Part shown: in pieces, positions 1 to 64,000 of the stretch | How the letters are laid out: the number at the start of each line of letters is the position of its first letter | Position numbering within the stretch: the first letter of the stretch is position 1 | Source: an uncultured Nitrososphaerota archaeon | GTDB lineage: Archaea; Thermoproteota; Nitrososphaeria; Nitrososphaerales; Gagatemarchaeaceae | Direction: 5' to 3' | Length of the DNA: 64,000 bases | Assembly (NCBI GenBank): GCA_963703285.1 | Contig: OY969807.1 | Location: forward strand, 736,001-800,000 | The notes under the pieces: generated by a model | Told to the model about the DNA's origin: nothing | Database searches by the model: none | What the model saw: the letters and a program-made list of their open reading frames with translations, nothing else | Made by a program: the position numbers and the translations under genes

Positions 1-32
1 GAGGACGTCCTGAGAGTCGCTAGCCAAACCGC

Positions 33-980
33 TCATCTCCTCAGCCTCGGGTCGAAGATGTCCCTGATTCCGTCTCCCAGCAGGTTGAAGCCTAGGGAGA
101 TCAGGAGGATTGTTAGACCGGGGAAGATTATCTCCCACGGCCCCGTTTTGAAGTACTGGAAGCCTCGCGAGGCGAGGTTTCCCAGCTCCGGCAGCGTGTC
201 AGAGGGGCTCAACCCGATGAATGTGAGGGCCGAGACGGTGAGGATCACGCTGCCGATGTCGAGCGTGGCCTGGACGAGAAGCGGGTATATCGAGTTCGGA
301 ACTATGTGTCTGAAGAGGATCCTGAACCTCCCCGCGCCCATTGAGCGCAGGCTCTCGACGTAGGGCTTCTCGCGCTCGCTCAGGACCTGCGACCTGAGCA
401 GCCTGACGTACGTCGGCCACCACGTGATGGCCACCGCGACGGTCAGTATCGTGAACGACTTGTGGGCCTCCAGCTGAAAGACGAAGACGAAGACGAAGGC
501 GAGGAGGATACCAGGAACGGCAAGGAAGATGTCGGTGATCCTCAGGATGACCTCGTCGAGGATGCCTCCCGCGTAGGCCGCCGTGGCGCCGAGAACCACC
601 CCGATTGCCAGCGCAGAGAGGACCACCTCGAGGGCTATCTGGACGTCGACGGGGATCGCCAGGATGATCATCTGTAGGAGGTCCCTCCCGAACGCGTCCG
701 TTCCCAGCGGGTGCACCGCGCCGGGACACGTCGAGATGTTGGGGCCCCAGCTGATGATGGGGTTGTTCCAGCAGTTCTTGTTGAGCTCTTCTGCCGCGGA
801 GACGTTCGCGGCCTTGGGGTTGACCAGGACGTGGGAGAACACCGAGATGAGCAGGGTACCCGCCGAGATGACGATTCCGGCGAGGACGAGGGGGTTGCGC
901 CTCATGAGGTGGAGCGCGTGCTTGATGTCGTCCCTCCTGGATGTGCTCTCGGAGACGACGGCGGGGATCGTTTCGGTCAT
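33..980 (-). CDS. Oligopeptide/dipeptide ABC transporter permease (OppC/DppC-like)
   Basis: HPLGTDAFGRD motif, EAA-like loop (YVESLRSMGAG), terminal LGDGIRDIFDPR. Confidence 0.93.
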   Translation of the reverse strand: MTETIPAVVSESTSRRDDIKHALHLMRRNPLVLAGIVISAGTLLISVFSHVLVNPKAANVSAAEELNKNCWNNPIISWGPNISTCPGAVHPLGTDAFGRDLLQMIILAIPVDVQIALEVVLSALAIGVVLGATAAYAGGILDEVILRITDIFLAVPGILLAFVFVFVFQLEAHKSFTILTVAVAITWWPTYVRLLRSQVLSEREKPYVESLRSMGAGRFRILFRHIVPNSIYPLLVQATLDIGSVILTVSALTFIGLSPSDTLPELGNLASRGFQYFKTGPWEIIFPGLTILLISLGFNLLGDGIRDIFDPRLRR

Positions 981-992
981 TCTTCTCTCACC

Positions 993-2114
993 TCAGTACC
1001 TGATCCGCGGGTCCAGCTTCGCATAGATGATGTCCACCGCCAGGTTTGTCACGACGATTATCGCGGCGGTGACGAGGACGTAGAGTTCGATGAAGTTGAC
1101 GTCGTTCACCGTGAACGCGCTGTAAGAAGTGCTTCCGACGCCCGGCAGGTTGAAGACTATCTCGATGACTATGACGCCGCCGAAGAGGAACGCCGTGAGG
1201 AGACCTGCAATCGTGACCGCGGGGAGGAGCGCGTTCCGCAGGGCGTGCCTGTACACGACGACCCTCTCGGACAGGCCCTTGGACCTGGCGAGCAGGATGT
1301 AGTCCTGCTTGAGGACCTCCAGCATGCTCGAGCGGACTATCCTGGTGAGGGCCCCTACTGAGGTCACGGAGAGCGTGACCGCAGGCAGGATGAAGGCCAC
1401 GAACGAATCCCAGCTGTACTTGAAGTTCCCCGTAAGGATACCGTCAAGGATGGGGCTGCCCGTTATCGTGTGTAGAGGCGCTACAACATTGGCGAAGCAG
1501 ATTGCGCAGTCCGTGGCGGGGGTACCGGAAGTCGGCAAGATTCCGAAGGGCCCCAGGCGCAGGTCGAGAGCGAAGAGAATCAGGAGCACCGTCCCGAACC
1601 AAAACTGGGGTATCGAGTATCCTCCGAGCGCGATTATGCGCGAGATGTGGTCGGGCAACTTGTTGTTATGGGTCGCAGACACTATGCCCAGGGGTATCCC
1701 GAGTGCGATGGTGAGGATGGCTCCGAAGATCGCCAGCTGAGCGGTGTAGGGGAACCTTTCTGAGAAGACGCTAAGTGTGGTCTGCGTGCCGGATATGCCC
1801 GGGAGGAGGGTGTAGCCCCAGTTGCCCGTCAGGATGCTGTGCAGCCAAGATGCATACTGCTGCCACACGGGGACGAGGCACACCGGCTGGAGGGACGAGA
1901 ACGCGGTATAAGACGGGCAGGCTTTAGTCGCCACCCCGAGAGCCTGCGCGAGGATGAGCTTCTGAAGCGGCGTCATGCGGGGAGTGATGTACGGTTCCAG
2001 AGCGAGGGTGGGGGGAATGGCCGCCCTCAGCAGGAGGAAAATCATCAGGCTCAGTCCGAAGAGTACGAACACCATGAGGGCGAGCCTCCTTAGGGCGTAC
2101 TCGTAGAGCTTCAA
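993..2114 (-). CDS. Oligopeptide/dipeptide ABC transporter permease (OppB/DppB-like)
   Basis: RSSMLEVLKQDYILLARSKGL, HALRNA, DIIYAKLDPRIRY; TTG start. Confidence 0.93.
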   Translation of the reverse strand: MKLYEYALRRLALMVFVLFGLSLMIFLLLRAAIPPTLALEPYITPRMTPLQKLILAQALGVATKACPSYTAFSSLQPVCLVPVWQQYASWLHSILTGNWGYTLLPGISGTQTTLSVFSERFPYTAQLAIFGAILTIALGIPLGIVSATHNNKLPDHISRIIALGGYSIPQFWFGTVLLILFALDLRLGPFGILPTSGTPATDCAICFANVVAPLHTITGSPILDGILTGNFKYSWDSFVAFILPAVTLSVTSVGALTRIVRSSMLEVLKQDYILLARSKGLSERVVVYRHALRNALLPAVTIAGLLTAFLFGGVIVIEIVFNLPGVGSTSYSAFTVNDVNFIELYVLVTAAIIVVTNLAVDIIYAKLDPRIRY

Positions 2115-2157
2115 CGACGAAGGATGCCTCTATCCCCATTATTTGAGGATGCAGATA

Positions 2158-2175
2158 ACAAAAAAGGGGCGCCCT
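2158..2175 (-). terminator. Putative oligo-T terminator after the solute-binding protein gene
   Basis: GGGCGCCC followed by a T tract just downstream of the stop at 2183 on the minus strand. Confidence 0.4.
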
Positions 2176-2182
2176 CCACTCA

Positions 2183-4358
2183 TCAGTAGAGGGTGGCGAA
2201 GTATTCCGGTCCTACACCGTTGCCCGCAGCACTGCCGAGGTTCGTGTTCCAGGACATACCCAGAACGTTCGACGTCATCGTGACGAAGTTGACCGCGTAG
2301 AAGGTCCAGAGGTACATGACCTCCTTGTTCGAGAGGATGTTCATCTGATTGCTGTCTGCGATGAGGGCCGCTGTGTTCCCTGAGGCGCTTGCCGCAAGGC
2401 TGGCCTTGTAGAGGGCCGTTATCGCTGGGAAGTTCATTCCCATGGCTCCTGGATAGGTCCCTGGATATGCGAGCATGTTGCCGGTGAAGTCAAGAACCCA
2501 CGGGTAGTCGTCGATCCAGCCGAGTGCGTACATGTAGAGGTGAGACGGTATCGAGAACGCCTCTATCAGCATCTGCCCTGTTGGCAGGGGCTGCACGACG
2601 ACCGAGAGACCCATGTTGTAGGTTGTGCTTATGTTGTTGATCGTGGCCGCGAGGTCGTTGAAGATGGCCTCGTCTGGTGTGTCACCAGTTCCGTAGACCA
2701 GGGGTATCGTTTGCGGGGTCGGGCTGCTGCACTGGTTCTTCGAGTTCAGGGTCGTGCACCCGAAGGCGTTGTTGAACAACCCGGCGGGCGCCTTGGTGCC
2801 ATTGGCGAAGTTGAAGGATGTGATCGGGTGCTCCATCGCCTGCAGGAGGAGCTGTGCGGACTGGTCCGGGTTGTAGCTGTAGGCCGGCTTTATGCTCGAG
2901 TTGTAGACTCCCGAGGGTGGAAGTCCCGGTGGGACCACGTTCAGCGCGACCGAACCCAGGTTGTCGTTGTTGGCGATAAGCTCTGCCGTCATGTTGACGG
3001 CGTCGGCAAAGGCCATCCTTATCCTAAGGTCGGCGAACGGCTGGAACGAGTAGTAGCTGCCCGTTACCGGGCTGGAGACGTTGGTGTCGAACGGGTCGAA
3101 GAGGGTCGATAGGAATCCGTAGGGTCCGTAGAGTGAGACTCCGGATATGGTCGAGACCAGCTTTCCTGTGGCCAGCCAGGTGTTCTTTGCGGCGACGTCG
3201 TAGAGGTTGGTTCCTTCTACGTCGATGGCCATCGCCTGGCCGGACTTGGCTGCGTTCTCCAGGTCGATTTCACGGGTTGTCTGGCTTGAGACATACTTGA
3301 AGATGATCGTCTTGATCTGCGGGGCTATCTTCGCGCCTGCTGGGGTAGCGAACTGATAAGGTCCGCCCCAGTAGTTGGGGTTGGCTTGCAGCGTGATGGT
3401 GTTCGTGGAGAGGTCGTTGCTGGTGATCGTGTAGGGCCCAGTTCCTGCCGTCGAGCCCCCTGTTGCTGTGTTCAGGTAGGTGTTTCCGCACCCAGCCGGG
3501 GTCGAGCCGGCGTTGCAGGTTGCTGCAAGGTCGTCAAAGTACTCGATCGACTTCTGGGTGAAGTTGCCGCTGAGGGTTGTATAGGGGAGGGTGTACCCTG
3601 AACCGGATGCGGTCCAGAGCGCCAGGTCCATCTTCATGGTGTAACCTGGAGCTACTGGGTCGACTACCGGGTTCGCGAAGAGGTACGGGAAGGCTACGTT
3701 CGGATTCATGACGTTGACGTTGAAGGTGAGGGTGCCCGTCACCTGGACGAAGTCTGCCGCGAGCCATGCACTCACGTAGGCCTTGTTGTAGGTCTGGGCG
3801 CCGTTGAAGAAGGAGCTGAGGCTCTGGTTGGAGAGCTGCTGGATGAGCCATGCGGACTGGGTCCCGTGCCGCGACCGGCGTGCTGCCGTCGTTTATCAGG
3901 GCCCTGGTCAGGCTGAACCACACCGCGGAGGCGTTGAGCGCCTCGCCGTCGGCGAAGGTTATCCCGCTCCTGAGAGTGAACGTGTACTGCGTGCCCGCCG
4001 TGTTACCGCTGTAGGTCTGCGCGAGCCACGGGATGACGCAGGTCGAGCACGATTCGTTGTACCAGAGGATCGGTTCGTAGACGTTCTGCATGATGTTGTA
4101 GTCGTACGAGAAGTACGACACTGCTGGGTCGAGGTACTCCGGCGTCTCGGCCGCCTCATAGGTCAGGGTCGAGGGCACCGTGGACGAAGAGCTCGAGGAT
4201 GAGGTAGTGGAGGAGGAGGTAGTGGAGGATGAGGAGCTAGTGGTGGTGGTAGTTGTGGTCGTGTAGAAGTATATTCCTGCCGCGACCGCGATGATGAGTA
4301 TGACGATGACTACTGCTGCGAGGGTGGTAGAGATTGCGCTTCTACCGCTTCTTTGCAT
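2183..4358 (-). CDS. Peptide ABC transporter substrate-binding protein (family 5), one frame break near 3870
   Basis: N-terminal TM plus Thr/Ser linker, LDPAVSY, IPWLA, FTLRSGITFADG in ORF 3534-4358; NPNYWG, RIRMAFADAVN, GWIDDYP in ORF 2183-3775; joins as ...HGTQSAWLIQQ after a 1-nt indel. Confidence 0.88.
4185..4262 (-). repeat. Low-complexity Thr/Ser linker coding repeat
   Basis: Imperfect GAGGAGGAGGTAGTG-type iterations encoding TTTTTTTTSSSSSTTSSSTTSSSSSSST. Confidence 0.7.
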
Positions 4359-4382
4359 TTTCGAGGCTGTAGCTGAACGAGA

Positions 4383-4390
4383 TTATTTAA
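4383..4390 (-). promoter_or_regulatory. Archaeal TATA box of the peptide ABC operon
   Basis: TTAAATAA on the minus strand about 25 nt upstream of ATG 4358. Confidence 0.6.
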
Positions 4391-4429
4391 GTGTGATATA
4401 CGGTGAATACAACATACGTCTTGAGTCCG

Positions 4430-6442
4430 TCATCTCACTTCCATACCCTCGTACGCGCGTCTCGCCTCCTCGACGGACGTCTCGTCCTCGAGTGTGGCGA
4501 CGTCGCCCAGAGGCTTGCCTTCGGCCACGGCTCTTAGGAGACGCCTCATTATCTTGCCGCTGCGAGTCTTTGGCAGCTTTGTGACAAAGAAGACCCGCGA
4601 AGGCTCTGCTATGGGGCTGAACCCATCCCGGACCCGGCGTCTCACCTCGCCTCGCAGCTCCTCAGAGGGGGCGAAGCCCTGCTTGAGGACGACGAAGGCT
4701 ATCGGGACCTCCCCCTTGATCTGGTCAGGGATGCCGACGACGGCCGCCTCCGAGGCCGCGTGGTGGGAGACTATCGACGACTCGATCTCGTAGGTCCCCA
4801 GCCTGTGCCCCGCCACCTTGAGGACCTCGTCGGCCCGGCCGGCGACCCAGATGTAGCCGTCCTTGTCCTTGACGGCGTAGTCGCCGCAGAAGAACAGGTT
4901 CCTCCCGGGGAAGCGTTCGTAGTACTGCTTCTCGTACCGCTCTGGGTCTCCGTACATTCCGGAGGGCGGACCTGGCATCCCCGGCCACGGGTTCTTGAGG
5001 ACCAGGAGGCCCTTGGCCCCGGGGAGGACCGCGTCCCCCTTCTCATCGACAACTTCCGCGTCCACCCCGGGGATGGGCAGCCCGTTCGACCCCGCCTTCA
5101 TGGGTATCATGGCGAGGCCGGGCAGTATGCTGATCAGTATCCCCCCTGTCTCCGTCATCCACCAGGTTGAACCAACGGGGCACCGACCACCGCCGACCAC
5201 CTCGAAGAGCCACCTCCAGGCCGACGGGTTAATCGCCTCGCCCACGCTCTGCATTAGGCGGAGGGAGGAGAGGTCGTGCTTCGTGGCGTTCTCGTCCCCG
5301 AACCGCATCTGGGCTCGCGTCGCGGTTGGAGTCGTGTAAAAGATGGATATGCCATAGCGTTCGACTATCGACCACCACCGGTCGGGGCCCGGAGCGTCCA
5401 GCGCGCCCTCGTAGATTACCACCGTCGCCCCCTCGATCAGCGGCCCGAAGGCGACGTAGCTGTGTCCGGTGACCCACCCGATGTCAGCCGGGCACCAATA
5501 GACGTCCTGCTCGCGGATATCGAAGACCCACTTCATCGTAGCGTGCAGCAGGACCGCGTAGCCCCCCGTGTCGTGGATTATCCCCTTGGGCTTGCCCGTC
5601 GTCCCGGAGGTGTAGAGGACGTAGAGGGGGTGCTCGCTCTCCAGGGGTTCGGGCTCGACCGACGCACCGGCCGGCGTCTCCGAGAGCAGGTCCTCCCAGA
5701 GGACGTCGCGACCGGCGCGCATGTTGCAGGGCACGCCGAGCCTCTTCACGACGACCACGTGCTCGATGGAGGGCGACTGCTCGAGTGCGGCGTCGGCAAT
5801 CTCCTTGAGGAGGACTTGCCGGCCCCTCCGGTAGAAACCGTCCGCGGTGATCAGCAGCGCGGCGCCCAGGTCGTTGATCCTCGACGAGAGGGACTCGGCG
5901 CTGAACCCGCTGAAGACCACGGTGAAGGTCAGCCCGAGGCGCGCGGCGGCGAGGAGGGCCGCTATCGCCTCCGGGACGAGGGGCATGTAGATCGCGACCT
6001 TGTCCCCCTTCTTCAGTCCGAACTTCGTACGCAGGGCGAACGCGAGCTTGTTCACCTCCCTCAGGAGCTCCGCGTAGGTAACCTTTCTCACCTCCTTCGG
6101 GGCGCCCCTCTCGTCCGTCGGCTCCCCCTCCCAGATCAGCGCGACCTTGTTTCCTCTCCAGGAACGGACGTGACGGTCGAGGGCCAAGTGCGAGAGGTTG
6201 AGCCTCCCGCCGCTGAACCACTTGTAGACGTGGGGATGCTCGCCCGGGGAGACCACCTCATCCCAGCCCTTGAACCATTCCAGCTGCTTCGCCACCGAGT
6301 CCCAGTTGTCGTAGGCGTGCTCGAGGCTCTTCGTGTGGACCTCCTTGTAAGCCGCCACGCCTGTGCGCGGACCCTCCCACGCGGGCACCTCTATGACCTC
6401 GTCGAGCGGGAGAGATTCACCGAGAATCTCGGGATTACTCAC
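4430..6442 (-). CDS. acs: Acetyl-CoA synthetase (AMP-forming)
   Basis: YTSGTTGKPKG, WCPADIGWVTGHSY, TWWMTETGG, LPKTRSGKIMRRLL. Confidence 0.95.
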   Translation of the reverse strand: MSNPEILGESLPLDEVIEVPAWEGPRTGVAAYKEVHTKSLEHAYDNWDSVAKQLEWFKGWDEVVSPGEHPHVYKWFSGGRLNLSHLALDRHVRSWRGNKVALIWEGEPTDERGAPKEVRKVTYAELLREVNKLAFALRTKFGLKKGDKVAIYMPLVPEAIAALLAAARLGLTFTVVFSGFSAESLSSRINDLGAALLITADGFYRRGRQVLLKEIADAALEQSPSIEHVVVVKRLGVPCNMRAGRDVLWEDLLSETPAGASVEPEPLESEHPLYVLYTSGTTGKPKGIIHDTGGYAVLLHATMKWVFDIREQDVYWCPADIGWVTGHSYVAFGPLIEGATVVIYEGALDAPGPDRWWSIVERYGISIFYTTPTATRAQMRFGDENATKHDLSSLRLMQSVGEAINPSAWRWLFEVVGGGRCPVGSTWWMTETGGILISILPGLAMIPMKAGSNGLPIPGVDAEVVDEKGDAVLPGAKGLLVLKNPWPGMPGPPSGMYGDPERYEKQYYERFPGRNLFFCGDYAVKDKDGYIWVAGRADEVLKVAGHRLGTYEIESSIVSHHAASEAAVVGIPDQIKGEVPIAFVVLKQGFAPSEELRGEVRRRVRDGFSPIAEPSRVFFVTKLPKTRSGKIMRRLLRAVAEGKPLGDVATLEDETSVEEARRAYEGMEVR

Positions 6443-6559
6443 GGGTTCTCTCTCGCACTTGAGTTTCGGAGCATACTTAGCCTTTATCGGTCCTGCCCAG
6501 GTAGTTCGTCGCGAAGCTTAGAATTAAATCGAGGGGCATGGTGGGCGGTCCGACGAAGC

Positions 6560-7330
6560 GTGGACGAACCCGCCCTACAGGCCAAATCGCTCTCGAAGTC
6601 CTTCGGGCAGATTAGGGCCGTAAACAACATCGACTTCTCGATCAGGAAGGGGGAGATACTCGGCCTCCTGGGACCGAACGGGTCGGGCAAGTCCACCACG
6701 ATGAAGATGATCCTTGCCATCCTGAAGCCGGACGGCGGGACCATCACCGTGGAAGGTATCGACGTCGCCCAGGACCCCGTCGGCGTGAAGAGGATCGTCG
6801 GGTACGTCCCCGAGACCCCCCAGATCTACGACTACCTCACGGGTCTCGAGTACCTCGACTTCATCTCCGACATGTACGCCATCCCCACCGGAGAGAGGAA
6901 GGACAGGATAGGCCAGTTCCTCGAAGGGCTGCAGCTGAAGGGTCATGAGAACGAGCTGATCAGCGGCTACTCCCAGGGCATGAAGCAGAAGGTGGCGATA
7001 ATATCGGCCCTCATCCACAGGCCCAAGGTCCTCGTCCTGGACGAGGCTTTGAACGGCCTCGACCCTAGGTCGGCCAAGCTCGTGAAGGACCTGCTGAGGA
7101 GCCTCGCGGGCGAGGGGGTCTCGATCCTCTTCAGCACGCACGTCCTCGAGATAGCCGAGGCGCTCTGCGACGATGTCGCGATAATGTACCAGGGGTCGAT
7201 CGTCGCGAACGGGACGGTCGCAGACCTGAGACAGGAGGCCGGCCTCCCCGGGTCGACGCTGGAGGAGGTCTTCCTGAAGATAACAGGGACGGGCGACCTC
7301 GGCGACGTCGTGAAGGAGCTCACTCGATGA
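6560..7330 (+). CDS. ABC exporter ATP-binding protein
   Basis: GPNGSGKST, YSQGMKQK, LVLDEALNGLD; likely start is GTG 6560, and the upstream part of ORF 5276-7330 is antisense shadow of acs. Confidence 0.92.
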   Translation: MDEPALQAKSLSKSFGQIRAVNNIDFSIRKGEILGLLGPNGSGKSTTMKMILAILKPDGGTITVEGIDVAQDPVGVKRIVGYVPETPQIYDYLTGLEYLDFISDMYAIPTGERKDRIGQFLEGLQLKGHENELISGYSQGMKQKVAIISALIHRPKVLVLDEALNGLDPRSAKLVKDLLRSLAGEGVSILFSTHVLEIAEALCDDVAIMYQGSIVANGTVADLRQEAGLPGSTLEEVFLKITGTGDLGDVVKELTR

Positions 7331-8996
7331 ACGTCCACAAGATATACGCGATAACCCTAGCCCTCACGAAGTCCCAGCTCCGCGCGAGCCGGTCGAGCGG
7401 CGCCACGGCCAGTTTCTTCCGCAGACCTTCGATCCTGCTGATACTCGACGCCGTGGCCTTCGTGATCTGCACCTTTCTGGGTTACGCGGCCCTCATCATC
7501 ATCCAGTCGCTGGACGCACCGGGATCCCCCAGTCCAACGTGCAGCTCTACTCCACCGTCCTGACGGACCTGAAGGAGGTCCTGGTCCTCATCCCCATCTT
7601 CGTCCCAGGGATGGTCCTCATCGCCGGGCTGCTCTTCGAGCTCAACGTCTCCTCCAAGTTCTCGGCCAGCGATACTGTGAACTGGCTCCCCGTAACGCAG
7701 GCGGAGTACGTCATCGCGTCGGCGCTCTCGGTCGCGTACAACTACTCGATCACCCCCGCGATAATTCTCGGGGCCACGATGATCCCGTCGATAGGCCTCG
7801 GACTAGGTTGGATCTGGGCGGGCGTCGCGCTGACGAGCTTGCTGGGGCTCTTCATGGGAGGCACCCTCGTCGAAATCCTCAGGGCTACGATGAACAGGGT
7901 GAGCTCTCTCGTCATGAAGCGAGCGAGGAGGGGCGCCCTCTTCTTCAGGCTCGGCATCATGGCGCTCGTGATACTCGTCTTCGAGACCATCTTCAACCCC
8001 ACGCTGCTCGTCATAGTCGTCAAGGACCTCTCCGGGACGTTCTCTGTATTCGCCTTCATCCCTCTCTTCTGGGGCGCGGTGGCTGTCCAGGCGATCGCCA
8101 CCGACCAGCCGTTCCGTGTGCTACTCTTCTCCGCCGGGACCGTGGGCTTCGCGTCCGCGCTGGTCTGGGCAGCGACCAAGGTGCGCTCGCGGTACTGGTC
8201 GCCGGCGGCTTTCGCGGTCAGCATCACGAGCTCCGAGTACGCGCCGCGCGCCAGCTCCCTCCTCAGGCTGGGCCTGAACAGCGGTGAGTCGGCAATCGTG
8301 AGGAAGGACCTGAAGGGGCTGACGCGCCGGCGGGAGCTCAGCTCGGTCCTGATCATCCCGGTGATCTTCACTGCGATCTTTATCTTCGAGAGCATCGCCA
8401 CACCGCAGAGCGGAATTCAGACCACGGGAAGTTTTGCGCCCCTCCTGGTGGCCTGCATCTTCTCGCTGGTCATCTCATCGACGAGCTTCGGGCAGGAGAG
8501 CAAGTCGGTGATGGTGCTTTACTCGCTCCCGATATCACCGAGCGAGATCCTGAAGGCGAAGGCGATCGTCGCCCTGCTGATCTCGCTTACGGCCACGCTG
8601 GCTATCTTCGCCATCTTCTCGGCGCTGGAGGGTCAGGACCCGCTGGCGCTCGGCGGAGGCCTGCTGATAGCCGTCTCCATCGCGGTCGAGGAGGTCTTCA
8701 TCGGACTCGCCTTCGGGGCCAGGTTCCCAGACTTCCAAGAACGTCCGAGACCCAGGTTCATGGACCCGATATGGCTGCTCGTCATGACAATCGTCGGGTT
8801 CATCGCGGCGGGAGTGACCGCCGTGCCGGTGCTACTGACTGACGTCGCAGGCACGGTCACCGGGTTCTCCGCGCCGGGGTACCTCTATCCCGCGGCTGTG
8901 GTCTTCGCTGCGGTCGTATCGGTGATGTGCTATCGCTGGGCAAGCGGGAGCGTGCGGGACCTCCTTTCGGAGTACAAGAATCTGAGGTCCCACTAA
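7327..8996 (+). CDS. ABC exporter large permease (about 550 aa), frame break near 7530
   Basis: ATGA overlap with the ATPase; multi-TM; IVRKDLKGLTRR and LYSLPISPSEILKAK motifs typical of ABC-2-type permeases; split into ORFs 7327-7563 and 7539-8996. Confidence 0.8.
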
Positions 8997-9028
8997 GGTT
9001 TAATCCGCTTGGAGCCAAGCCACCCCGA

Positions 9029-10486
9029 TTGAAGGAAGAAGCCTACGGCTACGACACCTTCCTCTCGCCCTTCACCTGGAGATACGGGAGCAAGGAGATG
9101 AGGAGCATCTTCTCGGAGAGGACGAGGAGGGCTTCGTGGAGGCGAATATGGCTCGAGCTCGCCAAGGCTCAGGCCGATTTCAGCCTCGTCTCGGCGGCCG
9201 AGGTGAACGAAATCCGCTCGAAATCCGGCGAGGAGAACGTCGACATAGCGGCGGCCCACGAGCTGGAGAGGAAGATCAGGCACGACCTCATGGCGGAGCT
9301 TCGGACCTTCGCGAGCCAGGCAGGGGCCGGCGGCGGAAAGCTGCACCTCGGGGCGACCTCGATGGACGTGGAGGACAACGGGGACGTCATGCTCTTCAGG
9401 AGGGCCCTGGGGGTCGTGCTGAACAGGCTCGTTGCGTGCCTGGAGGCGGCGCGGGCGATCATAGTGGAGCACAGGGCCACCGTGTGCATGGCGTGGACAC
9501 ACCTGCAGCCGGCCGAGCCGACCACCCTGGGGTACCGCTTCGCGAACTACGCCCAAGACCTGCTCATCGACATCGAACTGCTGGAAGACGTCCGGGACGC
9601 GTTCCTCAAGGGCAAGGGCATGAAGGGCGCTGTGGGGACTTCGGCGGCCTTCGAGAAGCTCCTGGGCAGCGGTGCAGACGCGCGGAAGCTCGAGGGGAAG
9701 GTGATGGGGGCGCTCGGGCTGGACTACTTCCCGGTCGCCACGCAGACTTATCCGAGGAAGCTGGACTACATACTGCTCTCCTGCCTCGCATCCATCGCGG
9801 CCTCCTGTCACAAGCTGGGGCTGGACCTGAGGGTCTTACAATCGCCCGCCTTCGGGGAGCTCTCCGAACCGATCGAGGAGTCCCAGGTCGGCTCCAGCGC
9901 CATGCCCTTCAAGAGGAACCCCGTCTCCGCAGAGAGGATGTGCTCGCTGTCCCGGCTCGTCTCGGCCCTGCCGCCGGTTGCCTTCTCCAACGCGGCCAAC
10001 AGCATCTTGGAGCGGACGCTGGACGACTCGGCCAATCGGAGAATCGTCATCCCCGAAGCCTTCCTCGCAATCGACGAGTGCCTCATGCTCTACGAGCGCA
10101 TCCTCCGCGGGCTGAGGGTCTACCCCGCTATGATCGAGAAGAACCTCGAGAAGTTCGGACCCTTCGCAGGGACCGAGGCGTTGTTGATGAAGCTCGTTGA
10201 GAGGGGGGAGGACAGGCAGGAGGCGCACGAGATGATACGCGTGCATTCCTTCAGGGCCTGGGAGGAGGTGATGGAGGGCCGTCGTAACCCACTCGCTAAG
10301 ATGCTCTCGGAGGACAGACGGATCTCTGCCAAGCTGAAGAGGGCGGAGGTACTCGAGCTTCTCGACCCGAAGAGGCACGTCGGCGACGCGACGGAGAGGT
10401 GCGATATGTTCGTCAAGCAGTCCATCGATCCCGCTCTGAGGAAGCACCGCGTCGCGACGAGGCCAGGCGGGAAGGTCGAATACTAG
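9029..10486 (+). CDS. purB: Adenylosuccinate lyase
   Basis: RHDLMA, HLGATS, THLQPAEPTT, GSSAMPFKRNP signature; TTG start about 25 nt after TTTAAT. Confidence 0.93.
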   Translation: MKEEAYGYDTFLSPFTWRYGSKEMRSIFSERTRRASWRRIWLELAKAQADFSLVSAAEVNEIRSKSGEENVDIAAAHELERKIRHDLMAELRTFASQAGAGGGKLHLGATSMDVEDNGDVMLFRRALGVVLNRLVACLEAARAIIVEHRATVCMAWTHLQPAEPTTLGYRFANYAQDLLIDIELLEDVRDAFLKGKGMKGAVGTSAAFEKLLGSGADARKLEGKVMGALGLDYFPVATQTYPRKLDYILLSCLASIAASCHKLGLDLRVLQSPAFGELSEPIEESQVGSSAMPFKRNPVSAERMCSLSRLVSALPPVAFSNAANSILERTLDDSANRRIVIPEAFLAIDECLMLYERILRGLRVYPAMIEKNLEKFGPFAGTEALLMKLVERGEDRQEAHEMIRVHSFRAWEEVMEGRRNPLAKMLSEDRRISAKLKRAEVLELLDPKRHVGDATERCDMFVKQSIDPALRKHRVATRPGGKVEY

Positions 10487-11516
10487 GGCTCTACGCGAAG
10501 ACCGCCGACAACGACCCCCGAACCGCGGCGGACCGTTCCGAGCGGGAAAGCCGGGAAGCCGCGCCTCGCGAAGGTCCGCACTATCGAGTCGACCTCGTCG
10601 CGCGGCGCGCAGACGCAGAGACCGACGCCCATGTTGAAGGTCCGAAGCATATCGAGGTCGGTGAGGCGGCCCTCCCTCTGGATCAGCCCGAAGACGGGCG
10701 GAGTAGGCGGCAGCTCGAGGGCGAACTCGAGCCTTCGCTGGCCAACGAGCCTCTTCAGCTTGGTGAAGGCCCCGCCGGTGATGTGGGCGAGCCCGTGGAT
10801 CTCGCGCCTCTCCAGGACCTCCAGGGCCGGCTTGACGTAGATTCTAGTTGGCGTCAGCAGGGCGTCACCGAGAGACGACCCGAGCTCCTCCATCCTGTCG
10901 CCGAGCGAATGTCTGGCCTGGAGGACGCTCCTTGCCAGGGTGTAGCCGTTCGAGTGCAGCCCCGAGCTCGCCACCCCGACGACGCTGTCGCCTTCGACTA
11001 TGGCGGAGCCGTCAACGACCCTGTCCACGTCGACCACGCCGACCCCCATCGAGACAAGGTCGAACCCCTTGACCATGCTCCCCAGTATCGCGGTCTCTCC
11101 CCCACGATCGCGGCCGCGGCCTCTCGGGCGCCTGCGACTAGCCCCTTCATCAGCTCTGCAACGAGGTCCGCGTCCTCCTTCTCGAGGGCGATGTAGTCGA
11201 GGAGGGCCGCGGGCTCGCTGCCGAGACAAATCAGGTCGTTCACGGTCATGGCCACGCAGTCGATCCCGACAGTGTCGAATCTGTCCATCTGGAGGGCGAG
11301 CTGGAGCTTCGTCCCCACGCCATCGGTGTGCAAGGTCAGCGCCCGTCCGCCCCCGATGTCGATTATGCCTCCATAGTGCCCTATCCCAATCAGGGGCGAG
11401 CCGAACCTTCCCTTTCGCGCGGCGAAGGTCGCGCCGAGTGACTTCGCCAGCGAGCGCTGGATCTCCTTGACACGGGTGACGTCGACCCCGGCCCTTGCGT
11501 AGGCGTCCTTCTTCAT
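10483..11516 (-). CDS. purM: AIR synthetase, frame break in a G homopolymer near 11100
   Basis: YARAGVD, HTDGVGTK, GGETA (restored by one extra G), SSGLHSNGY, HITGG, TFNMGVG. Confidence 0.93.
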
Positions 11517-11533
11517 GTCCAGGCCCCGGAGGC

Positions 11534-12376
11534 TCAGAGCTTCATGCCGGTTAGGGCCTCGTAGATGCGGACGTAGCGGTCTGTGACGAGGGTGACGAGT
11601 TCCGCCGGAAGTGAGGGCGGCGTCGGCACTGGCAGACCCGACTTCCTTGCGCGGTCGAGCCTGTCCTTGTACCCCTCGGCGATGAGCCAGTCCCGGACGA
11701 GCTGCTTGTCAAAGCTGTCCTGCGTCTTCCCAGGGGCGTACTTGTCGGACGGCCACATCCTGAACTCGTCGGGCCCGATCGAGTCGCCGAGGAGGACCCT
11801 GCCGTCCCTCCGGCCGAACTCCAGCTTCAGGTCGGCGAGGATGAACCCCGACTTGGAAGCCCTCTGGCTCATGGCTCGGTATATCGAGACGGTCGAGTCC
11901 TTCACCTCGCGCAGCTCGCCCTCCGTCATCCTGCCCTCACGGACTATCTCTGCCTCGGTTATCGGCTCATCCTTGACCTCCGACTTCGTCGTCGGGTCGA
12001 AGTAGGGCTCGGGCAACCTGGAAGCCAGCACCTTCTCGATGGGGAGCGAGACTTCGCCCTTGAGGAGACGGTCGTAGAGGCCGCCGTAAAGGTATCCCCT
12101 GACGACGCACTCCACGGGTATCATCGACATCCTCTTGACGACCATAGAGTTGCTGCCCTCCGTAGAGACCATGTGGTTGGGGACTCCGAGGGCGTCGAAC
12201 CAATAGGCGGAGAGCTTGCACAGGACCTCCCCCTTGCGCGGAATCGTGGAGGGGAGGACGACGTCGAACGCTGAGACCCTGTCGGTGAAGTGGAAGAGGA
12301 GGTGGTCCGGGTCCAGCTCGTAGATGTCCTTCACCTTCCCGGAGCGGATGAACCTGCCCCTCGGCTTCACTTCCAT
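11534..12376 (-). CDS. purC: SAICAR synthetase
   Basis: SGKVKDIY, TDRVSAFD, IPVECVVRGY, LADLKLEFG, DKQLVRDW. Confidence 0.96.
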   Translation of the reverse strand: MEVKPRGRFIRSGKVKDIYELDPDHLLFHFTDRVSAFDVVLPSTIPRKGEVLCKLSAYWFDALGVPNHMVSTEGSNSMVVKRMSMIPVECVVRGYLYGGLYDRLLKGEVSLPIEKVLASRLPEPYFDPTTKSEVKDEPITEAEIVREGRMTEGELREVKDSTVSIYRAMSQRASKSGFILADLKLEFGRRDGRVLLGDSIGPDEFRMWPSDKYAPGKTQDSFDKQLVRDWLIAEGYKDRLDRARKSGLPVPTPPSLPAELVTLVTDRYVRIYEALTGMKL

Positions 12377-12810
12377 GCAGCCCTCATCCTCCGCAGCCTC
12401 TCGGCGACGCCCTCGTCGTTGAGGGCCAGTATCTCGGCCGCCAGGACGCCCGCATTGCGAGCGTTGTCGATCCCGACGCAGCCCACAGGGACGCCCGGCG
12501 GCATCTGGACGATCGAGAGGAGAGAGTCCAGACCGTTCAGCTTGACGGACACCGGGACCCCTATGACGGGCCTGATCGTCATCGACGCTATCACGCCGGG
12601 CAGGTGGGCGGAGAGACCGGCGACGGCCACGAAGACCTTCGCCTGCGAGGTCGAGACGTACTCCTTCAGTCCTTCGGGGTTTCTGTGGGCGGATATGAAC
12701 CGCACCTCGTGGGGGACCTCGAGCTCCGTCAGGACCTTGGAGGCCTCATCGGTGACCGGCTGGTCGCTCTTGCTCCCGGCCACCACGGCCACGCTGATTA
12801 TCTGTGACAT
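12367..12810 (-). CDS. purE: N5-CAIR mutase / AIR carboxylase
   Basis: GSKSD, SAHRNP, AGLSAHLPG, VQMPPGVPV. Confidence 0.96.
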   Translation of the reverse strand: MSQIISVAVVAGSKSDQPVTDEASKVLTELEVPHEVRFISAHRNPEGLKEYVSTSQAKVFVAVAGLSAHLPGVIASMTIRPVIGVPVSVKLNGLDSLLSIVQMPPGVPVGCVGIDNARNAGVLAAEILALNDEGVAERLRRMRAAWK

Positions 12811-12812
12811 CG

Positions 12813-13391
12813 CTATCTGCCAAGCCCTCTCCCGAACTTCAGGACCCTCTTCTCCGTAACGACCATGTCGAGTGGCACATCGGAGGGGACCTCCGGGACC
12901 CTGGCGACCCGCTGCGACTCGAGCGCGAGCCCCACCGCGACCGAGTTACCCCTGCTTGCGAGCGCTCTGTCGAAGTAACCCATCCCGCTACCTATCCTGT
13001 GCCCCCTGTCGTCCCAGGAGACGAGAGGCACGAAGACCAGGTCGGTCGCTGACAGTTCGACCCGGGGATACTGGGGGGAGGGCTCGAGTATGCCGTGGAG
13101 ACCCGTCGAGAGATCGTCTAATCCAAGGATCACGTGGAAGACAAGTGATTGAGAGCCGAGGTCGACCCTTGGGACCGCGACCCTCTTGCCCTCGGCGAGC
13201 ATTCGCCGGATGACGCCGTCGGTCTGGACCTCGTCAGCCGTTGAGACGTAGGTTGCGACCGTTCTGGCTTCGACGTAGGCCCGCTCCTCCGCGAGCCTAC
13301 CCTCCACGAGCCTGCTCTCGTTCACGAGGAGCGCGTGGGGGATTGCCCGTCTGGCCTGCAATCCCTGTGCCCTCAACTGGCTCTTGCTCAA
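12813..13391 (-). CDS. 5-formyltetrahydrofolate cyclo-ligase
   Basis: KSQLR, GILEP, DLVFVPLVSWDDRGHRIGSGMGYFDR, DVPLDMVVTE. Confidence 0.92.
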   Translation of the reverse strand: MSKSQLRAQGLQARRAIPHALLVNESRLVEGRLAEERAYVEARTVATYVSTADEVQTDGVIRRMLAEGKRVAVPRVDLGSQSLVFHVILGLDDLSTGLHGILEPSPQYPRVELSATDLVFVPLVSWDDRGHRIGSGMGYFDRALASRGNSVAVGLALESQRVARVPEVPSDVPLDMVVTEKRVLKFGRGLGR

Positions 13392-14269
13392 GTGCGAAGC
13401 ACCGAGGCCTCCTTCAGGTTGTGCTGCTTCGCAGCCGCCAGCAGGGTGTTCTGCATGAGCATCACGACGGTCATTGGCCCGACGCCCCCGGGCACGGGTG
13501 TGATGTAGGACGCCTTCTGGGAGACGCTCTCGAAGTCCACGTCGCCCATGAGCTTACCGCCCACCCTGTTCATGGCCACGTCTATGACGACGGCGCCCTT
13601 CTTTACCATCTCCGCTGTGACAGAGAACCGGGGCCTCCGACCGACGGCGGAGATGAGCACGTCTGCCTGTCGCGTGATCCCTATGAGCTCGCGGGACTTC
13701 GAGTGGCAGACGGTCACCGTCGCGTCCTCAGCGAGGAGAAGGTGGAGCAGAGGCTTGCCTACCAGGCTGCTCCTGTTTATGATGACCGCCCGCGACCCAG
13801 CCAGCGGTATCTTGTAATGGCGCAGCAGCTCCATCACCCCCCTGGGCGTGCAGGGGATGAGGCTCGCCTGACCGTAGAACAGGAGGCCCATGTTCGCTGA
13901 CGTTAGGCCGTCGACGTCCTTCGCCGGCGAGATCCGCTCGATCAGCTTCCTGCTGTCAAGGTGCTGCGGCAGGGGGAGCTGGAGGAGGATGCCGTTCACA
14001 GCCGGGTCGGAGTTGAGCGAGTCGATGAGGCCGCCCACCTGGTCCTCGCTGGCGAAGCCGGGAAGCGCGTGGTTCTCGGATCTTATGCCGATCTCCATGG
14101 CCGTCTTGTGCTTGCTCGCAAGGTAGACCTTGGACGGCGCGTCGTCTCCGACGAGTATCGTGGCGATCTTCGGTTCGATTCCGACCTTCTTCATGTAGTC
14201 GGTCTCCTCCTTCAACGTCTCCTTGGTACGAAGCGCCAGCGCCTTCCCATCCATGATGGCGGCGGTCAG
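13388..14269 (-). CDS. folD: Methylene-THF dehydrogenase/cyclohydrolase
   Basis: GILLQLPLP, KDVDG, PCTPRG, TPVPGGVGPMT; start is CTG 14269 (overlapping the purN TGA) or ATG 14254. Confidence 0.95.
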   Translation of the reverse strand: MTAAIMDGKALALRTKETLKEETDYMKKVGIEPKIATILVGDDAPSKVYLASKHKTAMEIGIRSENHALPGFASEDQVGGLIDSLNSDPAVNGILLQLPLPQHLDSRKLIERISPAKDVDGLTSANMGLLFYGQASLIPCTPRGVMELLRHYKIPLAGSRAVIINRSSLVGKPLLHLLLAEDATVTVCHSKSRELIGITRQADVLISAVGRRPRFSVTAEMVKKGAVVIDVAMNRVGGKLMGDVDFESVSQKASYITPVPGGVGPMTVVMLMQNTLLAAAKQHNLKEASVLRT

Positions 14270-14886
14270 GGCCTGATTTTCACCTTCCTTCCGTTGACGC
14301 TTAGTTTTCCCTCGACAAAAAGCTTCACCGCCCGCGGGTAGATCAGGTGCTCCTGCCGAAGGATCCTGGAGGAGAGGCTCTCGACGGTGTCGTCCTCCAT
14401 GACGGCAACTGCCTTCTGCAGTATGATGGGGCCGGAGTCGACCTCCGGGACGACGAAGTGCACCGTGCAACCCGCGACCTTCGCCCCGTGGTCGAGCGCT
14501 TGCTTCTGGGCTTCGAGCCCTGGGAAGGAGGGGAGGAGCGAAGGGTGCACGTTGAGAATCCTCCCCCTGAACTTCGAGACGAACTCCGGGGTCAGGAGCC
14601 TCATGTATCCCGCCAGCAGAACGAGGCCGGACGAGGGAGAGACTCCGTGCTCGATCAAGACTTCGGCGAGCTTCGTGTCGTAGGAGCTGCGGTCCATGCC
14701 CGCGCTCTCGATCACCTCGGTGTCGACTCCGAACCTCTTGGCTACCCCCAGGGCGCGCACCCCCGCCTTGTTGCTCACCACGACCGAGACGGACGCGTCC
14801 CCGATCAAACCTCTCTTCGCCGCCCTCAGGATCGCCTCTAGGTTCGATCCGCGGCCGGAGACGAGGACCCCCACGCGGCAGGTCAC
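14266..14886 (-). CDS. purN: GAR transformylase (folate-dependent)
   Basis: SGRGSNL, LAGYMRLL, NVHPSLLPSFPG, GCTVHFV, DSGPII; GTG start overlapping the purF stop. Confidence 0.96.
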   Translation of the reverse strand: MTCRVGVLVSGRGSNLEAILRAAKRGLIGDASVSVVVSNKAGVRALGVAKRFGVDTEVIESAGMDRSSYDTKLAEVLIEHGVSPSSGLVLLAGYMRLLTPEFVSKFRGRILNVHPSLLPSFPGLEAQKQALDHGAKVAGCTVHFVVPEVDSGPIILQKAVAVMEDDTVESLSSRILRQEHLIYPRAVKLFVEGKLSVNGRKVKIRP

Positions 14887-16321
14887 CCTTTCATCTCCTT
14901 CTTGGTCTTGAAGCTCGGTGAGATTCCGAGCTTTGAGTAGTCGCCGTTTATGCACGCGAAGCAGAGGCTGGACCTCGGGAGTCCGATCCCCTGGGCGAGC
15001 CCCTCGATGTCGTTGTAGTGAAACTCCTCTACGCCGATGGCCTTTCCCACCTTCTTGCCTATGATAGCGACGTCGGCGTCCCCGTTGGCTACCTGGTGGG
15101 CCAGGAGCTCGTCCCTGTTGGGGAAGTCGACGCCCATGTAGCAGGGGTAGGATATCGGGGGGAAGGTCACGACCATCTTGACCCGCTTCGCCTTCGCCTT
15201 CTTCAGCGAGTCGACGATGATCCTCGAGCTCGTCCCCCTCACCACGCTGTCGTCTACGACGATGACCTCCTTTCCTTCGATTGCCTCGCGGATCGGGATT
15301 ATCCTCTTGACGACCTCCTCGCGCCCGCTCTGGCGCGGTTCGATGAAGCTCCTGATGCTCCCCTTCCTGCGGTAGCGATCCTTCATCAGCCCCTCGTCCA
15401 TGGGAATGCCGCTCTCGACGGAGTATCCCAGGGCCCCTGGTCTCGCGGAGTCCGGAACGGGGATGACCACGTTCCCCTTCATCCTAAACTTCTTCGCGAG
15501 GATCTTGCCGACCCTCTTCCTTGCCTCGTAGACGCTCACCCCGTTCACGCGGGACGATGGATGGGCGAAGTAGGTGTACTCGAAAGAGCAGTACGCGGCT
15601 CTCGGTACGCGGTGCAAATCGGAAAGACTCGAGCCCCCTCTTTGGCCCGCCCAGCCTGACCATCTCTCCCGGCTCTATGTCCCTCACGAACTCGGCGTCG
15701 AGCGCAGCCAGCGCGCAGCTCTCGGAGGCAGCGATGTAGGTCCGCGACCTCTGGTGGTAGCCGAGGCAGAGCGGACGGTAGCCCCGCGGGTCCCTTATCG
15801 CGAAGACCTCGCCCCTCTTGTTCAGAATCACGAACGAGTACGCGCCCGACCAGTTCCTTGGCTACGCGCTCGAAGGCAAAGAACCAGTCGTTCTCCTGGC
15901 GGAGTATCTGAAGGAGCCTGTACCCCGCCGCCTTGGTGTCCGTCCCGCACTTCCCTCTGTAGTCCGTCGAGACGGCCTTCGCGAGCTGATCCGCGTTGAC
16001 GATCGTCCCGTTGTGTGCAATCGAGAACTCGGTCCCGATCTGTACAGGCTGCGCGTTGTCGAGGTTGGATCGCCCCTTGGTCGAGTAGCGTACGTGGCCT
16101 ATCCCCGCGCCGTCCCTGTAGCCACTCAGCTCCCGGGCGTAGTTGAACCAGTTGAAGGCCAGGCCCATCCTCTTGAAGACGGGCTTGCCCGGGACCGCGA
16201 CGCCCCAGGACTCCTGTCCCCTGTGCTGGAGCGCCTCGAGGCCCTTTAGGAGCTTGGGCACGACGTCCACCCCCTTGGTGGAGAAGGCACCGACAACGCC
16301 GCAGGCCTCCCTTGCGCCCAT
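14883..16321 (-). CDS. purF: Amidophosphoribosyltransferase, frame breaks near 15845 and 15605
   Basis: EACGVVG N-terminal Cys, LQHRGQES, GHVRYST, RDPRGYRPL, ASESCAL, CSFEYTYFA, VDDSVVRGT spread over three ORFs. Confidence 0.93.
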
Positions 16322-18516
16322 CAGCCCATCAACCTCGCGAGGGTGGAGTCGTGGGACCTGCGAAGCGAGTCCACACCGAGGTCCGCGATGGTCCGCGAGC
16401 CCGCGACGAGCGCCAGCGAATCCCCGCCCACCTCTCCCGCCCTCCCGTGGGGCGTTCGTCTCCGTTTGAGGTGCCTGGACAGTGCCCCGGGATCGTGTGT
16501 CGTGAGCACGAACCTCCCGTGCGACTCGGAGAAGAGCAGGTCGTTCAGGCTTCTGACGGCAGAGGGCACGCTCCTGAGTTCGACGCTGGCGCCGAGGCCA
16601 TTGGGCAGGGTCATCTCGGCGAGGGTGACGGCGAGCCCTCCCCTTGAGCAGTCGTGGGCCGACGTGACGAGCCCCGAGCGGATGGCCTCGAGGACCGTCC
16701 CGTAGAGCGCGGCGTCTGAGGGTGGGTCTACCTTCGGGACCGTGCCCGCGTCGAGGCAGCCCAGGACCCTGTGGTACTCCGACCCGCCCAGCTCGCGCTT
16801 GGTCTTTCCTACGACGAAAATCGATTCGCCCTCCTCCTCGAACCCCATCGAGACCGGGTGCTCCCGGTCCTCCACCAGCCCTACGACCAACGCGACGGGA
16901 GACGGCTTGATTGCGACCCTGGTCGACGAATCCCCGTTGTAGAAGCTCACCTTCCCTCCGACCACGGGGAGTCCGACCGCGGTGCAGTAGTCCGCCATCC
17001 CGCGCACGGACTCGGCGAACGACCAGTAGACCTCGGGGTCAGACGGGTCGCCGAACTGGAGGTGGTCGACGAGCGCTATGGGCTCGCCACCCACGGCGAC
17101 CACGTTCCTGCAGGATTCGGCGACGCATCCCGCGGCGCCGTTGTAGGGGTCGAGGAAGGACATGGCGCTGTTCCCGTCCCCCTTCACGGCCAGGAAGCTC
17201 CCGTTCGGGAGTCGCAGGAGCGCAGCGTCCGCCTGGCCGGGCTTGGCGACTGTCCTGAGACCGACCTCGTTGTCGTACTGCTCGTAGACCCAGCGCCTGC
17301 TCGCGATGTTGGGAGACGCGAGCAGGGAGATCAACGTGCGCCCCACCTCCGCGTCCAGGGTCTTCCCCGCCCCGGGCCGGGCGGTCCGTGACGGCCTTCG
17401 GCTCGGCCAGGGAATGAGTGGCGCCCTTACGACGAACTGGGCCGGGAGATTCGCCACCGTCTTCCCCCGCCACCGTAGGGTTAGCATCCCATCCTGGGTC
17501 ACCTTGCCGATTAGCGAATGGGGGACCTCGTATTTGTCAAGGATGTCGACTATTGCTCCCTTCGATTCGGGAGATAGCACGAGGAGCATCCTCTCCTGCG
17601 ATTCGGAGATCATGATCTCTGTCGGCGACATGTCTGCCTCGCGGCGGTTGACGCTGCTTAGCTCCACCTCGACGCCCGTCTCCCCTTTCGAGGCGATCTC
17701 AGAGAGGGCGGTCGAGAGGCCTCCCCCGCCGAGGTCCTTCATCCCGCGGATGTGCCCCGTCCCCGCGGCTTCGAGGAGGGCGTCAAGTAGGAGCTTCTTC
17801 ATGAACGGGTCGGGCACCTGCACCGACGACCTGTCGTCCTCGGCACTCTCTGAGAGGTTCTTCGAGGCGAAGGTGGCGCCCCGGATCCCGTCCCTCCCCG
17901 TGCTTCCCCCGATCAGGACGAGAAGGTCGCCCGGATTCTTCGCCTCGCCAAGGATCAGGTCACTCTTCGTGCCGAGGCCGACACAGGCGACGTCGACCAG
18001 GCAGTTCCTCTCGAAGCTCTCGTCGAACTCGATGTCCCCGGCGACAGTGGGAACTCCGACGCAGTTCCCGTAGTCGCCTATTCCTCGCACCACGTTCTTG
18101 AAGAGCCATCGCGAGTGGGCGCTCCGCTCTATCCTCCCGAAGCGCAGGATGTCTACGAGCGCGATGGGGCGGGTTCCCATCGAGAGGATGTCCCTCAGGA
18201 CTCCACCGATGCCCGTGGACGAGCCCCCGTAGGGGTCCACGGCTGAAGGGTGGTTGTGGCTCTCGATGTGCAGTGTCACGACGTACCCCGACCCCACGTC
18301 CACGACCCCTGCGTCGTAGCCCGGGCCCAGGACGACCCGCTTCCCCGTCGTAGGGAAGAGCTTCAGGATGGCCTTCGAGGACTTGTAGCTGCTGTGTTCG
18401 GACCACTCGGCGTCGATGATGGCCCACTCGACCTCGTTCGGCTCTCTCCTCAAGGAGTGTCGGGCGCTATCTATCTCGCCGGTTGTAAGCCCTAGATGAA
18501 GCTCCGCAAGGCTCAA
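16321..18516 (-). CDS. purL: FGAM synthase subunit PurL (small type)
   Basis: WSEHSSYKSS, ESHNHPS, TGRDGIRGATFAS, DLGGGGL, SESQERM. Confidence 0.97.
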   Translation of the reverse strand: MSLAELHLGLTTGEIDSARHSLRREPNEVEWAIIDAEWSEHSSYKSSKAILKLFPTTGKRVVLGPGYDAGVVDVGSGYVVTLHIESHNHPSAVDPYGGSSTGIGGVLRDILSMGTRPIALVDILRFGRIERSAHSRWLFKNVVRGIGDYGNCVGVPTVAGDIEFDESFERNCLVDVACVGLGTKSDLILGEAKNPGDLLVLIGGSTGRDGIRGATFASKNLSESAEDDRSSVQVPDPFMKKLLLDALLEAAGTGHIRGMKDLGGGGLSTALSEIASKGETGVEVELSSVNRREADMSPTEIMISESQERMLLVLSPESKGAIVDILDKYEVPHSLIGKVTQDGMLTLRWRGKTVANLPAQFVVRAPLIPWPSRRPSRTARPGAGKTLDAEVGRTLISLLASPNIASRRWVYEQYDNEVGLRTVAKPGQADAALLRLPNGSFLAVKGDGNSAMSFLDPYNGAAGCVAESCRNVVAVGGEPIALVDHLQFGDPSDPEVYWSFAESVRGMADYCTAVGLPVVGGKVSFYNGDSSTRVAIKPSPVALVVGLVEDREHPVSMGFEEEGESIFVVGKTKRELGGSEYHRVLGCLDAGTVPKVDPPSDAALYGTVLEAIRSGLVTSAHDCSRGGLAVTLAEMTLPNGLGASVELRSVPSAVRSLNDLLFSESHGRFVLTTHDPGALSRHLKRRRTPHGRAGEVGGDSLALVAGSRTIADLGVDSLRRSHDSTLARLMG

Positions 18517-18517
18517 G

Positions 18518-19216
18518 CTATGCCCTCGCCCCGATTAGCGACGCGAAGATGACGCGTCCGTCCTGCGAGCCCGTCGGCGTCAGAAGGGGGTCGCATCCCC
18601 GTTCGGGGTGGGGCATCAGGCCGACGACGTTGCCCTCTTCGTTGGAGATTCCCGCTATGTTCGCAACCGTTCCTGTGGGGTTCGCTTCGTCCACGATCCT
18701 TCCAGCCTCGTCGCAGTAGCGGAAGACCACCCTGCCGGCGTCCTTGAGGGACCTGATTTCATCAGCGGGGGCGTAGTACCTCCCCTCTCCGTGGGCTATG
18801 GGCATCTGGAGCACCTGCCCCGGGAGCGTGAGGCCCGTGAAGGGCGTCCCGCTCGACTCCACCCTCACCTTCACCCACTTGCAGACGAACTTCAGCGAGT
18901 CGTTCCGGAGGAGCGCCCCTGGGAGGAGGCCCGCCTCGATTAGGATCTGGAACCCGTTGCAGACGCCCAGCACTGGCGTCCCCCTATCCGCCATCCTCCT
19001 GATAACAGAAATCGCAGGGCTCCTCGCGGCGATGGCTCCAGCCCTGAGGTAGTCGCCGAAGGAGAAGCCGCCGGGTAGGACGACGGCGTCGAAGGTCCGC
19101 AGCTCGTCGCTCTCGTGCCAGACGAGCTTCGCCGAGAGGCCGTCTATCCCTCCAATCGCCGCCACCGCGTCGAGGTCGCAGTTGCTCCCCGGAAACCTCA
19201 CCACGGCGACGTTCAC
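18518..19216 (-). CDS. purQ: FGAM synthase glutaminase subunit
   Basis: FPGSNCD, GGFSFGDYLR, GVCNGFQ, MPHPER. Confidence 0.97.
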   Translation of the reverse strand: MNVAVVRFPGSNCDLDAVAAIGGIDGLSAKLVWHESDELRTFDAVVLPGGFSFGDYLRAGAIAARSPAISVIRRMADRGTPVLGVCNGFQILIEAGLLPGALLRNDSLKFVCKWVKVRVESSGTPFTGLTLPGQVLQMPIAHGEGRYYAPADEIRSLKDAGRVVFRYCDEAGRIVDEANPTGTVANIAGISNEEGNVVGLMPHPERGCDPLLTPTGSQDGRVIFASLIGARA

Positions 19217-19218
19217 GG

Positions 19219-19500
19219 TCAGTCACGCCCCGCTGATATCTTGATCGAGTGCGCAGCGGGGTTGTATATCCTGAGGTCGTCGCACATCCTCCTTACGAGC
19301 GACTCGGCGGCCTGCTCGTCGGAGGCCTCGACTTCAACCCGAAGGTGCTTCCCGGCGCGGATGCCCTTCACGGCGTCGAATCCGGACCTGTGGACGAGGT
19401 CCCTCAGTATAGTCTCGCCCTCCGGGTCGCGCGCTCCCTCCTTGTTGGAGATGACAACGCTCACCTGAAAAATCGCCTTCTTGGTCGTAATCCGTGACAA
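19219..19500 (-). CDS. purS: FGAM synthase subunit PurS
   Basis: DPEGETI, RAGK, IYNP; directly upstream of purQ. Confidence 0.92.
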   Translation of the reverse strand: MSRITTKKAIFQVSVVISNKEGARDPEGETILRDLVHRSGFDAVKGIRAGKHLRVEVEASDEQAAESLVRRMCDDLRIYNPAAHSIKISAGRD

Positions 19501-19599
19501 AATCTCTTTCTATTTAAGTGACTTTTACCAAGACGGTGTTAAACGCGCGTCGACCGCGTCAAAATGGACATTAACCCGTCGCGGCGCGCGATTTCCGCC

Positions 19600-21207
19600 A
19601 TGGACGACAGTCTGGTTGAGGTGAAGACCGCCCTCCTGAGCGTCGCCGACAAGACGGGGCTCGTCGACTTCGCGCGCGAGCTGACCGCCTTCGGGATTAC
19701 GCTGCTCGCCACGGGAGGGACATACGCCGCGCTCAAGGACGCCGGGCTGCCCGTGAGGAGCCTGCAGGACGACATGAACCTTCCGCAGTTTCTCTCCGGG
19801 CGGGTAAAGACCCTTCACTCCCCCCTGTTCGGCGCAATCCTGGCGAAGAGGACGCCCGAGCACCTGGAGGAGCTCAAGACGATGAAGGTAGACCCCATAG
19901 ACATGGTGGTCGTCAACTTCTATCCCTTCGAGAAGGCGGCTAGAGAGCCAGGGGCGGGGGAGGAGCGCCTCATCGAGAACATAGACGTAGGCGGGCCTTC
20001 GATGGTCCGGGCTGCCTCGAAGAACTTCGAGTACGTCACGGTGGTACCCTCACCCGCGGAGTACGGTCCCGTCTCTGGGGAACTGAGGACGAACGAGGGC
20101 AGTGTATCCCTGGCGACAAGGAAGAGGCTCGCTCTCGAGGCGTTCTACATCACCGCGGCCTACGACGCCACGATACACGAAGGGCTGCGGAGGAGGTTTG
20201 GTGGCGAGGCAGCCTTCCCCGACCGATTCCTGCTCTTCGCCACGAAGTTCCAGGACGCGAAGTACGGAGAGAACCCGGACCAGCGGGCGACCATATACTC
20301 GGTCGACGGTTACCGGGGCATCACGGGCTGGGCTCAGCTTGCAGGAGAGACACTCTCCTTCAACAACTACCTCGACATCGGGTCGGCCTACGACATACTG
20401 GAGGGGTTCGAGGGGGTCCCAGCGGCGGCCACCGTGAAACACGGGAACATCAGCGGTTTCGCGTTCGCGCCCACGGTCGCCGAGGCTTACTCGCTGGCCC
20501 ACTCCTGCGACCCGGAAGCGGATTTCGGCGGGACGGTCATCCTGAACAGGGAGGTCGATGGCGAGACGGCGATGCTGATAGGGAAGAATGAGGGTATCAG
20601 GGACCTCTCGGTCTACACCGAGATCGTGATCGCCCCGGGGTACAGCCCGGAGGGTCTCTCGCTCCTCAAGGGCAAGCAGAAGAAGAAGATCAGAATCATC
20701 CAGAGCGGGACGAAGCCCGACTATCCCTACGACCTGAAGCTTATCGAGGGCGCCGTCCTCCTCCAGGACGCGGTCGACTACCGCAAGAAGCTGGACCCGA
20801 GCCGGCTGACGTTCCCCACCAAGGCTCAGCCCGAGGAAGAGGAGAAGGCGAAGCTCCTGGCTGCCTGGGAGGTCGTCAGGAGGGTCCCGTCAAACGGCAT
20901 AGTCGTCGCCGAGGGGAAGTACGATGGGGAGCTGACTCACTTCTGGACGCTGGGCGTCGCGAGCTTCCGCAAGAGGAACGGGGCCGTGAGGATAGCCCTC
21001 GAGAACGCGGGTGGCAGGGCAAAGCGCTCGGTCTGCGCCTCTGACGGCTTCTTCCCCTTCCGGGACGACATCGACCTGCTGGGAGAGGCTGGGATTAGGG
21101 CGGTGATTCAGCCAGGAGGGTCGGTGAGCGACCCCGATGTCATAGCAGCCGCAGACGAGTATGGGATGGCGATGGCTGTGACCCACGTGAGGGCGTTCAA
21201 GCACTGA
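19600..21207 (+). CDS. purH: Bifunctional AICAR transformylase/IMP cyclohydrolase (divergent)
   Basis: ALLSVADKTG, GRVKTLH, NIDVGGPSM, YGENPDQ, ASDGFFPF, IQPGGS. Confidence 0.92.
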   Translation: MDDSLVEVKTALLSVADKTGLVDFARELTAFGITLLATGGTYAALKDAGLPVRSLQDDMNLPQFLSGRVKTLHSPLFGAILAKRTPEHLEELKTMKVDPIDMVVVNFYPFEKAAREPGAGEERLIENIDVGGPSMVRAASKNFEYVTVVPSPAEYGPVSGELRTNEGSVSLATRKRLALEAFYITAAYDATIHEGLRRRFGGEAAFPDRFLLFATKFQDAKYGENPDQRATIYSVDGYRGITGWAQLAGETLSFNNYLDIGSAYDILEGFEGVPAAATVKHGNISGFAFAPTVAEAYSLAHSCDPEADFGGTVILNREVDGETAMLIGKNEGIRDLSVYTEIVIAPGYSPEGLSLLKGKQKKKIRIIQSGTKPDYPYDLKLIEGAVLLQDAVDYRKKLDPSRLTFPTKAQPEEEEKAKLLAAWEVVRRVPSNGIVVAEGKYDGELTHFWTLGVASFRKRNGAVRIALENAGGRAKRSVCASDGFFPFRDDIDLLGEAGIRAVIQPGGSVSDPDVIAAADEYGMAMAVTHVRAFKH

Positions 21208-21240
21208 CCTGAAGCGTTCACCCGGACGAGGTTCGAGCTC

Positions 21241-22620
21241 TCAGGCTGACCTGAGGGCGTGCATGTGCTCGACGCTCCTCCTGACGTCGAGCGGGCTCCC
21301 TATGTCCCTCCTGGACCTCACGGGTCCCTTCAGGGCGTCAATCCCGGCGAGCGAGAGCGACCGCGCCTCTTCGAGATTGGGTCCCGTCCCCGCGACCGCC
21401 ACCGACCGCGATGACCCGAGGTAGGTCGTGCCCCCCTCGAGCCTCACGTCCATCGGATAGACACTCAGTCCGGACCTGGTTCGCTGGAGCGCGTACGCCC
21501 CCGAGAGGTCGATGACGCCCTTCTCTGGGGGGACGGTGTCCGGAATCCCGTAACCCGCGGGGACGGCACAGGTTACCACCGACGCCCTCTTCGAGAACCT
21601 GATCGACCTCAGCGAACCCTCGAGCATCCTGAAGCACACCTCCACGAAGTCATCCTCGATGGTGGAGAGCACGCTAATCTGTTCGGTGTTGCCTCCCCTG
21701 CTGTTCCTCTCAAGGATCTTGAAGCCTTTACCGTTGTGCATCAGGGCGTCATAGAGGACTATGCCCTTGAGCCCGGGATCAGAACCCTTCCCCCTCCAGC
21801 GGGCGAACGCTCGCTCCTCTGCCGAGACGACGGACTCCCACTCCGATGGACGCAGGAAGGGGAGGTGAGCCTCCGAGTCTCTGTAGCTTCCCATCCCTCC
21901 TGTGAGCCGGCCCTTTTCCCCGTCGAGGGCCCTCTTGTAGTCCCTCGTCTGAGGCGCAACGACGAAGTGCTTCCCGTCGCTGAACGCCTGGAAGCTGGAT
22001 TCCTCCCCGACGACCCGTTCCTCCACCACGACCCTGCCCTTCGATAAGGCCCCTCTGAAGAAGGCGACCATCTCCTTCTCGGTCCTGAAGTCCTGGCCCC
22101 AGACTCCCACCCCGGCCCCGCGAGCGGGAGCGTCCGGCTTGATGACGGGCTCCCCGATCTCGGATGCGAACCTCTTGAAACGCGAGACGGCCGAACCCTC
22201 GCTGCGGAAGTCCTTCGGGTCGAAGACGGCGTATCGCGGGTTGGCGTCGTCGAAGAGCTCGTCGAACAGCAGCCTCTGGTCCGCCTTCGACCGTTCGACC
22301 GCGTGCGCAGTGTCGACGCAGAGCATCTGCACGCCCCCCTCACGCTGGAGGACGTCCCTCCCTCCCGCAGTGACGAAGTCCTCGGTGTCGGTGAGACCGA
22401 AGCTTATCCTGCTCCTGTTGTCCCGTGCGAACGCGGCGACCTTGTGGACGTCGAGATCGGGGATGACCCTGTGCACCTTCGCGTTCTCCAAGTTGAGCGG
22501 ATTCTGTTGCCGCTCCGCGATGTAGAACTCCGGATGGTAGTCCTCGCTCCTCTTGAAAGCGTCGATCATGGCCCCTGAGCTCAGGCACTTCGACACGATG
22601 AGTATGCCAACTCGGTCCAA
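21241..22620 (-). CDS. purD: Phosphoribosylamine-glycine ligase (divergent archaeal type)
   Basis: VVEERVVGEESS, DYKRALDGEKGRLTGGMGS, ERNSRGGNTE, RRDIG; purine-cluster context. Confidence 0.82.
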   Translation of the reverse strand: MDRVGILIVSKCLSSGAMIDAFKRSEDYHPEFYIAERQQNPLNLENAKVHRVIPDLDVHKVAAFARDNRSRISFGLTDTEDFVTAGGRDVLQREGGVQMLCVDTAHAVERSKADQRLLFDELFDDANPRYAVFDPKDFRSEGSAVSRFKRFASEIGEPVIKPDAPARGAGVGVWGQDFRTEKEMVAFFRGALSKGRVVVEERVVGEESSFQAFSDGKHFVVAPQTRDYKRALDGEKGRLTGGMGSYRDSEAHLPFLRPSEWESVVSAEERAFARWRGKGSDPGLKGIVLYDALMHNGKGFKILERNSRGGNTEQISVLSTIEDDFVEVCFRMLEGSLRSIRFSKRASVVTCAVPAGYGIPDTVPPEKGVIDLSGAYALQRTRSGLSVYPMDVRLEGGTTYLGSSRSVAVAGTGPNLEEARSLSLAGIDALKGPVRSRRDIGSPLDVRRSVEHMHALRSA

Positions 22621-22683
22621 GGAAGACGCCTGCTCTGTCTAGGGCGCTCTAAAAAACGATTGCAGCAGCTCTGAGGTTTGCCC

Positions 22684-24309
22684 TCACGCGGAGCGCGCGG
22701 CTTCGCCCTCGAGCTCTATGAGTTCCTTGTAGGCGGGGAGGGTCAGGAACTCGGGAAAGACGTCTGGTCTCACCATCGAGGCGAGGAGCTTCGCGGCTTC
22801 GGCGATTCGCGGGGACGGCTCCTCCCCGACGGCCCGCGCGGAGAGGCGTGCCGCTTCTTCTTCTATCATAGGCCCGACTAGGTCGATGGTCACCTTCCTC
22901 CCGTCGGACAATGACGCTCCGTGCCTTATCCACTGCCAGAGCTGGGCTCTGGAGATCTCGGCGGTCGCCGTGTCCTCCATGAGGTTGTCTATCGGGACGC
23001 ACCCTCTGCCGGACAGCCAGGACCCGATGTACTGGAGCGCGATGCTGACGTTCGACCTCACCCCGTCCTCGGTGATCTCCCCCTCGGGGACCTTCAGCAG
23101 GTCCTCCTTCGAGACGTTGACGTCGGCGCGCGTGACCGCCAGCTGGTTCGGACCCTTCACCTGGTCGAACACCTCCCTGGCCAGCCCGACGAGCCCCGGG
23201 TGGGCGACCCAGGTTCCGTCGTGGCCGAGTCGGACCTCGCGCTCCTTGTCGGCCCTCACCTTCCGGAAGGCGGCCGCGTTCGCGGCTTCGTCGCGGACGG
23301 GGATGTAGGCTGACATCCCACCCATCGCAAAGGCCCCTCGGCTATGACAGGTCTTGATCAGGAGGTCGACGTATGAGGCGAGGAAGGCCTTGTCCATCGT
23401 CACCTGCGAACGGTCCGGGAGGACGAACCGCGGATGGTTCCTCAGGGTCTTGATGTAGCTGAATATGTAGTCCCACCGCCCGCAGTTGAGACCGACGATG
23501 TGGTCTCTCAGGTTGTACAGGATCTCCTCCATCTCGAAGGCGGCCGGGAGCGTCTCGATCAGAGCCGTCACCTTGATGCTCCCGGGCGGGAGGACCATGT
23601 ACTCCTCCGCCGTCGTGAACAGCCTGTCCCAGAATCGGGCCTCGAGAGCGCTCTCCATCTTTGGGATGTAGATGTACGGCGAGGTTCCCCTCTGTCTTAG
23701 CGTGCGGGCGTTGTGGTGGAAGAAGAGCCCGAAATCGAACAGCGTGGCCGAGACCGGCTCCCCGTCGATCACGACGTGCTCCTCGTTGAGGTGAAGCCCC
23801 CTGGGCCTCACGATCAGTGTTGCGACCTTTTCGTCGAGCTTGTACGACTTCCCTTCCGGAGACTCGAAGGAGATGGTCCGGTTGACAGCGTCCCTGAGGT
23901 TGATCTGTCCCTGGATGACCTGCTTCCAGGTGGGCGAGAGGGAATCCTCAAAGTCCGCCATGTAGACGTCCGCCCCGGAGTTCAGCGCGTTGATTACCAT
24001 CTTCCTATCACCTGCGGGTCCTGTGATCTCCACCTTCCTCAGCCTCAGGTCGCGCGGAGCGTCGGAGACCTTCCAATGGACACCCGAGAGCGTATCCCTT
24101 CCGCTCGGAAAGTCCGGGAGGAGACCGGAGTCGATCTTCTTCTGCCTCTCCTCGCGCCTGCTCAGTAGCATCTTCCTCATGTCCCTGTTGGACCGCTGGA
24201 GCAGCTTTACGAACCCGAGGGCCTCCGGAGTCAATATCGAGGAGAACCCTTCGGAGTTCTGTCCTAGTATCTCGACGCCCTCTGGGACGTCTCGCTGTTC
24301 GGTCGCCAT
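22684..24309 (-). CDS. aceB: Malate synthase A
   Basis: VEITGP, INALNSGA, ADFEDS, GLNCGRWDYIFS, GHDGTWVAHP, LMEDTATAEISR. Confidence 0.96.
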   Translation of the reverse strand: MATEQRDVPEGVEILGQNSEGFSSILTPEALGFVKLLQRSNRDMRKMLLSRREERQKKIDSGLLPDFPSGRDTLSGVHWKVSDAPRDLRLRKVEITGPAGDRKMVINALNSGADVYMADFEDSLSPTWKQVIQGQINLRDAVNRTISFESPEGKSYKLDEKVATLIVRPRGLHLNEEHVVIDGEPVSATLFDFGLFFHHNARTLRQRGTSPYIYIPKMESALEARFWDRLFTTAEEYMVLPPGSIKVTALIETLPAAFEMEEILYNLRDHIVGLNCGRWDYIFSYIKTLRNHPRFVLPDRSQVTMDKAFLASYVDLLIKTCHSRGAFAMGGMSAYIPVRDEAANAAAFRKVRADKEREVRLGHDGTWVAHPGLVGLAREVFDQVKGPNQLAVTRADVNVSKEDLLKVPEGEITEDGVRSNVSIALQYIGSWLSGRGCVPIDNLMEDTATAEISRAQLWQWIRHGASLSDGRKVTIDLVGPMIEEEAARLSARAVGEEPSPRIAEAAKLLASMVRPDVFPEFLTLPAYKELIELEGEAARSA

Positions 24310-24369
24310 TGCTCCACGCGTTTCACCCGGGGGCGATAAAAAACCGACGGTCTCGGCGTCTCGCGGGGG

Positions 24370-25095
24370 TCAGTAGCCGCTCTTCATCAGCCCTGCGTAG
24401 TCGAAGACCATCACGCCGTCGCTGTTCTGGAGCGCGTACTGGAACTCCTGTTCGTACTGTGGCCTGCTCGATGTCGTGAAGACGCCGACGCTGCCGATGA
24501 TGCCCGGATGGATGTATCCCTGATCCCCGGCGCCGTAGGTCTCGAGCACGAGGAGGTCGGGCTTCAGGGGGAGCGTGAAGTCGGTCGTCGTGATGGCGAT
24601 CTCTCCCGAGGTGTAGCTCTGCTTGACCGTGTTGAAGATGTCGGTCTGGGCCGAGAGGGAGAGCGTAGACATGTCCAGGCTTATCCCGTCCTCTCCGAGC
24701 TGGTAGACCGAGGAGGGGACGGTCTGGGAGGAGTTCGTGAGGTAGAGCGAGAAGTAGATCTTGAGGCCCTGACCGTGCGCCTCGGTCACGAAGGAGCTCA
24801 GCTGGGAGGGCTGGAAGAGGAGGATACCCTCCCTGTAGACCTGGAAGAAGATGGTGTTGAAGCCCTGGGACCCGGCGAACGAGAGCATCGAGCCGAAGTT
24901 GGTCTGGTTGACGGCGCCGTTCCCCTGGTTGATGTAGAGGATTATGGGCTTGGCCGTGGCCGTCTCGCTGCCGCCGAGGGAGGGATGGAAGAGCAGGACT
25001 CCGGCGGCCAAGAGCAGGACAGCCAGGACAGCGCCTCCCACAGCGTAGTATACGAGACGATTCCTGCCCCGTCTCTGCCTCCTCCTTGCCGTCAT
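24370..25095 (-). CDS. Membrane-anchored hypothetical protein, possible compact glycoside-hydrolase-like barrel
   Basis: Arg-rich N-terminus plus TM; GFNTIFFQVY, EAHGQGLKIYF, DGISLD, DGVMVFDY. Confidence 0.55.
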   Translation of the reverse strand: MTARRRQRRGRNRLVYYAVGGAVLAVLLLAAGVLLFHPSLGGSETATAKPIILYINQGNGAVNQTNFGSMLSFAGSQGFNTIFFQVYREGILLFQPSQLSSFVTEAHGQGLKIYFSLYLTNSSQTVPSSVYQLGEDGISLDMSTLSLSAQTDIFNTVKQSYTSGEIAITTTDFTLPLKPDLLVLETYGAGDQGYIHPGIIGSVGVFTTSSRPQYEQEFQYALQNSDGVMVFDYAGLMKSGY

Positions 25096-26777
25096 GCTGA
25101 TGACTCAGACCCCGAGGGTGCGATCATCGGACCGGCATCGTATGCGGTGGTCCTCGCTGCCAGCCGGAGGGTCATCGCTGCGACGGCGAGTTCTGCGGCC
25201 GAGAGCAAAACTAGCGCGTCCAGAGAGAGTAGGTGGTTCCTCGAGATCACGTACTCGACCGCGTAGGCGACCCCCGGAAGGGCGAGCAGGCACTCGCCCG
25301 AGCCCACGCCAGCCGCGAAGCGGACAGCAGCCCCTCGGCCGCGCTCGGCGAGCGCCTTCAGAACCAACACCTCGACGACGCAGGCCGCGAAGACCGAGCA
25401 GAGGGTGGCCAGCGGGATCATCAGGCTTCCCTCGAAGGTGAACGGTTTCGAGAGGAAGACGACCGCCAGAGTGAGGGGCACTGGGACGTAGGTCGCCGTC
25501 GAGATCAGGACCTTCGACAGGGTCCTTACGTTCTCGTTGAGCGGCAGGGCGCTCCTGCGCTCGACGCCCAGGTCCTCGACCGTGACGAGCAGGAAGGCGA
25601 TGAAGAGGGCGAACCCGCCGCAAGCCTGCGAGGCCGCCAGGACCTCCGCCACCCTGACAGCCGGCGTCGCAGTGAGAGGCAGAATCACGGCGAAGACCTC
25701 GAAGATCGGGAGGGCGAAGAGGAACCCCGTCGCGGGATTGCGGGAGGCGACCCTGACGTCCTTCGCCATGTAGCCTCCCAGAGGGCTGCGCTCGCGGATG
25801 GAGTAGTCGACCTTTCGGGCCTGGGCTGCCCCCGACCTTCCTCCCGGCACGACCACGCCGTAGATTATGCGTGAGGCGCCGAGAGAAGCCGCAGCGCAAC
25901 CGACCACGGCGAGCAGGACGCCGACGGCGGAGCAGACGAGCAGGAGCCTGCCGACGGTCTCTCCGGCAAAGGACGAGACGAGGAGCCCGGCCGAGAATGG
26001 GAAGACGAGCGAGGCGACGAAACCCAGCGGTTCGTTCGGGTAGGAGAGCACCAGGTTGAGCGATGGAGCGAGGTAGGTGACGAGGCTGAAGAGGAAGACC
26101 GCGCTCATGACGCCGAGTCCCCAGAGTATGAAGAGAAGGGGTCGGAAGAGCCCTCTTATCCCCGACATGCCGCCTCCTTCGAGCTTCCTGTTGAAGAGAG
26201 AGGTCAACCAGAGGGCGGCCGCGACGGCGAGGAGAGATCCCGAGGCGGTCGTCAAAAAGACGACCACTGAAGCGGCCGCCGACCCCGTAAAGTACGCGAC
26301 GGCAGCGAGCTGGGTCACAAGGCTCAGCACCAGCACGTAGTCCAGGGTCCTCCACAGAGTCAGCACCGCGACCGCAGACGTCTCCCTCGCCGTGAGCGGC
26401 AGCTGGGCGAGCGGCGTGAACGACCCGCTGCTGACGAACGAGGGGAGGACTTGGATGGAGTAGAGGACGATGTACCCGAAGACGAGGAGGATGCTGAGGG
26501 AGACCGCAACCCTGAGCGTCATCGCCACCAGGAAGGAGAGGCCGAATGCGGACGTGACCTGCGCCCTTGTCACCCCGTACAGGACGAACGGGAGGACGGC
26601 GCCTGCCATGGTGAACAGGGAGAAGATCGCCTTGTTGACGGCCGCGCCCCTCAGGGCGTTCCTGACTGGGTTGGAGGTTTTCGATCCGACGGCCGTGTAC
26701 CCGGACCGCAGGACCGGTCTGTACACCAGCTCCCCGTAGGAGACCCGGCTCGCCCTCCAGACCTTAGCCAAGTCCAT
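25092..26777 (-). CDS. ABC exporter large permease
   Basis: Multi-TM; LAQLPLT, MAKDVRVASRNP, SALPL motifs; follows the ATPase gene. Confidence 0.8.
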   Translation of the reverse strand: MDLAKVWRASRVSYGELVYRPVLRSGYTAVGSKTSNPVRNALRGAAVNKAIFSLFTMAGAVLPFVLYGVTRAQVTSAFGLSFLVAMTLRVAVSLSILLVFGYIVLYSIQVLPSFVSSGSFTPLAQLPLTARETSAVAVLTLWRTLDYVLVLSLVTQLAAVAYFTGSAAASVVVFLTTASGSLLAVAAALWLTSLFNRKLEGGGMSGIRGLFRPLLFILWGLGVMSAVFLFSLVTYLAPSLNLVLSYPNEPLGFVASLVFPFSAGLLVSSFAGETVGRLLLVCSAVGVLLAVVGCAAASLGASRIIYGVVVPGGRSGAAQARKVDYSIRERSPLGGYMAKDVRVASRNPATGFLFALPIFEVFAVILPLTATPAVRVAEVLAASQACGGFALFIAFLLVTVEDLGVERRSALPLNENVRTLSKVLISTATYVPVPLTLAVVFLSKPFTFEGSLMIPLATLCSVFAACVVEVLVLKALAERGRGAAVRFAAGVGSGECLLALPGVAYAVEYVISRNHLLSLDALVLLSAAELAVAAMTLRLAARTTAYDAGPMIAPSGSESSA

Positions 26778-27561
26778 CCGGCGGATTCCCCCTTAAGCGA
26801 GCTATCGCCTCCTCGACCACACCTTCCTCGTTGGTGACCTTCAGGAAGACGTCTTCGAGCGAGCTGCCTCCGCTGCCTGAGAGGCGCCTGAGCTCCTCCA
26901 TAGTCCCCTCGGCGACGACCCTCCCGCGGTCGATGATGCCTATCCGGGAGCACATCTCCTGGGCAACCTCCAGGACGTGTGTCGAGAAGATGACGGCGCC
27001 GTGCCTCTCCACGTGGATGAGAATGAGCTCCTTCAGGATCCTGCTGCTCTTGGCGTCCAGTCCGTTGAGCGGCTCGTCGAGGAGGAGGAGCGGTGGCTCG
27101 TGCATCATCGCGGCAATCACCGAGATCTTCTGCTTCGTCCCGAGAGAGAGCGCGCCTATGGGGAGGTCGAGGCTCTCGCCGATATCGAACGCAGAGGCGA
27201 GCTCGGAGGTCCTCTCCACGGCGTGGGGGCCGAGCTGCCTGGCCGACGCAACAAACTCGAAGTACTCCCTCGGCGTCAGCGACTCGTAGAGGACCGCGGA
27301 CTCTGCAACATAACCAATCCTCCGCTTGACTTCGACCCTCTGCGAGACCGGGTCGAATCCAACGACCCGAGCGTTGCCGCTCGTCGGGGTCTCGAGGCCG
27401 CTGAGTATCCGGAGTGTCGTCGTCTTCCCGGCGCCATTCGGCCCGAGCAGCCCGTAGACCTCTCCCGGCATCACGCGCAGGTCGAGGCCCGAGAGCGCGG
27501 AGACGGCCCCATAGGTCTTCACGACCTTGGACGCTTCCGCGAGCGGTTCGGCGGCCGACAT
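26764..27561 (-). CDS. ABC exporter ATP-binding protein
   Basis: GPNGAGKTT, LSLGTKQK, LLLDEPLNGLD. Confidence 0.93.
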   Translation of the reverse strand: MSAAEPLAEASKVVKTYGAVSALSGLDLRVMPGEVYGLLGPNGAGKTTTLRILSGLETPTSGNARVVGFDPVSQRVEVKRRIGYVAESAVLYESLTPREYFEFVASARQLGPHAVERTSELASAFDIGESLDLPIGALSLGTKQKISVIAAMMHEPPLLLLDEPLNGLDAKSSRILKELILIHVERHGAVIFSTHVLEVAQEMCSRIGIIDRGRVVAEGTMEELRRLSGSGGSSLEDVFLKVTNEEGVVEEAIARLRGNPPDGLG

Positions 27562-27563
27562 CT

Positions 27564-27968
27564 CTACCGGCTCGGGTGGAAGTCGGGGAAGAGCTCGCCA
27601 GCGGTCCGCGGTCGCCTGTCCTCGAAGACCTCATCGGAGTACCACCTCGACCCGAACTCGATGAAGCTCATGAGGACCGGAAGCGTGTCCTCTCCCTTCT
27701 TCGTGAGGGCCCACCTGACGAGGTGCTGGCCCGACCGCGCCTCCGACTGTCGTATGAATCCGTCTTCCTCCAGCTCCCGGAGCCTGAGAGAGAGCACCCG
27801 GGGGGTGAGGCCCGGGGTGGCCCGCAGCATGCTGTTGAACCGGTCGACCTTGAGGAACCCTATGTCGCGCAGTATCAGCATGGTCCACTTCTTGCCGAGC
27901 ACACCGAGGCTCACCTGGATAGGGCACGACTTGAAGGGAGCGGAGGGCAGCAACGGTTTCTCGTCCAT
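27564..27968 (-). CDS. HxlR/DUF24-family transcriptional regulator
   Basis: SCPIQVSLGVLGKKWTMLILRD, LSLRLRELEEDG, LTKKG. Confidence 0.9.
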   Translation of the reverse strand: MDEKPLLPSAPFKSCPIQVSLGVLGKKWTMLILRDIGFLKVDRFNSMLRATPGLTPRVLSLRLRELEEDGFIRQSEARSGQHLVRWALTKKGEDTLPVLMSFIEFGSRWYSDEVFEDRRPRTAGELFPDFHPSR

Positions 27969-27978
27969 CCTCGAACGG

Positions 27979-28024
27979 TATACTTCGCGTATGTTGGCTA
28001 TTTAATTACTATACATTTGATATT
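27979..28024. promoter_or_regulatory. Divergent promoter with putative HxlR-type operator sites
   Basis: TATAC-N5-GTATG (27979-27993) and TATAC-N5-ATATT (28010-28024) flanking TATTTAATTA. Confidence 0.5.
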
Positions 28025-28031
28025 GCGAGGC

Positions 28032-28532
28032 GTGGGAAACAGAGAGCTGGTCAAGACCGTCCTTGTTGACGCCGCGCCCGAGCGGGTATGGTGGGCCTGG
28101 ACGACGGTTGAGGGACTCAAGACGTTCTTCGCCCCAGACGCTGAGGTACAGCTCGCTCCGGGAGGAAAGTACGAGGTGCTCTTCGACCTGGATATGCCTG
28201 ACGGTCTGAAGGGATCCGAGGGGTGCAGGGTGCTGAGCTTCGTGCCCCCCAGGATGCTCTCGTTCACCTGGAGTGCCCCTCCGAAGTTCCCCCAGGCTCG
28301 CAAGGATATCGCACAGTGGGTCGTCGTGTTCCTCGAACCCTCGGGCGACCACACACTCGTTACCCTGGTCGAGCTCGGCTGGAAGGAGGGGGAAGAGGGC
28401 GAAGCGGTGTACAGCTACTTCGAACGCGCTTGGGTGCTCGTCCTGGAGCGTCTTGCCTACAGCTTTTCCAAGGGGCCAATTGACTGGGAGCACCCCTACG
28501 TGCCGGCCCCTGCCACCGGCCCCGGTCGATAG
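28032..28532 (+). CDS. SRPBCC/AHA1-like (START-fold) protein
   Basis: VDAAPERVWWAWTT, PPRMLSFTW, TLVTL, FERAW; GTG start. Confidence 0.85.
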   Translation: MGNRELVKTVLVDAAPERVWWAWTTVEGLKTFFAPDAEVQLAPGGKYEVLFDLDMPDGLKGSEGCRVLSFVPPRMLSFTWSAPPKFPQARKDIAQWVVVFLEPSGDHTLVTLVELGWKEGEEGEAVYSYFERAWVLVLERLAYSFSKGPIDWEHPYVPAPATGPGR

Positions 28533-28597
28533 AGTGACCTTCGAGGTCACCGCGGCTGCGTGGCCTTCGGAACTTCGCGTCGGATCGAGAACGGGCA

Positions 28598-29071
28598 TCA
28601 GGTGTAAGCGGCGTACACAGAGGGGTAATCCTTCACCAACTGCAGGTTCAGCGAGAGCACATTGACGTATTGGAGCTCTATGGCCCTCCCCTGGAGGTCG
28701 ATGTTCTGGTTGACGAGTTGCTGGAGAGATGCCACCGGTATCCCGGTAGCGTTGCTGATTCCTGGAATCTGGACGTCAGCCATCTGCACGGTGATGTCAG
28801 GGTCCAGACCCGATGCGGACAGCGACTCGACCCTGTCGTGGAAGAATATGGGGAGAGTGAAATTCTGGGCTATCTGAGACGAGCCGATGACCTGTCCGTC
28901 GAGGTGCACGAGCTCTCCGTTCGCTTGATACGGGAACAGAGCCTGGCCGATTCCTGTAATCAGCAGTGGGAAGAACAAACCGCAGACGAGAAGCGAAACT
29001 ATCGCTATCCCTATGACTGGCCTGTAGTCGGCCTTTTCTTTCCCGCCGTCATTCAATTTCTTGGTCTCCAA
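28598..29071 (-). CDS. kdpC: K+-transporting ATPase subunit C (short)
   Basis: LFPYQANG, GSSQIAQNF, SASGLDPDI, VNVLSLN. Confidence 0.92.
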   Translation of the reverse strand: METKKLNDGGKEKADYRPVIGIAIVSLLVCGLFFPLLITGIGQALFPYQANGELVHLDGQVIGSSQIAQNFTLPIFFHDRVESLSASGLDPDITVQMADVQIPGISNATGIPVASLQQLVNQNIDLQGRAIELQYVNVLSLNLQLVKDYPSVYAAYT

Positions 29072-29079
29072 TTTTTCAC

Positions 29080-31242
29080 CTATAACAACGATATCAGGAT
29101 GTCGATCAGTTTGATTCCTACGAAGGGCACTATCACCCCTCCGACTCCGTAAATCAGGGTGTTCCGCAGGAAGAGGTTCATAGTGCTTGACGGTCTGAAC
29201 GCGACCCCGCGCATCGCGAGGGGTATCAGGAGCGGGATGATGACAGCGTTGAATATCAAAGCCGAGAGGACGGCGCTGTGGAGGCCGAGATGAAGGACGT
29301 TCAGGGACTCCAGTTGCGGCAATGTGGCCGCGAAGAGGACGGGCACGATTGCGAAGTACTTGGCTATGTCATTGGCTATGCTGAACGCTGTCACGGCGCC
29401 CCTCGTCATCAGGAGCTGCTTGCCGAGCAGGACAACATCTATGACCTTTGCCGGGTTCGACTCCAGGTCGACCATGTTAGCCGCCTCCTTTGCAGCCTCG
29501 GTGCCTGAGTTCATCGCGAGCCCGACGTCGGCGACGGCGAGCGCCGGTGCGTCGTTGGTGCCGTCCCCTATCATCGCGACTATCCTTGACTGAGCTTGCT
29601 CCCTCTTGACTATCTCGAACTTGTCCTCTGGCTTGGCCCTCGGAACGAACTCGTCTATCCCCACCTCTGAGGCGATACTCTTGGCGGTCAACGGTTGGTC
29701 TCCCGTGATCATGACGGGCCGGATGCCCATGGTCTTGACTGCCTGAATCTTCTCCTTGATGCCCAGCTTCAGGACGTCCTTCAGCCTGATGATTCCGAGG
29801 ACCTGCCCGTTCCTCTCGATGGCCATCGGCGTCTCGCCGGCGGCGGATATCGACTCGACGATGGAGTCGTAGTTCGGCGGGTGAGAGCTGACCAGCGTTG
29901 CTATGGAGTCCGGGGCCCCCTTCATGATCTGGATATCCTCCTCCGACGCCTCCATCGCCGCCTCGGCGCCCTCCCGGGAGGACTTCCTCCTCTGTCTGCC
30001 CCGCTTCTCGCCCCCCTTGGGGAGCGTGAGGGTCGCCGACTTCATTATCCTTACGCCGCTTGTCCGCGTGGTCGCCGAGAACTCGTAGGACTTCGAGATG
30101 GCGAGCGAGTTCAGCTCCCTCGGTACGAAGCCCCTCTCGTAGGCGAGCCTGATGATGCTCCGTCCCTCGGGTGTGTCGTCGAACCAAGACGAGAGGAAGG
30201 CGGACTCACCCACCTCGCGCTCGGTGTGGCCGTCGATTGGCAGGAACTCGATCGCCTCCCTGTTGCCAACGGTGATTGTCCCGGTCTTGTCCAGAAGTAT
30301 GACGTCGGCGTCTCCGGCAGTCTCGATGGCCTTGCCGGATTTTGCAACGATCTTCCTCTCGTAGAGCCTCGATATACCGGAGAGGCCTATGGCGGGAAGG
30401 AGTGCGCCGATCGTGGTCGGAAGGAGACACACGTAGAGAGCGATCAGGACGGATAGGTCGGCTCCGAGCCCCAGCGTTACGGAGAGGCCGAGAAGAGAGA
30501 CAATGATGATGCTGAAGATGGCGGTCAGCCCGATCAGCACCATGGTTACGGCTTGCTCGTTGGGGGTCTTCGGCCTCTTGGAGGACTCGACCAGCTTGAT
30601 CATCTGGTTCAGGTAGCTCTCGCCCGGGTTGGCAGCGACTCTGGCAGTCAGCGTGTCGCTGGCGACCAGAGACCCACCGATCAGAGCGTCCCCGGGCGCC
30701 TTCCTCACAGGAGAGGACTCACCGGTGAGCAGCGACTCATCCACCATGGCTATCCCCTCAAGCACCTCGGCGTCGATAGGGACGAGGTCGTTCTTCTCCA
30801 GGAGAATCAGGTCGCCCTTCGCGAGCGCAGTGGAGGGGGTTGAGATTATCTCCCTCGACCATCCGTGGGTCACGACCTTCTTGCTCAGGACCTCGGTCTC
30901 GAGTTTGCGGAGACTGCTTGCGGTGTTCTTCGCCTGCTGCTCGGCTAGCGCGTCGGAGAGAGTGCTGAACCAGACAGTTATGAGGAGGATCGCAGCGACT
31001 TCCACGTAGAAGGTCCGTTCGCTAACACTCGCCACGTCGACGAACCCCTGTGGATAGATCGCCATCGCGGCCACGATGAAGAAGGTAAGCTCGACGATTA
31101 GCATCACGGGGTTCGCGACCAGAGATACTGGGCTGAGGCGGATGATGGAGTCTCCAACGACCTTCCATGGGATGAGTCCCCTCCTGCTTCCAGTGTCGGG
31201 CCGGACCGACTTCGCTTGGTTCGCGGGTGTCTGTGTATCCAA
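29080..31242 (-). CDS. kdpB: K+-transporting ATPase subunit B
   Basis: TGES, PTTIG, DKTGT, GDGTNDAPAL, FSIANDIAKYF. Confidence 0.97.
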   Translation of the reverse strand: MDTQTPANQAKSVRPDTGSRRGLIPWKVVGDSIIRLSPVSLVANPVMLIVELTFFIVAAMAIYPQGFVDVASVSERTFYVEVAAILLITVWFSTLSDALAEQQAKNTASSLRKLETEVLSKKVVTHGWSREIISTPSTALAKGDLILLEKNDLVPIDAEVLEGIAMVDESLLTGESSPVRKAPGDALIGGSLVASDTLTARVAANPGESYLNQMIKLVESSKRPKTPNEQAVTMVLIGLTAIFSIIIVSLLGLSVTLGLGADLSVLIALYVCLLPTTIGALLPAIGLSGISRLYERKIVAKSGKAIETAGDADVILLDKTGTITVGNREAIEFLPIDGHTEREVGESAFLSSWFDDTPEGRSIIRLAYERGFVPRELNSLAISKSYEFSATTRTSGVRIMKSATLTLPKGGEKRGRQRRKSSREGAEAAMEASEEDIQIMKGAPDSIATLVSSHPPNYDSIVESISAAGETPMAIERNGQVLGIIRLKDVLKLGIKEKIQAVKTMGIRPVMITGDQPLTAKSIASEVGIDEFVPRAKPEDKFEIVKREQAQSRIVAMIGDGTNDAPALAVADVGLAMNSGTEAAKEAANMVDLESNPAKVIDVVLLGKQLLMTRGAVTAFSIANDIAKYFAIVPVLFAATLPQLESLNVLHLGLHSAVLSALIFNAVIIPLLIPLAMRGVAFRPSSTMNLFLRNTLIYGVGGVIVPFVGIKLIDILISLL

Positions 31243-31247
31243 CTATC

Positions 31248-32901
31248 TCAGAACCCCTTGAAGTAGGAGAGGATCGGTCCAAGCGCCAAGAACGGGAAGA
31301 AGGTGAGCACGACCAGGATGAGGATGCTGGCCACCAGAACGAGAGTGAAGATCAAGCTGTCGGTCCTGAGACCCACCTCTTCGCCCCTCTTCCGGCCCAT
31401 CATCGAACCGCCCAGCGCGACCAGTATCCCTATCGGAGCATACCGGCCGAGGAACATCACTATGCCCGTCGAGACGTTAAAGAAGACGGTGTTCGCCGAG
31501 GCGCCGAGGAAGTCCGAGCCGTTGTTCGCAGCGGCGGATGTGAACTCGTAGAATATCTGCGTGAAGCCTGCGGAGTTGGTTCCGACCCCTATTGCCGCTG
31601 CAGCCCCTGAGGCGTAGGCCAGCAACGTTGGCACGAGTATGATGAGCGGGTGTATCAGGAAGGCGACCATCACGAGCTTTACGTCGCGGCTGGTTATCTT
31701 CATCCCCAGATATTCGGGCGTCCTGCCCGACATCAGCCCCACGATGAAGACGGTGATGATGATGTACATGACCATGTACATCAAACCGACTCCTTTCCCT
31801 CCAGGAGTGGACTGGATCAGCATCCCCATGAACGCCGCCAGGATGACGAGCGAGTGCTCCCCGCCCAGCGAAGAGTTGACGGAGCCGGTCGTGACAGCGG
31901 TGGTCACAACGGTCCAGAAGGCAGAGAAGAAGCCGCCGAACCTTGTCTCGATGCCTGGGCCCAGTGCGGTGTTGGGTATGAAAGCGATGGCTGAGGTCTA
32001 TCGCGAACAGGCTGTATGCGCCTATCAGTATTGGTCTAGTCTCGCGCTTCTTCCCTAGCACCTCGCCGTAGACGAAGCAAAGCGTCGTCGGCAATAGCAG
32101 CATCAGGAACATCTCGAAGATGTCGGTGGCGGGGTTGGGGTTCTGGAACGGGTTGGCGGAGTTTGCGCCGTAGTACCCACCGCCATTCGTGCCCAGCTGC
32201 ATGATCGAGACCAAGGACGCGACCGGGCCGATTCGGATGACCTCACCGGCCCCGTTGACGAGCCCTTCGATGGTAGTCGCGTTGACGTAGCCGCTTATGG
32301 TCTGCGGGATACCGAGCCAGACCAGGACGATTGAGGCGACCAGGCATAGCGGGATGAGTATCCTGGTGATTGTCCTCACAAAATCGACGTAGAAGTTCCC
32401 CATGTCCTTCGAGCCGGCGGTCAACGCTCTGCTGAAGGCAATCGCCACGCAGATGCCCGTCGCCGCTGAGGTGAACTGCAGGAACTGTATGGCCGTCATC
32501 TGGCTGAAGTAGGATAGAGCGTACTCGCCGTTGTAGTGCTGGAGGTTGGTGTTGGTGGCGATTGATACTGCTGTATTGAACGCCAGGCTCCACGAGACCC
32601 CTTGAAAGTGCATCGGATTGAGCGGGAGTATGTTTTGGTACGTCAGTATCGTGAAGGCGATGGCCATCTGCACGATGTTCACGAACAAGGCAGCGAAGAA
32701 GTACTCCCTCCAGCCCATCGTATAGGCTGTGTTCACTCCGGTCAGGCGATAGATGGCGTTCTCGACAGGATTGAGGACCCTGTCAAGACGGCCAGGAGCT
32801 CTAGCGAAGACCCGTACGATGTAGGGTGCAAGGCGCCACCCAGCGAGTATTGCTGACCCGAGGATGCCTATTACGTAGAGCAGCTGAATAGCGTCTATCA
32901 A
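31248..32901 (-). CDS. kdpA: K+-transporting ATPase subunit A, frame break near 31992
   Basis: TNTNLQHY, LGTNGGGYYGANSANPFQNP, TTGSVN, GRTPEYLG, SAAANNGS. Confidence 0.93.
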
Positions 32902-32963
32902 TTATTCCAAGGTTCTTTTTGTCTATGGTCTCCATCACTAAAAATGCTGTCCTGAGATGAAGT

Positions 32964-33281
32964 CTACTGACGCGGTGCGAGCTTTCTCTCATGCTCGCCA
33001 TTGGTTCTTGGGCCCTTGTGCGCCATGAGGACGACTGAACTCACCGTGCTCTTTACGCCCTTGATCTTCATTATCTTGTTCTTCAGGACATCCCTAAACT
33101 CTTCGATGTCCGCGGAGGAAAGAAGCGTCACGATGTCGAACTCGCCTGTGACCTCGTAGAGTTCTTCGAGATTGTCGAGCTTCTTAAGCGACTGCACCAC
33201 GTCGTCCATGAGAGCGGATTCTACGAAGATGTCAACGAATGCGAGTAGTCGAGCCAATCGATTCACCGAGACTTCGACCAT
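32964..33281 (-). CDS. Stand-alone Lrp/AsnC ligand-binding-domain protein
   Basis: LYEVTGEFDIV, IKGVKSTVSSVVL; no N-terminal HTH. Confidence 0.85.
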   Translation of the reverse strand: MVEVSVNRLARLLAFVDIFVESALMDDVVQSLKKLDNLEELYEVTGEFDIVTLLSSADIEEFRDVLKNKIMKIKGVKSTVSSVVLMAHKGPRTNGEHERKLAPRQ

Positions 33282-33432
33282 CGACGAAGATGCGTTTATA
33301 AGAGTTGCTAGAGTTCTTTTTTACACAATCGCAACAAAAAACATCTGAAGTGTCTTCTGGGGATTCGGCGCGCCAGAGTGATGTTTCTGGACTTCGGCCG
33401 AGACGGGCCTTGGGAAATACGACTGAAACTGC

Positions 33433-33873
33433 CTATTCCTGCCTAAGCGCCATGGCCACGCATATCGCGGTCATGAGGTAGTTGAGGACATACAGGCTGA
33501 CGCAGACCGGGCAGACGGCATGGATGACAGCGAGCTCGAGGTACCAGAGGTAGAGCGTGAAGATGTTACCCACCATGAGGAGGGGGACGAAGATGGATGG
33601 GTTGATTCCGCCACGCCTTCGGACGAAGTAGATGCCGAGGGCGAGCAGCAGGGGGAACCAAATCAAGCCGTAGACGAAGAGCGAGAGCCCGCCGTGGGGC
33701 GGGAAGGTCGTGTAGCCGGACCTGAAGACATTCCCGCATGAGAGGAAGTTGTTGACGTTGCATATGGTCGACCCGGGAGCGGAATAGCTCGTCACCTCGT
33801 CGTAGCCGTGATAGATGGCGACAGGGATGTCGATAGCGGCGAGGGTCAGAAACGACTTGGTGAGCCGATCCAT
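33433..33873 (-). CDS. Vitamin K epoxide reductase (VKOR) family protein
   Basis: Loop Cys pair [15 protein letters not shown] and active-site CPVC in [14 protein letters not shown]; ATG 33873. Confidence 0.9.
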
Positions 33874-34772
33874 CGAGTCTCTTCTCGTACTTGGGGGAGG
33901 AGGGGCGTTCCCTGCAGGGAAGACGTTCCCGACGCGGGAGTCAGGTAGCCCAGGGTGACGTCTGCGTACGACTGCGAGCAGACCGAGGTTGGCTGACCCC
34001 CGTCGACCTTGCAGATTGCCGTAATGAGCGTGTTGGCGGTCCCGTCCAGCTGCTGTGCGATGTTGTTGTTCGGATTGTTGAGTACCGAGGCTACTGCGGT
34101 CCAGTTCATCCCTCCGATGTCGATGGTAGTCTGGGCGCCGCAGTTCACGGCCCACGAGTTCGCTATATCGACGAACGGAATGCCCCCGCTGCCGCTCGAG
34201 GATCCCCCGCACGAATCGTAGCTGGAGACGAGCGAGGTCTCCACGGAGTTGAGCGTGGTGATGGTGCTCGTAGCCCTGTTGAACTCCTCAATCGGCAGGA
34301 AGGCGATGTACTGGCTGGTGTAGGTCGAGTTGGAGAATGTGAAAGTCGGCGTGTTTGCGTTGATGTCGCCCGAAGACGACTGCATGTACTCTAGGCCACT
34401 GAAGCTCCCGAAGTGAGAGAGCGCGATTATCAGACTCCATCTCTCGACCGCGCAGTAGGGGCAGAAATCGCCCCCTACGTAGAGGACCTCCGGCTTCCCC
34501 CCGACCGTGAGCGCAGGGCCGGTGACGGCGGCGGGAGGAGTCACGCCGCTCGGCACGCCAATCGTGGAGAGCGTGGAGTCGTTGACCCCGGTCATCGCCT
34601 GAAGCACTGAGGTGGAGACGGGTAGGCCGATGTACTTCGCCCCTGGGTCATTCTGGGAGGCCTCGACCACCAGGGTGAGGACCACGACCACCGCGATGAT
34701 CGCGACGACAATGGAGACGGTGACGATGCGCCGATTCCTCTGTTTGGCCCTCTGAGTCGCGCGCCTGCCCAT
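33846..34772 (-). CDS. DUF929-family membrane-anchored thioredoxin-like protein
   Basis: Basic N-terminus plus TM; [34 protein letters not shown]. Confidence 0.85.
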
Positions 34773-34820
34773 GGAGTATCGTCTAGGCGCCCGTTGGGAG
34801 GTGGATAAAATTGTTTGGCA

Positions 34821-35330
34821 TCAGAAATCCCATAGGTCCACGAAACTATCGGCGGCCACGGTGAGCAGGTTCCTCTCGAAGAGCGTCAAGGCCTCCGCGA
34901 CCCTCTCCTGGTCGCGGACCTCGTAGATCGACCCGGAGCCCAGTGAGGGCGTCCTGGTGACGAGCCCCGTTGCGCACAACAGTTCGATACGCTCGCTCAC
35001 CGTAGACTTGGGCAGACCCGTCGCCTCCGAGATTGACCCGTTCGCTGACCTCCCGTTTGTGACGAGGGCCCTCAGGACCTGTCTCGTCGTCCTGCTATGC
35101 AGCACAGAATAAAGCCCCCGGGCCCTGTCGTCGAACCCGACCGGAAACAGGCGGCAGTAGCCGCCCTGTTCCATCCTGAGAACCTCGCCGTTGCGCTCCA
35201 AGGTATCCACGTGGTACCTGGTGGTGTTGAAGGAGGCCTTGAGCAGCCTCTGTAGCTCCCTCAGGTGTATGCCGGGAAAAAGCGACACGAGCTCCTTCGC
35301 CCTCAGCCTGTTGAGGTTCGTCGAGCTCAT
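34821..35330 (-). CDS. Tandem winged-helix (ArsR-like) transcriptional regulator
   Basis: PGIHLRELQR..TTRYHV..LE, plus a second HTH (ISEATGLPKSTVSERI). Confidence 0.82.
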   Translation of the reverse strand: MSSTNLNRLRAKELVSLFPGIHLRELQRLLKASFNTTRYHVDTLERNGEVLRMEQGGYCRLFPVGFDDRARGLYSVLHSRTTRQVLRALVTNGRSANGSISEATGLPKSTVSERIELLCATGLVTRTPSLGSGSIYEVRDQERVAEALTLFERNLLTVAADSFVDLWDF

Positions 35331-35644
35331 GACCTCAACCCCTTCGACGGGATTATTAGAGCTATCGCGAAGCTCACCATCATCAGCAACTCCAGAAAGT
35401 GGACGAGATGGAGATCCACATACGGAATGAGAATCAGCAGCCCGCCGTAGTATAGCTGTTGGTAGAGTGTTACGACCTCATCCATGCACAGAAGCCCAAA
35501 AGCGAGCATCAGGAAGAGATAGCGCTGCCCCCTCCTCCGCACGAAGGCCGCGACCGAGACCCCGAAGAGGCCCACGGAGAACAGTGCGAGGAGCATGTGG
35601 AGGAGGTCGTTCGGTTCCGACGACGTGAGGGGAGAGAACAGCAA
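35327..35644 (-). CDS. Small 3-TM membrane protein coupled to the regulator
   Basis: Three hydrophobic segments; ATGA overlap with the downstream wHTH gene. Confidence 0.7.
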   Translation of the reverse strand: MLFSPLTSSEPNDLLHMLLALFSVGLFGVSVAAFVRRRGQRYLFLMLAFGLLCMDEVVTLYQQLYYGGLLILIPYVDLHLVHFLELLMMVSFAIALIIPSKGLRS

Positions 35645-35978
35645 CCGTCTATTCCACCGATATTTGCCCGAGCGGTCAGATTTAAGAGTGGCGAGTGTTC
35701 GAAGTTTGAGCCATAGAGCTGGCCCGACAAAAGGCCCGAATAGGACTTCGGAGGTCGTATCATGAGGCAGGCACTCTTCAGTTAGCTACAAAGTTTGGGG
35801 AGATGGCCTTCCTTGCATCCCGCGAATGGGGTAAATGGAAGGACTCACAGTTTCTATCGCAATGATCGTCTTCCGTTAACTGACCGAGGCTCGTAGAGGG
35901 CAGCTTCCATAGTATTTTGAGAGCACAATCGAATACGTTCGGGTATAGTCGTATCTACTTGAAGACAAACGTACCCAC

Positions 35979-36736
35979 ATGCCTACAGACAGGAGAGAGA
36001 AGAAAGATTCTGAACTTTCAGCTCGCGCTCAAGGAGAGGGAGCCGAGTCGAAGAGTGATTTGATGACTGGCGTCACGAAGGCCAAGGTCAGAAGAGGACC
36101 CTGCTGAAGGGCACGGCTGCCGCGGCAGCGGTGGTCGGCGTTTCAGCCGTTGCTATGAAGGAGGTGCAGCTCGGACCGTCAAGGGAGCAGTCTTCAACTG
36201 CCATCGGTTCTACTGAACAGCTATCCTCCATTGATTCAGCCCCTCCAGCCCCTCCGTTGGACCCATTCGCTGCCCAGTCGGTGCAGCTTACCGTCAATGG
36301 CACAAGCTACACCGTCTCAGTGGAACCAAGGGACATGCTTGTCAACGTGCTGAGAGAGGATTTGAACCTGATCGGGACCAAACGCCCTTGCAACAGGATG
36401 GAGTGTGGCGCTTGCACCGTCCTGATAAACGGAACGCCAATCAACTCGTGCAACTATCTGGCGACTCGTGCCGTGGGGAAGCAGATTCTTACGATCGAGG
36501 GTACGGACTCTGTCCTCCAAGCTCTCCAAGCCGCTTGGATTACTAACGATGCGTCGCAGTGCGGATATTGTCAACCGGGACAACTGATGACCGCAACGGC
36601 GCTTCTCAAGAGCAACCCATCCCCTACAACGGACGAGATCAAGAGCGCCATGCGCGGAGTTATCTGTCGATGCGGCACCTATCTTAACATTATCGAGGCG
36701 GTTCAGGCGGCCTCTACGAGTTTGGGAGGCGCTTGA
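35979..36736 (+). CDS. Molybdenum hydroxylase 2x[2Fe-2S] subunit with Tat-like signal (PaoA-like), frame break near 36095
   Basis: CNRMECGAC..NSC and QCGYC..CRC; upstream RTLLKGTAAAAAVVG is reachable only from ATG 35979/36063 by a -1 shift. Confidence 0.88.
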
Positions 36737-39052
36737 AGATGAGTTTTGCTCTTGTAGGCAATCCGAACGTAACAAGGCGGGACATAGCAGCCAAGACGAC
36801 AGGGAAGGCGGTCTACTCGACCGACATCAACCCGACGCACATAGCGGCGACCACCATGTGGTACATGGGAGCCATAACATCTCCCTATTCCAGAGCCAAG
36901 ATAGTCAGCATTGACACCTCACAGGCAGAGGCAGCCGGATACGTGGCCGTTACCTACGAGGACCTGCCTGAGGGTGCCTTGATTACGGGCGGTTCAATGC
37001 CCGTAACGCCGTTGCCCAGCGATGAAACCAAGTACTCCGGGCAGATCATAGCGGCCGTTGGAGCGCCGTCACCTAAGGAGGTCGACGATGCACTCGACTT
37101 GGTGAAGGTCGTCCTTGAACCACTTCCATACGTGCTCGATCCAGAAGAAGCCATGCAGTCGGGCGCGGTCGAGGTGCAGCCGAACGGCAATCTACCCGGT
37201 GGTGTCGCGCCTACGTACTCGACCGTGCTGGGTGACGCTGACACAGCGATAGCAAACGCAGACGCGGTCGTGACCATGACGCTCGAGACCCAGCACACGC
37301 AGCACTTCGATATGGAGCCCTGGAGTGACGTGATCTGGTGGACGGGTGGAGACCTGTACATCTGGGCCGCCAACAAGGCCCACTCGAGCGCTACCGAAAG
37401 GACCAGCATGTCCAACTACTTCGGGATATCAATCAACAACGTGATCTTCAGGACGGCCCTGGGTGGCGTCGAAGGAGGAGACGCCTTCGGGATGTCGCTC
37501 GGGAACAAGGGCTGCCCCGAAGAGTTCGAGGCCGTGGCAGCGGTGATGGCGCAAAAAGTGGGAGCGCCCATAAAGTACACCCCCACGCGGTACGAGCACG
37601 CCCTTAACACAACTTCGAGATACCCGATAAAGGGCTACGTCACGTTCGCGGGAACGAAGGACGGGACCTTCACGGCGATGAAGGCGGTCCTGTACGAGAA
37701 CGCCGGCGCCGTGGGCTCAGCCAGCGGGAGCGACACCGTGAGCGACTTCGTGCAGGCGTACGTGGTTCCCAACGTGAACATCCAGCTGACATCCGTGAGC
37801 ACCAACGCCACCCACCAGACCCGGAGCCAGCGCGACGTTGGAGAGACGCAGGCCCACTACCTCATGGAGACCGTCGTTGATCAGCTGGCGAAGAAGCTGG
37901 GGATGGACCCGGTTCAGTTCAGACTGCAGAACATGAGGACAGCGGCCACGGCCGTCGACCCGACTACGGGATACAAGTACTCCGGGCTCGGCATGCCCCA
38001 GGCGTTTGTCGGCGCCCAGAACGCCTTCAATTGGAGCTCCATGTGGAAGGGATGGGGCGTTCCCAGTTCGGTATCCGGGACAAAGAGGAGGGGAGTAGGC
38101 GTATCAATCGTGAACTTGACCAAGGGAGCCCCTGGGTCTTGTGTCGGGCAGGTCCAGGTCAACACGAACGGTACCGTGGAATGCATCACGACCTGCGTGG
38201 ACCCGGGATGCGGGGTCAACACGGCACTGCCAATTATAACGGGTGAGCTGTTAGGGCTCACCTCCCTGAGCGGGATAAGCGTGTCGCAAGGGGATTCGAC
38301 GATAGAGTCGACGACCGGTCCTCAACCCAGCGGCAGCCAGGGCACCAGAATCCTTTGGTCTTGCAGCCGTGTCCGCGGTCGCCAACTTGCAGACCCTTTG
38401 GTTCCCGACCGTAGCGGCGAAACTCGCTCCTGGTACGAAGGCCACGAACCTTGCCTTCGGGAACAACACCATCTACGACACGACCAACCCCTCGAACAAG
38501 ATGTCCTTTACGGCGGCTGCAGCTCTGCTCTCGGCGCCGATCAAGGGCATGGGCAACTACACGCTTCCTGCGAAGACGACATACCGGGTCGCTGGAGGGA
38601 AGTTCGTCGAAGTCGAAGTCGACATGGAGACAGCAGACATTCGGGTCGTGAGCTACGCCAGTGGCCTAGACATAGGCAGGGTCATCTTCCCGAAGGGCGC
38701 GGAAAGCCAGGTCAGGAGCGGCATGTACCAGGGCATTGGCCAGACGCTATGGGAAGACTTCTGGTACGACCCGGCCACGGGCGTAATCCTGAACGCGGAC
38801 TTCCTCAATTTCAAAGGTCCGACAATAATGGAGAGCCCGGACACCGCCGTGGCCACATGGGACGAATACGTCGACCCGGTGGGACCGTACGGCGGAAAGG
38901 GCATAGGAGAGCCGTGCCTGTGCGGCTTCGTCTCGGCGATGACCAACGCACTAAGCAACGCGCTCGGGGGCTACGTCTTCACCAAGATTCCCATCGCAAG
39001 GGAGGACGTTGTCGCGGCCATACAATGGATGAATCAGAATGGGGTATCCTAG
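36733..39052 (+). CDS. Xanthine-dehydrogenase-family molybdopterin-binding subunit (PaoC-like), frame break near 38360
   Basis: AKTTGKAVYSTD, MDPVQFRLQN, EVEVDMETADI, QGIGQTLWE, GGKGIGEP. Confidence 0.9.
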
Positions 39053-39068
39053 GAGGTGTGGATGAGAG

Positions 39069-40076
39069 ATGAGAACCGAAGTATCTCGATTCGCTCTTAT
39101 TCAGGCCTCAACGGTCGACGACGCGGTCTCGAAGCTGACAAAATACGGCGGCACGGCCGTGGTGATCGCTGGAGGGACGGACGTGGTGCTGAGGAACAAG
39201 AGCAAAATCGCCACGATGATGCCAAGTTACCTGATAGACATATCGGGGCTGAACCTGAGTTACCTCAACTACGACCCGAGCGGTGGCTTCCACATAGGTG
39301 CGACTACGCCGGTAAGCACCGTTGCCAGTGACGCGAATGTGAACAGCGTGGTCCCGGCGCTCGCTCAAGCGGCCTCTGCCGTGGCTACGCCCCAGATACA
39401 GAACCAAGCAACAATCGCCGGAGACATCCTGCAGGAAGTCTGGTGCCCGTACTTTAGAAACAACTTCCAGTGCTGGCGGAACGGAGGCAACATGTGCTAT
39501 GGAGTCGACGGCGACAATCGCTACTATCACAGCCTGTTCGGGGGCAATCTCTGCTATGGCGTCCATGCCAGTGACATCTCGACCGCCCTGTCAGCGCTGG
39601 ACGCTGACGTCACCGTAGCGGGCTCTTCAGGAACGAGAACCGTGTCGATGGATCAGTTGCTGCAGGGCGTAACCATCGTGGACGGCCGGGTCAAGGAGAA
39701 CAGTCTGCGCTACAATGAACTCGTGACAGAGGTCCACATTCCAGCGCCAGCCCCAGGGACGGTGAGCGCATTCTACAAGGTTCAGGAAAGAGGCGGCTTC
39801 GACTTTGCGCTCGCCAGCGCTGCGGTGGTACTGAGCCTCTCCGGCAACACCATCTCCAAGGCAAGGGTCGTTCTGGGAGGAGTGGCCAACAAACCCTACA
39901 GGGCCTCCTCTGCGGAGAGCTACCTAGTGGGTCAGCAACTCGGCGAGACCGTGTACGCAGAAGCGGCAACCAAGGCCCTGTCCGGCGCTACCCCGCTCAC
40001 GACAGGGGTGGGGAACGCGTTCCGGGTCTTCGTAGCACAGGGAGCATTGAAGGCAGCGCTTCGCTCACTCGCGTAG
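39069..40076 (+). CDS. FAD-binding subunit with [4Fe-4S] insert (PaoB-like)
   Basis: IAGGTD, ATPQIQNQATIAG, Cys insert CPYFR..C..C..C, DFALASAA. Confidence 0.92.
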   Translation: MRTEVSRFALIQASTVDDAVSKLTKYGGTAVVIAGGTDVVLRNKSKIATMMPSYLIDISGLNLSYLNYDPSGGFHIGATTPVSTVASDANVNSVVPALAQAASAVATPQIQNQATIAGDILQEVWCPYFRNNFQCWRNGGNMCYGVDGDNRYYHSLFGGNLCYGVHASDISTALSALDADVTVAGSSGTRTVSMDQLLQGVTIVDGRVKENSLRYNELVTEVHIPAPAPGTVSAFYKVQERGGFDFALASAAVVLSLSGNTISKARVVLGGVANKPYRASSAESYLVGQQLGETVYAEAATKALSGATPLTTGVGNAFRVFVAQGALKAALRSLA

Positions 40077-40103
40077 CGGGCTGATAAGCGTCGGCGAGAA
40101 ACC

Positions 40104-40328
40104 TTGTCCACAGGCGAGACCGCCCTGAGTATTGAAGAGATAAGGTCGAAGTACAGTGATAGGTGGGTCGCGATGACGGTCACCAAGCGAGACAAGAACC
40201 TCCAACCGACCGAAGGGGTGGTCGTCGCCGAGGACATTGACAGGTACAGGCTGCGCCAGAAAGTTGGGAAGTACGAGGACTTGTGCATATTCTTCGCAGG
40301 TGACCCGAAATATCCAGTTCTCTTCTAG
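40104..40328 (+). CDS. DUF5678-like small protein
   Basis: IEEIRSKYSDRWVAM..GVVVAED pattern; upstream of retropepsin-like genes. Confidence 0.65.
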   Translation: MSTGETALSIEEIRSKYSDRWVAMTVTKRDKNLQPTEGVVVAEDIDRYRLRQKVGKYEDLCIFFAGDPKYPVLF

Positions 40329-40726
40329 AGGTACCTTTCGCCAGGTCGCCCGGGCTCTTCGCTCGAATCAGGGGAAGAAACAATGCGGTGAGGGAATGCT
40401 ACGCGCTGATAGACTACCAGTCAGACTACTGTATCATGCCCGCCGTGGACGCCTTCAGGCTCGGCTACGCTGAGGCTGCTAAGGGGACCGAGCCGACTTC
40501 GAATCTGCAGAGCGTTATCACCTCCGTCGTGCTCACAGACGCACCGCTGATCAAGGTAGCCGAAGTCGCAATCGGGCCCCTGGCGGTCAAGGACGTCGAG
40601 TTCCTGGCGTTAGACCTGTACCAAGAGGGTCGTTGCGATGTCGTTCTTGGGAGAAACCTCCTTAAGGACTTCCGAATCACCATAGATTCGCCTGCGAAGA
40701 GAATGCAGATTCAGAAGGAGGGGTAG
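40320..40726 (+). CDS. Retropepsin-like (clan AA) domain with degenerate active site; start uncertain
   Basis: ALIDYQS in place of ALIDTG; DVVLGRNLLKDFRITID; homologous frame is open back to about 40311 without a canonical start before GTG 40388. Confidence 0.7.
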
Positions 40727-41149
40727 CCGGACACGAGAATCAAGTGGAAGGATCCGCTAGTTGTCATGTGCAGAACCTTGGGGAGGAACGGCAAGGCGAG
40801 GGATGTCGGCGCGCTCCTGGATTTCAACTATCACTATTGCTGCATCTCCAGGGATGCCGCGGTGGAACTGGGGTTCCCGGAGGGGGCGAGCACGGCCTCC
40901 AATTATGCAGCCCTCCGCCCTGATTCAGTTCCCACCATAGTGGGAATGCGCGGTATGGAGAAGGGGATCCTGATCACCCTACCCAAGGTGTCATTGGGTC
41001 CGCTCGAGGCCACGGACCTCGAGACAATCGTGTTTGAACTGGGTTTGCCCCCATTGCTCCCGGCTGACATAGTGCTCGGCTACCCCTTCCTGAAGAACTT
41101 CAAGCTCTCTGTAGATTTCAAGAGGGGTTACGTGTCCCTCCTGAAATAG
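40727..41149 (+). CDS. Second retropepsin-like domain, in frame with the previous one across a single TAG
   Basis: ALLDFNY in place of DTG; DIVLGYPFLKNFKLSVDF; first ATG at 40766. Confidence 0.7.
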   Translation, partial: PDTRIKWKDPLVVMCRTLGRNGKARDVGALLDFNYHYCCISRDAAVELGFPEGASTASNYAALRPDSVPTIVGMRGMEKGILITLPKVSLGPLEATDLETIVFELGLPPLLPADIVLGYPFLKNFKLSVDFKRGYVSLLK

Positions 41150-41254
41150 CGTCTAGACGTTTTTGTGCGTAAGAAGGTGCCAAATTCCATGTTACTCAGC
41201 ATAGCGCCCCCAACCAAAATGGATAACCATTAATCCCCTGTGTCAAAACGATGA

Positions 41255-41842
41255 GTGCTTATGTCACGAGCCAGTATCTTCGTAGATCACAACGTCTTTG
41301 AGGAGTTCTCTTCCGAGGCAAAGCGAAAGGAGAGAACCATGTTTGCGTTCGCTAACCAGTCTCTCTCGACCATGTCAAAGATATCAGCAGAGGGCGGAGA
41401 TCCCGCGGACCTCTACAGGCTATGGCATTCCGTCTCCCTGATGAAGCAGATAGACGTTATCACCCTCCCTTCTGACTTCGTCGACGAGATCCTCGCGAGG
41501 ATGTACGCCGAGGACAAGGAGGGTCTGCTTGCTATGTTCACCGCGCTAGGGAGTAACATGGTCGGTATCCTCAAGGCCGGCGCCAAGGACCTGAACGAAC
41601 TCGCGGACCTGGCAAGAGACTTCACCCTGCTGATTCCAATAAAACTGTTCTCCGTTTCCAAGTTGCAAGGCGATGACGTGGTGGAGATCAACATAGTCGG
41701 CGCCGGAAGGAAGATTGAATCAACCGAGTGCTCCTTTGTCTTTCTGCAATCAGTTCTCAACGGTTACGGCTACAACGTAGTCAAGCACGAAATAAACCGG
41801 GGGACGATTATGATGACCGCCTCAAAGAGAAAAACCACATAG
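41255..41842 (+). CDS. Hypothetical protein, possible N-terminal ribbon-helix-helix regulator
   Basis: N-terminal beta-alpha-alpha pattern (RASIFVDHNVFEEFSSEAKRKERTM); own TATA-like element. Confidence 0.55.
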   Translation: MLMSRASIFVDHNVFEEFSSEAKRKERTMFAFANQSLSTMSKISAEGGDPADLYRLWHSVSLMKQIDVITLPSDFVDEILARMYAEDKEGLLAMFTALGSNMVGILKAGAKDLNELADLARDFTLLIPIKLFSVSKLQGDDVVEINIVGAGRKIESTECSFVFLQSVLNGYGYNVVKHEINRGTIMMTASKRKTT

Positions 41843-41945
41843 CTCGTTTGTTCGCATCAAGACGGTCGCCCACCGGCGGGACCTTTCCAAGCGTCGTAGA
41901 GGTTTGAGGAAGGGTAGGCGATTTTGCGAGTTGCAGGGGAAGGAG

Positions 41946-42052
41946 TGGGCCGGCCCGGATTTGAACCGGGGACCCTGGCGGTCTTCTGCTTTCGCCGTGT
42001 GAGAGCTTGACGGATCCTCTCTGACGTCCAAACCAGGCTAGACGACCGGCCC
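41946..42052 (-). tRNA. tRNA-Val(CAC) with two 16-nt introns at positions 28/29 and 44/45
   Basis: GGGCCGG/CCGGCCC acceptor stem; T arm CCCGG-TTCAAAT-CCGGG; removing 42007-42022 and 41975-41990 gives a 75-nt cloverleaf with TCGCT-CTCACAC-GGCGA; both junctions form BHB motifs. Confidence 0.92.
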
Positions 42053-42187
42053 TTGCCGAAAGCGACTTCCAAGCCGATTTAACGGTTGCTCTCATCCAGG
42101 GGGACGCTCGGTTGACCCGGAAGGGCCCGGCAGGAGTTGTTAACAAACACCCAACATCTTATATCGACCCTAGTATCTGGCGAGTTC

Positions 42188-42571
42188 GTGCCCATAGTCA
42201 GCCTTTCTTTCCCCGAGAGCATGATGGAGGAGATGGACCGGCTTCAACACGCTCTGGGATTCACGGGGCGTTCTGAACTCGTGAGGGCGAGCATCCGCCT
42301 TATGCTCCAGGACGTCAAGGAGAAGAGCGCCCTGACCGGAAGGGGGAGCGCGGTCATCGTCCTCACTCACACGGAGGAGAACGAGGAGCCGGTCACGCGA
42401 ATAAAGCACAGGTTCGACGACATCGTGAGGACGCACATTCACAACAAGATCACCAAGAACAATTGCGTCGAGTTGTTCGTCCTTGAGGGCAGCTCGCAGG
42501 AGGTAGCTTCGATGGCTAAGGAATTTCAGAAGGAAGAAGGTATCAGGAGCGTCAAGCTGATCTCGCTTTAG
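42188..42571 (+). CDS. CopG/NikR-family ribbon-helix-helix metal-responsive regulator
   Basis: IVSLSFP..GRSELVR, and C-terminal H..HIH..C metal site. Confidence 0.85.
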   Translation: MPIVSLSFPESMMEEMDRLQHALGFTGRSELVRASIRLMLQDVKEKSALTGRGSAVIVLTHTEENEEPVTRIKHRFDDIVRTHIHNKITKNNCVELFVLEGSSQEVASMAKEFQKEEGIRSVKLISL

Positions 42572-42589
42572 TTCCCCGCATCGCCCCCG

Positions 42590-45289
42590 CTAGCTTTCGC
42601 CAGGGAGGATGCGCGACAGGACGTAGGGCAGCACCCCGCCACCGCGGTAGTAATCCATCTCCGTCCTATTGTCGATCCTCACCTTGGCCTTGAAACTGAT
42701 CTGGTGCGCGCCGCTCTCTGCGGTTACCTCGACGGACCCTCCGGGCGTCAGGCCCCCAAGGCCATGCACGGAGAAGAGCTCACTGCCGTTCAGTCCTAGG
42801 GAGCGCGCGGTCTCGCCCTGGGGGAACTCCAGCGGTAGCACACCCATAGCTACGAGGTTGCTTCGGTGGATCCTCTCGAAGCTCTCGGCGATAACCGCTC
42901 TCACCCCCAGTAGCTTTGGTGCCTTCGCCGCCCAGTCACGTGAGCTCCCGGACCCGTACTGCTTTCCCGCCAGGATGACCAGTGGCGTCCCTTCGCCGTA
43001 CTTCATCGCAACTTCGTATATCGACTCGACCTCGTCCGTCGGAAAGTATGTCGTGTACCCCCCTTCCCTCCCCTTGGCGAGGAGGTTGCGAAGCCTGATG
43101 TTGGCGAACCCGCCCCTCACCATGACCTCGTGGTTCCCCCTCCGCGCGCCGTAGGTGCTGAAGTGGACCATGTCAACGCCCTGCTCGAGGAGGTACTTCC
43201 CTGCCGGGCTGTCGAAGGCTATCGTCCCGGCCGGAGAGATGTGGTCCGTGGTGATTTTGTCGCCCAAAAGAGCCAGCACCCTCGCGCCGACGATGTCCTC
43301 GGTTTGCGATTTGGGGAAACTCTCGAACCAGGGAGGCTCCCTCACATACGTGGATGAAGGATCCCAGCTGAAGGTCTCGCCGGAGCCACCTGGGAGCGAG
43401 TCCCATGTCGAGTCGCCGCGCAAGGCATCTGCGTATCGTTTCCTATAGAGGTCGCCCTTGAGAGAGCCGGTAGCGACTTCCTTGATTTCCTGGAGCGTCG
43501 GCCAGAGGTCCCTGAGATACACCGGTTTGCCGTCTTGGTCCTGGCCCAGGGGGCTGTCGAAGTCGAAATCTATCCTCCCAGCGAGGGCGTATGCTACCAC
43601 GAGCATGGGGGACATCAGGAAGGAGCCCTTGGCGAGAGGGTGTATCCTGCCGTCGAAGTTACGGTTGCCGCTCAGGACAGCTACGGTGTACAGGTCCCTT
43701 TGCTTGATCGCAGATTCGACTTCAGGGTCGAGGGGCCCGCTGTTACCGATGCAGGACGTACACCCGTACCCAACGATGTTGAACCCGAGTTTGTCCAGGT
43801 ACGGAAGGAGTCCCGAGCCTTCGAGATAGTCCCTGACGACGGTCGAGCCAGGTGCCAGACTGCACTTGACGAAGGGTTTGGGCGAGAGACCCCTGAGCAC
43901 CGCATTCCTCGCTATCAAGCCGGCGCCTATCATCACCGTGGGGTTGGACGTGTTGGTGCAGCTAGTGATTGCCGCGATTATCACGGATCCGTCGTCCAGG
44001 CCCTGAGGCCCTTTCGCGGATCCGAGGCGAAGCACGGTCTGTCCGCTGGATGTGGCGGACGAGACCAGGGAGGGGCTTGGACCGGGGGTCCCCCTGCGCT
44101 CTTCGATCAGGGACCTCGCGAAGGAGGGGACCGTACTGAGGAGCCGTCTCTCCTCGGGGTTCCTAGGACCCGCTATGCAGGGCTCGATCTTCGAGAGGTC
44201 CACGACGACAACCTCGGAGTAGCTGGGTTCTGGGTCGCCTGGCTCGGCGAAGAGCCCCTGCCTCCTTGAGTACTCCTCGACGAACTTCACGTAGGCGGAG
44301 TCTCTGCCTGTGTCGGTCAGGTACCGCAGTGTGGCCGAATCGATGGGGGAGTAGCCGACGGTCGCCCCGTACTCCGGCGACATGTTCCCCAGGGTCGCCC
44401 TATCGGGGACGGAGAGATGCTGGTAGCCTTCTCCGAAGTATTCTACGAAGGCGTCGACAAGATTCCTCCCCCTGAGGACCTCCGTCACGGTGAGCACGAC
44501 ATCCGTCGGGGTCGACCCCTCGGGGAGCCTCCCCACAACTTTCACGCCGACGACCCTAGGTATAGGCATGTGGTAGGGCTCCCCGAGCATCACCGCCTCC
44601 GCCTCTATGCCTCCGACGCCCCATCCCAGGACGCCGAGCCCGTTCACCATCGTGGTGTGGGAGTCAGTCCCGACAAGGGTGTCTGGGATGGCCTCGAGCC
44701 GACCCCCCGTCTCCTTGAGCGCCGTGACGGTCGAGAGATACTCGAGGTTGACCTGGTGGCATATTCCCTTCCCCGGAGGGAAGACCCTGAGGTTCTTGAA
44801 CGAGTGCTGCGCCCACTTGAGGAGCGAGTATCGTTCGGAGTTCCTTTCGTACTCCCTCGAGACGTTGAAGTCGAGCGCCAGGTCGGTGCTCCAACCGTCC
44901 ACCTGGACGGAGTGGTCTATGATCAGGTCCATCGGGACGACGGAGTTGATGGTGCTGGGGTCGCCGCCTCTCCTCTTCACCTCGTCTCGCATCGCAGCTA
45001 GGTCGACGATGAGCGGAACGCCGGTGTAGTCCTGGAGGAGCACGCGGTGGGGCATGAAGGGGAGCACCGAGTTGACGCTTCTGGGCCACTCGAGGAGGGC
45101 GCGCGCCGCCTCACCGGCCCCGTCTATCTTGCCCGTATGCCGGGTCGCATTCTCGAGGAGGATACGTATGGAATAGGGCATCGCCTCGAGGCCCTGACCT
45201 GCGGCGAGCTTCAGGTCGAACATCCTGGCCTTCCCTCTTGGAGACTCGATTGAACCAGCCACCGAGCCAGGATCCATACCTGCCTGCAT
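42590..45289 (-). CDS. acnA: Aconitate hydratase A
   Basis: RVLLQDYTGVP, GTDSHT, AAITSCTNTSNP, GCTSCIGNSG, GSGSSRDWAAK. Confidence 0.97.
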   Translation of the reverse strand: MQAGMDPGSVAGSIESPRGKARMFDLKLAAGQGLEAMPYSIRILLENATRHTGKIDGAGEAARALLEWPRSVNSVLPFMPHRVLLQDYTGVPLIVDLAAMRDEVKRRGGDPSTINSVVPMDLIIDHSVQVDGWSTDLALDFNVSREYERNSERYSLLKWAQHSFKNLRVFPPGKGICHQVNLEYLSTVTALKETGGRLEAIPDTLVGTDSHTTMVNGLGVLGWGVGGIEAEAVMLGEPYHMPIPRVVGVKVVGRLPEGSTPTDVVLTVTEVLRGRNLVDAFVEYFGEGYQHLSVPDRATLGNMSPEYGATVGYSPIDSATLRYLTDTGRDSAYVKFVEEYSRRQGLFAEPGDPEPSYSEVVVVDLSKIEPCIAGPRNPEERRLLSTVPSFARSLIEERRGTPGPSPSLVSSATSSGQTVLRLGSAKGPQGLDDGSVIIAAITSCTNTSNPTVMIGAGLIARNAVLRGLSPKPFVKCSLAPGSTVVRDYLEGSGLLPYLDKLGFNIVGYGCTSCIGNSGPLDPEVESAIKQRDLYTVAVLSGNRNFDGRIHPLAKGSFLMSPMLVVAYALAGRIDFDFDSPLGQDQDGKPVYLRDLWPTLQEIKEVATGSLKGDLYRKRYADALRGDSTWDSLPGGSGETFSWDPSSTYVREPPWFESFPKSQTEDIVGARVLALLGDKITTDHISPAGTIAFDSPAGKYLLEQGVDMVHFSTYGARRGNHEVMVRGGFANIRLRNLLAKGREGGYTTYFPTDEVESIYEVAMKYGEGTPLVILAGKQYGSGSSRDWAAKAPKLLGVRAVIAESFERIHRSNLVAMGVLPLEFPQGETARSLGLNGSELFSVHGLGGLTPGGSVEVTAESGAHQISFKAKVRIDNRTEMDYYRGGGVLPYVLSRILPGES

Positions 45290-45376
45290 GAGCCCGAGGA
45301 ACCAGGGGAGGTATTTATCCCAACGGCCCCGGGGTCGCTTCTAACACTTTTATCCCGTCGAGAATCGCGCGGAGGC

Positions 45377-45685
45377 ATGTCAGGGGACTGGGAGGTCCGA
45401 GGGCTGTTCGGAAACGAGTACGCGCTGGAGACGGCCGTGGACGAGCTGAAGAAGCTCGACACGGTCCCGGACTACAAGGTTCTCGACAGGAGGAACCTTC
45501 AGGTCGTGGTCTCCAAGAGCGATACCAAGACGAGGAACCTTGTGAGGAACGTCATAACGATAGCCCACGGGTACGTGGAAGCGGACGCCCCGCTGGGAGA
45601 GTACGACGCCAAGAAGGCGGAGGCAAAGCAGAAGAAGCTCAAGGAGTACGAGGAGAAGAGAAAGGCCGCCCAGAGGTCCCACTGA
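45377..45685 (+). CDS. Small hypothetical protein with Lys/Glu-rich tail
   Basis: GGAGG before the ATG, TATA-like TTTTAT upstream, host-like codon usage. Confidence 0.65.
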   Translation: MSGDWEVRGLFGNEYALETAVDELKKLDTVPDYKVLDRRNLQVVVSKSDTKTRNLVRNVITIAHGYVEADAPLGEYDAKKAEAKQKKLKEYEEKRKAAQRSH

Positions 45686-45811
45686 GCGGTGCTATCGATC
45701 GTTTCAGAATAGTTCAATCGAACTCAGGCGGGAAGGAGTCCCGACCCACCCATCTGGTGCGCCGTCCGCATTTGCGAGCTCGCTCGAGACCCAAGGCGAC
45801 GCCATTCAGGA

Positions 45812-46999
45812 CTACGATGGAACGGCGAGCCCGAGCGCGTGGGTGACGTCTTCCACAAGGTCGAGCGGGTCCTCTATCCCAACCGAGAGTCTGATGAGGT
45901 CGTCGGTGATCCCCATGGCCACCCGCTCGCTCTTCGGGAGGGAGGAGTGGGTCATCCTGGCGGGGTGTTCTGCGAGAGACTCCACACCACCGAGGCTCTC
46001 GGCAAGCGTGAAGAGCCGCAGCGACTCGAGGAAGCGGCTGGCGGCCCTAAATCCGCCCCTTATCCTGAAGGAGAGCATCCCGCCGCCCAGCGACATCTGC
46101 CTTCTCGCGAGCCGGTACGTGGGGGAGGAGCGAAGGAAAGGGTAGTAGACGCCCAGGGTCCGACCACTCTCCTCGAGCGCCTCCGCGACCGCCAGGGCGT
46201 TCTTGGAGTGCTGCTCCATCCGGAGGTGGAGAGTCCTCAACCCCCTCAGGGCGAGGTAGCAGTCGAAGGGGCTGGGGACGGCACCAATCGCATTCTGCAG
46301 GAACTTCAGCCGCTCGTAGAGCTCCTCGTCGGAGACGGCCAGAGCGCCCCCGATCATGTCGCTGTGCCCCGATATGTACTTGGTCGTGCTATGGAGCGAG
46401 ATTGTTGCCCCCAGCTTCAGCGGGTTCTGTATGTACGGAGATGCGAATGTGTTGTCCACCGCAAGTATCAGCCCCCTCTCGCGGGCGACCTTCGCTATCG
46501 AACGCATGTCCAGTACCAGCATGAGGGGGTTCGTCGGAGATTCAAGCCAGACCATCCGTGTGTTCGATCTGGCTTTGATCCGCACGTTGTCCGGAACGCG
46601 GGCGTCGACCCTGCTGAAGGTGACGCCGTAGTTGGAGAAGACCTTGTTGAAGAGCCGGAAGGTTCCGCCGTAAACGTCGTTGCAGATAAGTACGTGGTCA
46701 CCCTTCTTCAGCAGCGAGCCGACTGTGTTTATGGCGGCCATGCCGGAGGAGAACGCGAGACCGTGCTTGGCGTGCTCGATCTCGGCCACGGCTTTCTCGA
46801 GCCTTTCCCGGGTGGGGTTCCCGGTGCGGGAGTACTCATACCCCCTCTGTTTGCCAACTCCGTCCTGAGCGAAGGTGGATGCCGTGAATATCGGTGGGGC
46901 AACCGCCCCGGTCTCCCGGTCGGGCTCGTTCCCGGCGCGGACGACCCTCGTCGCAGAGCGCATGGGCAGGGTGCGAACCGGGCGACGTTTAAGCGTCAA
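45812..46999 (-). CDS. Cystathionine gamma-lyase/gamma-synthase (PLP)
   Basis: YSRTGNPT, FSSGMAA, ESPTNP, VDNTF, HSTTKYISGHSD, LAESLGGVESL. Confidence 0.95.
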   Translation of the reverse strand: MTLKRRPVRTLPMRSATRVVRAGNEPDRETGAVAPPIFTASTFAQDGVGKQRGYEYSRTGNPTRERLEKAVAEIEHAKHGLAFSSGMAAINTVGSLLKKGDHVLICNDVYGGTFRLFNKVFSNYGVTFSRVDARVPDNVRIKARSNTRMVWLESPTNPLMLVLDMRSIAKVARERGLILAVDNTFASPYIQNPLKLGATISLHSTTKYISGHSDMIGGALAVSDEELYERLKFLQNAIGAVPSPFDCYLALRGLRTLHLRMEQHSKNALAVAEALEESGRTLGVYYPFLRSSPTYRLARRQMSLGGGMLSFRIRGGFRAASRFLESLRLFTLAESLGGVESLAEHPARMTHSSLPKSERVAMGITDDLIRLSVGIEDPLDLVEDVTHALGLAVPS

Positions 47000-47979
47000 T
47001 GCGTGTCCAGGCCCCTTGATTTCAGCCAGTCGTCGTTGTAGAACTTGCTGACGTATCCCCTGCCCGTGTCGGGGAGGATGACGACAATCGTGCCCAGGGT
47101 CCTGTTCTGTTCCGAGAACCTTATGGCGCCGGCTACGGCAGCGCCCGAAGAGCCTCCGGCGAATATCCCCTCCTCCAGGGCGAGCCTCCGAGTCATGCGA
47201 GACGTCTCCTCATCGGAAATCTGGATGATCTCGTCGACGACGGTCCCGTCGTAGGCCCGGGGTACGAAGTCCTCGCCTATCCCCTCCACAAGATATGGGT
47301 GGATTGGCAGGCTCGTCCCATACTTGACGTTGTGATAGATCGAACCCTCCGGTTCAATCCCCACGACCTTCAGGCCGTTCTTCCTTTCCTTCAGAAACCG
47401 GCCCGCCCCCGAGATTGTGCCTCCCGTCCCGATGCAGGCGACGAATGCGTCTATCTTGCCCTCCGTCTGTTCCCAGATCTCCGGGCCGGTCGTGGCGTAG
47501 TGGGCCTCGGGGTTACCAGGGTTGGAGTACTGGTCGGGCATGTACGACCCCTCCACCTCTTTGCACAGGCGGCGCGCGACGTTGATGTAATGCTCCGGAG
47601 AGTCGTGGGGGACCTCGGTGGGGGCTATTATCACCTTGGCCCCGAGGGCGCGTAGAATCGACCGCTTCTCTTCGCTGACCTTGTCGGGCATCGTGAAGAT
47701 CGTCTTGTACCCCCTAATGGCAGCAAGCATCGCGAGCGCAAACCCGGTGTTCCCCGAGGTTGGCTCGATGATCGTGCCGCCCTTCTTGAGGACGCCCCTC
47801 GCCTCGGCGTCTTTGACCACGAAAGGAGCAATACGGTCTTTGACCGAACCCCCGGGGTTCATGAACTCGAGTTTCGCTAAGAGGACCGGTTCTTGGTCCT
47901 TGGTCATCCTCCCGAGCCGGACCATCGGCGTGTGGCCAATCACCCCTATGATGTCCTCGGCAGGTCTCCGTTCATCCAT
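46996..47979 (-). CDS. Cystathionine beta-synthase / cysteine synthase family (MccA-like)
   Basis: KLEFMNPGGSVKDR, EPTSGNTG, DQYSNPGN, GTGGT, EGIGEDF. Confidence 0.93.
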   Translation of the reverse strand: MDERRPAEDIIGVIGHTPMVRLGRMTKDQEPVLLAKLEFMNPGGSVKDRIAPFVVKDAEARGVLKKGGTIIEPTSGNTGFALAMLAAIRGYKTIFTMPDKVSEEKRSILRALGAKVIIAPTEVPHDSPEHYINVARRLCKEVEGSYMPDQYSNPGNPEAHYATTGPEIWEQTEGKIDAFVACIGTGGTISGAGRFLKERKNGLKVVGIEPEGSIYHNVKYGTSLPIHPYLVEGIGEDFVPRAYDGTVVDEIIQISDEETSRMTRRLALEEGIFAGGSSGAAVAGAIRFSEQNRTLGTIVVILPDTGRGYVSKFYNDDWLKSRGLDTH

Positions 47980-48006
47980 CTAGCCAGATTCTCCGCGCCG
48001 GTCTTC

Positions 48007-48059
48007 TATTAACGGTTCGTTCGTCGGCAGGAAGTGAAAAGGCCCGAGACGATTTATAA
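48007..48059. promoter_or_regulatory. Back-to-back TATA boxes of divergent operons
   Basis: TATTAA at 48007 (minus-strand gene starting 47979) and TTTATAA at 48053 (plus-strand gene starting 48089). Confidence 0.55.
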
Positions 48060-48088
48060 GCACGCCGCGGCGCGCTCTTTGCAGTAGA

Positions 48089-49018
48089 TTGGCCACCATA
48101 GAAGTCTCGTCGCTGAAGAAGGCCTATGGCGACCTGCAGGCGGTCGACTCGATTTCGTTTACCGTGAACGAAGGGGAGGTCTTCTCGCTGCTCGGCCCGA
48201 ACGGGGCGGGGAAGACCACGACCATCGAGATTCTCGAGGGTCTCAGGGAGAGGGACGGGGGGGATGTCAAGGTGCTCGGTCTCGACCCCTGGAAGAACGG
48301 CGATGCTCTCCACAAGCGGATAGGCGTCATCCCTCAAGGATTCACGTTCCTCCCCTACATCACCCCCAGGGAGGCGGTGAAGTACTACGCCGCCCTCTTT
48401 GACGTCAAGGTCGATGCCGACGAGATACTTCGAAGGGTAATCCTTCAGGATTCTGCCTCGAGCTACTTCATGAGGCTGTCGGGCGGCCAGAAGCAGAAGA
48501 TGGGCCTGGCCCTCTCGCTCGTGAACCGACCAGACCTCGTCTTCCTTGACGAGCCCACCACGGGGCTGGATCCCCAGGCGCGCAGGGCCGTCTGGGACGT
48601 GATAAGGAACCTGCAGCACGAGGGAATCAGCGTGCTCCTCACGACGCACTACCTCGAGGAGGCGGAGGAGCTCGCAGACAAGGTCGCCATAATGAACAAG
48701 GGGAGGATAATCACCGCAGGCACCCCAGCCGAGATCATCCTGGAGCACGGGTCCGGGGAGAAGGTCAAGGTCCGGGGGGACCAGAGGCTTGCGGATTACC
48801 TCAGGCAGAACACGGGCCTCGAAGTTTCGTACTCCGAAGGCGAAGTGACAGTCAGGCTGAAGAAGAAAGAGGACGCGCTCCTGGTGCTCGAGACGATAGA
48901 GAAGTCGGGGCAGAGCTGGAGCGATTTAACCGTACGAAACGACAGCCTCGAAGACGTCTTCGTGAAGCTGGTCGGCTCGAAGATCACAGACGAGGGGCAG
49001 GAGGTTGCGGTGAACTAG
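48089..49018 (+). CDS. ABC-2 (multidrug-type) exporter ATP-binding protein
   Basis: GPNGAGKTT, LSGGQKQK, LDEPTTGLD, TTHYLEEAE. Confidence 0.95.
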   Translation: MATIEVSSLKKAYGDLQAVDSISFTVNEGEVFSLLGPNGAGKTTTIEILEGLRERDGGDVKVLGLDPWKNGDALHKRIGVIPQGFTFLPYITPREAVKYYAALFDVKVDADEILRRVILQDSASSYFMRLSGGQKQKMGLALSLVNRPDLVFLDEPTTGLDPQARRAVWDVIRNLQHEGISVLLTTHYLEEAEELADKVAIMNKGRIITAGTPAEIILEHGSGEKVKVRGDQRLADYLRQNTGLEVSYSEGEVTVRLKKKEDALLVLETIEKSGQSWSDLTVRNDSLEDVFVKLVGSKITDEGQEVAVN

Positions 49019-50110
49019 ATGGGTGCCGCTGATAGGGTCAGGGCCGACCTGATCAATTTCGCGCGCAGCTACACCAGGAGCAGGATCGGCCTCTTCTTCG
49101 GACTCGCGTTCCCCGTGATCCTGATCCTTCTGTTCGGTGCCATCTTCGCAGGGAGCGGTTCGGTCCCGGTCGTCTACGCGCAGAATCAGGACGCTGGACC
49201 CGTAGGGGCCGCGTTCCTGCAGACCCTGAACCAGACGGGGAGCCTGCAGATAACGCTCGTCCCGACCTCACAGAACTTCTCGCAGTACCTCCTCTCGCAC
49301 TCGTCGTCTGACGGGATAATCGTCCCTCAGGACTTCACGGCGGACTACGGAGCAGGTCAGCCGGTCAAAGTCACGGAGTACTGGAACCCGTCGAGCTCCA
49401 CCAGCCAGGTCGTGTTCGGCGTGGTGAGCGGGGTCGTCAACGAATTCAACCTCCAGAGGGTCAACGGGACGGCCGTGCTTGGGGTCGCGAGGACCACCGT
49501 CAAGTCGAAGTCTTACACGTACATCGACTTCCTGATTCCGGGGATGATAGGCTTCGCCATCCTGGTCAGCCCCATGTTCGCCCTGGTGAACATCAGCTCC
49601 CAGTACAAGCGGGACAAGATATTCAAGCAGCTCTCTCTCACGCCCCTGACGAAGACCGACTGGCTGCTGTCGAAGATAGGGTTCTACATCATCATGACAA
49701 TCGTCTCCTTCTTCCTCATGACGGGGGTTGGGATCTACGCATTCGGAGCCAGCATCGCGTTCTCGCTCTGGATCCTGCCGTTCCTCCTGCTCGGTCCCTT
49801 CCTCTTCGTCTCGCTCGGGATGCTGGTGGGCACCGTGTCCACGAGCGTCGAGTCCGCCGCCGTAGTGGGGAACCTCATTACATTCCCGATGATGTTCCTC
49901 TCCGGCACGTTCTTCCCAACCAGCGGTTTCCCGCCCTACCTGCAGGACGTGGCCCACGTGCTTCCATTGTTCTACGTGATACAGGGGTTGAACAACGTCA
50001 TGATATACGGGAACACCTCGGCGGCCATCACCGACATAGCCGTCTTGATTGTGACGTCGGTGGTCATATTCGTCCTCGCGGTCCGCTTCTTCAAGTGGCG
50101 CGAGGACTAG
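49019..50110 (+). CDS. ABC-2 exporter permease
   Basis: YIDFLIPG, PMMFLSGTFFP, extracellular loop. Confidence 0.92.
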   Translation: MGAADRVRADLINFARSYTRSRIGLFFGLAFPVILILLFGAIFAGSGSVPVVYAQNQDAGPVGAAFLQTLNQTGSLQITLVPTSQNFSQYLLSHSSSDGIIVPQDFTADYGAGQPVKVTEYWNPSSSTSQVVFGVVSGVVNEFNLQRVNGTAVLGVARTTVKSKSYTYIDFLIPGMIGFAILVSPMFALVNISSQYKRDKIFKQLSLTPLTKTDWLLSKIGFYIIMTIVSFFLMTGVGIYAFGASIAFSLWILPFLLLGPFLFVSLGMLVGTVSTSVESAAVVGNLITFPMMFLSGTFFPTSGFPPYLQDVAHVLPLFYVIQGLNNVMIYGNTSAAITDIAVLIVTSVVIFVLAVRFFKWRED

Positions 50111-50179
50111 GTTCGCCCCAAGCTGCCCGCAGCGTCCAGAAAACCATTATAGCGAAACGAGTCGGGTTGGGACGAGCGA

Positions 50180-50264
50180 GCGGGGGTCGCCCAGCCTGGC
50201 CAACGGCGCGGGGCTTAGGACCCCGTCCCTTAGGGGTTCGTGGGTTCGAATCCCACCCCCCGCA
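50180..50264 (+). tRNA. tRNA-Leu(TAG)
   Basis: GCGGGGG/CCCCCGC acceptor stem, CGGGG-CTTAGGA-CCCCG anticodon arm, long variable arm, GTGGG-TTCGAAT-CCCAC; no encoded CCA. Confidence 0.96.
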
Positions 50265-50310
50265 CTCTCTCACTGGCGAAATGGGCCAAGGACGCCGAAA
50301 GACAGCCGCG

Positions 50311-53300
50311 CTAGGACGACGCCGACGGGGAGGCCGTTCTCCTTCTCCTCCTCGAGAGGATAAAGACAAGCAGAGCCAAAATCAAGACTACCACGACGAA
50401 CGCTATGCCCAGTAACATCGGGACAACCTTCGGAGGCGTGGAGATCGATTGGCCCAGAACCGACATCAGAGACAGCGCGACAGAGACGACTATCGAACCA
50501 AGCGCTTGGTTGACGCCGGAGGAGAGGTTCACGGCCGCCGAGAGGGTGGCGAAGAAGGACCCGCCCAGTCCCAGAATCGGAGATAGTGTTCCGGCAATCG
50601 TGACCAGTCGGCTTGTAACTACTCCTATCGACTGGCCGAGCGCGGACATCAGGGAGAGTGATAGGTTGTCCACTATCGAGCCCAGCGCCTGATTTACGCT
50701 CGGGGAGAGACTAACTGCGGCGGATAGCGTGGCAAAGAATGACTTCACTGCTATTGTTCCTATAGATTGGCTGAGGCTCGAGGAAAGCGATATCGACGCG
50801 CTCAGCACGGCCACGAATCCGTTTATGGCGCCTGAAAGAGTGGAAACGAGGGTAGTGCTCAGAGGCTGAATTATCACTGCCAAGTCTTGGTTCACCGAAG
50901 CCGCGAGGGTCATTGCCGATGAAGCCGAGCTGGACAGGTCCTGATTGAAGGTGAACGCGAGGGAAAGCAGCGCGGAAAGAGAGTTGCCCACGTCTTGGTC
51001 TAGGGAAGCGGCGAGCGAGACTCCTTGATTGAGCGCATTGGACAAGGCTTGGTCGACTGCCGATGTCAAGGACAATGACGCAGAGGCGACTATCGAGCTC
51101 AGCGCCTGATCGACGCCGGAAGACAGGCTCACGGTAGCAGACAGCGTGGCGAAGAGGGACGCGCCAACCTGTAGGACCGGGGATAGTGATACTGCCACAC
51201 TCGCGACTATTCCTCCCAAGTCCTGATTGAGAGAGGCGCCCAGGGACATCGCGGAAGAAACTAGAATGCCTAGGTCTTGATCGAGTGAGGCGGCAAGGGA
51301 GAGGGAGGGGGTCAGTGTGTTGGACAGGTCTTGGTTCAAGCTTGAGAGCAGCGATTCGGAATAGGACAGTATTGCGGAGAGAGATGCGCCAACTTGTAGG
51401 ACCGAAGATAGCGTTACTGACATATTCGCAACCATTCCCCCGATGTCCTGGCCCAGAGCACTTGACAACGCCACGGCTATTGAATTGGCAATTCCAGACA
51501 AATCCTGGCCGAGAGAAGGGAGCAAGGTGATGCCCGAAACGGGATTCACGCCTAGAGACTGATTGATTGTCGTTCCGAGAGATATCGCGGCAGATAACAG
51601 TTCAGAGAAGGCGGCCTGGATGGAAAGACTCGCTGAAAGGGCGATGTTCATCGCCTCTGCTATTCCGGTAATGGACTGATTCACCGCGACGGCCAGGACA
51701 GTCGAAGCCGAATCGGTTATCGCAGCTAGTCCCTCATTGACGAAGAGAGTGAGCGAGGCGGTGGCGGATGCGAATATGCCTACGGCGGGGTTGAGCGTGG
51801 AAAGAAGGGATACAGAACTCGACAAAGCCGCCGACAATGCGGCTTGCGCTGTCAATAGGATGCTCAGCCCGATGCTGGAACTACTCGTTACCGTGAGATC
51901 CTGCCCTACTGAGGATGCCAAAGATACCGTGGCGGACACCACGGCTGATAGAGCGCCTTGGACTGCAAGGCTCGCAGAAAGGAGGATGCTAGTGACCGGA
52001 GTGATCCCCGCCAATCCCTGATTGATTGACGGGGTCAGAGACATGGCAGCCGTGACGACTGTCGAGAGCTCGGCCTGTATTGCCAATGCCAATGCAAGAG
52101 CGATCGTGGAAGATTGCGTTACTCCGGATATGGCCTGATCAATCGTGGGAGTTATCGAGATGGCAGCAGAAAGAACCGATGAAAGCGCCGACTGCACTGC
52201 CAGCGTGGGTGTCAGGGAAATAGCAGAATTAGTGGCTAACGCCAGGGCCTGATTGACAGATGATGTGAGCGACACTGCGGCCGATATCAGTGCTGGGAAG
52301 GCTCCTTGAATAGCAAGGCTCGCGGACAATCCCATGCCAACCGACGGCGTTATTCCGAGAGCCTGGTTGATCGTCGCCGCGAGGGTCAAGGCCGACGAAA
52401 GGGCCGCCGAGAGCGCGGCCTGTATCGCAAGCGTGGGAATCAATCCGATGCTAGAACTCGCGCTTACAGTCAAACCTTGATTCATGGATGAGGCCAGCGA
52501 TATCGAGGCAGAGACGAAGGCAGATAGAGCACCCTGGATGCTGAGGCTCGCTGAGAGCACCATGCTGATTGCGGCGGTTATTCCGGCGATGGCCTGATCG
52601 ACCGCGGGGGAGAGCGCCATCGTCGCGGACTGTGTCAGACCATTCGCCTGACCGACCGTCGCAGAAAGGCCCATGGATGCAACGTCTGTTATTCCAGCGA
52701 CTGCCTGACTGACTGTAGGAGTTATGGACATGGCCGCTGAAGGAACCGACGATAGCGCAGCCTGTATTGCCAATGTTGGAATAAGATTGATTGAAGCCGA
52801 CACGGAATTACTTATGGCCTGACCGATTCCCGATATCAGAGAAAGCGTTGGGCTCAGTCTGTTGGATATGGCTTGCTTCAGAGTCCCGGTGAGTGATATG
52901 GCGTGAGAGAGAGCAGAGGTGCAACTCCCATTCAGACAGCTGAATGAGGTCGATGGCATCACGTTGCTCGGGGGGTAGGCCCTAATCCTGAACCAGTAGG
53001 TTGTTTGGGTGTCTGAGGCAGCGAAGCTCACTTGTAGGAGACCAGGGTAGTTCGTGAGAGAAACCGTTCCGGAAGCCGTTACCGGGCTAGCGTAGTTCTG
53101 GTATTCGGTGGCCGCGGTGGAGCTCACGGCAAGCGTAACAACCTGCAGGGTCGTGGCAGGCGGGTTGGGGGTAAAGGCTGTGCATCCTGAGGCTATGCAC
53201 AAGCCGTTGATGCCGTCGGAGCCCTCCGGGGGGTACACCCATTGAGCCGCGCCGCTCGTGACCGTATATGAAGAGGATGTTGTCTGGAGGTTGCTGAAGG

Positions 53301-54023
53301 ATGCGCCTATCCAGGCTCCCACAGTGTTGCTGACCTGATAGGCGTCGACGATCAGCGGACCAGTGTATTGACTGTTGAGTGAGAACGAATAGCCTGGAAA
53401 CGGGTTAGAGTCGACGGTAAGACCGTTGTTGACCGAGTAGGTCCCTGCAGCTCCCACGGTGTCCCAAGCGCTGCTGATGCTGGTGCCCGCGAAGTTGTCG
53501 TAGAAGGTAAAGACATTCTTTCCATCGTCATACTGACCATAGGTGGCCGAGAGCTGAGGAGCCTCGCCCCACACGCTCGATCCTGAGTTTCCCATGTTGT
53601 TCGTGCTCGTGCTCAGGAACCCCAGGTAGATGGTGAGCGTGCCGCCGGTGGCTGCAATGATGTCCGAGCCGAGGTTGACCCACACCGTGGAAGATGTGGC
53701 CGTGTTGGAGCACGACAACTCGCACCATGCGTTAAGAATCGTGTTTGAACTGTCGTAGAACTCCACGTTCGTTACGCCCGAATTGAGATACGAAGCATAT
53801 TCATTCCAGTCAACCGTAAGTTGTTGCTGAAAATTGGTCGGGGTGGCAGCCGATTGGCTGTTCGTCAGCGTGACTGTAACGTACGCCACCACACCAGACG
53901 GTTGGGCATGAGCGTCCCGTATCTCGGGGCCCAGAGCCAGAAAGGCAGAGCCTATGAGGAGGAACAGGACTGTGAGTGTCTTGATTACAGTCTTCTGTTC
54001 GCGCGGGGTAGGAAAAAAGTCAT
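50311..54023 (-). CDS. Large secreted surface protein: signal peptide, DUF2341-like domain, about 43 repeats, C-terminal TM anchor
   Basis: Signal ending AHA-QP; ATPTNFQQ, STVWVNL, GEAPQLSATYGQYDDGKNVFTFYDNF; TM followed by RRRRR; likely ATG 54023 needs a -1 correction before about 53987. Confidence 0.8.
50440..52920 (-). repeat. Protein-level tandem repeat, about 43 units of 18-21 aa
   Basis: Units such as ALSAALSSALTLAATINQ / ALGITPSVGMGLSASLAIQ, mostly ending in Gln; near-duplicate blocks FFATLSAAVxLSxxVNQALGSIV. Confidence 0.85.
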
Positions 54024-54025
54024 GC

Positions 54026-54775
54026 TCAGGTCCTCGATATTGACCACGTGATTGTGAGTGTGTTCCCGCTGACCAACGAGTCCGGGCCGAACGTGCCCTC
54101 AGCATAAGGGTAGACGTGGGTTCCACTGCCGAGTTCGGTCATGAGACAGGCAACCTGAACGGAGCTATCTGTTTCTGCAGCGGTGAACGTGTGCGCTACT
54201 GTCGTCGTGACTGTGCTTCCCGCCGCTCCTGCAGTCACTGTCCCTGCGACATCGGTCAGTCCTCCAGACTGGATGAGGTTGGTCGAATCGCATGGGCCTG
54301 CGGCAAACGTGTCGGTCGCGGCGGGTGCGGTGGCACTCTCAGAGAGGCCTACGATCGTCGCATGGTCCCCAGAAGTGATCGTTATCGTTCCACACGTTCC
54401 GAATATGACGCACTGCTCGAAGTCGTGCCCGTCGTTGGTGATTACGGTGGGGTCGAGAGTATACGTGATTCCATGGCAGAAGGCCCAGCAACTAGCGGTG
54501 AACCCCTCCTGGAGGAGCTTGACGTTGACGAAAGCCTGTTCTTGGTGCGTGATTACAACCTGGAAGTTGATACAGGATCCGGTGACTACGTCAAAGGTGC
54601 CCGGAGTCCCGTTGGGCATCGTGCAGGTGGGTGAGGGATGGGATACCGAACTTGAGTAGAAGTACGGTACCGCAACCACGAACCCCATGGCAAGTACGAC
54701 TATTACGAAGGCGGAAATCAGATAATTTTTGCGGTTAGTGCCCCGTTTCACCGGCGCGCTCTCAGCGCTTGACAT
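54026..54775 (-). CDS. N-terminally anchored protein resembling phage tail-collar/fibre small subunits
   Basis: TM, then VITNDG..VGLSESATAPAATDT..HTFTA..TFGPDSLVSGNTLTITWSIS; TTAAATA box 27 nt upstream. Confidence 0.65.
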   Translation of the reverse strand: MSSAESAPVKRGTNRKNYLISAFVIVVLAMGFVVAVPYFYSSSVSHPSPTCTMPNGTPGTFDVVTGSCINFQVVITHQEQAFVNVKLLQEGFTASCWAFCHGITYTLDPTVITNDGHDFEQCVIFGTCGTITITSGDHATIVGLSESATAPAATDTFAAGPCDSTNLIQSGGLTDVAGTVTAGAAGSTVTTTVAHTFTAAETDSSVQVACLMTELGSGTHVYPYAEGTFGPDSLVSGNTLTITWSISRT

Positions 54776-55239
54776 ACCGAGTAGGGCATACTCAAAGTTA
54801 CTATTTAAGCCCTGTGAGAGTTTGAGGGTGTTTATGGACGATATTTCTACTCATTGTCTTGACTTTGGAGTCCTGAACTGCTCAAAGGGCAACTTGAGGG
54901 CATGGCACTGTTTCAGGTGCGAAACGGGACACAAAAGGGTATCAATCTGCGATATGCGCCTCGTTCAAAGCTACTCTCGGGCTCCGGTCTCGTTTCACCG
55001 AGATTGTGCCTGATTCATCGCTTTTCATTACTCGATACCCCCCGCCTAGAATCCTGCCCTAGTCGGGGGAAGCACTGGTAGGCAGGTGACGCTGAACTGC
55101 CCCGGGCGTCCGATGAGGGCCCAGGATGCACCCTGATTCTCGTGAGGGTATCTTAGCGCAGCCGTAGAATTGAGGAGCGCCTAACCCCAAAGAGCGGTGG
55201 CACAGAAACTTATTACCAGAAAGTCCCCGGATTCGTGCC

Positions 55240-55713
55240 ATGGTTTGGTACACCGTCCACTACAGTTTCAGCCAGAGATTCAAGTTCCCCCTCCAGGAAG
55301 CCTGGCGTTGGTCCACCGACTACGACGAGAACGACATTGCGCTGACCGGGCAGAATGGGAAACGAGAGATAGAGAGACTGAATCAAGATACCCTAGTCCT
55401 CACCGACTCGTACTACACCGACGGGCGGACCACAACTAAGCGAAGGCTGATCAGGCTCTTCCCTGAGCTGCACATGCTGACCAATACCAGGCTGTCTAGT
55501 GCCAACAGGCACTCCCAGTTCATCTACCAGTTCGTGAGCGAGGGAAGGAACAGGTCGAGGCTGGACTTCACCGGCGCCCAGGTCAACAGATCCAGGAACA
55601 AGCCTGCGGCGTCAAAGGTGGCCGCGCTCGCCGGAGAGTACGAGAGATTCGATTCCCGAATCTGGGTCAACCTTGCTGCGGCGATGGAGAAGGACCTCGC
55701 CGGTCGTGCGTGA
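55240..55713 (+). CDS. Hypothetical SRPBCC-like protein
   Basis: PLQEAWRWSTDY, SRLDF, terminal helix WVNLAAAMEKDL. Confidence 0.6.
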   Translation: MVWYTVHYSFSQRFKFPLQEAWRWSTDYDENDIALTGQNGKREIERLNQDTLVLTDSYYTDGRTTTKRRLIRLFPELHMLTNTRLSSANRHSQFIYQFVSEGRNRSRLDFTGAQVNRSRNKPAASKVAALAGEYERFDSRIWVNLAAAMEKDLAGRA

Positions 55714-57514
55714 TGCTGTGCATCACGAACCCCAGAGCTGCGGAGTAGCCCTCTATCCTGTTCTGAAGCTTCACCAGCCCGTGGCCCTCGTCGTCGAATG
55801 CCACGATGTGCGCCTCGCGGCCAAGCCTCTGCATCGTCTCCATTATCTGGGAGGCCTCCCCGATAGGAACGCGGGGGTCGTTCCTCCCGTGGATTATGAA
55901 GAGCGGTGCCTCGATCAGGTGTGCATTGTTGTTCGGAGAGATGCTCTCCAGGAACTCGGCGTCCTTCTCCGGGTCTCCGTACTCGGGGATTCTCAACCTC
56001 CGCCGCCACGGACCCGTGTTCTTGAGGAAGGTGACGAGGTTGGAGATTCCGACGATGTCGACGCCGGCCGCCCAGAGGTCCGGGTGGGAGTAGAGGCAGG
56101 CCAAGACCATGAAACCGCCATATGACCCTCCCCACGCCACGACCTTGGCGGGGTCGACCGAGGCCAGCTTCTCCGCCTCCGCGAGAGCTGCCACCGAGTC
56201 TTCGACGGTATCCATCCTCTTCCTGACATCGTCGAGATGCGTATAGGCCCTCCCGTAACCCGTGCTCCCTCGGAAGTTGGGGGCGAGGACGACGAACCCG
56301 AGCTTGAGGAAGTACTGCAGCAGCGGGCTGAACCCTGGACGGAACTGGCTCTCCGGGCCGCCATGGAGATAGAGCAGGAGAGGGTGCGGGCCCTCGACCG
56401 CCGGCGAGTAAAGGAATGCGGGTACCTCGAGCCCGTCGAAGGACCTGAACCTGAAGAGGCGCTCGCTCCGGAAGCTGTCCCGGGGAATCCCGCTGGTCGA
56501 GCTGTCCGAGACCCTCCGGAGACGCGCGCTCGAGACGTCGTAGGTCCAGATGTTGGAGTTGGAAGTGGAGGAGGAAAGAGCGAATGCGAGCTTGTCGCAC
56601 TGGGGAGACCAGGCGAGACCCCCGATGACCGACTTGGGAACGTCGACCGGTGAGGGCTCCTCCCCGTCTGACCCAGAGACCAACAGCCTGGAGTAACCGT
56701 CTTCGTTGACCGTGAACGCAAGGCTACCGTCCCTCGCCACGGCCAGTCCCTCTAGCTCCCACCTCTCCCCGTAGATGTAGTTTGGCGGCCCTCCAGAGAG
56801 GTCGATCCGGGCCAGGGCGGGTGCGTCCCTCCCCTGGTCGGTGAGACAGAAGATTCCCTTGCCGCTGGGGTCGAAGGCTGCGTATTCGTAGGTCGCCTCG
56901 CCCTCGTGCGGGGTCAGCAGGTGAGCGTCGCGGTCCTTCAGGTTGAGGAGGTAGAGGTCGTGGTTGAAGGGGCTGTGGATCCGCGTGAAGAGGATGGAGG
57001 CGGCGTCCGGAGACCAGGCGACGGCGAAGTTGGTCGCGTCGTTCTGGTAGACGACCTGGGCGAACCCCGCCTGCAGGGGCTGGACGTAGATGTCGAAGAA
57101 GGCGCGGTTCCTGTAGTTGTTGGAGAAGCAGACGGACGTCTCGTCCGGGGACCAGTCGCCCCAGTTGTGAATGACGGTCGGCTCCGTCGTGAGGTAGATC
57201 TGTCTCTCCCCTCCGTTCTCCAAGATGTGAATCTGGAATCGCTCGTCTCCGCCGGAGTCGATTCCGCACGCCATCAGGTCCCTCTTCCGGGCGTAGCTGA
57301 GGAAACCAACCCTCTCCTTCCCCAGAGTCAGCTGCTGGGGCCAGGAACCCGGCTCGAGCGAGACGCTCCACACCTGCGGGACCCCCGTGAGGTCGGAGAG
57401 GAACGCGATTCTCCCGCCGTCAGGCGAGAACTGGGGGGCGTAAGAGGACTTTATCGAGAGGTATCGCTCCAGCCCCTGCCTCATCTCGTACAGCTCTGCG
57501 GAGACGGGGTCCAA
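55667..57514 (-). CDS. S9-family (prolyl oligopeptidase/acylaminoacyl) peptidase
   Basis: WSPD propeller repeats, HGGPE, GGSYGG, HGRNDPRV, DEGHG. Confidence 0.93.
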   Translation of the reverse strand: MDPVSAELYEMRQGLERYLSIKSSYAPQFSPDGGRIAFLSDLTGVPQVWSVSLEPGSWPQQLTLGKERVGFLSYARKRDLMACGIDSGGDERFQIHILENGGERQIYLTTEPTVIHNWGDWSPDETSVCFSNNYRNRAFFDIYVQPLQAGFAQVVYQNDATNFAVAWSPDAASILFTRIHSPFNHDLYLLNLKDRDAHLLTPHEGEATYEYAAFDPSGKGIFCLTDQGRDAPALARIDLSGGPPNYIYGERWELEGLAVARDGSLAFTVNEDGYSRLLVSGSDGEEPSPVDVPKSVIGGLAWSPQCDKLAFALSSSTSNSNIWTYDVSSARLRRVSDSSTSGIPRDSFRSERLFRFRSFDGLEVPAFLYSPAVEGPHPLLLYLHGGPESQFRPGFSPLLQYFLKLGFVVLAPNFRGSTGYGRAYTHLDDVRKRMDTVEDSVAALAEAEKLASVDPAKVVAWGGSYGGFMVLACLYSHPDLWAAGVDIVGISNLVTFLKNTGPWRRRLRIPEYGDPEKDAEFLESISPNNNAHLIEAPLFIIHGRNDPRVPIGEASQIMETMQRLGREAHIVAFDDEGHGLVKLQNRIEGYSAALGFVMHSITHDRRGPSPSPQQG

Positions 57515-57602
57515 ACCAGACGGGGTCGGGAGCCCCTTCTCTTAAGAATGAGTGCCTGCAAACACCTTGAAATATCACCCCGTACTGCCCCATCCATCCG
57601 GA

Positions 57603-58415
57603 ATGGGCGAACGCACAGCGCTGCCTGAAGAGAGCCAGACCGTCCCTGCCATCTTCTCGACCGACCTAGTGATGTTTCCACACATGGAGATAACGCTCTC
57701 GATGACCGAGAAGAAGAGCTCCGACGCAGTGCTGAGGGCCATGCGGGAGAACCACCTCGTCGCTTTCATCCCATCGGACTTCGAGCGCACGAGCGAGGGG
57801 ATAGGAACGCTCACCCTCGTCACGGGGAGCGAACTCTCGCGCGAGGGCGTGAGCGTTGTGCTGAAGGGCCTGTGGAGGGTGATGGTCTCCAATCCCCGAG
57901 GCCTCGACTCGGAACAGGTGGTCCGGATCCAGAGGGTGGAGGAGAACGAGAGCGATGGACGGGACACGGAGGGGGTGATGCGAAGGGTGCAGAATCAGAT
58001 CTCTGAGTTCAGCGAGATTCTAACGGACATACCGCAGGAGATAGTCGCGGTCCTCAAGAATGCGAAGAACCCGTCGGAGCTTTCAGACCTCTGCGCTATG
58101 TCGCCGGCGCTGACGCACGAAGAGAGGATAACCCTTCTAAGGACGCTCGACCCTGACGAGAGGTTGAGGATCGTGAACAGGCACCTCGACCGGCAGCTGG
58201 AGATGCTCAGGTCCCTGGCAGAGGGGAAGCCAATCCCTGAATGCCAGACCTGCGCGGACCTCGCCGACGCGGCGTTCGAGGGAGACCCCGCCGTGCGAGC
58301 GGAGCGGATAGTGGAGTTCCTGAATCACGTTGTCAGCAACCACACCGCGGAGCTCCTCGGCGTCCTTGCGGAGAAGTACGGGCCGGGATTCATGCGCAAG
58401 CGGTCTCTCAGATAG
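57603..58415 (+). CDS. Stand-alone Lon N-terminal substrate-binding domain protein with C-terminal CxxC..H..H
   Basis: DLVMFPHMEITL, GIGTL, LKGLWRV, LLRTLDPDERL; no AAA+ or protease domain. Confidence 0.78.
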   Translation: MGERTALPEESQTVPAIFSTDLVMFPHMEITLSMTEKKSSDAVLRAMRENHLVAFIPSDFERTSEGIGTLTLVTGSELSREGVSVVLKGLWRVMVSNPRGLDSEQVVRIQRVEENESDGRDTEGVMRRVQNQISEFSEILTDIPQEIVAVLKNAKNPSELSDLCAMSPALTHEERITLLRTLDPDERLRIVNRHLDRQLEMLRSLAEGKPIPECQTCADLADAAFEGDPAVRAERIVEFLNHVVSNHTAELLGVLAEKYGPGFMRKRSLR

Positions 58416-58466
58416 TGGACGCCCTCGCTAGAACCGCGGCGGGCTCCAGACCCGCGCTCAGAGACA

Positions 58467-58949
58467 TTACACGATGGACCGTCGAGACTCGGGTGCCTCC
58501 CAGATGGTCTCTGTCTCCTCGTTCAGGGCGTGGAGCTCCTCGCCGAGCCCCCACGAGGACACGAGGTCATCCGTCTCTGTCTCCCTCGCCTTTGAGTCCT
58601 CGGGAAGGACGTGCTCGTTGAGCCAAGCGTGGGCGAGCTCGTGGGCTATGACAGCCATTGCGGCCCTGTCTGAGAGCTGATCGAGGAGTTCGCCGTAGAA
58701 GGCGACGGTCTGTCTTCCCTTCGGGGCGCCGCGCTCGCGTCCTCCTCGCCCGGCCCTCCCCCAGGTGGTCAGACCGACCAAGCCCCGGAGGGGACCCCTC
58801 TTGGCGAGCCTAACCTCTCTCACCGTGGTGAGCGGGATGATGTCCGCGGGAATCCTCGAGAGCGTCTCATCAAGCAGGCGGAGGAACCTTTGATCCCGCG
58901 CTGAGACCTCGGCACCTCCGAGGAAGGTCCGCGGTCCGTCTCTGAGCAT
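58467..58949 (-). CDS. Small HExxH metallopeptidase-like protein
   Basis: AVIAHELAHAWL with downstream ETETD..SWG. Confidence 0.65.
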   Translation of the reverse strand: MLRDGPRTFLGGAEVSARDQRFLRLLDETLSRIPADIIPLTTVREVRLAKRGPLRGLVGLTTWGRAGRGGRERGAPKGRQTVAFYGELLDQLSDRAAMAVIAHELAHAWLNEHVLPEDSKARETETDDLVSSWGLGEELHALNEETETIWEAPESRRSIV

Positions 58950-58975
58950 GTTTCAAAGGCCTGCCTACAGTCATA

Positions 58976-60106
58976 TCAGCCTAGGGAGGGACCGAGGACA
59001 GAGATGTCCACGACGTGGTAGCCGGTGGCGCCGTTGGGGAACGGCCCGCTTACCACCGCTGTCTGGACCGCGCCAGTGCCGTCGGTGGCCCTCACATGCA
59101 AGGAATAGGCACCTTTGGCTGGAGGGTTCCATTCGGCGGACCAGAATACCCAGGTGTACTGGGAGAGCGGGCTGGTCTGCGAGGCCGTGGTCCAGGTCTT
59201 GCCGCCGTCGGAGCTTACCTCCACTTTGGAGACACCGCGATCTCCCGCGAAGGCTATGCCAGCCACAGGGACCACCCCGAGGGCCACCTGGTCCGACCCG
59301 TTGATTCCAAAGAGGGAGGTTATCTCGGCACCTCCAGGGATTACGATTGAAGATCCGGTCTGGTACATCGCGTCGTTCTCCCATCCCCTGACCTGCCAGT
59401 ACCCTTGATAGGTCCCGCTCACCGCTTCTACGCTCGTGATCCACTTGCAGTTCATCATCCCGTAGAGTCCGGGGACTATCGCCCTCAGGGGGGACCCGTG
59501 GTCGGTGGGGAGGGGTGCGCCGTTCATCTCATAGGCGAGCAGGGTCCCATCAAGCATTGCGGTAGCCAGGGGTATCCCCACGCTGTAGCCGTCCACAGCC
59601 TTGAAGACGACGTAGTCGGCAGAGGCTTTGACGCCTGCCATGCTCAGGATGTCCTTCAGCTGGACCCCGGTCCACTGCGCAGTGCTGATGAGTTCTCCGC
59701 CGATGTCGTTGCTCACGCACTCCAGCGTGTTGTACTGCTGGACAGAGGCCATCTGCTGGAGCTGCGAGAGATTGAGGGACAGCGGCGTGTTGACCAGGCC
59801 CGAGACCCCCAGCGACCAGCTCGAGGAGTTGACGCTCGGCGCGAAGATGTTGATGTCGACCCGGTAGAACTTGTCGTTGGTCGTGACCCCCTGCGAGGTA
59901 AGGCTCTGTGTGCTCACAGACTCCACTGACGTGTCCGTAGGTCTCAGAAGGAAGCCGACTCCGTAGGCCAGAATCGCAGCGCCGACCGCGGCGGCCACCC
60001 CCGCCTGGATGAAGAGGCGCCTCCTACGGTCGAACTTCATCCCCTTTGGAGGCACGACCGCTTTGCAGACGTCGGTCGGCTTCCCATCCTCCGTCGCCGG
60101 GTCCAT
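58976..60106 (-). CDS. Tat-exported sulfite-oxidase-family molybdoenzyme
   Basis: RRRRLFIQ plus hydrophobic helix; TLECVSN, LAYEMNG, HGSPLR..PGLYG, VRATDGTG dimerisation domain. Confidence 0.92.
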   Translation of the reverse strand: MDPATEDGKPTDVCKAVVPPKGMKFDRRRRLFIQAGVAAAVGAAILAYGVGFLLRPTDTSVESVSTQSLTSQGVTTNDKFYRVDINIFAPSVNSSSWSLGVSGLVNTPLSLNLSQLQQMASVQQYNTLECVSNDIGGELISTAQWTGVQLKDILSMAGVKASADYVVFKAVDGYSVGIPLATAMLDGTLLAYEMNGAPLPTDHGSPLRAIVPGLYGMMNCKWITSVEAVSGTYQGYWQVRGWENDAMYQTGSSIVIPGGAEITSLFGINGSDQVALGVVPVAGIAFAGDRGVSKVEVSSDGGKTWTTASQTSPLSQYTWVFWSAEWNPPAKGAYSLHVRATDGTGAVQTAVVSGPFPNGATGYHVVDISVLGPSLG

Positions 60107-60156
60107 CTAGTAAATCTCCTGAATCGTCGTTTTCTAAGCCAGAACCAATATAATAG

Positions 60157-60193
60157 TTGTTCCAAATCAATTTCATATTAGAATTTGGAACAA
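60157..60193. promoter_or_regulatory. 11-bp perfect inverted repeat, putative operator
   Basis: TTGTTCCAAAT-N15-ATTTGGAACAA immediately upstream of the TATA-like TTATAT of the sulfite-oxidase-like gene. Confidence 0.65.
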
Positions 60194-60457
60194 TCCTTAT
60201 CTGAAAAGTGCCGAGAGGATAGCACAACAGTTGGAAACCCGTGCCTATGGACGCACGAGCCAGACCGGCGTCTTAGAATCCGGGTGGCTCGCCACCGAGA
60301 CCTCCGTGAGCAGCTTCCTGGTCGAGTGGGTGTCAATCCTCGAGTCGATCTTCTCTCTCGCCCTCGTGGGCCTGAACCAGGTCTACCTCCGAAAGCTGTA
60401 CAAAGGGAGGAGCATTCAGGCGAATCGAAGTGCGCCCGCTTCGGGGCAAGGGTCGGC

Positions 60458-63121
60458 TCAGTTCTTCGCGCCGTCGAGCAGGGCTACTCTCGCCGCGGCG
60501 AGCCTGGCAACCGGTATCCTGAAGGCTGACGCGGAGACGTAGTTGAGCCCCGCCCTGTGGCAGAGGTAGACGGAGCGCGGGTCCCCTCCGTGCTCCCCGC
60601 ATATCCCGACCTCTAGGTCCGGTCTTGTGGTCCTGCCCAGCTCGACGGCCATGCGGATCAGCTTGCCCACTCCCTTCTCGTCAAGCGTCTCGAACGGGTT
60701 GTCGGGGAGCAGGCCCTCCTCGAGGTAGAAAGGAAGGAACTTCGCCTCTGCGTCCTCCCTGCTGAAGCTGAACGTCGCTTGGCTTAGGTCGTTGGTGCCG
60801 AAGGAGAAGAACTCCGCGTACTTCGCGATCTCGTCGGCATCAAGCGTCGCCCTGACCGTCTCGATCATGGTCCCGAACTTGACGTCGAGCTTGACACCCT
60901 CCCTGGCCTCGACTGCGGTTCGAATCCTCTCGAACTGCTCCCGGACCGCCTTCACCTCTTGATATGCAGCGACCTGTGGGGTCATGATCTTCGGCCTCAC
61001 GCGCACTCCCTCCTTCACGAGCTCGGCCGTCGCCTCCATGACGGCCCTCATCTGCATGTCGTAGATTTCAGGGTGCGTGAGGCCGAGTCTCACCCCCCTG
61101 TGCCCGAGCATTGGGTTCGCCTCGGAGAGCTGCCGCGCCTTGTCGAGCATCCTCTTGGATTCCATCAGCTGCTTCTCCTCGCCGTACCTCTCGAGCTTCT
61201 TCACCTGCTCGAGCATGTCCTCGAACCTGGGTAGGAACTCGTGAAGCGGAGGGTCAAGCAGCCTGATTATCACGGGGAGGTCGTGCATCTCCCTGAGCAT
61301 CCTCTTGAAGTCCTCCTTCTGGAGCGGGCGGAGTCTCTCGAGGCAGGACCTGCGCTCCTCTTCCGTCGAGGCCATTATCATGGCGACCACCAGTGGCAGC
61401 CTCTCCTCCGAGTTGAACATCCTCTCGGTCCTGGCGAGGCCAATCCCCTCTGCGCCCATCTTCCTGGCCCGTGCAGCGGTCTCCGGTGTGTCTGCGTTCG
61501 CCCAGACGCCCAGCCTCTTGACCTGGTCCGCCCAGCTGAGGAGCTCGAAGACCTCGTCCTTCAGCTCGGGCTGGAGCAGGGCGACGGTCCCAGGATACAC
61601 GCGTCCGGTCGAGCCGTCGATGGTGATGGTGTCCCCTTGGGCGACCGTGCGCCCGTCTATCCTGAGAAGACGGCTCTGCTGGTAGATGTTCAGGGATGCG
61701 CAACCGACTATGCATGGCTTGCCGATCCCCCTAGCGACGACCGCCGCGTGGGAGGTCTTCCCTCCCCTGCTCGTGAGGACACCCTGAGCGGCGAAGAAGC
61801 CGTGGACGTCCTCGGGCTTGGTCTCTTCCCTGACGAGGATCACCTTCTCCCCCTTCTTGGTCCATTCGACGGCCGTGTCGGCGTCGAAGACGACCTTCCC
61901 CGAAGCGGCGCCGGGAGCCGCAGGGACTCCCACGGCCACGGGCTCGACCCTGTTGCTCGGGTCGACCCGGGGATGCAGCAGCTGCTCGAGCTGCTCGGGG
62001 GAGATCCTGAGAATCGCCTCGGCCTTGGAGATCACGCCTTCGTGGACCATGTCCACGGCCGCCCTGACAGCTCCCATGGGGCCCATCTTCGCCGCCCTAG
62101 TCTGCAGAAGGAAGAGCCGTCCCCGTTCTATCGTGAACTCGATGTCCTGCGGCTCCCGATAGTGACCCTCGAGCTTCTGGGATATCTTCTCGAGAGCTGC
62201 GAAGACCTCGGGCATCTCGTCCCGTAGGTTCGAAAGGGGTCTGGGCGTCCTGATCCCGGCCACGACATCCTCGCCCTGGGCGTTCGTCAGGTAGTCCCCG
62301 TACAGCCCCTGGCTCCCGGTCGATGGGTCCCGGGTGAAGAGCACCCCAGTGGCGCTGTCGTTGCCCAGGTTCCCGAAGACCATCGTAACGACGGTGACCG
62401 CCGTGCCCTTTGCGAGTTCGGGTGTAATCTTGTACTGCTTGCGGTACTCGATGCACCTCTTCCCGTTCCAGCTCCTGAAGACGGCCTCTATCGCGAGCTC
62501 GAGCTGCCTTGCAGGGTCCTGCGGCAGCGGCTTGCCTTCCCTACGGAGGAGGTCCCTGTAGGAGTCGGCCACCCTCATCATGGCGTCTGCGTCGAGGTCG
62601 CTGTCCTGCGCCGCCCCCCTCCTCCTCTTCTCGCCCTCCAGGAGGTTGGAGAATTCTTCCTCCTCCACGCCGAGCACTATCTTGCCGAACAGCTGGATGA
62701 ACCTCCTGTAGGTGTCGTAGGCGAACCTCCTGTCTCCCGTGAGGTTGGCTAGCCCTTCAGCGACCACGTCGTTCAGCCCAAGGTTCAGGATGGTGTCCAT
62801 CATCCCCGGCATGGAGACCGGAGCACCCGACCTGACCGAGACCAACAGAGGGTTCTTCGAGTCGCCGAACCTCTTCCCGGTGCGCTCCTCCAGCGATGCC
62901 ATCGCCGAGAGCACCGAGGGCATGAGGCCCGTGGGCAGCTCCTGCGAGTTTCGGTAGAACTCTTCGCAGACGTTCGTGGTTATCACGAATCCAGGGGGGA
63001 TCGGCAGGCCCAGGGCCGTCATCTCGCACAGCCCGGCGCCCTTCCCGCCCAGCAGCTTCTTGTCGGTGACGCCCTCGTCGAAGAAGTACAACCACTTCAG
63101 CTGGGAGTTCGCCAACTGCAT
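60458..63121 (-). CDS. ppdK: Pyruvate, phosphate dikinase
   Basis: LLGGKGAGL, SVRSGA..SMPGMMDT, GGKTSHAAVVARG, FFSFGTNDL, GICGEHGGDP. Confidence 0.97.
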   Translation of the reverse strand: MQLANSQLKWLYFFDEGVTDKKLLGGKGAGLCEMTALGLPIPPGFVITTNVCEEFYRNSQELPTGLMPSVLSAMASLEERTGKRFGDSKNPLLVSVRSGAPVSMPGMMDTILNLGLNDVVAEGLANLTGDRRFAYDTYRRFIQLFGKIVLGVEEEEFSNLLEGEKRRRGAAQDSDLDADAMMRVADSYRDLLRREGKPLPQDPARQLELAIEAVFRSWNGKRCIEYRKQYKITPELAKGTAVTVVTMVFGNLGNDSATGVLFTRDPSTGSQGLYGDYLTNAQGEDVVAGIRTPRPLSNLRDEMPEVFAALEKISQKLEGHYREPQDIEFTIERGRLFLLQTRAAKMGPMGAVRAAVDMVHEGVISKAEAILRISPEQLEQLLHPRVDPSNRVEPVAVGVPAAPGAASGKVVFDADTAVEWTKKGEKVILVREETKPEDVHGFFAAQGVLTSRGGKTSHAAVVARGIGKPCIVGCASLNIYQQSRLLRIDGRTVAQGDTITIDGSTGRVYPGTVALLQPELKDEVFELLSWADQVKRLGVWANADTPETAARARKMGAEGIGLARTERMFNSEERLPLVVAMIMASTEEERRSCLERLRPLQKEDFKRMLREMHDLPVIIRLLDPPLHEFLPRFEDMLEQVKKLERYGEEKQLMESKRMLDKARQLSEANPMLGHRGVRLGLTHPEIYDMQMRAVMEATAELVKEGVRVRPKIMTPQVAAYQEVKAVREQFERIRTAVEAREGVKLDVKFGTMIETVRATLDADEIAKYAEFFSFGTNDLSQATFSFSREDAEAKFLPFYLEEGLLPDNPFETLDEKGVGKLIRMAVELGRTTRPDLEVGICGEHGGDPRSVYLCHRAGLNYVSASAFRIPVARLAAARVALLDGAKN

Positions 63122-63167
63122 AGGTCGGCCCAACAACTAATTCGTTATAAGTGTAAGCAACAAAACC

Positions 63168-63599
63168 TCAAGCGCGGCCTCCAAGGGCGGAAACGAGCCC
63201 GAAGATGACGAGGGCCTCATCGAGAGCCGGGACCTTCCGGTAGCGCCACAGAAATCGGGGCTGCACCCATCTAAACTCAGAGTGCTCGGAGACGGCCACC
63301 CTGTCGGACTGCGACCTCAGGAGGAAAGGAACGGCTATGGCGCGGCCGTACCCGTCCGAGTATTCTATGAGCCTCCCGGTCTTCACTAGGTCGACCTCGA
63401 GCCCCGACTCCTCGCGCGCTTCTCTGGTCATGCAGTCCTCTGCAGACTCGCCGGCTTCGAAATGGCCGCCGAGGCAGTCCCACATGCCCGGGTATGTGTC
63501 ATCATCGGTCTTTCTCTTTAGGAGCAGGACCCTGCCATTCTGAACGAGAATACCAGCCGTGAATACCCTCGTTTTCACGCCCTTCGAGCCATTTTCCAT
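63168..63599 (-). CDS. NUDIX hydrolase
   Basis: GGHFEAGESAEDCMTREAREESGL Nudix box, SEH motif. Confidence 0.92.
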   Translation of the reverse strand: MENGSKGVKTRVFTAGILVQNGRVLLLKRKTDDDTYPGMWDCLGGHFEAGESAEDCMTREAREESGLEVDLVKTGRLIEYSDGYGRAIAVPFLLRSQSDRVAVSEHSEFRWVQPRFLWRYRKVPALDEALVIFGLVSALGGRA

Positions 63600-63618
63600 G
63601 CTAATGAAGTTGATATCG

Positions 63619-64000
63619 TCACGGTACGAGCTGCGAGGAGTGCCTCACGAACCTGCCTCCCGGGAAGACGATGCCGCCCCGGAGGAGGACTTTTTCGACC
63701 GAATAACGCATCTCCTCCCCGGCGAAGGGGGTCACCCTCGCCTTCGAGACGAAGTGATCGGGGTTCACCCTCCAGCTCCTACTGCCCATGACAACCAGAT
63801 CCGCTGTGTAGCCGGGAGATATCTTCCCCTTCTTGATGCCCAGGTAGGCGGCTGGTGCCTCGCAGAACATCCTGCACAGCAGTTCAAGGTTGTCCGTCCT
63901 GGTGAGGAAGAGAGGCAGGGCGAGCTCAAGTCCGGGGAAGCCTGGCGCACCCCTCAGCTTATCCTCGGCGGTGTGGGGAGCGTGGTCGGTAGCGTAGAAG
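63619..64000 (-). CDS. Dihydroorotase/allantoinase-family amidohydrolase, 3' part (truncated by the window edge)
   Basis: ATDHAPH, PGFPGLE, GKISPGYTADLVV, TPFAG in one open frame. Confidence 0.85.
   Translation of the reverse strand, partial: FYATDHAPHTAEDKLRGAPGFPGLELALPLFLTRTDNLELLCRMFCEAPAAYLGIKKGKISPGYTADLVVMGSRSWRVNPDHFVSKARVTPFAGEEMRYSVEKVLLRGGIVFPGGRFVRHSSQLVP

Follow-up and report, generated by a model that had tools for sequence, protein, structure and literature searches.

The gene pair and its predicted products

The window, i.e. the whole 64,000-nt stretch of DNA that was analysed, originates from a soil archaeon of the Nitrososphaerota (Gagatemarchaeaceae). It contains a pair of genes on the minus strand between positions 50311 and 54808. 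Gene 1 (54026..54775, minus strand) encodes a protein of 249 aa, and gene 2 occupies a long frame at 50311-54126 (minus strand). A TATA-like box, TTAAATAG (54801..54808, minus strand), can be read from the sequence 26 nt 5' of the gene 1 ATG. It is presumably the promoter of the cassette, and the short spacing suggests a leaderless gene 1 mRNA. An ATG that would couple gene 2 to gene 1 lies 2 nt past the gene 1 TGA (54021..54023, minus strand). Thus, the box and the 2-nt gap of the operon described in the first-pass annotation are present, but the ATG does not share the frame of the long ORF.

In the structure model of gene 1 (pLDDT 86.6) a helix formed by residues 16-39 is followed by a beta-rich domain, which comprises a Cys-containing subdomain (residues ~60-110) and a beta domain resembling Gp80/phrog_5417 (~111-249). 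Cys96, Cys100 and Cys210 are invariant in 21 homologues, and Cys122 and Cys162 nearly so. This agrees with the hydrophobic segment and the beta-rich domain with cysteines that had been read from the sequence before. A hydrophobic N-terminal segment, which represents a membrane anchor or, alternatively, a long signal peptide, is found in 104 of 123 proteins of the gene 1 family.

The gene 2 product has about 1,235 aa. Its putative signal peptide (53905..54023, minus strand; MTFF joined to PTPREQKTVIKTLTVLFLLIGSAFLALGPEIRDAHA, with a probable cleavage site after AHA) is formed only if two reading frames are joined. With this reading, and with the N-terminal helix of gene 1 and the C-terminal anchor of gene 2, both products carry export signals, as proposed earlier. 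The head (52819..53904, minus strand) consists of a DUF2341 domain (53458-53769; PF10102, residues 74-177 of the product, 28.9 bits at a Pfam gathering threshold of 23.4) and a region homologous to the DUF2341/Laminin_G_3 heads of many archaeal surface proteins. A search with the head region returned 295 homologues at E <= 1e-3, many of them annotated as PF10102 or PF13385, from records of Nitrososphaerales, DPANN and Marsarchaeota. The giant DUF2341/Laminin_G_3 proteins among them share this head, whereas the top matches inspected (P0124, P0125, P0126 and P0128) lack the array of 19-aa repeats.

The array itself (50449..52818, minus strand) is the proposed rope or stalk. It is composed of 41 units of 18-21 aa, each delimited by Gln, at ORF residues 437 to 1226; 18 units have exactly 19 aa. 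The first count had been about 43. Ser at positions 4, 8, 12 and 15, Leu at 13 and Gln at 19 make up the consensus, and charged residues are nearly absent. Autocorrelation of the protein peaks at lags of 18 and 76 residues, and repeat spacings of 114 and 228 nt occur in the DNA, in which TRF detected no tandem array. At the C-terminus a TM helix is followed by an RRRRR stop-transfer sequence (50338..50427, minus strand). No sortase-type sorting signal was found, the NCBIfam Heimdall-CTERM model reaching only E 0.35 and 11.4 bits at a cut-off of 24, so that the protein is not assigned to the PGF-CTERM type; no motif preceding the TM helix is common to the homologues. The head, TM helix and arginine anchor described in the first-pass annotation are therefore retained, whereas the signal peptide exists only in the shifted reading.

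The frame break at the start of gene 2

The ATG of gene 2 opens a short 0-frame ORF (53985..54023, minus strand) that encodes MTFFLPRANRRL and stops after 12 codons, which would be the product without a shift. The start reads ATG ACT TTT TTC and contains, in phase with the ATG, a slippery heptamer T_TTT_TTC (54012..54018, minus strand), the proposed site of -1 recoding. The -1 frame stays open over 3,705 nt, with no ATG, GTG or TTG from the stop of gene 1 up to the hydrophobic core of its signal peptide. Solely a -1 shift, or one extra T, at the heptamer joins the two frames; TTTTTTC occurs once in the 64-kb window, at this position. The arrangement corresponds to the canonical layout of a -1 site, with X_XXY_YYZ in 0-frame phase, an early 0-frame stop and a long -1 ORF.

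The same layout is present in four diverged lineages (the window; L005; L014, L015, L016, L017 and L022; L020 and L028, i.e. the window and eight contigs), whose gene 1 proteins are 54-86% identical. Each has a start codon, an in-phase NNT TTT TTC, a 0-frame stop 5-13 codons further on and a long ORF in the -1 frame. The heptamer is located at codons 3-10 (3-4 in the window) and thus inside the signal peptide, and only the shifted reading yields a normal signal peptide, e.g. MAKKLLGFF joined to LLALLLVAAVPLPAAFA. For L005 and L020 an upstream start is impossible, as their long frame does not open before the stop codon of gene 1. Ordinary in-frame starts were observed in L011, L012 and the giant gene of G433, and P0244, known from its protein record alone, has an ordinary N-terminal signal peptide; the lineages with in-frame starts lack the T run. 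No recognisable start was found in L010/L026 and L009. P0245 and P0247 are called without signal peptides in the database. Gene callers miss the true start, and consequently the family is presumably mis-annotated systematically.

Judged from the sequence, reading gene 2 requires either a -1 slip of the ribosome on U_UUU_UUC or the addition of one U by RNA polymerase. A surface-protein gene with a homopolymer run close to its 5' end is also the classic layout of a contingency locus, in which such a short run determines if the frame is open. We therefore considered that the break is unprogrammed, i.e. a phase-variable tract found mostly in the OFF state, a gene in decay or, in the case of the window only, an error in assembling the homopolymer. 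The T6/T7 run is placed accordingly, short-read contigs of run X1 end on either side of the window T6 (at 54014 and 54023) with none bridging it, and for nine genomic homopolymer runs there are ten frame-pair combinations in which long open frames swap. Yet the frame is off by one and the same base, and in one direction, in all four lineages, and in each the run ends in the same codon phase, that of the slippery heptamer; the chance of this phase in all four is ~1/81, or ~1/27 with L005 and L014 taken as one. Among the window and the eight contigs no 'on' allele was seen. Tract length is T7 in all five contigs of one lineage and T6 in both contigs of another, which is short for a contingency tract, and the identical length in five assemblies argues against variation. 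Moreover, the ORFs that follow are intact over 1,200-1,500 codons, and the T run is absent from the lineages with an in-frame start. An unprogrammed break is, hence, unlikely.

One point in its favour is the RNA downstream of the heptamer. The fold z-scores are -2.0, +1.3, -0.05 and -2.15, the structures are unlike one another, and neither a conserved stimulator nor an Rfam element was found there. If real, the site would be minimal (a heptamer at codons 3-10 without an obvious stimulator) and a useful model.

A 2021 review (PMC8211752) names fucA1 (alpha-L-fucosidase) of Saccharolobus solfataricus as the only -1 PRF reported in Archaea. No later case of -1 recoding in an archaeal cellular gene was found in the literature searched. 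Recoding of this kind is almost unknown in archaea, and the gene 2 site is a conserved candidate for it. Both fucA1 and gene 2 are archaeal cellular genes split into 0 and -1 frames at an X_XXY_YYZ heptamer, but the fucA1 heptamer is A_AAA_AAU, while that of gene 2 is U_UUU_UUC. In further contrast, the gene 2 site lies within the signal peptide straight after a coupled start, is conserved in four lineages and is predicted from sequence.

Relationship to podophage fibres and conservation of the pair

The gene 1 family (59 clusters, or 73 representatives at 50% identity) was compared with viral proteins by profile and structure, as the first-pass annotation had suggested, and similarity to tail and fibre proteins was found by both routes. 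Among 63 family members, 25 match phrog_5417 (best E 6.2e-22), five match phrog_4176 ('tail fiber protein') and five match PF23140, the Pfam family of Gp80, the fibre I protein of podophage GP4 (best E 1.9e-7). An hhalign comparison with gp18 of phage BcepGomr, whose gene is located in the phage tail module, gave a probability of 84% (E 7.6e-6). The fold resembles phage tail chains, with 30 matches in BFVD at E <= 1e-3, and is shared with the solved gp80 of GP4 (8jou_a, confirmed to be gp80). The window protein itself stays below the Pfam and PHROG thresholds (no Pfam match at E <= 1; phrog_5417 at E 0.13 only), so that its link to Gp80 runs via family members and fold. Membership in the Pfam Collar family was rejected, since neither the window protein nor any of the 63 members matches it, and BFVD lists 'Tail collar fiber protein' entries no higher than ranks 43-50 (E 4e-3 to 9e-3). 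Consequently, the fibre-like part of the original tail-collar/fibre assignment stands, but the collar part does not stand by sequence. Profiles and models together indicate homology between the outer domain of gene 1 and the 'bead' of Gp80-type fibres.

In podophages GP4, VP1 and A1002, Gp80-like dimers dock in tandem on a rope via an augmented beta-sheet, with five dimers in GP4 and 11 over about 300 Å in A1002 (PMC13730344). This docking is a solved phage precedent for the mechanism proposed in the first-pass annotation. PDB entry 8JOU contains 10 gp80 chains. As in these phages, whose subunits belong to the same superfamily by profile and fold, the small-subunit gene of the cassette is placed beside a gene for a long partner. 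In GP4 the neighbour of gp80 on the same strand is gp79 (325 aa, 20-aa periodicity), a candidate rope only, for which no PDB entry was found by sequence. The archaeal system differs in being cellular rather than part of a virion, in the N-terminal hydrophobic helix and Cys subdomain added to the bead and in the putative rope of ~1,235 aa with its signal peptide, head, 41 repeats and membrane anchor.

With such homologues, a fragment of a provirus tail module has to be considered. The head of gene 2 matches phrog_7548 (E 1e-17), and the cassette occupies a variable slot with one edge at a tRNA-Leu gene (50180..50265, plus strand) that adjoins gene 2 at its 3' end. The cassette is rare, being present in 3 of 97 genomes of the same family, patchily distributed and lower in G+C (0.565-0.575 versus ~0.60-0.63). 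Nevertheless, a provirus fragment in place of a cellular system is highly improbable. Both products carry export or membrane-anchor signals, and the inspected flanking genes are housekeeping genes with no virion genes among them, in line with the lack of capsid, terminase or integrase genes noted before. No att-like repeat of the tRNA-Leu gene was found, and searches of IMG/VR and, by tblastn, of 50,697 phage records gave no relative of the core gene 1 family; gene 1 is thus not placed as a virion component of a phage tail module. Furthermore, the pair recurs in varied chromosomal contexts without virion genes.

Among 17 contigs with at least 500 nt downstream of gene 1, a large secreted-protein ORF follows in 13, corresponding to 6 of 10 distinct junction types. 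Wherever the contig extends far enough (window, L005, L012, L016, L022 and L026), the partner carries the same repeats. Its heads are of DUF2341, NHL-containing and at least two unannotated types. In other families, 8 of 9 loci of distant relatives have a gene-1-like ORF directly before a protein of 859 to >2,572 aa, and arrays of ~20-aa units were seen in five of seven such partners inspected (L006, L007, L054, L056 and L059). A sequence search with the repeat array matches only five proteins, and an hhalign comparison of two repeat profiles gave a probability of 96.3% (E 1.5e-9). The co-occurrence of the two genes anticipated in the first-pass annotation thus extends across the order Nitrososphaerales, with heads swapped and only the repeats conserved in the partner. 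By these sequence comparisons the two genes are a real, conserved module.

A putative bead-and-rope fibre

We propose, with a probability of roughly 45%, that the cassette is an accessory surface-fibre system in which gene 2 is recoded, the cellular counterpart of the chain-like tail fibres of GP4, VP1 and A1002. Gene 1 would be transcribed first and need no recoding, whereas ribosomes that do not shift on gene 2 would stop after 12 codons; recoding would thereby keep the giant protein in short supply compared with the small one. The head may serve as an adhesive tip and the array as a docking track for gene 1 domains, probably as dimers, with a site on every repeat or every second repeat. The number of repeats would then determine the fibre length, at tens of nm. 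The complete scheme, in which Gp80-like dimers dock on every one or two units of the 41-unit track, a swappable head sets the target and the conserved -1 shift fixes a low rope-to-bead ratio, draws on the tandem docking solved in the podophages and is put forward tentatively.

The properties of the repeats may also be explained by a stalked adhesin with a separate membrane partner. Here the array would fold by itself into a long alpha-helical solenoid that holds the head off the cell and stays uncoated. Gene 1 would remain in the membrane as base, adaptor or assembly factor, meeting the repeats only as they exit the Sec channel, or act as a lectin. A profile of the charged version of the repeat matches designed helical repeat proteins (5h7c, E 2.6e-8), the conserved Ser residues and Gln19 line up as a stripe with 3.8 residues per turn, and the hydrophobic moment has a maximum at 100 degrees. 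An equal maximum at 170-180 degrees speaks against the stalk. With both maxima and the 5h7c match, the array may form a helical stalk of its own instead of an extended track for docking. The hydrophobic segment that is widespread in the gene 1 family is likewise relevant, because the window helix is long for a signal peptide and, if retained as an uncleaved anchor, would keep the domain from coating membrane-distal stretches of the rope. The repeats of L005, L016 and G433 are distant from the C-terminal anchor, with ~600 aa between repeats and TM helix in L005 and L016. Against a bare stalk, the part of the partner that is conserved alongside gene 1 in the different lineages is the repeats alone, to the exclusion of heads and anchors, and where homologues of the gene 1 domain have been solved they are beads that dock on a rope. 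We regard the stalk as possible but rather doubtful.

The fibre reading connects an uncharacterised pair of cellular genes with a recently solved, unusual phage architecture, in which a rope is threaded with small dimers, and provides a concrete and testable hypothesis for an unannotated giant repeat protein. If the scheme is correct, it would represent the first chain-like fibre of a cell, and gene 2 would be only the second archaeal cellular gene known to undergo -1 programmed frameshifting. The pair occurs widely in the Nitrososphaerales, soil archaea of global importance about whose surface structures little is known.

The cassette and the viral kinship of gene 1

The cassette consists of two genes in head-to-tail order on the minus strand, flanked by a tRNA-Leu gene (50180–50265) and a small ORF at 55240. 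Gene 1 (54026–54775, minus strand) encodes a protein of 249 aa. A TATA-like element, TTAAATAG (54801–54808, minus strand), was read from the sequence 26 nt before its ATG, a spacing that would be compatible with an archaeal leaderless mRNA. The AlphaFold model of the protein, calculated with 63 homologues (mean pLDDT 86.6), comprises a helix (residues 16–39), a poorly defined linker and a beta-rich ectodomain. Among the 21 closer homologues C96, C100 and C210 are invariant, C122 and C162 are nearly invariant, and the motifs AEGTFGPD and SGNTLTITW are also kept. A hydrophobic N-terminal segment is found in 104 of 123 family proteins. The two-gene operon described in the first-pass annotation is accurate overall, including the genes, TATA box, domains, repeats and anchor, but the long frame of gene 2 does not agree with the ATG in front of it.

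Gene 1 had been likened to small tail-collar or fibre proteins of viruses. The window protein has no match in Pfam, NCBIfam or the PDB by sequence, and it reaches phrog_5417 only at E 0.13. The family as a whole forms 59 clusters at 90% identity and has 73 representatives at 50% identity. Of its 63 aligned members 25 match phrog_5417 (best E 6.2e-22), five match phrog_4176, "tail fiber protein" (profile positions 10–135 of 309), and five match Pfam PF23140, "Gp80, podophage GP4 fiber I protein" (best E 1.9e-7). A tblastn search with one member led to gp18 of Burkholderia phage BcepGomr, a 143-aa protein encoded two genes past the tape measure gene. The family profile aligns to gp18 with a probability of 84% (E 7.6e-6), and the C-terminal GDTxxITW motif lies within the alignment. 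Foldseek returned 30 matches of the gene 1 model in BFVD at E <= 1e-3, including tail fibre proteins and proteins of haloarchaeal tailed viruses and lipothrixviruses; in the PDB there was none at this threshold, the best being 9h4p_BD from HFTV1 (E 2.4e-3). Family profile matches, gp18 alignment and fold evidence thus support a relationship to viral tail-fibre proteins. Assignment to the Pfam tail-collar family finds no support. The core family was found neither in 50,697 phage records (tblastn) nor in IMG/VR, and PADLOC gave no match.

The genome, that of a Nitrososphaerota archaeon, is a single contig of 2.25 Mb with 60.6% G+C. Core modules occur in two of 23 genomes of the genus and in three of 97 of the family, many of these genomes being incomplete. 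The genes on both sides of the cassette are syntenic in the genus. The slot between them (50266–55239, from tRNA-Leu to a 157-aa ORF) was compared with loci L072, L073 and L074. It measures 4,975 bp in the window genome, where it holds the cassette, and 3,158 bp in genome G014, where it holds two other secreted proteins with a G+C of 0.54. In G001 it spans 1,553 bp with an unrelated 399-aa ORF, and in G003 it is empty (67 bp). Since the contents vary and the G+C of the cassette is below that of its flanks, we regard the cassette as exchangeable cargo in a variable slot. As claimed earlier, virion genes and an integrase are absent from the locus; no att repeat was found there either. For an att-like second copy of the tRNA end, the search yielded only 16 nt matching at 81% identity, which we attribute to chance.

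The repeat protein as partner of gene 1

The long frame of gene 2 (50311–54126, minus strand) encodes a DUF2341 domain (28.9 bits, cut-off 23.4), an array of 41 Q-delimited units (ORF residues 437–1226) and a C-terminal hydrophobic helix followed by RRRRR. The units are mostly 18–21 aa long, 18 of them exactly 19 aa. The array consists of 20% Ser, 16% Ala and 15% Leu with about 3% charged residues, and carries a Ser/Gln stripe at positions 4, 8, 12, 15 and 19 of the repeat. Autocorrelation of the protein shows maxima at lags 18 and 76, repeat families in the DNA have spacings of 114 and 228 nt, and the hydrophobic moment has equal peaks at 100 and 170–180 degrees. Tandem Repeats Finder detects no array in the gene 2 DNA; hence the units are old and diverged. 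PDB sequence searches with the head and with the uncharged repeats (alignment A3) gave no match.

Co-occurrence was assessed in the 17 contigs that extend 500 nt or more past the end of a core gene 1 homologue. A large ORF for a secreted protein follows within a few dozen nt in 13 of them, corresponding to six of ten distinct junction types. The others have nothing downstream (L018), a gene 1 paralogue (L021), a 154-aa ORF (L023) or a 303-aa Cys-rich ORF (genome G433, in which a giant repeat protein stands beside a gene 1 paralogue 3 kb away). Wherever the contig reaches the array, it is of the same type (window, L005, L012, L016, L022 and L026), with lengths from about 500 to about 790 aa. 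The heads differ among loci, and the partner proteins often have extra Ig-like or Ser/Thr-rich parts. Database homologues number five proteins for the array region, within the length range searched, versus 295 for the head.

Shorter gene-1-like proteins (about 190–215 aa, with a homologous C-domain) are encoded in other families of the order; they were found in 16 of the 401 genomes sampled from the class (E <= 1e-10). At eight of nine such distant loci the ORF immediately after it encodes a product of 859 to more than 2,572 aa. The proposed pairing of the two genes is therefore borne out elsewhere, in the core contigs as well as in the distant loci. Arrays are visible in five of seven inspected distant partners; their units measure about 20 aa and follow the pattern [ST][LIV][ST][DE]xxxRxxxLxRxLTE. 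In the partner at L059 (genome G205), residues ~341–500 are eight perfect tandem copies of the 20-aa unit PVLASDTLSRLLSTPRSVLE, which indicates recent expansion and a repeat number that is evolving. An HMM built from the window 19-mers found 0 domains in these charged repeats. Comparison of the two repeat profiles by hhalign gave a probability of 96.3% (E 1.5e-9), values that composition and periodicity may inflate. From this alignment and the period, a kinship of the two repeat types may be proposed.

Chain-like phage fibres as a precedent

Passages of a 2026 paper on phage A1002 (PMC13730344) describe "chain-like fibres" for phages GP4, VP1 and A1002, in which dimers of a gp80-fold protein of 140–171 aa are arranged in tandem on a "rope". 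Each dimer contacts the rope by an augmented beta-sheet. The GP4 fibre has five dimers and a separately encoded rope protein; in A1002 eleven dimers sit on a fibre-dock domain with a length of about 300 Å (PMC13730344). This docking is the same mechanism as the one that had been inferred for the archaeal pair from its sequence, namely small subunits bound along the repeats. GP4 gp80 is chain 8jou_a, with 10 copies in PDB entry 8JOU.

The neighbour of gp80, gp79 (L075, 27948–28925, minus strand), lies on the same strand and encodes 325 aa, with an autocorrelation peak at lag 20; its units, each about 20 aa in length, have the form GxGxI[DE]LxGxG. Judged from its sequence it is a candidate for the rope protein; by sequence it is absent from the PDB. 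Another GP4 protein present in 8JOU, gp77, has the appearance of a small globular protein. The HMMs of the archaeal repeats and gene 1 found nothing significant among the nine GP4 proteins gp75–gp83, the best value being E 0.046 for gp80 against the gene 1 alignment A1. To the eye, BcepGomr gp17 seemed to end in a short rope at its C-terminus, but hhalign returned a probability of only 0.8% with the archaeal repeats, and the candidate was dropped.

By analogy with this solved precedent, a bead-on-rope arrangement of the two archaeal proteins is plausible. Several points count against it: the charged repeats have a profile similar to designed helical repeat proteins (5h7c, E 2.6e-8), the Ser/Gln stripe of the window repeats is compatible with a helix, the hydrophobic moment peaks as strongly at 100 degrees as at 170–180, and in some gene 2 homologues a long distance separates the array from the C-terminal anchor. 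If the N-terminal hydrophobic segment of gene 1 is uncleaved, the beads would be tethered to the membrane. Complex prediction of the gene 1 ectodomain (residues 60–249) with eight repeats (152 aa) gave an ipSAE of 0.00 in two runs without controls, which is not evidence either way. Paralogue pairs of gene-1-like genes, in tandem or divergent, are frequent (L021, L047 of G433, L053–L055 and L058). They recall phage A1002, which uses two different bead proteins.

The frame break at the start of gene 2

The ATG at 54021–54023, 2 nt past the gene 1 TGA, reads ATG ACT TTT TTC CTA and meets a stop after 12 codons. The long gene 2 ORF is in the −1 frame relative to this ATG, and has no ATG, GTG or TTG from the gene 1 stop to the hydrophobic core of the signal peptide. 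The two frames meet at T_TTT_TTC (54012–54018), a slippery heptamer of the X_XXY_YYZ type in the frame of the ATG. If the ribosome slipped by −1, or if the mRNA carried an additional U, the product would begin with MTFF|PTPREQKTVIKTLTVLFLLIGSAFLALGPEIRDAHA, which is a normal Sec signal peptide.

TTTTTTC is present once in the window versus 1.68 times expected (both strands). Of 61 T6+C sites in the genome, the gene 2 site is the only one with this layout in the canonical phase; two control phases also give one site each, so the genome count alone does not discriminate. Taken alone, the window frame break could be a homopolymer assembly error. At nine homopolymer runs of at least six bases in the genome (10 frame-pair combinations) one long open frame (600 nt or more) gives way to another. 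Indels in the assembly, coincidence in a genome rich in G+C, or additional recoding sites may account for them. Contigs from four DNA runs are 100% identical to the window, but none spans 54015–54022. Since they end on both sides of the T run, they do not confirm its length. The runs holding the locus are soil metagenomes, with no RNA run listed. Short-read contigs from run X1, likewise identical to the window, end at 54014 and 54023, flanking the T run, which could reflect low depth or length heterogeneity.

The junction was read in every locus with a gene 1 homologue that was collected from genomes and metagenomes. Four lineages, with 54–86% identity among their gene 1 proteins, share the break. 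The window has ATG ACT TTT TTC with six T, and L005 (genome G011) has TTG AAG ACG AAG TTC GTC GCT GTT TTT TTC with seven. Five assemblies (L014, L015, L016, L017 and L022) have an identical ATG ACT CGC GTT TTT TTC, also with seven, and L020 and L028 have ATG GCG AAG AAG CTC CTA GGT TTT TTC with six. All four have the heptamer in the frame of the start codon, a 0 frame that ends 5–13 codons past the heptamer, and the giant ORF in the −1 frame. Joined, the frames read MKTKFVAVFF|LLLLATTLLVVPQPASA in L005, MTRVFF|RVSLVGPRPLTQAKSLIIAGLLAGSLLLVYQPVLA in the five assemblies and MAKKLLGFF|LLALLLVAAVPLPAAFA in L020 and L028. The giant frame of L005 and L020 is interrupted at the very stop codon of gene 1, which makes an upstream in-frame start impossible. 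Canonical in-frame starts would entail loss of the signal peptide in all four lineages. The called starts of database proteins P0245 and P0247 lie within or past the signal peptide; evidently, gene callers fail here.

There are exceptions. L011 and L012 have an in-frame GTG without a T run, the giant of G433 has an in-frame TTG/GTG, and P0244 has an ordinary start according to its database record. Three further loci belong to close relatives of the window pair. In L010 and L026 a T5 run is accompanied by CTG at the position of the window ATG, and L009 has ATC at the expected start; in neither case is a start recognisable before the signal peptide. L028 differs in another respect, as its gene 2 homologue (90–1595) ends after 502 aa, where the repeats are expected to begin; a damaged gene copy or a fault of the assembly may be the reason. 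In all loci the conserved C-terminus of gene 1 (..S/A-R-T, stop; window 54026–54037) places AGGAC just upstream of the gene 2 start, which may be a Shine-Dalgarno-like element for coupled translation. No conserved RNA structure was found downstream of the heptamer, and an Rfam scan returned tRNA only.

We consider programmed recoding the probable cause of the frame break, at roughly two chances in three. A mostly-OFF phase-variable tract or gene decay seems unlikely to us, and some other cause takes the remainder. Within the recoding reading a ribosomal −1 slip is favoured over transcriptional slippage, since the codon phase is kept. A 2021 review (PMC8211752) gives fucA1 of S. solfataricus as the only case of −1 programmed ribosomal frameshifting reported in Archaea, and our search of literature listings turned up no more recent example from a cellular gene of this domain. 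The conserved putative −1 recoding site is a finding additional to the fibre reading, and possibly the more important of the two.
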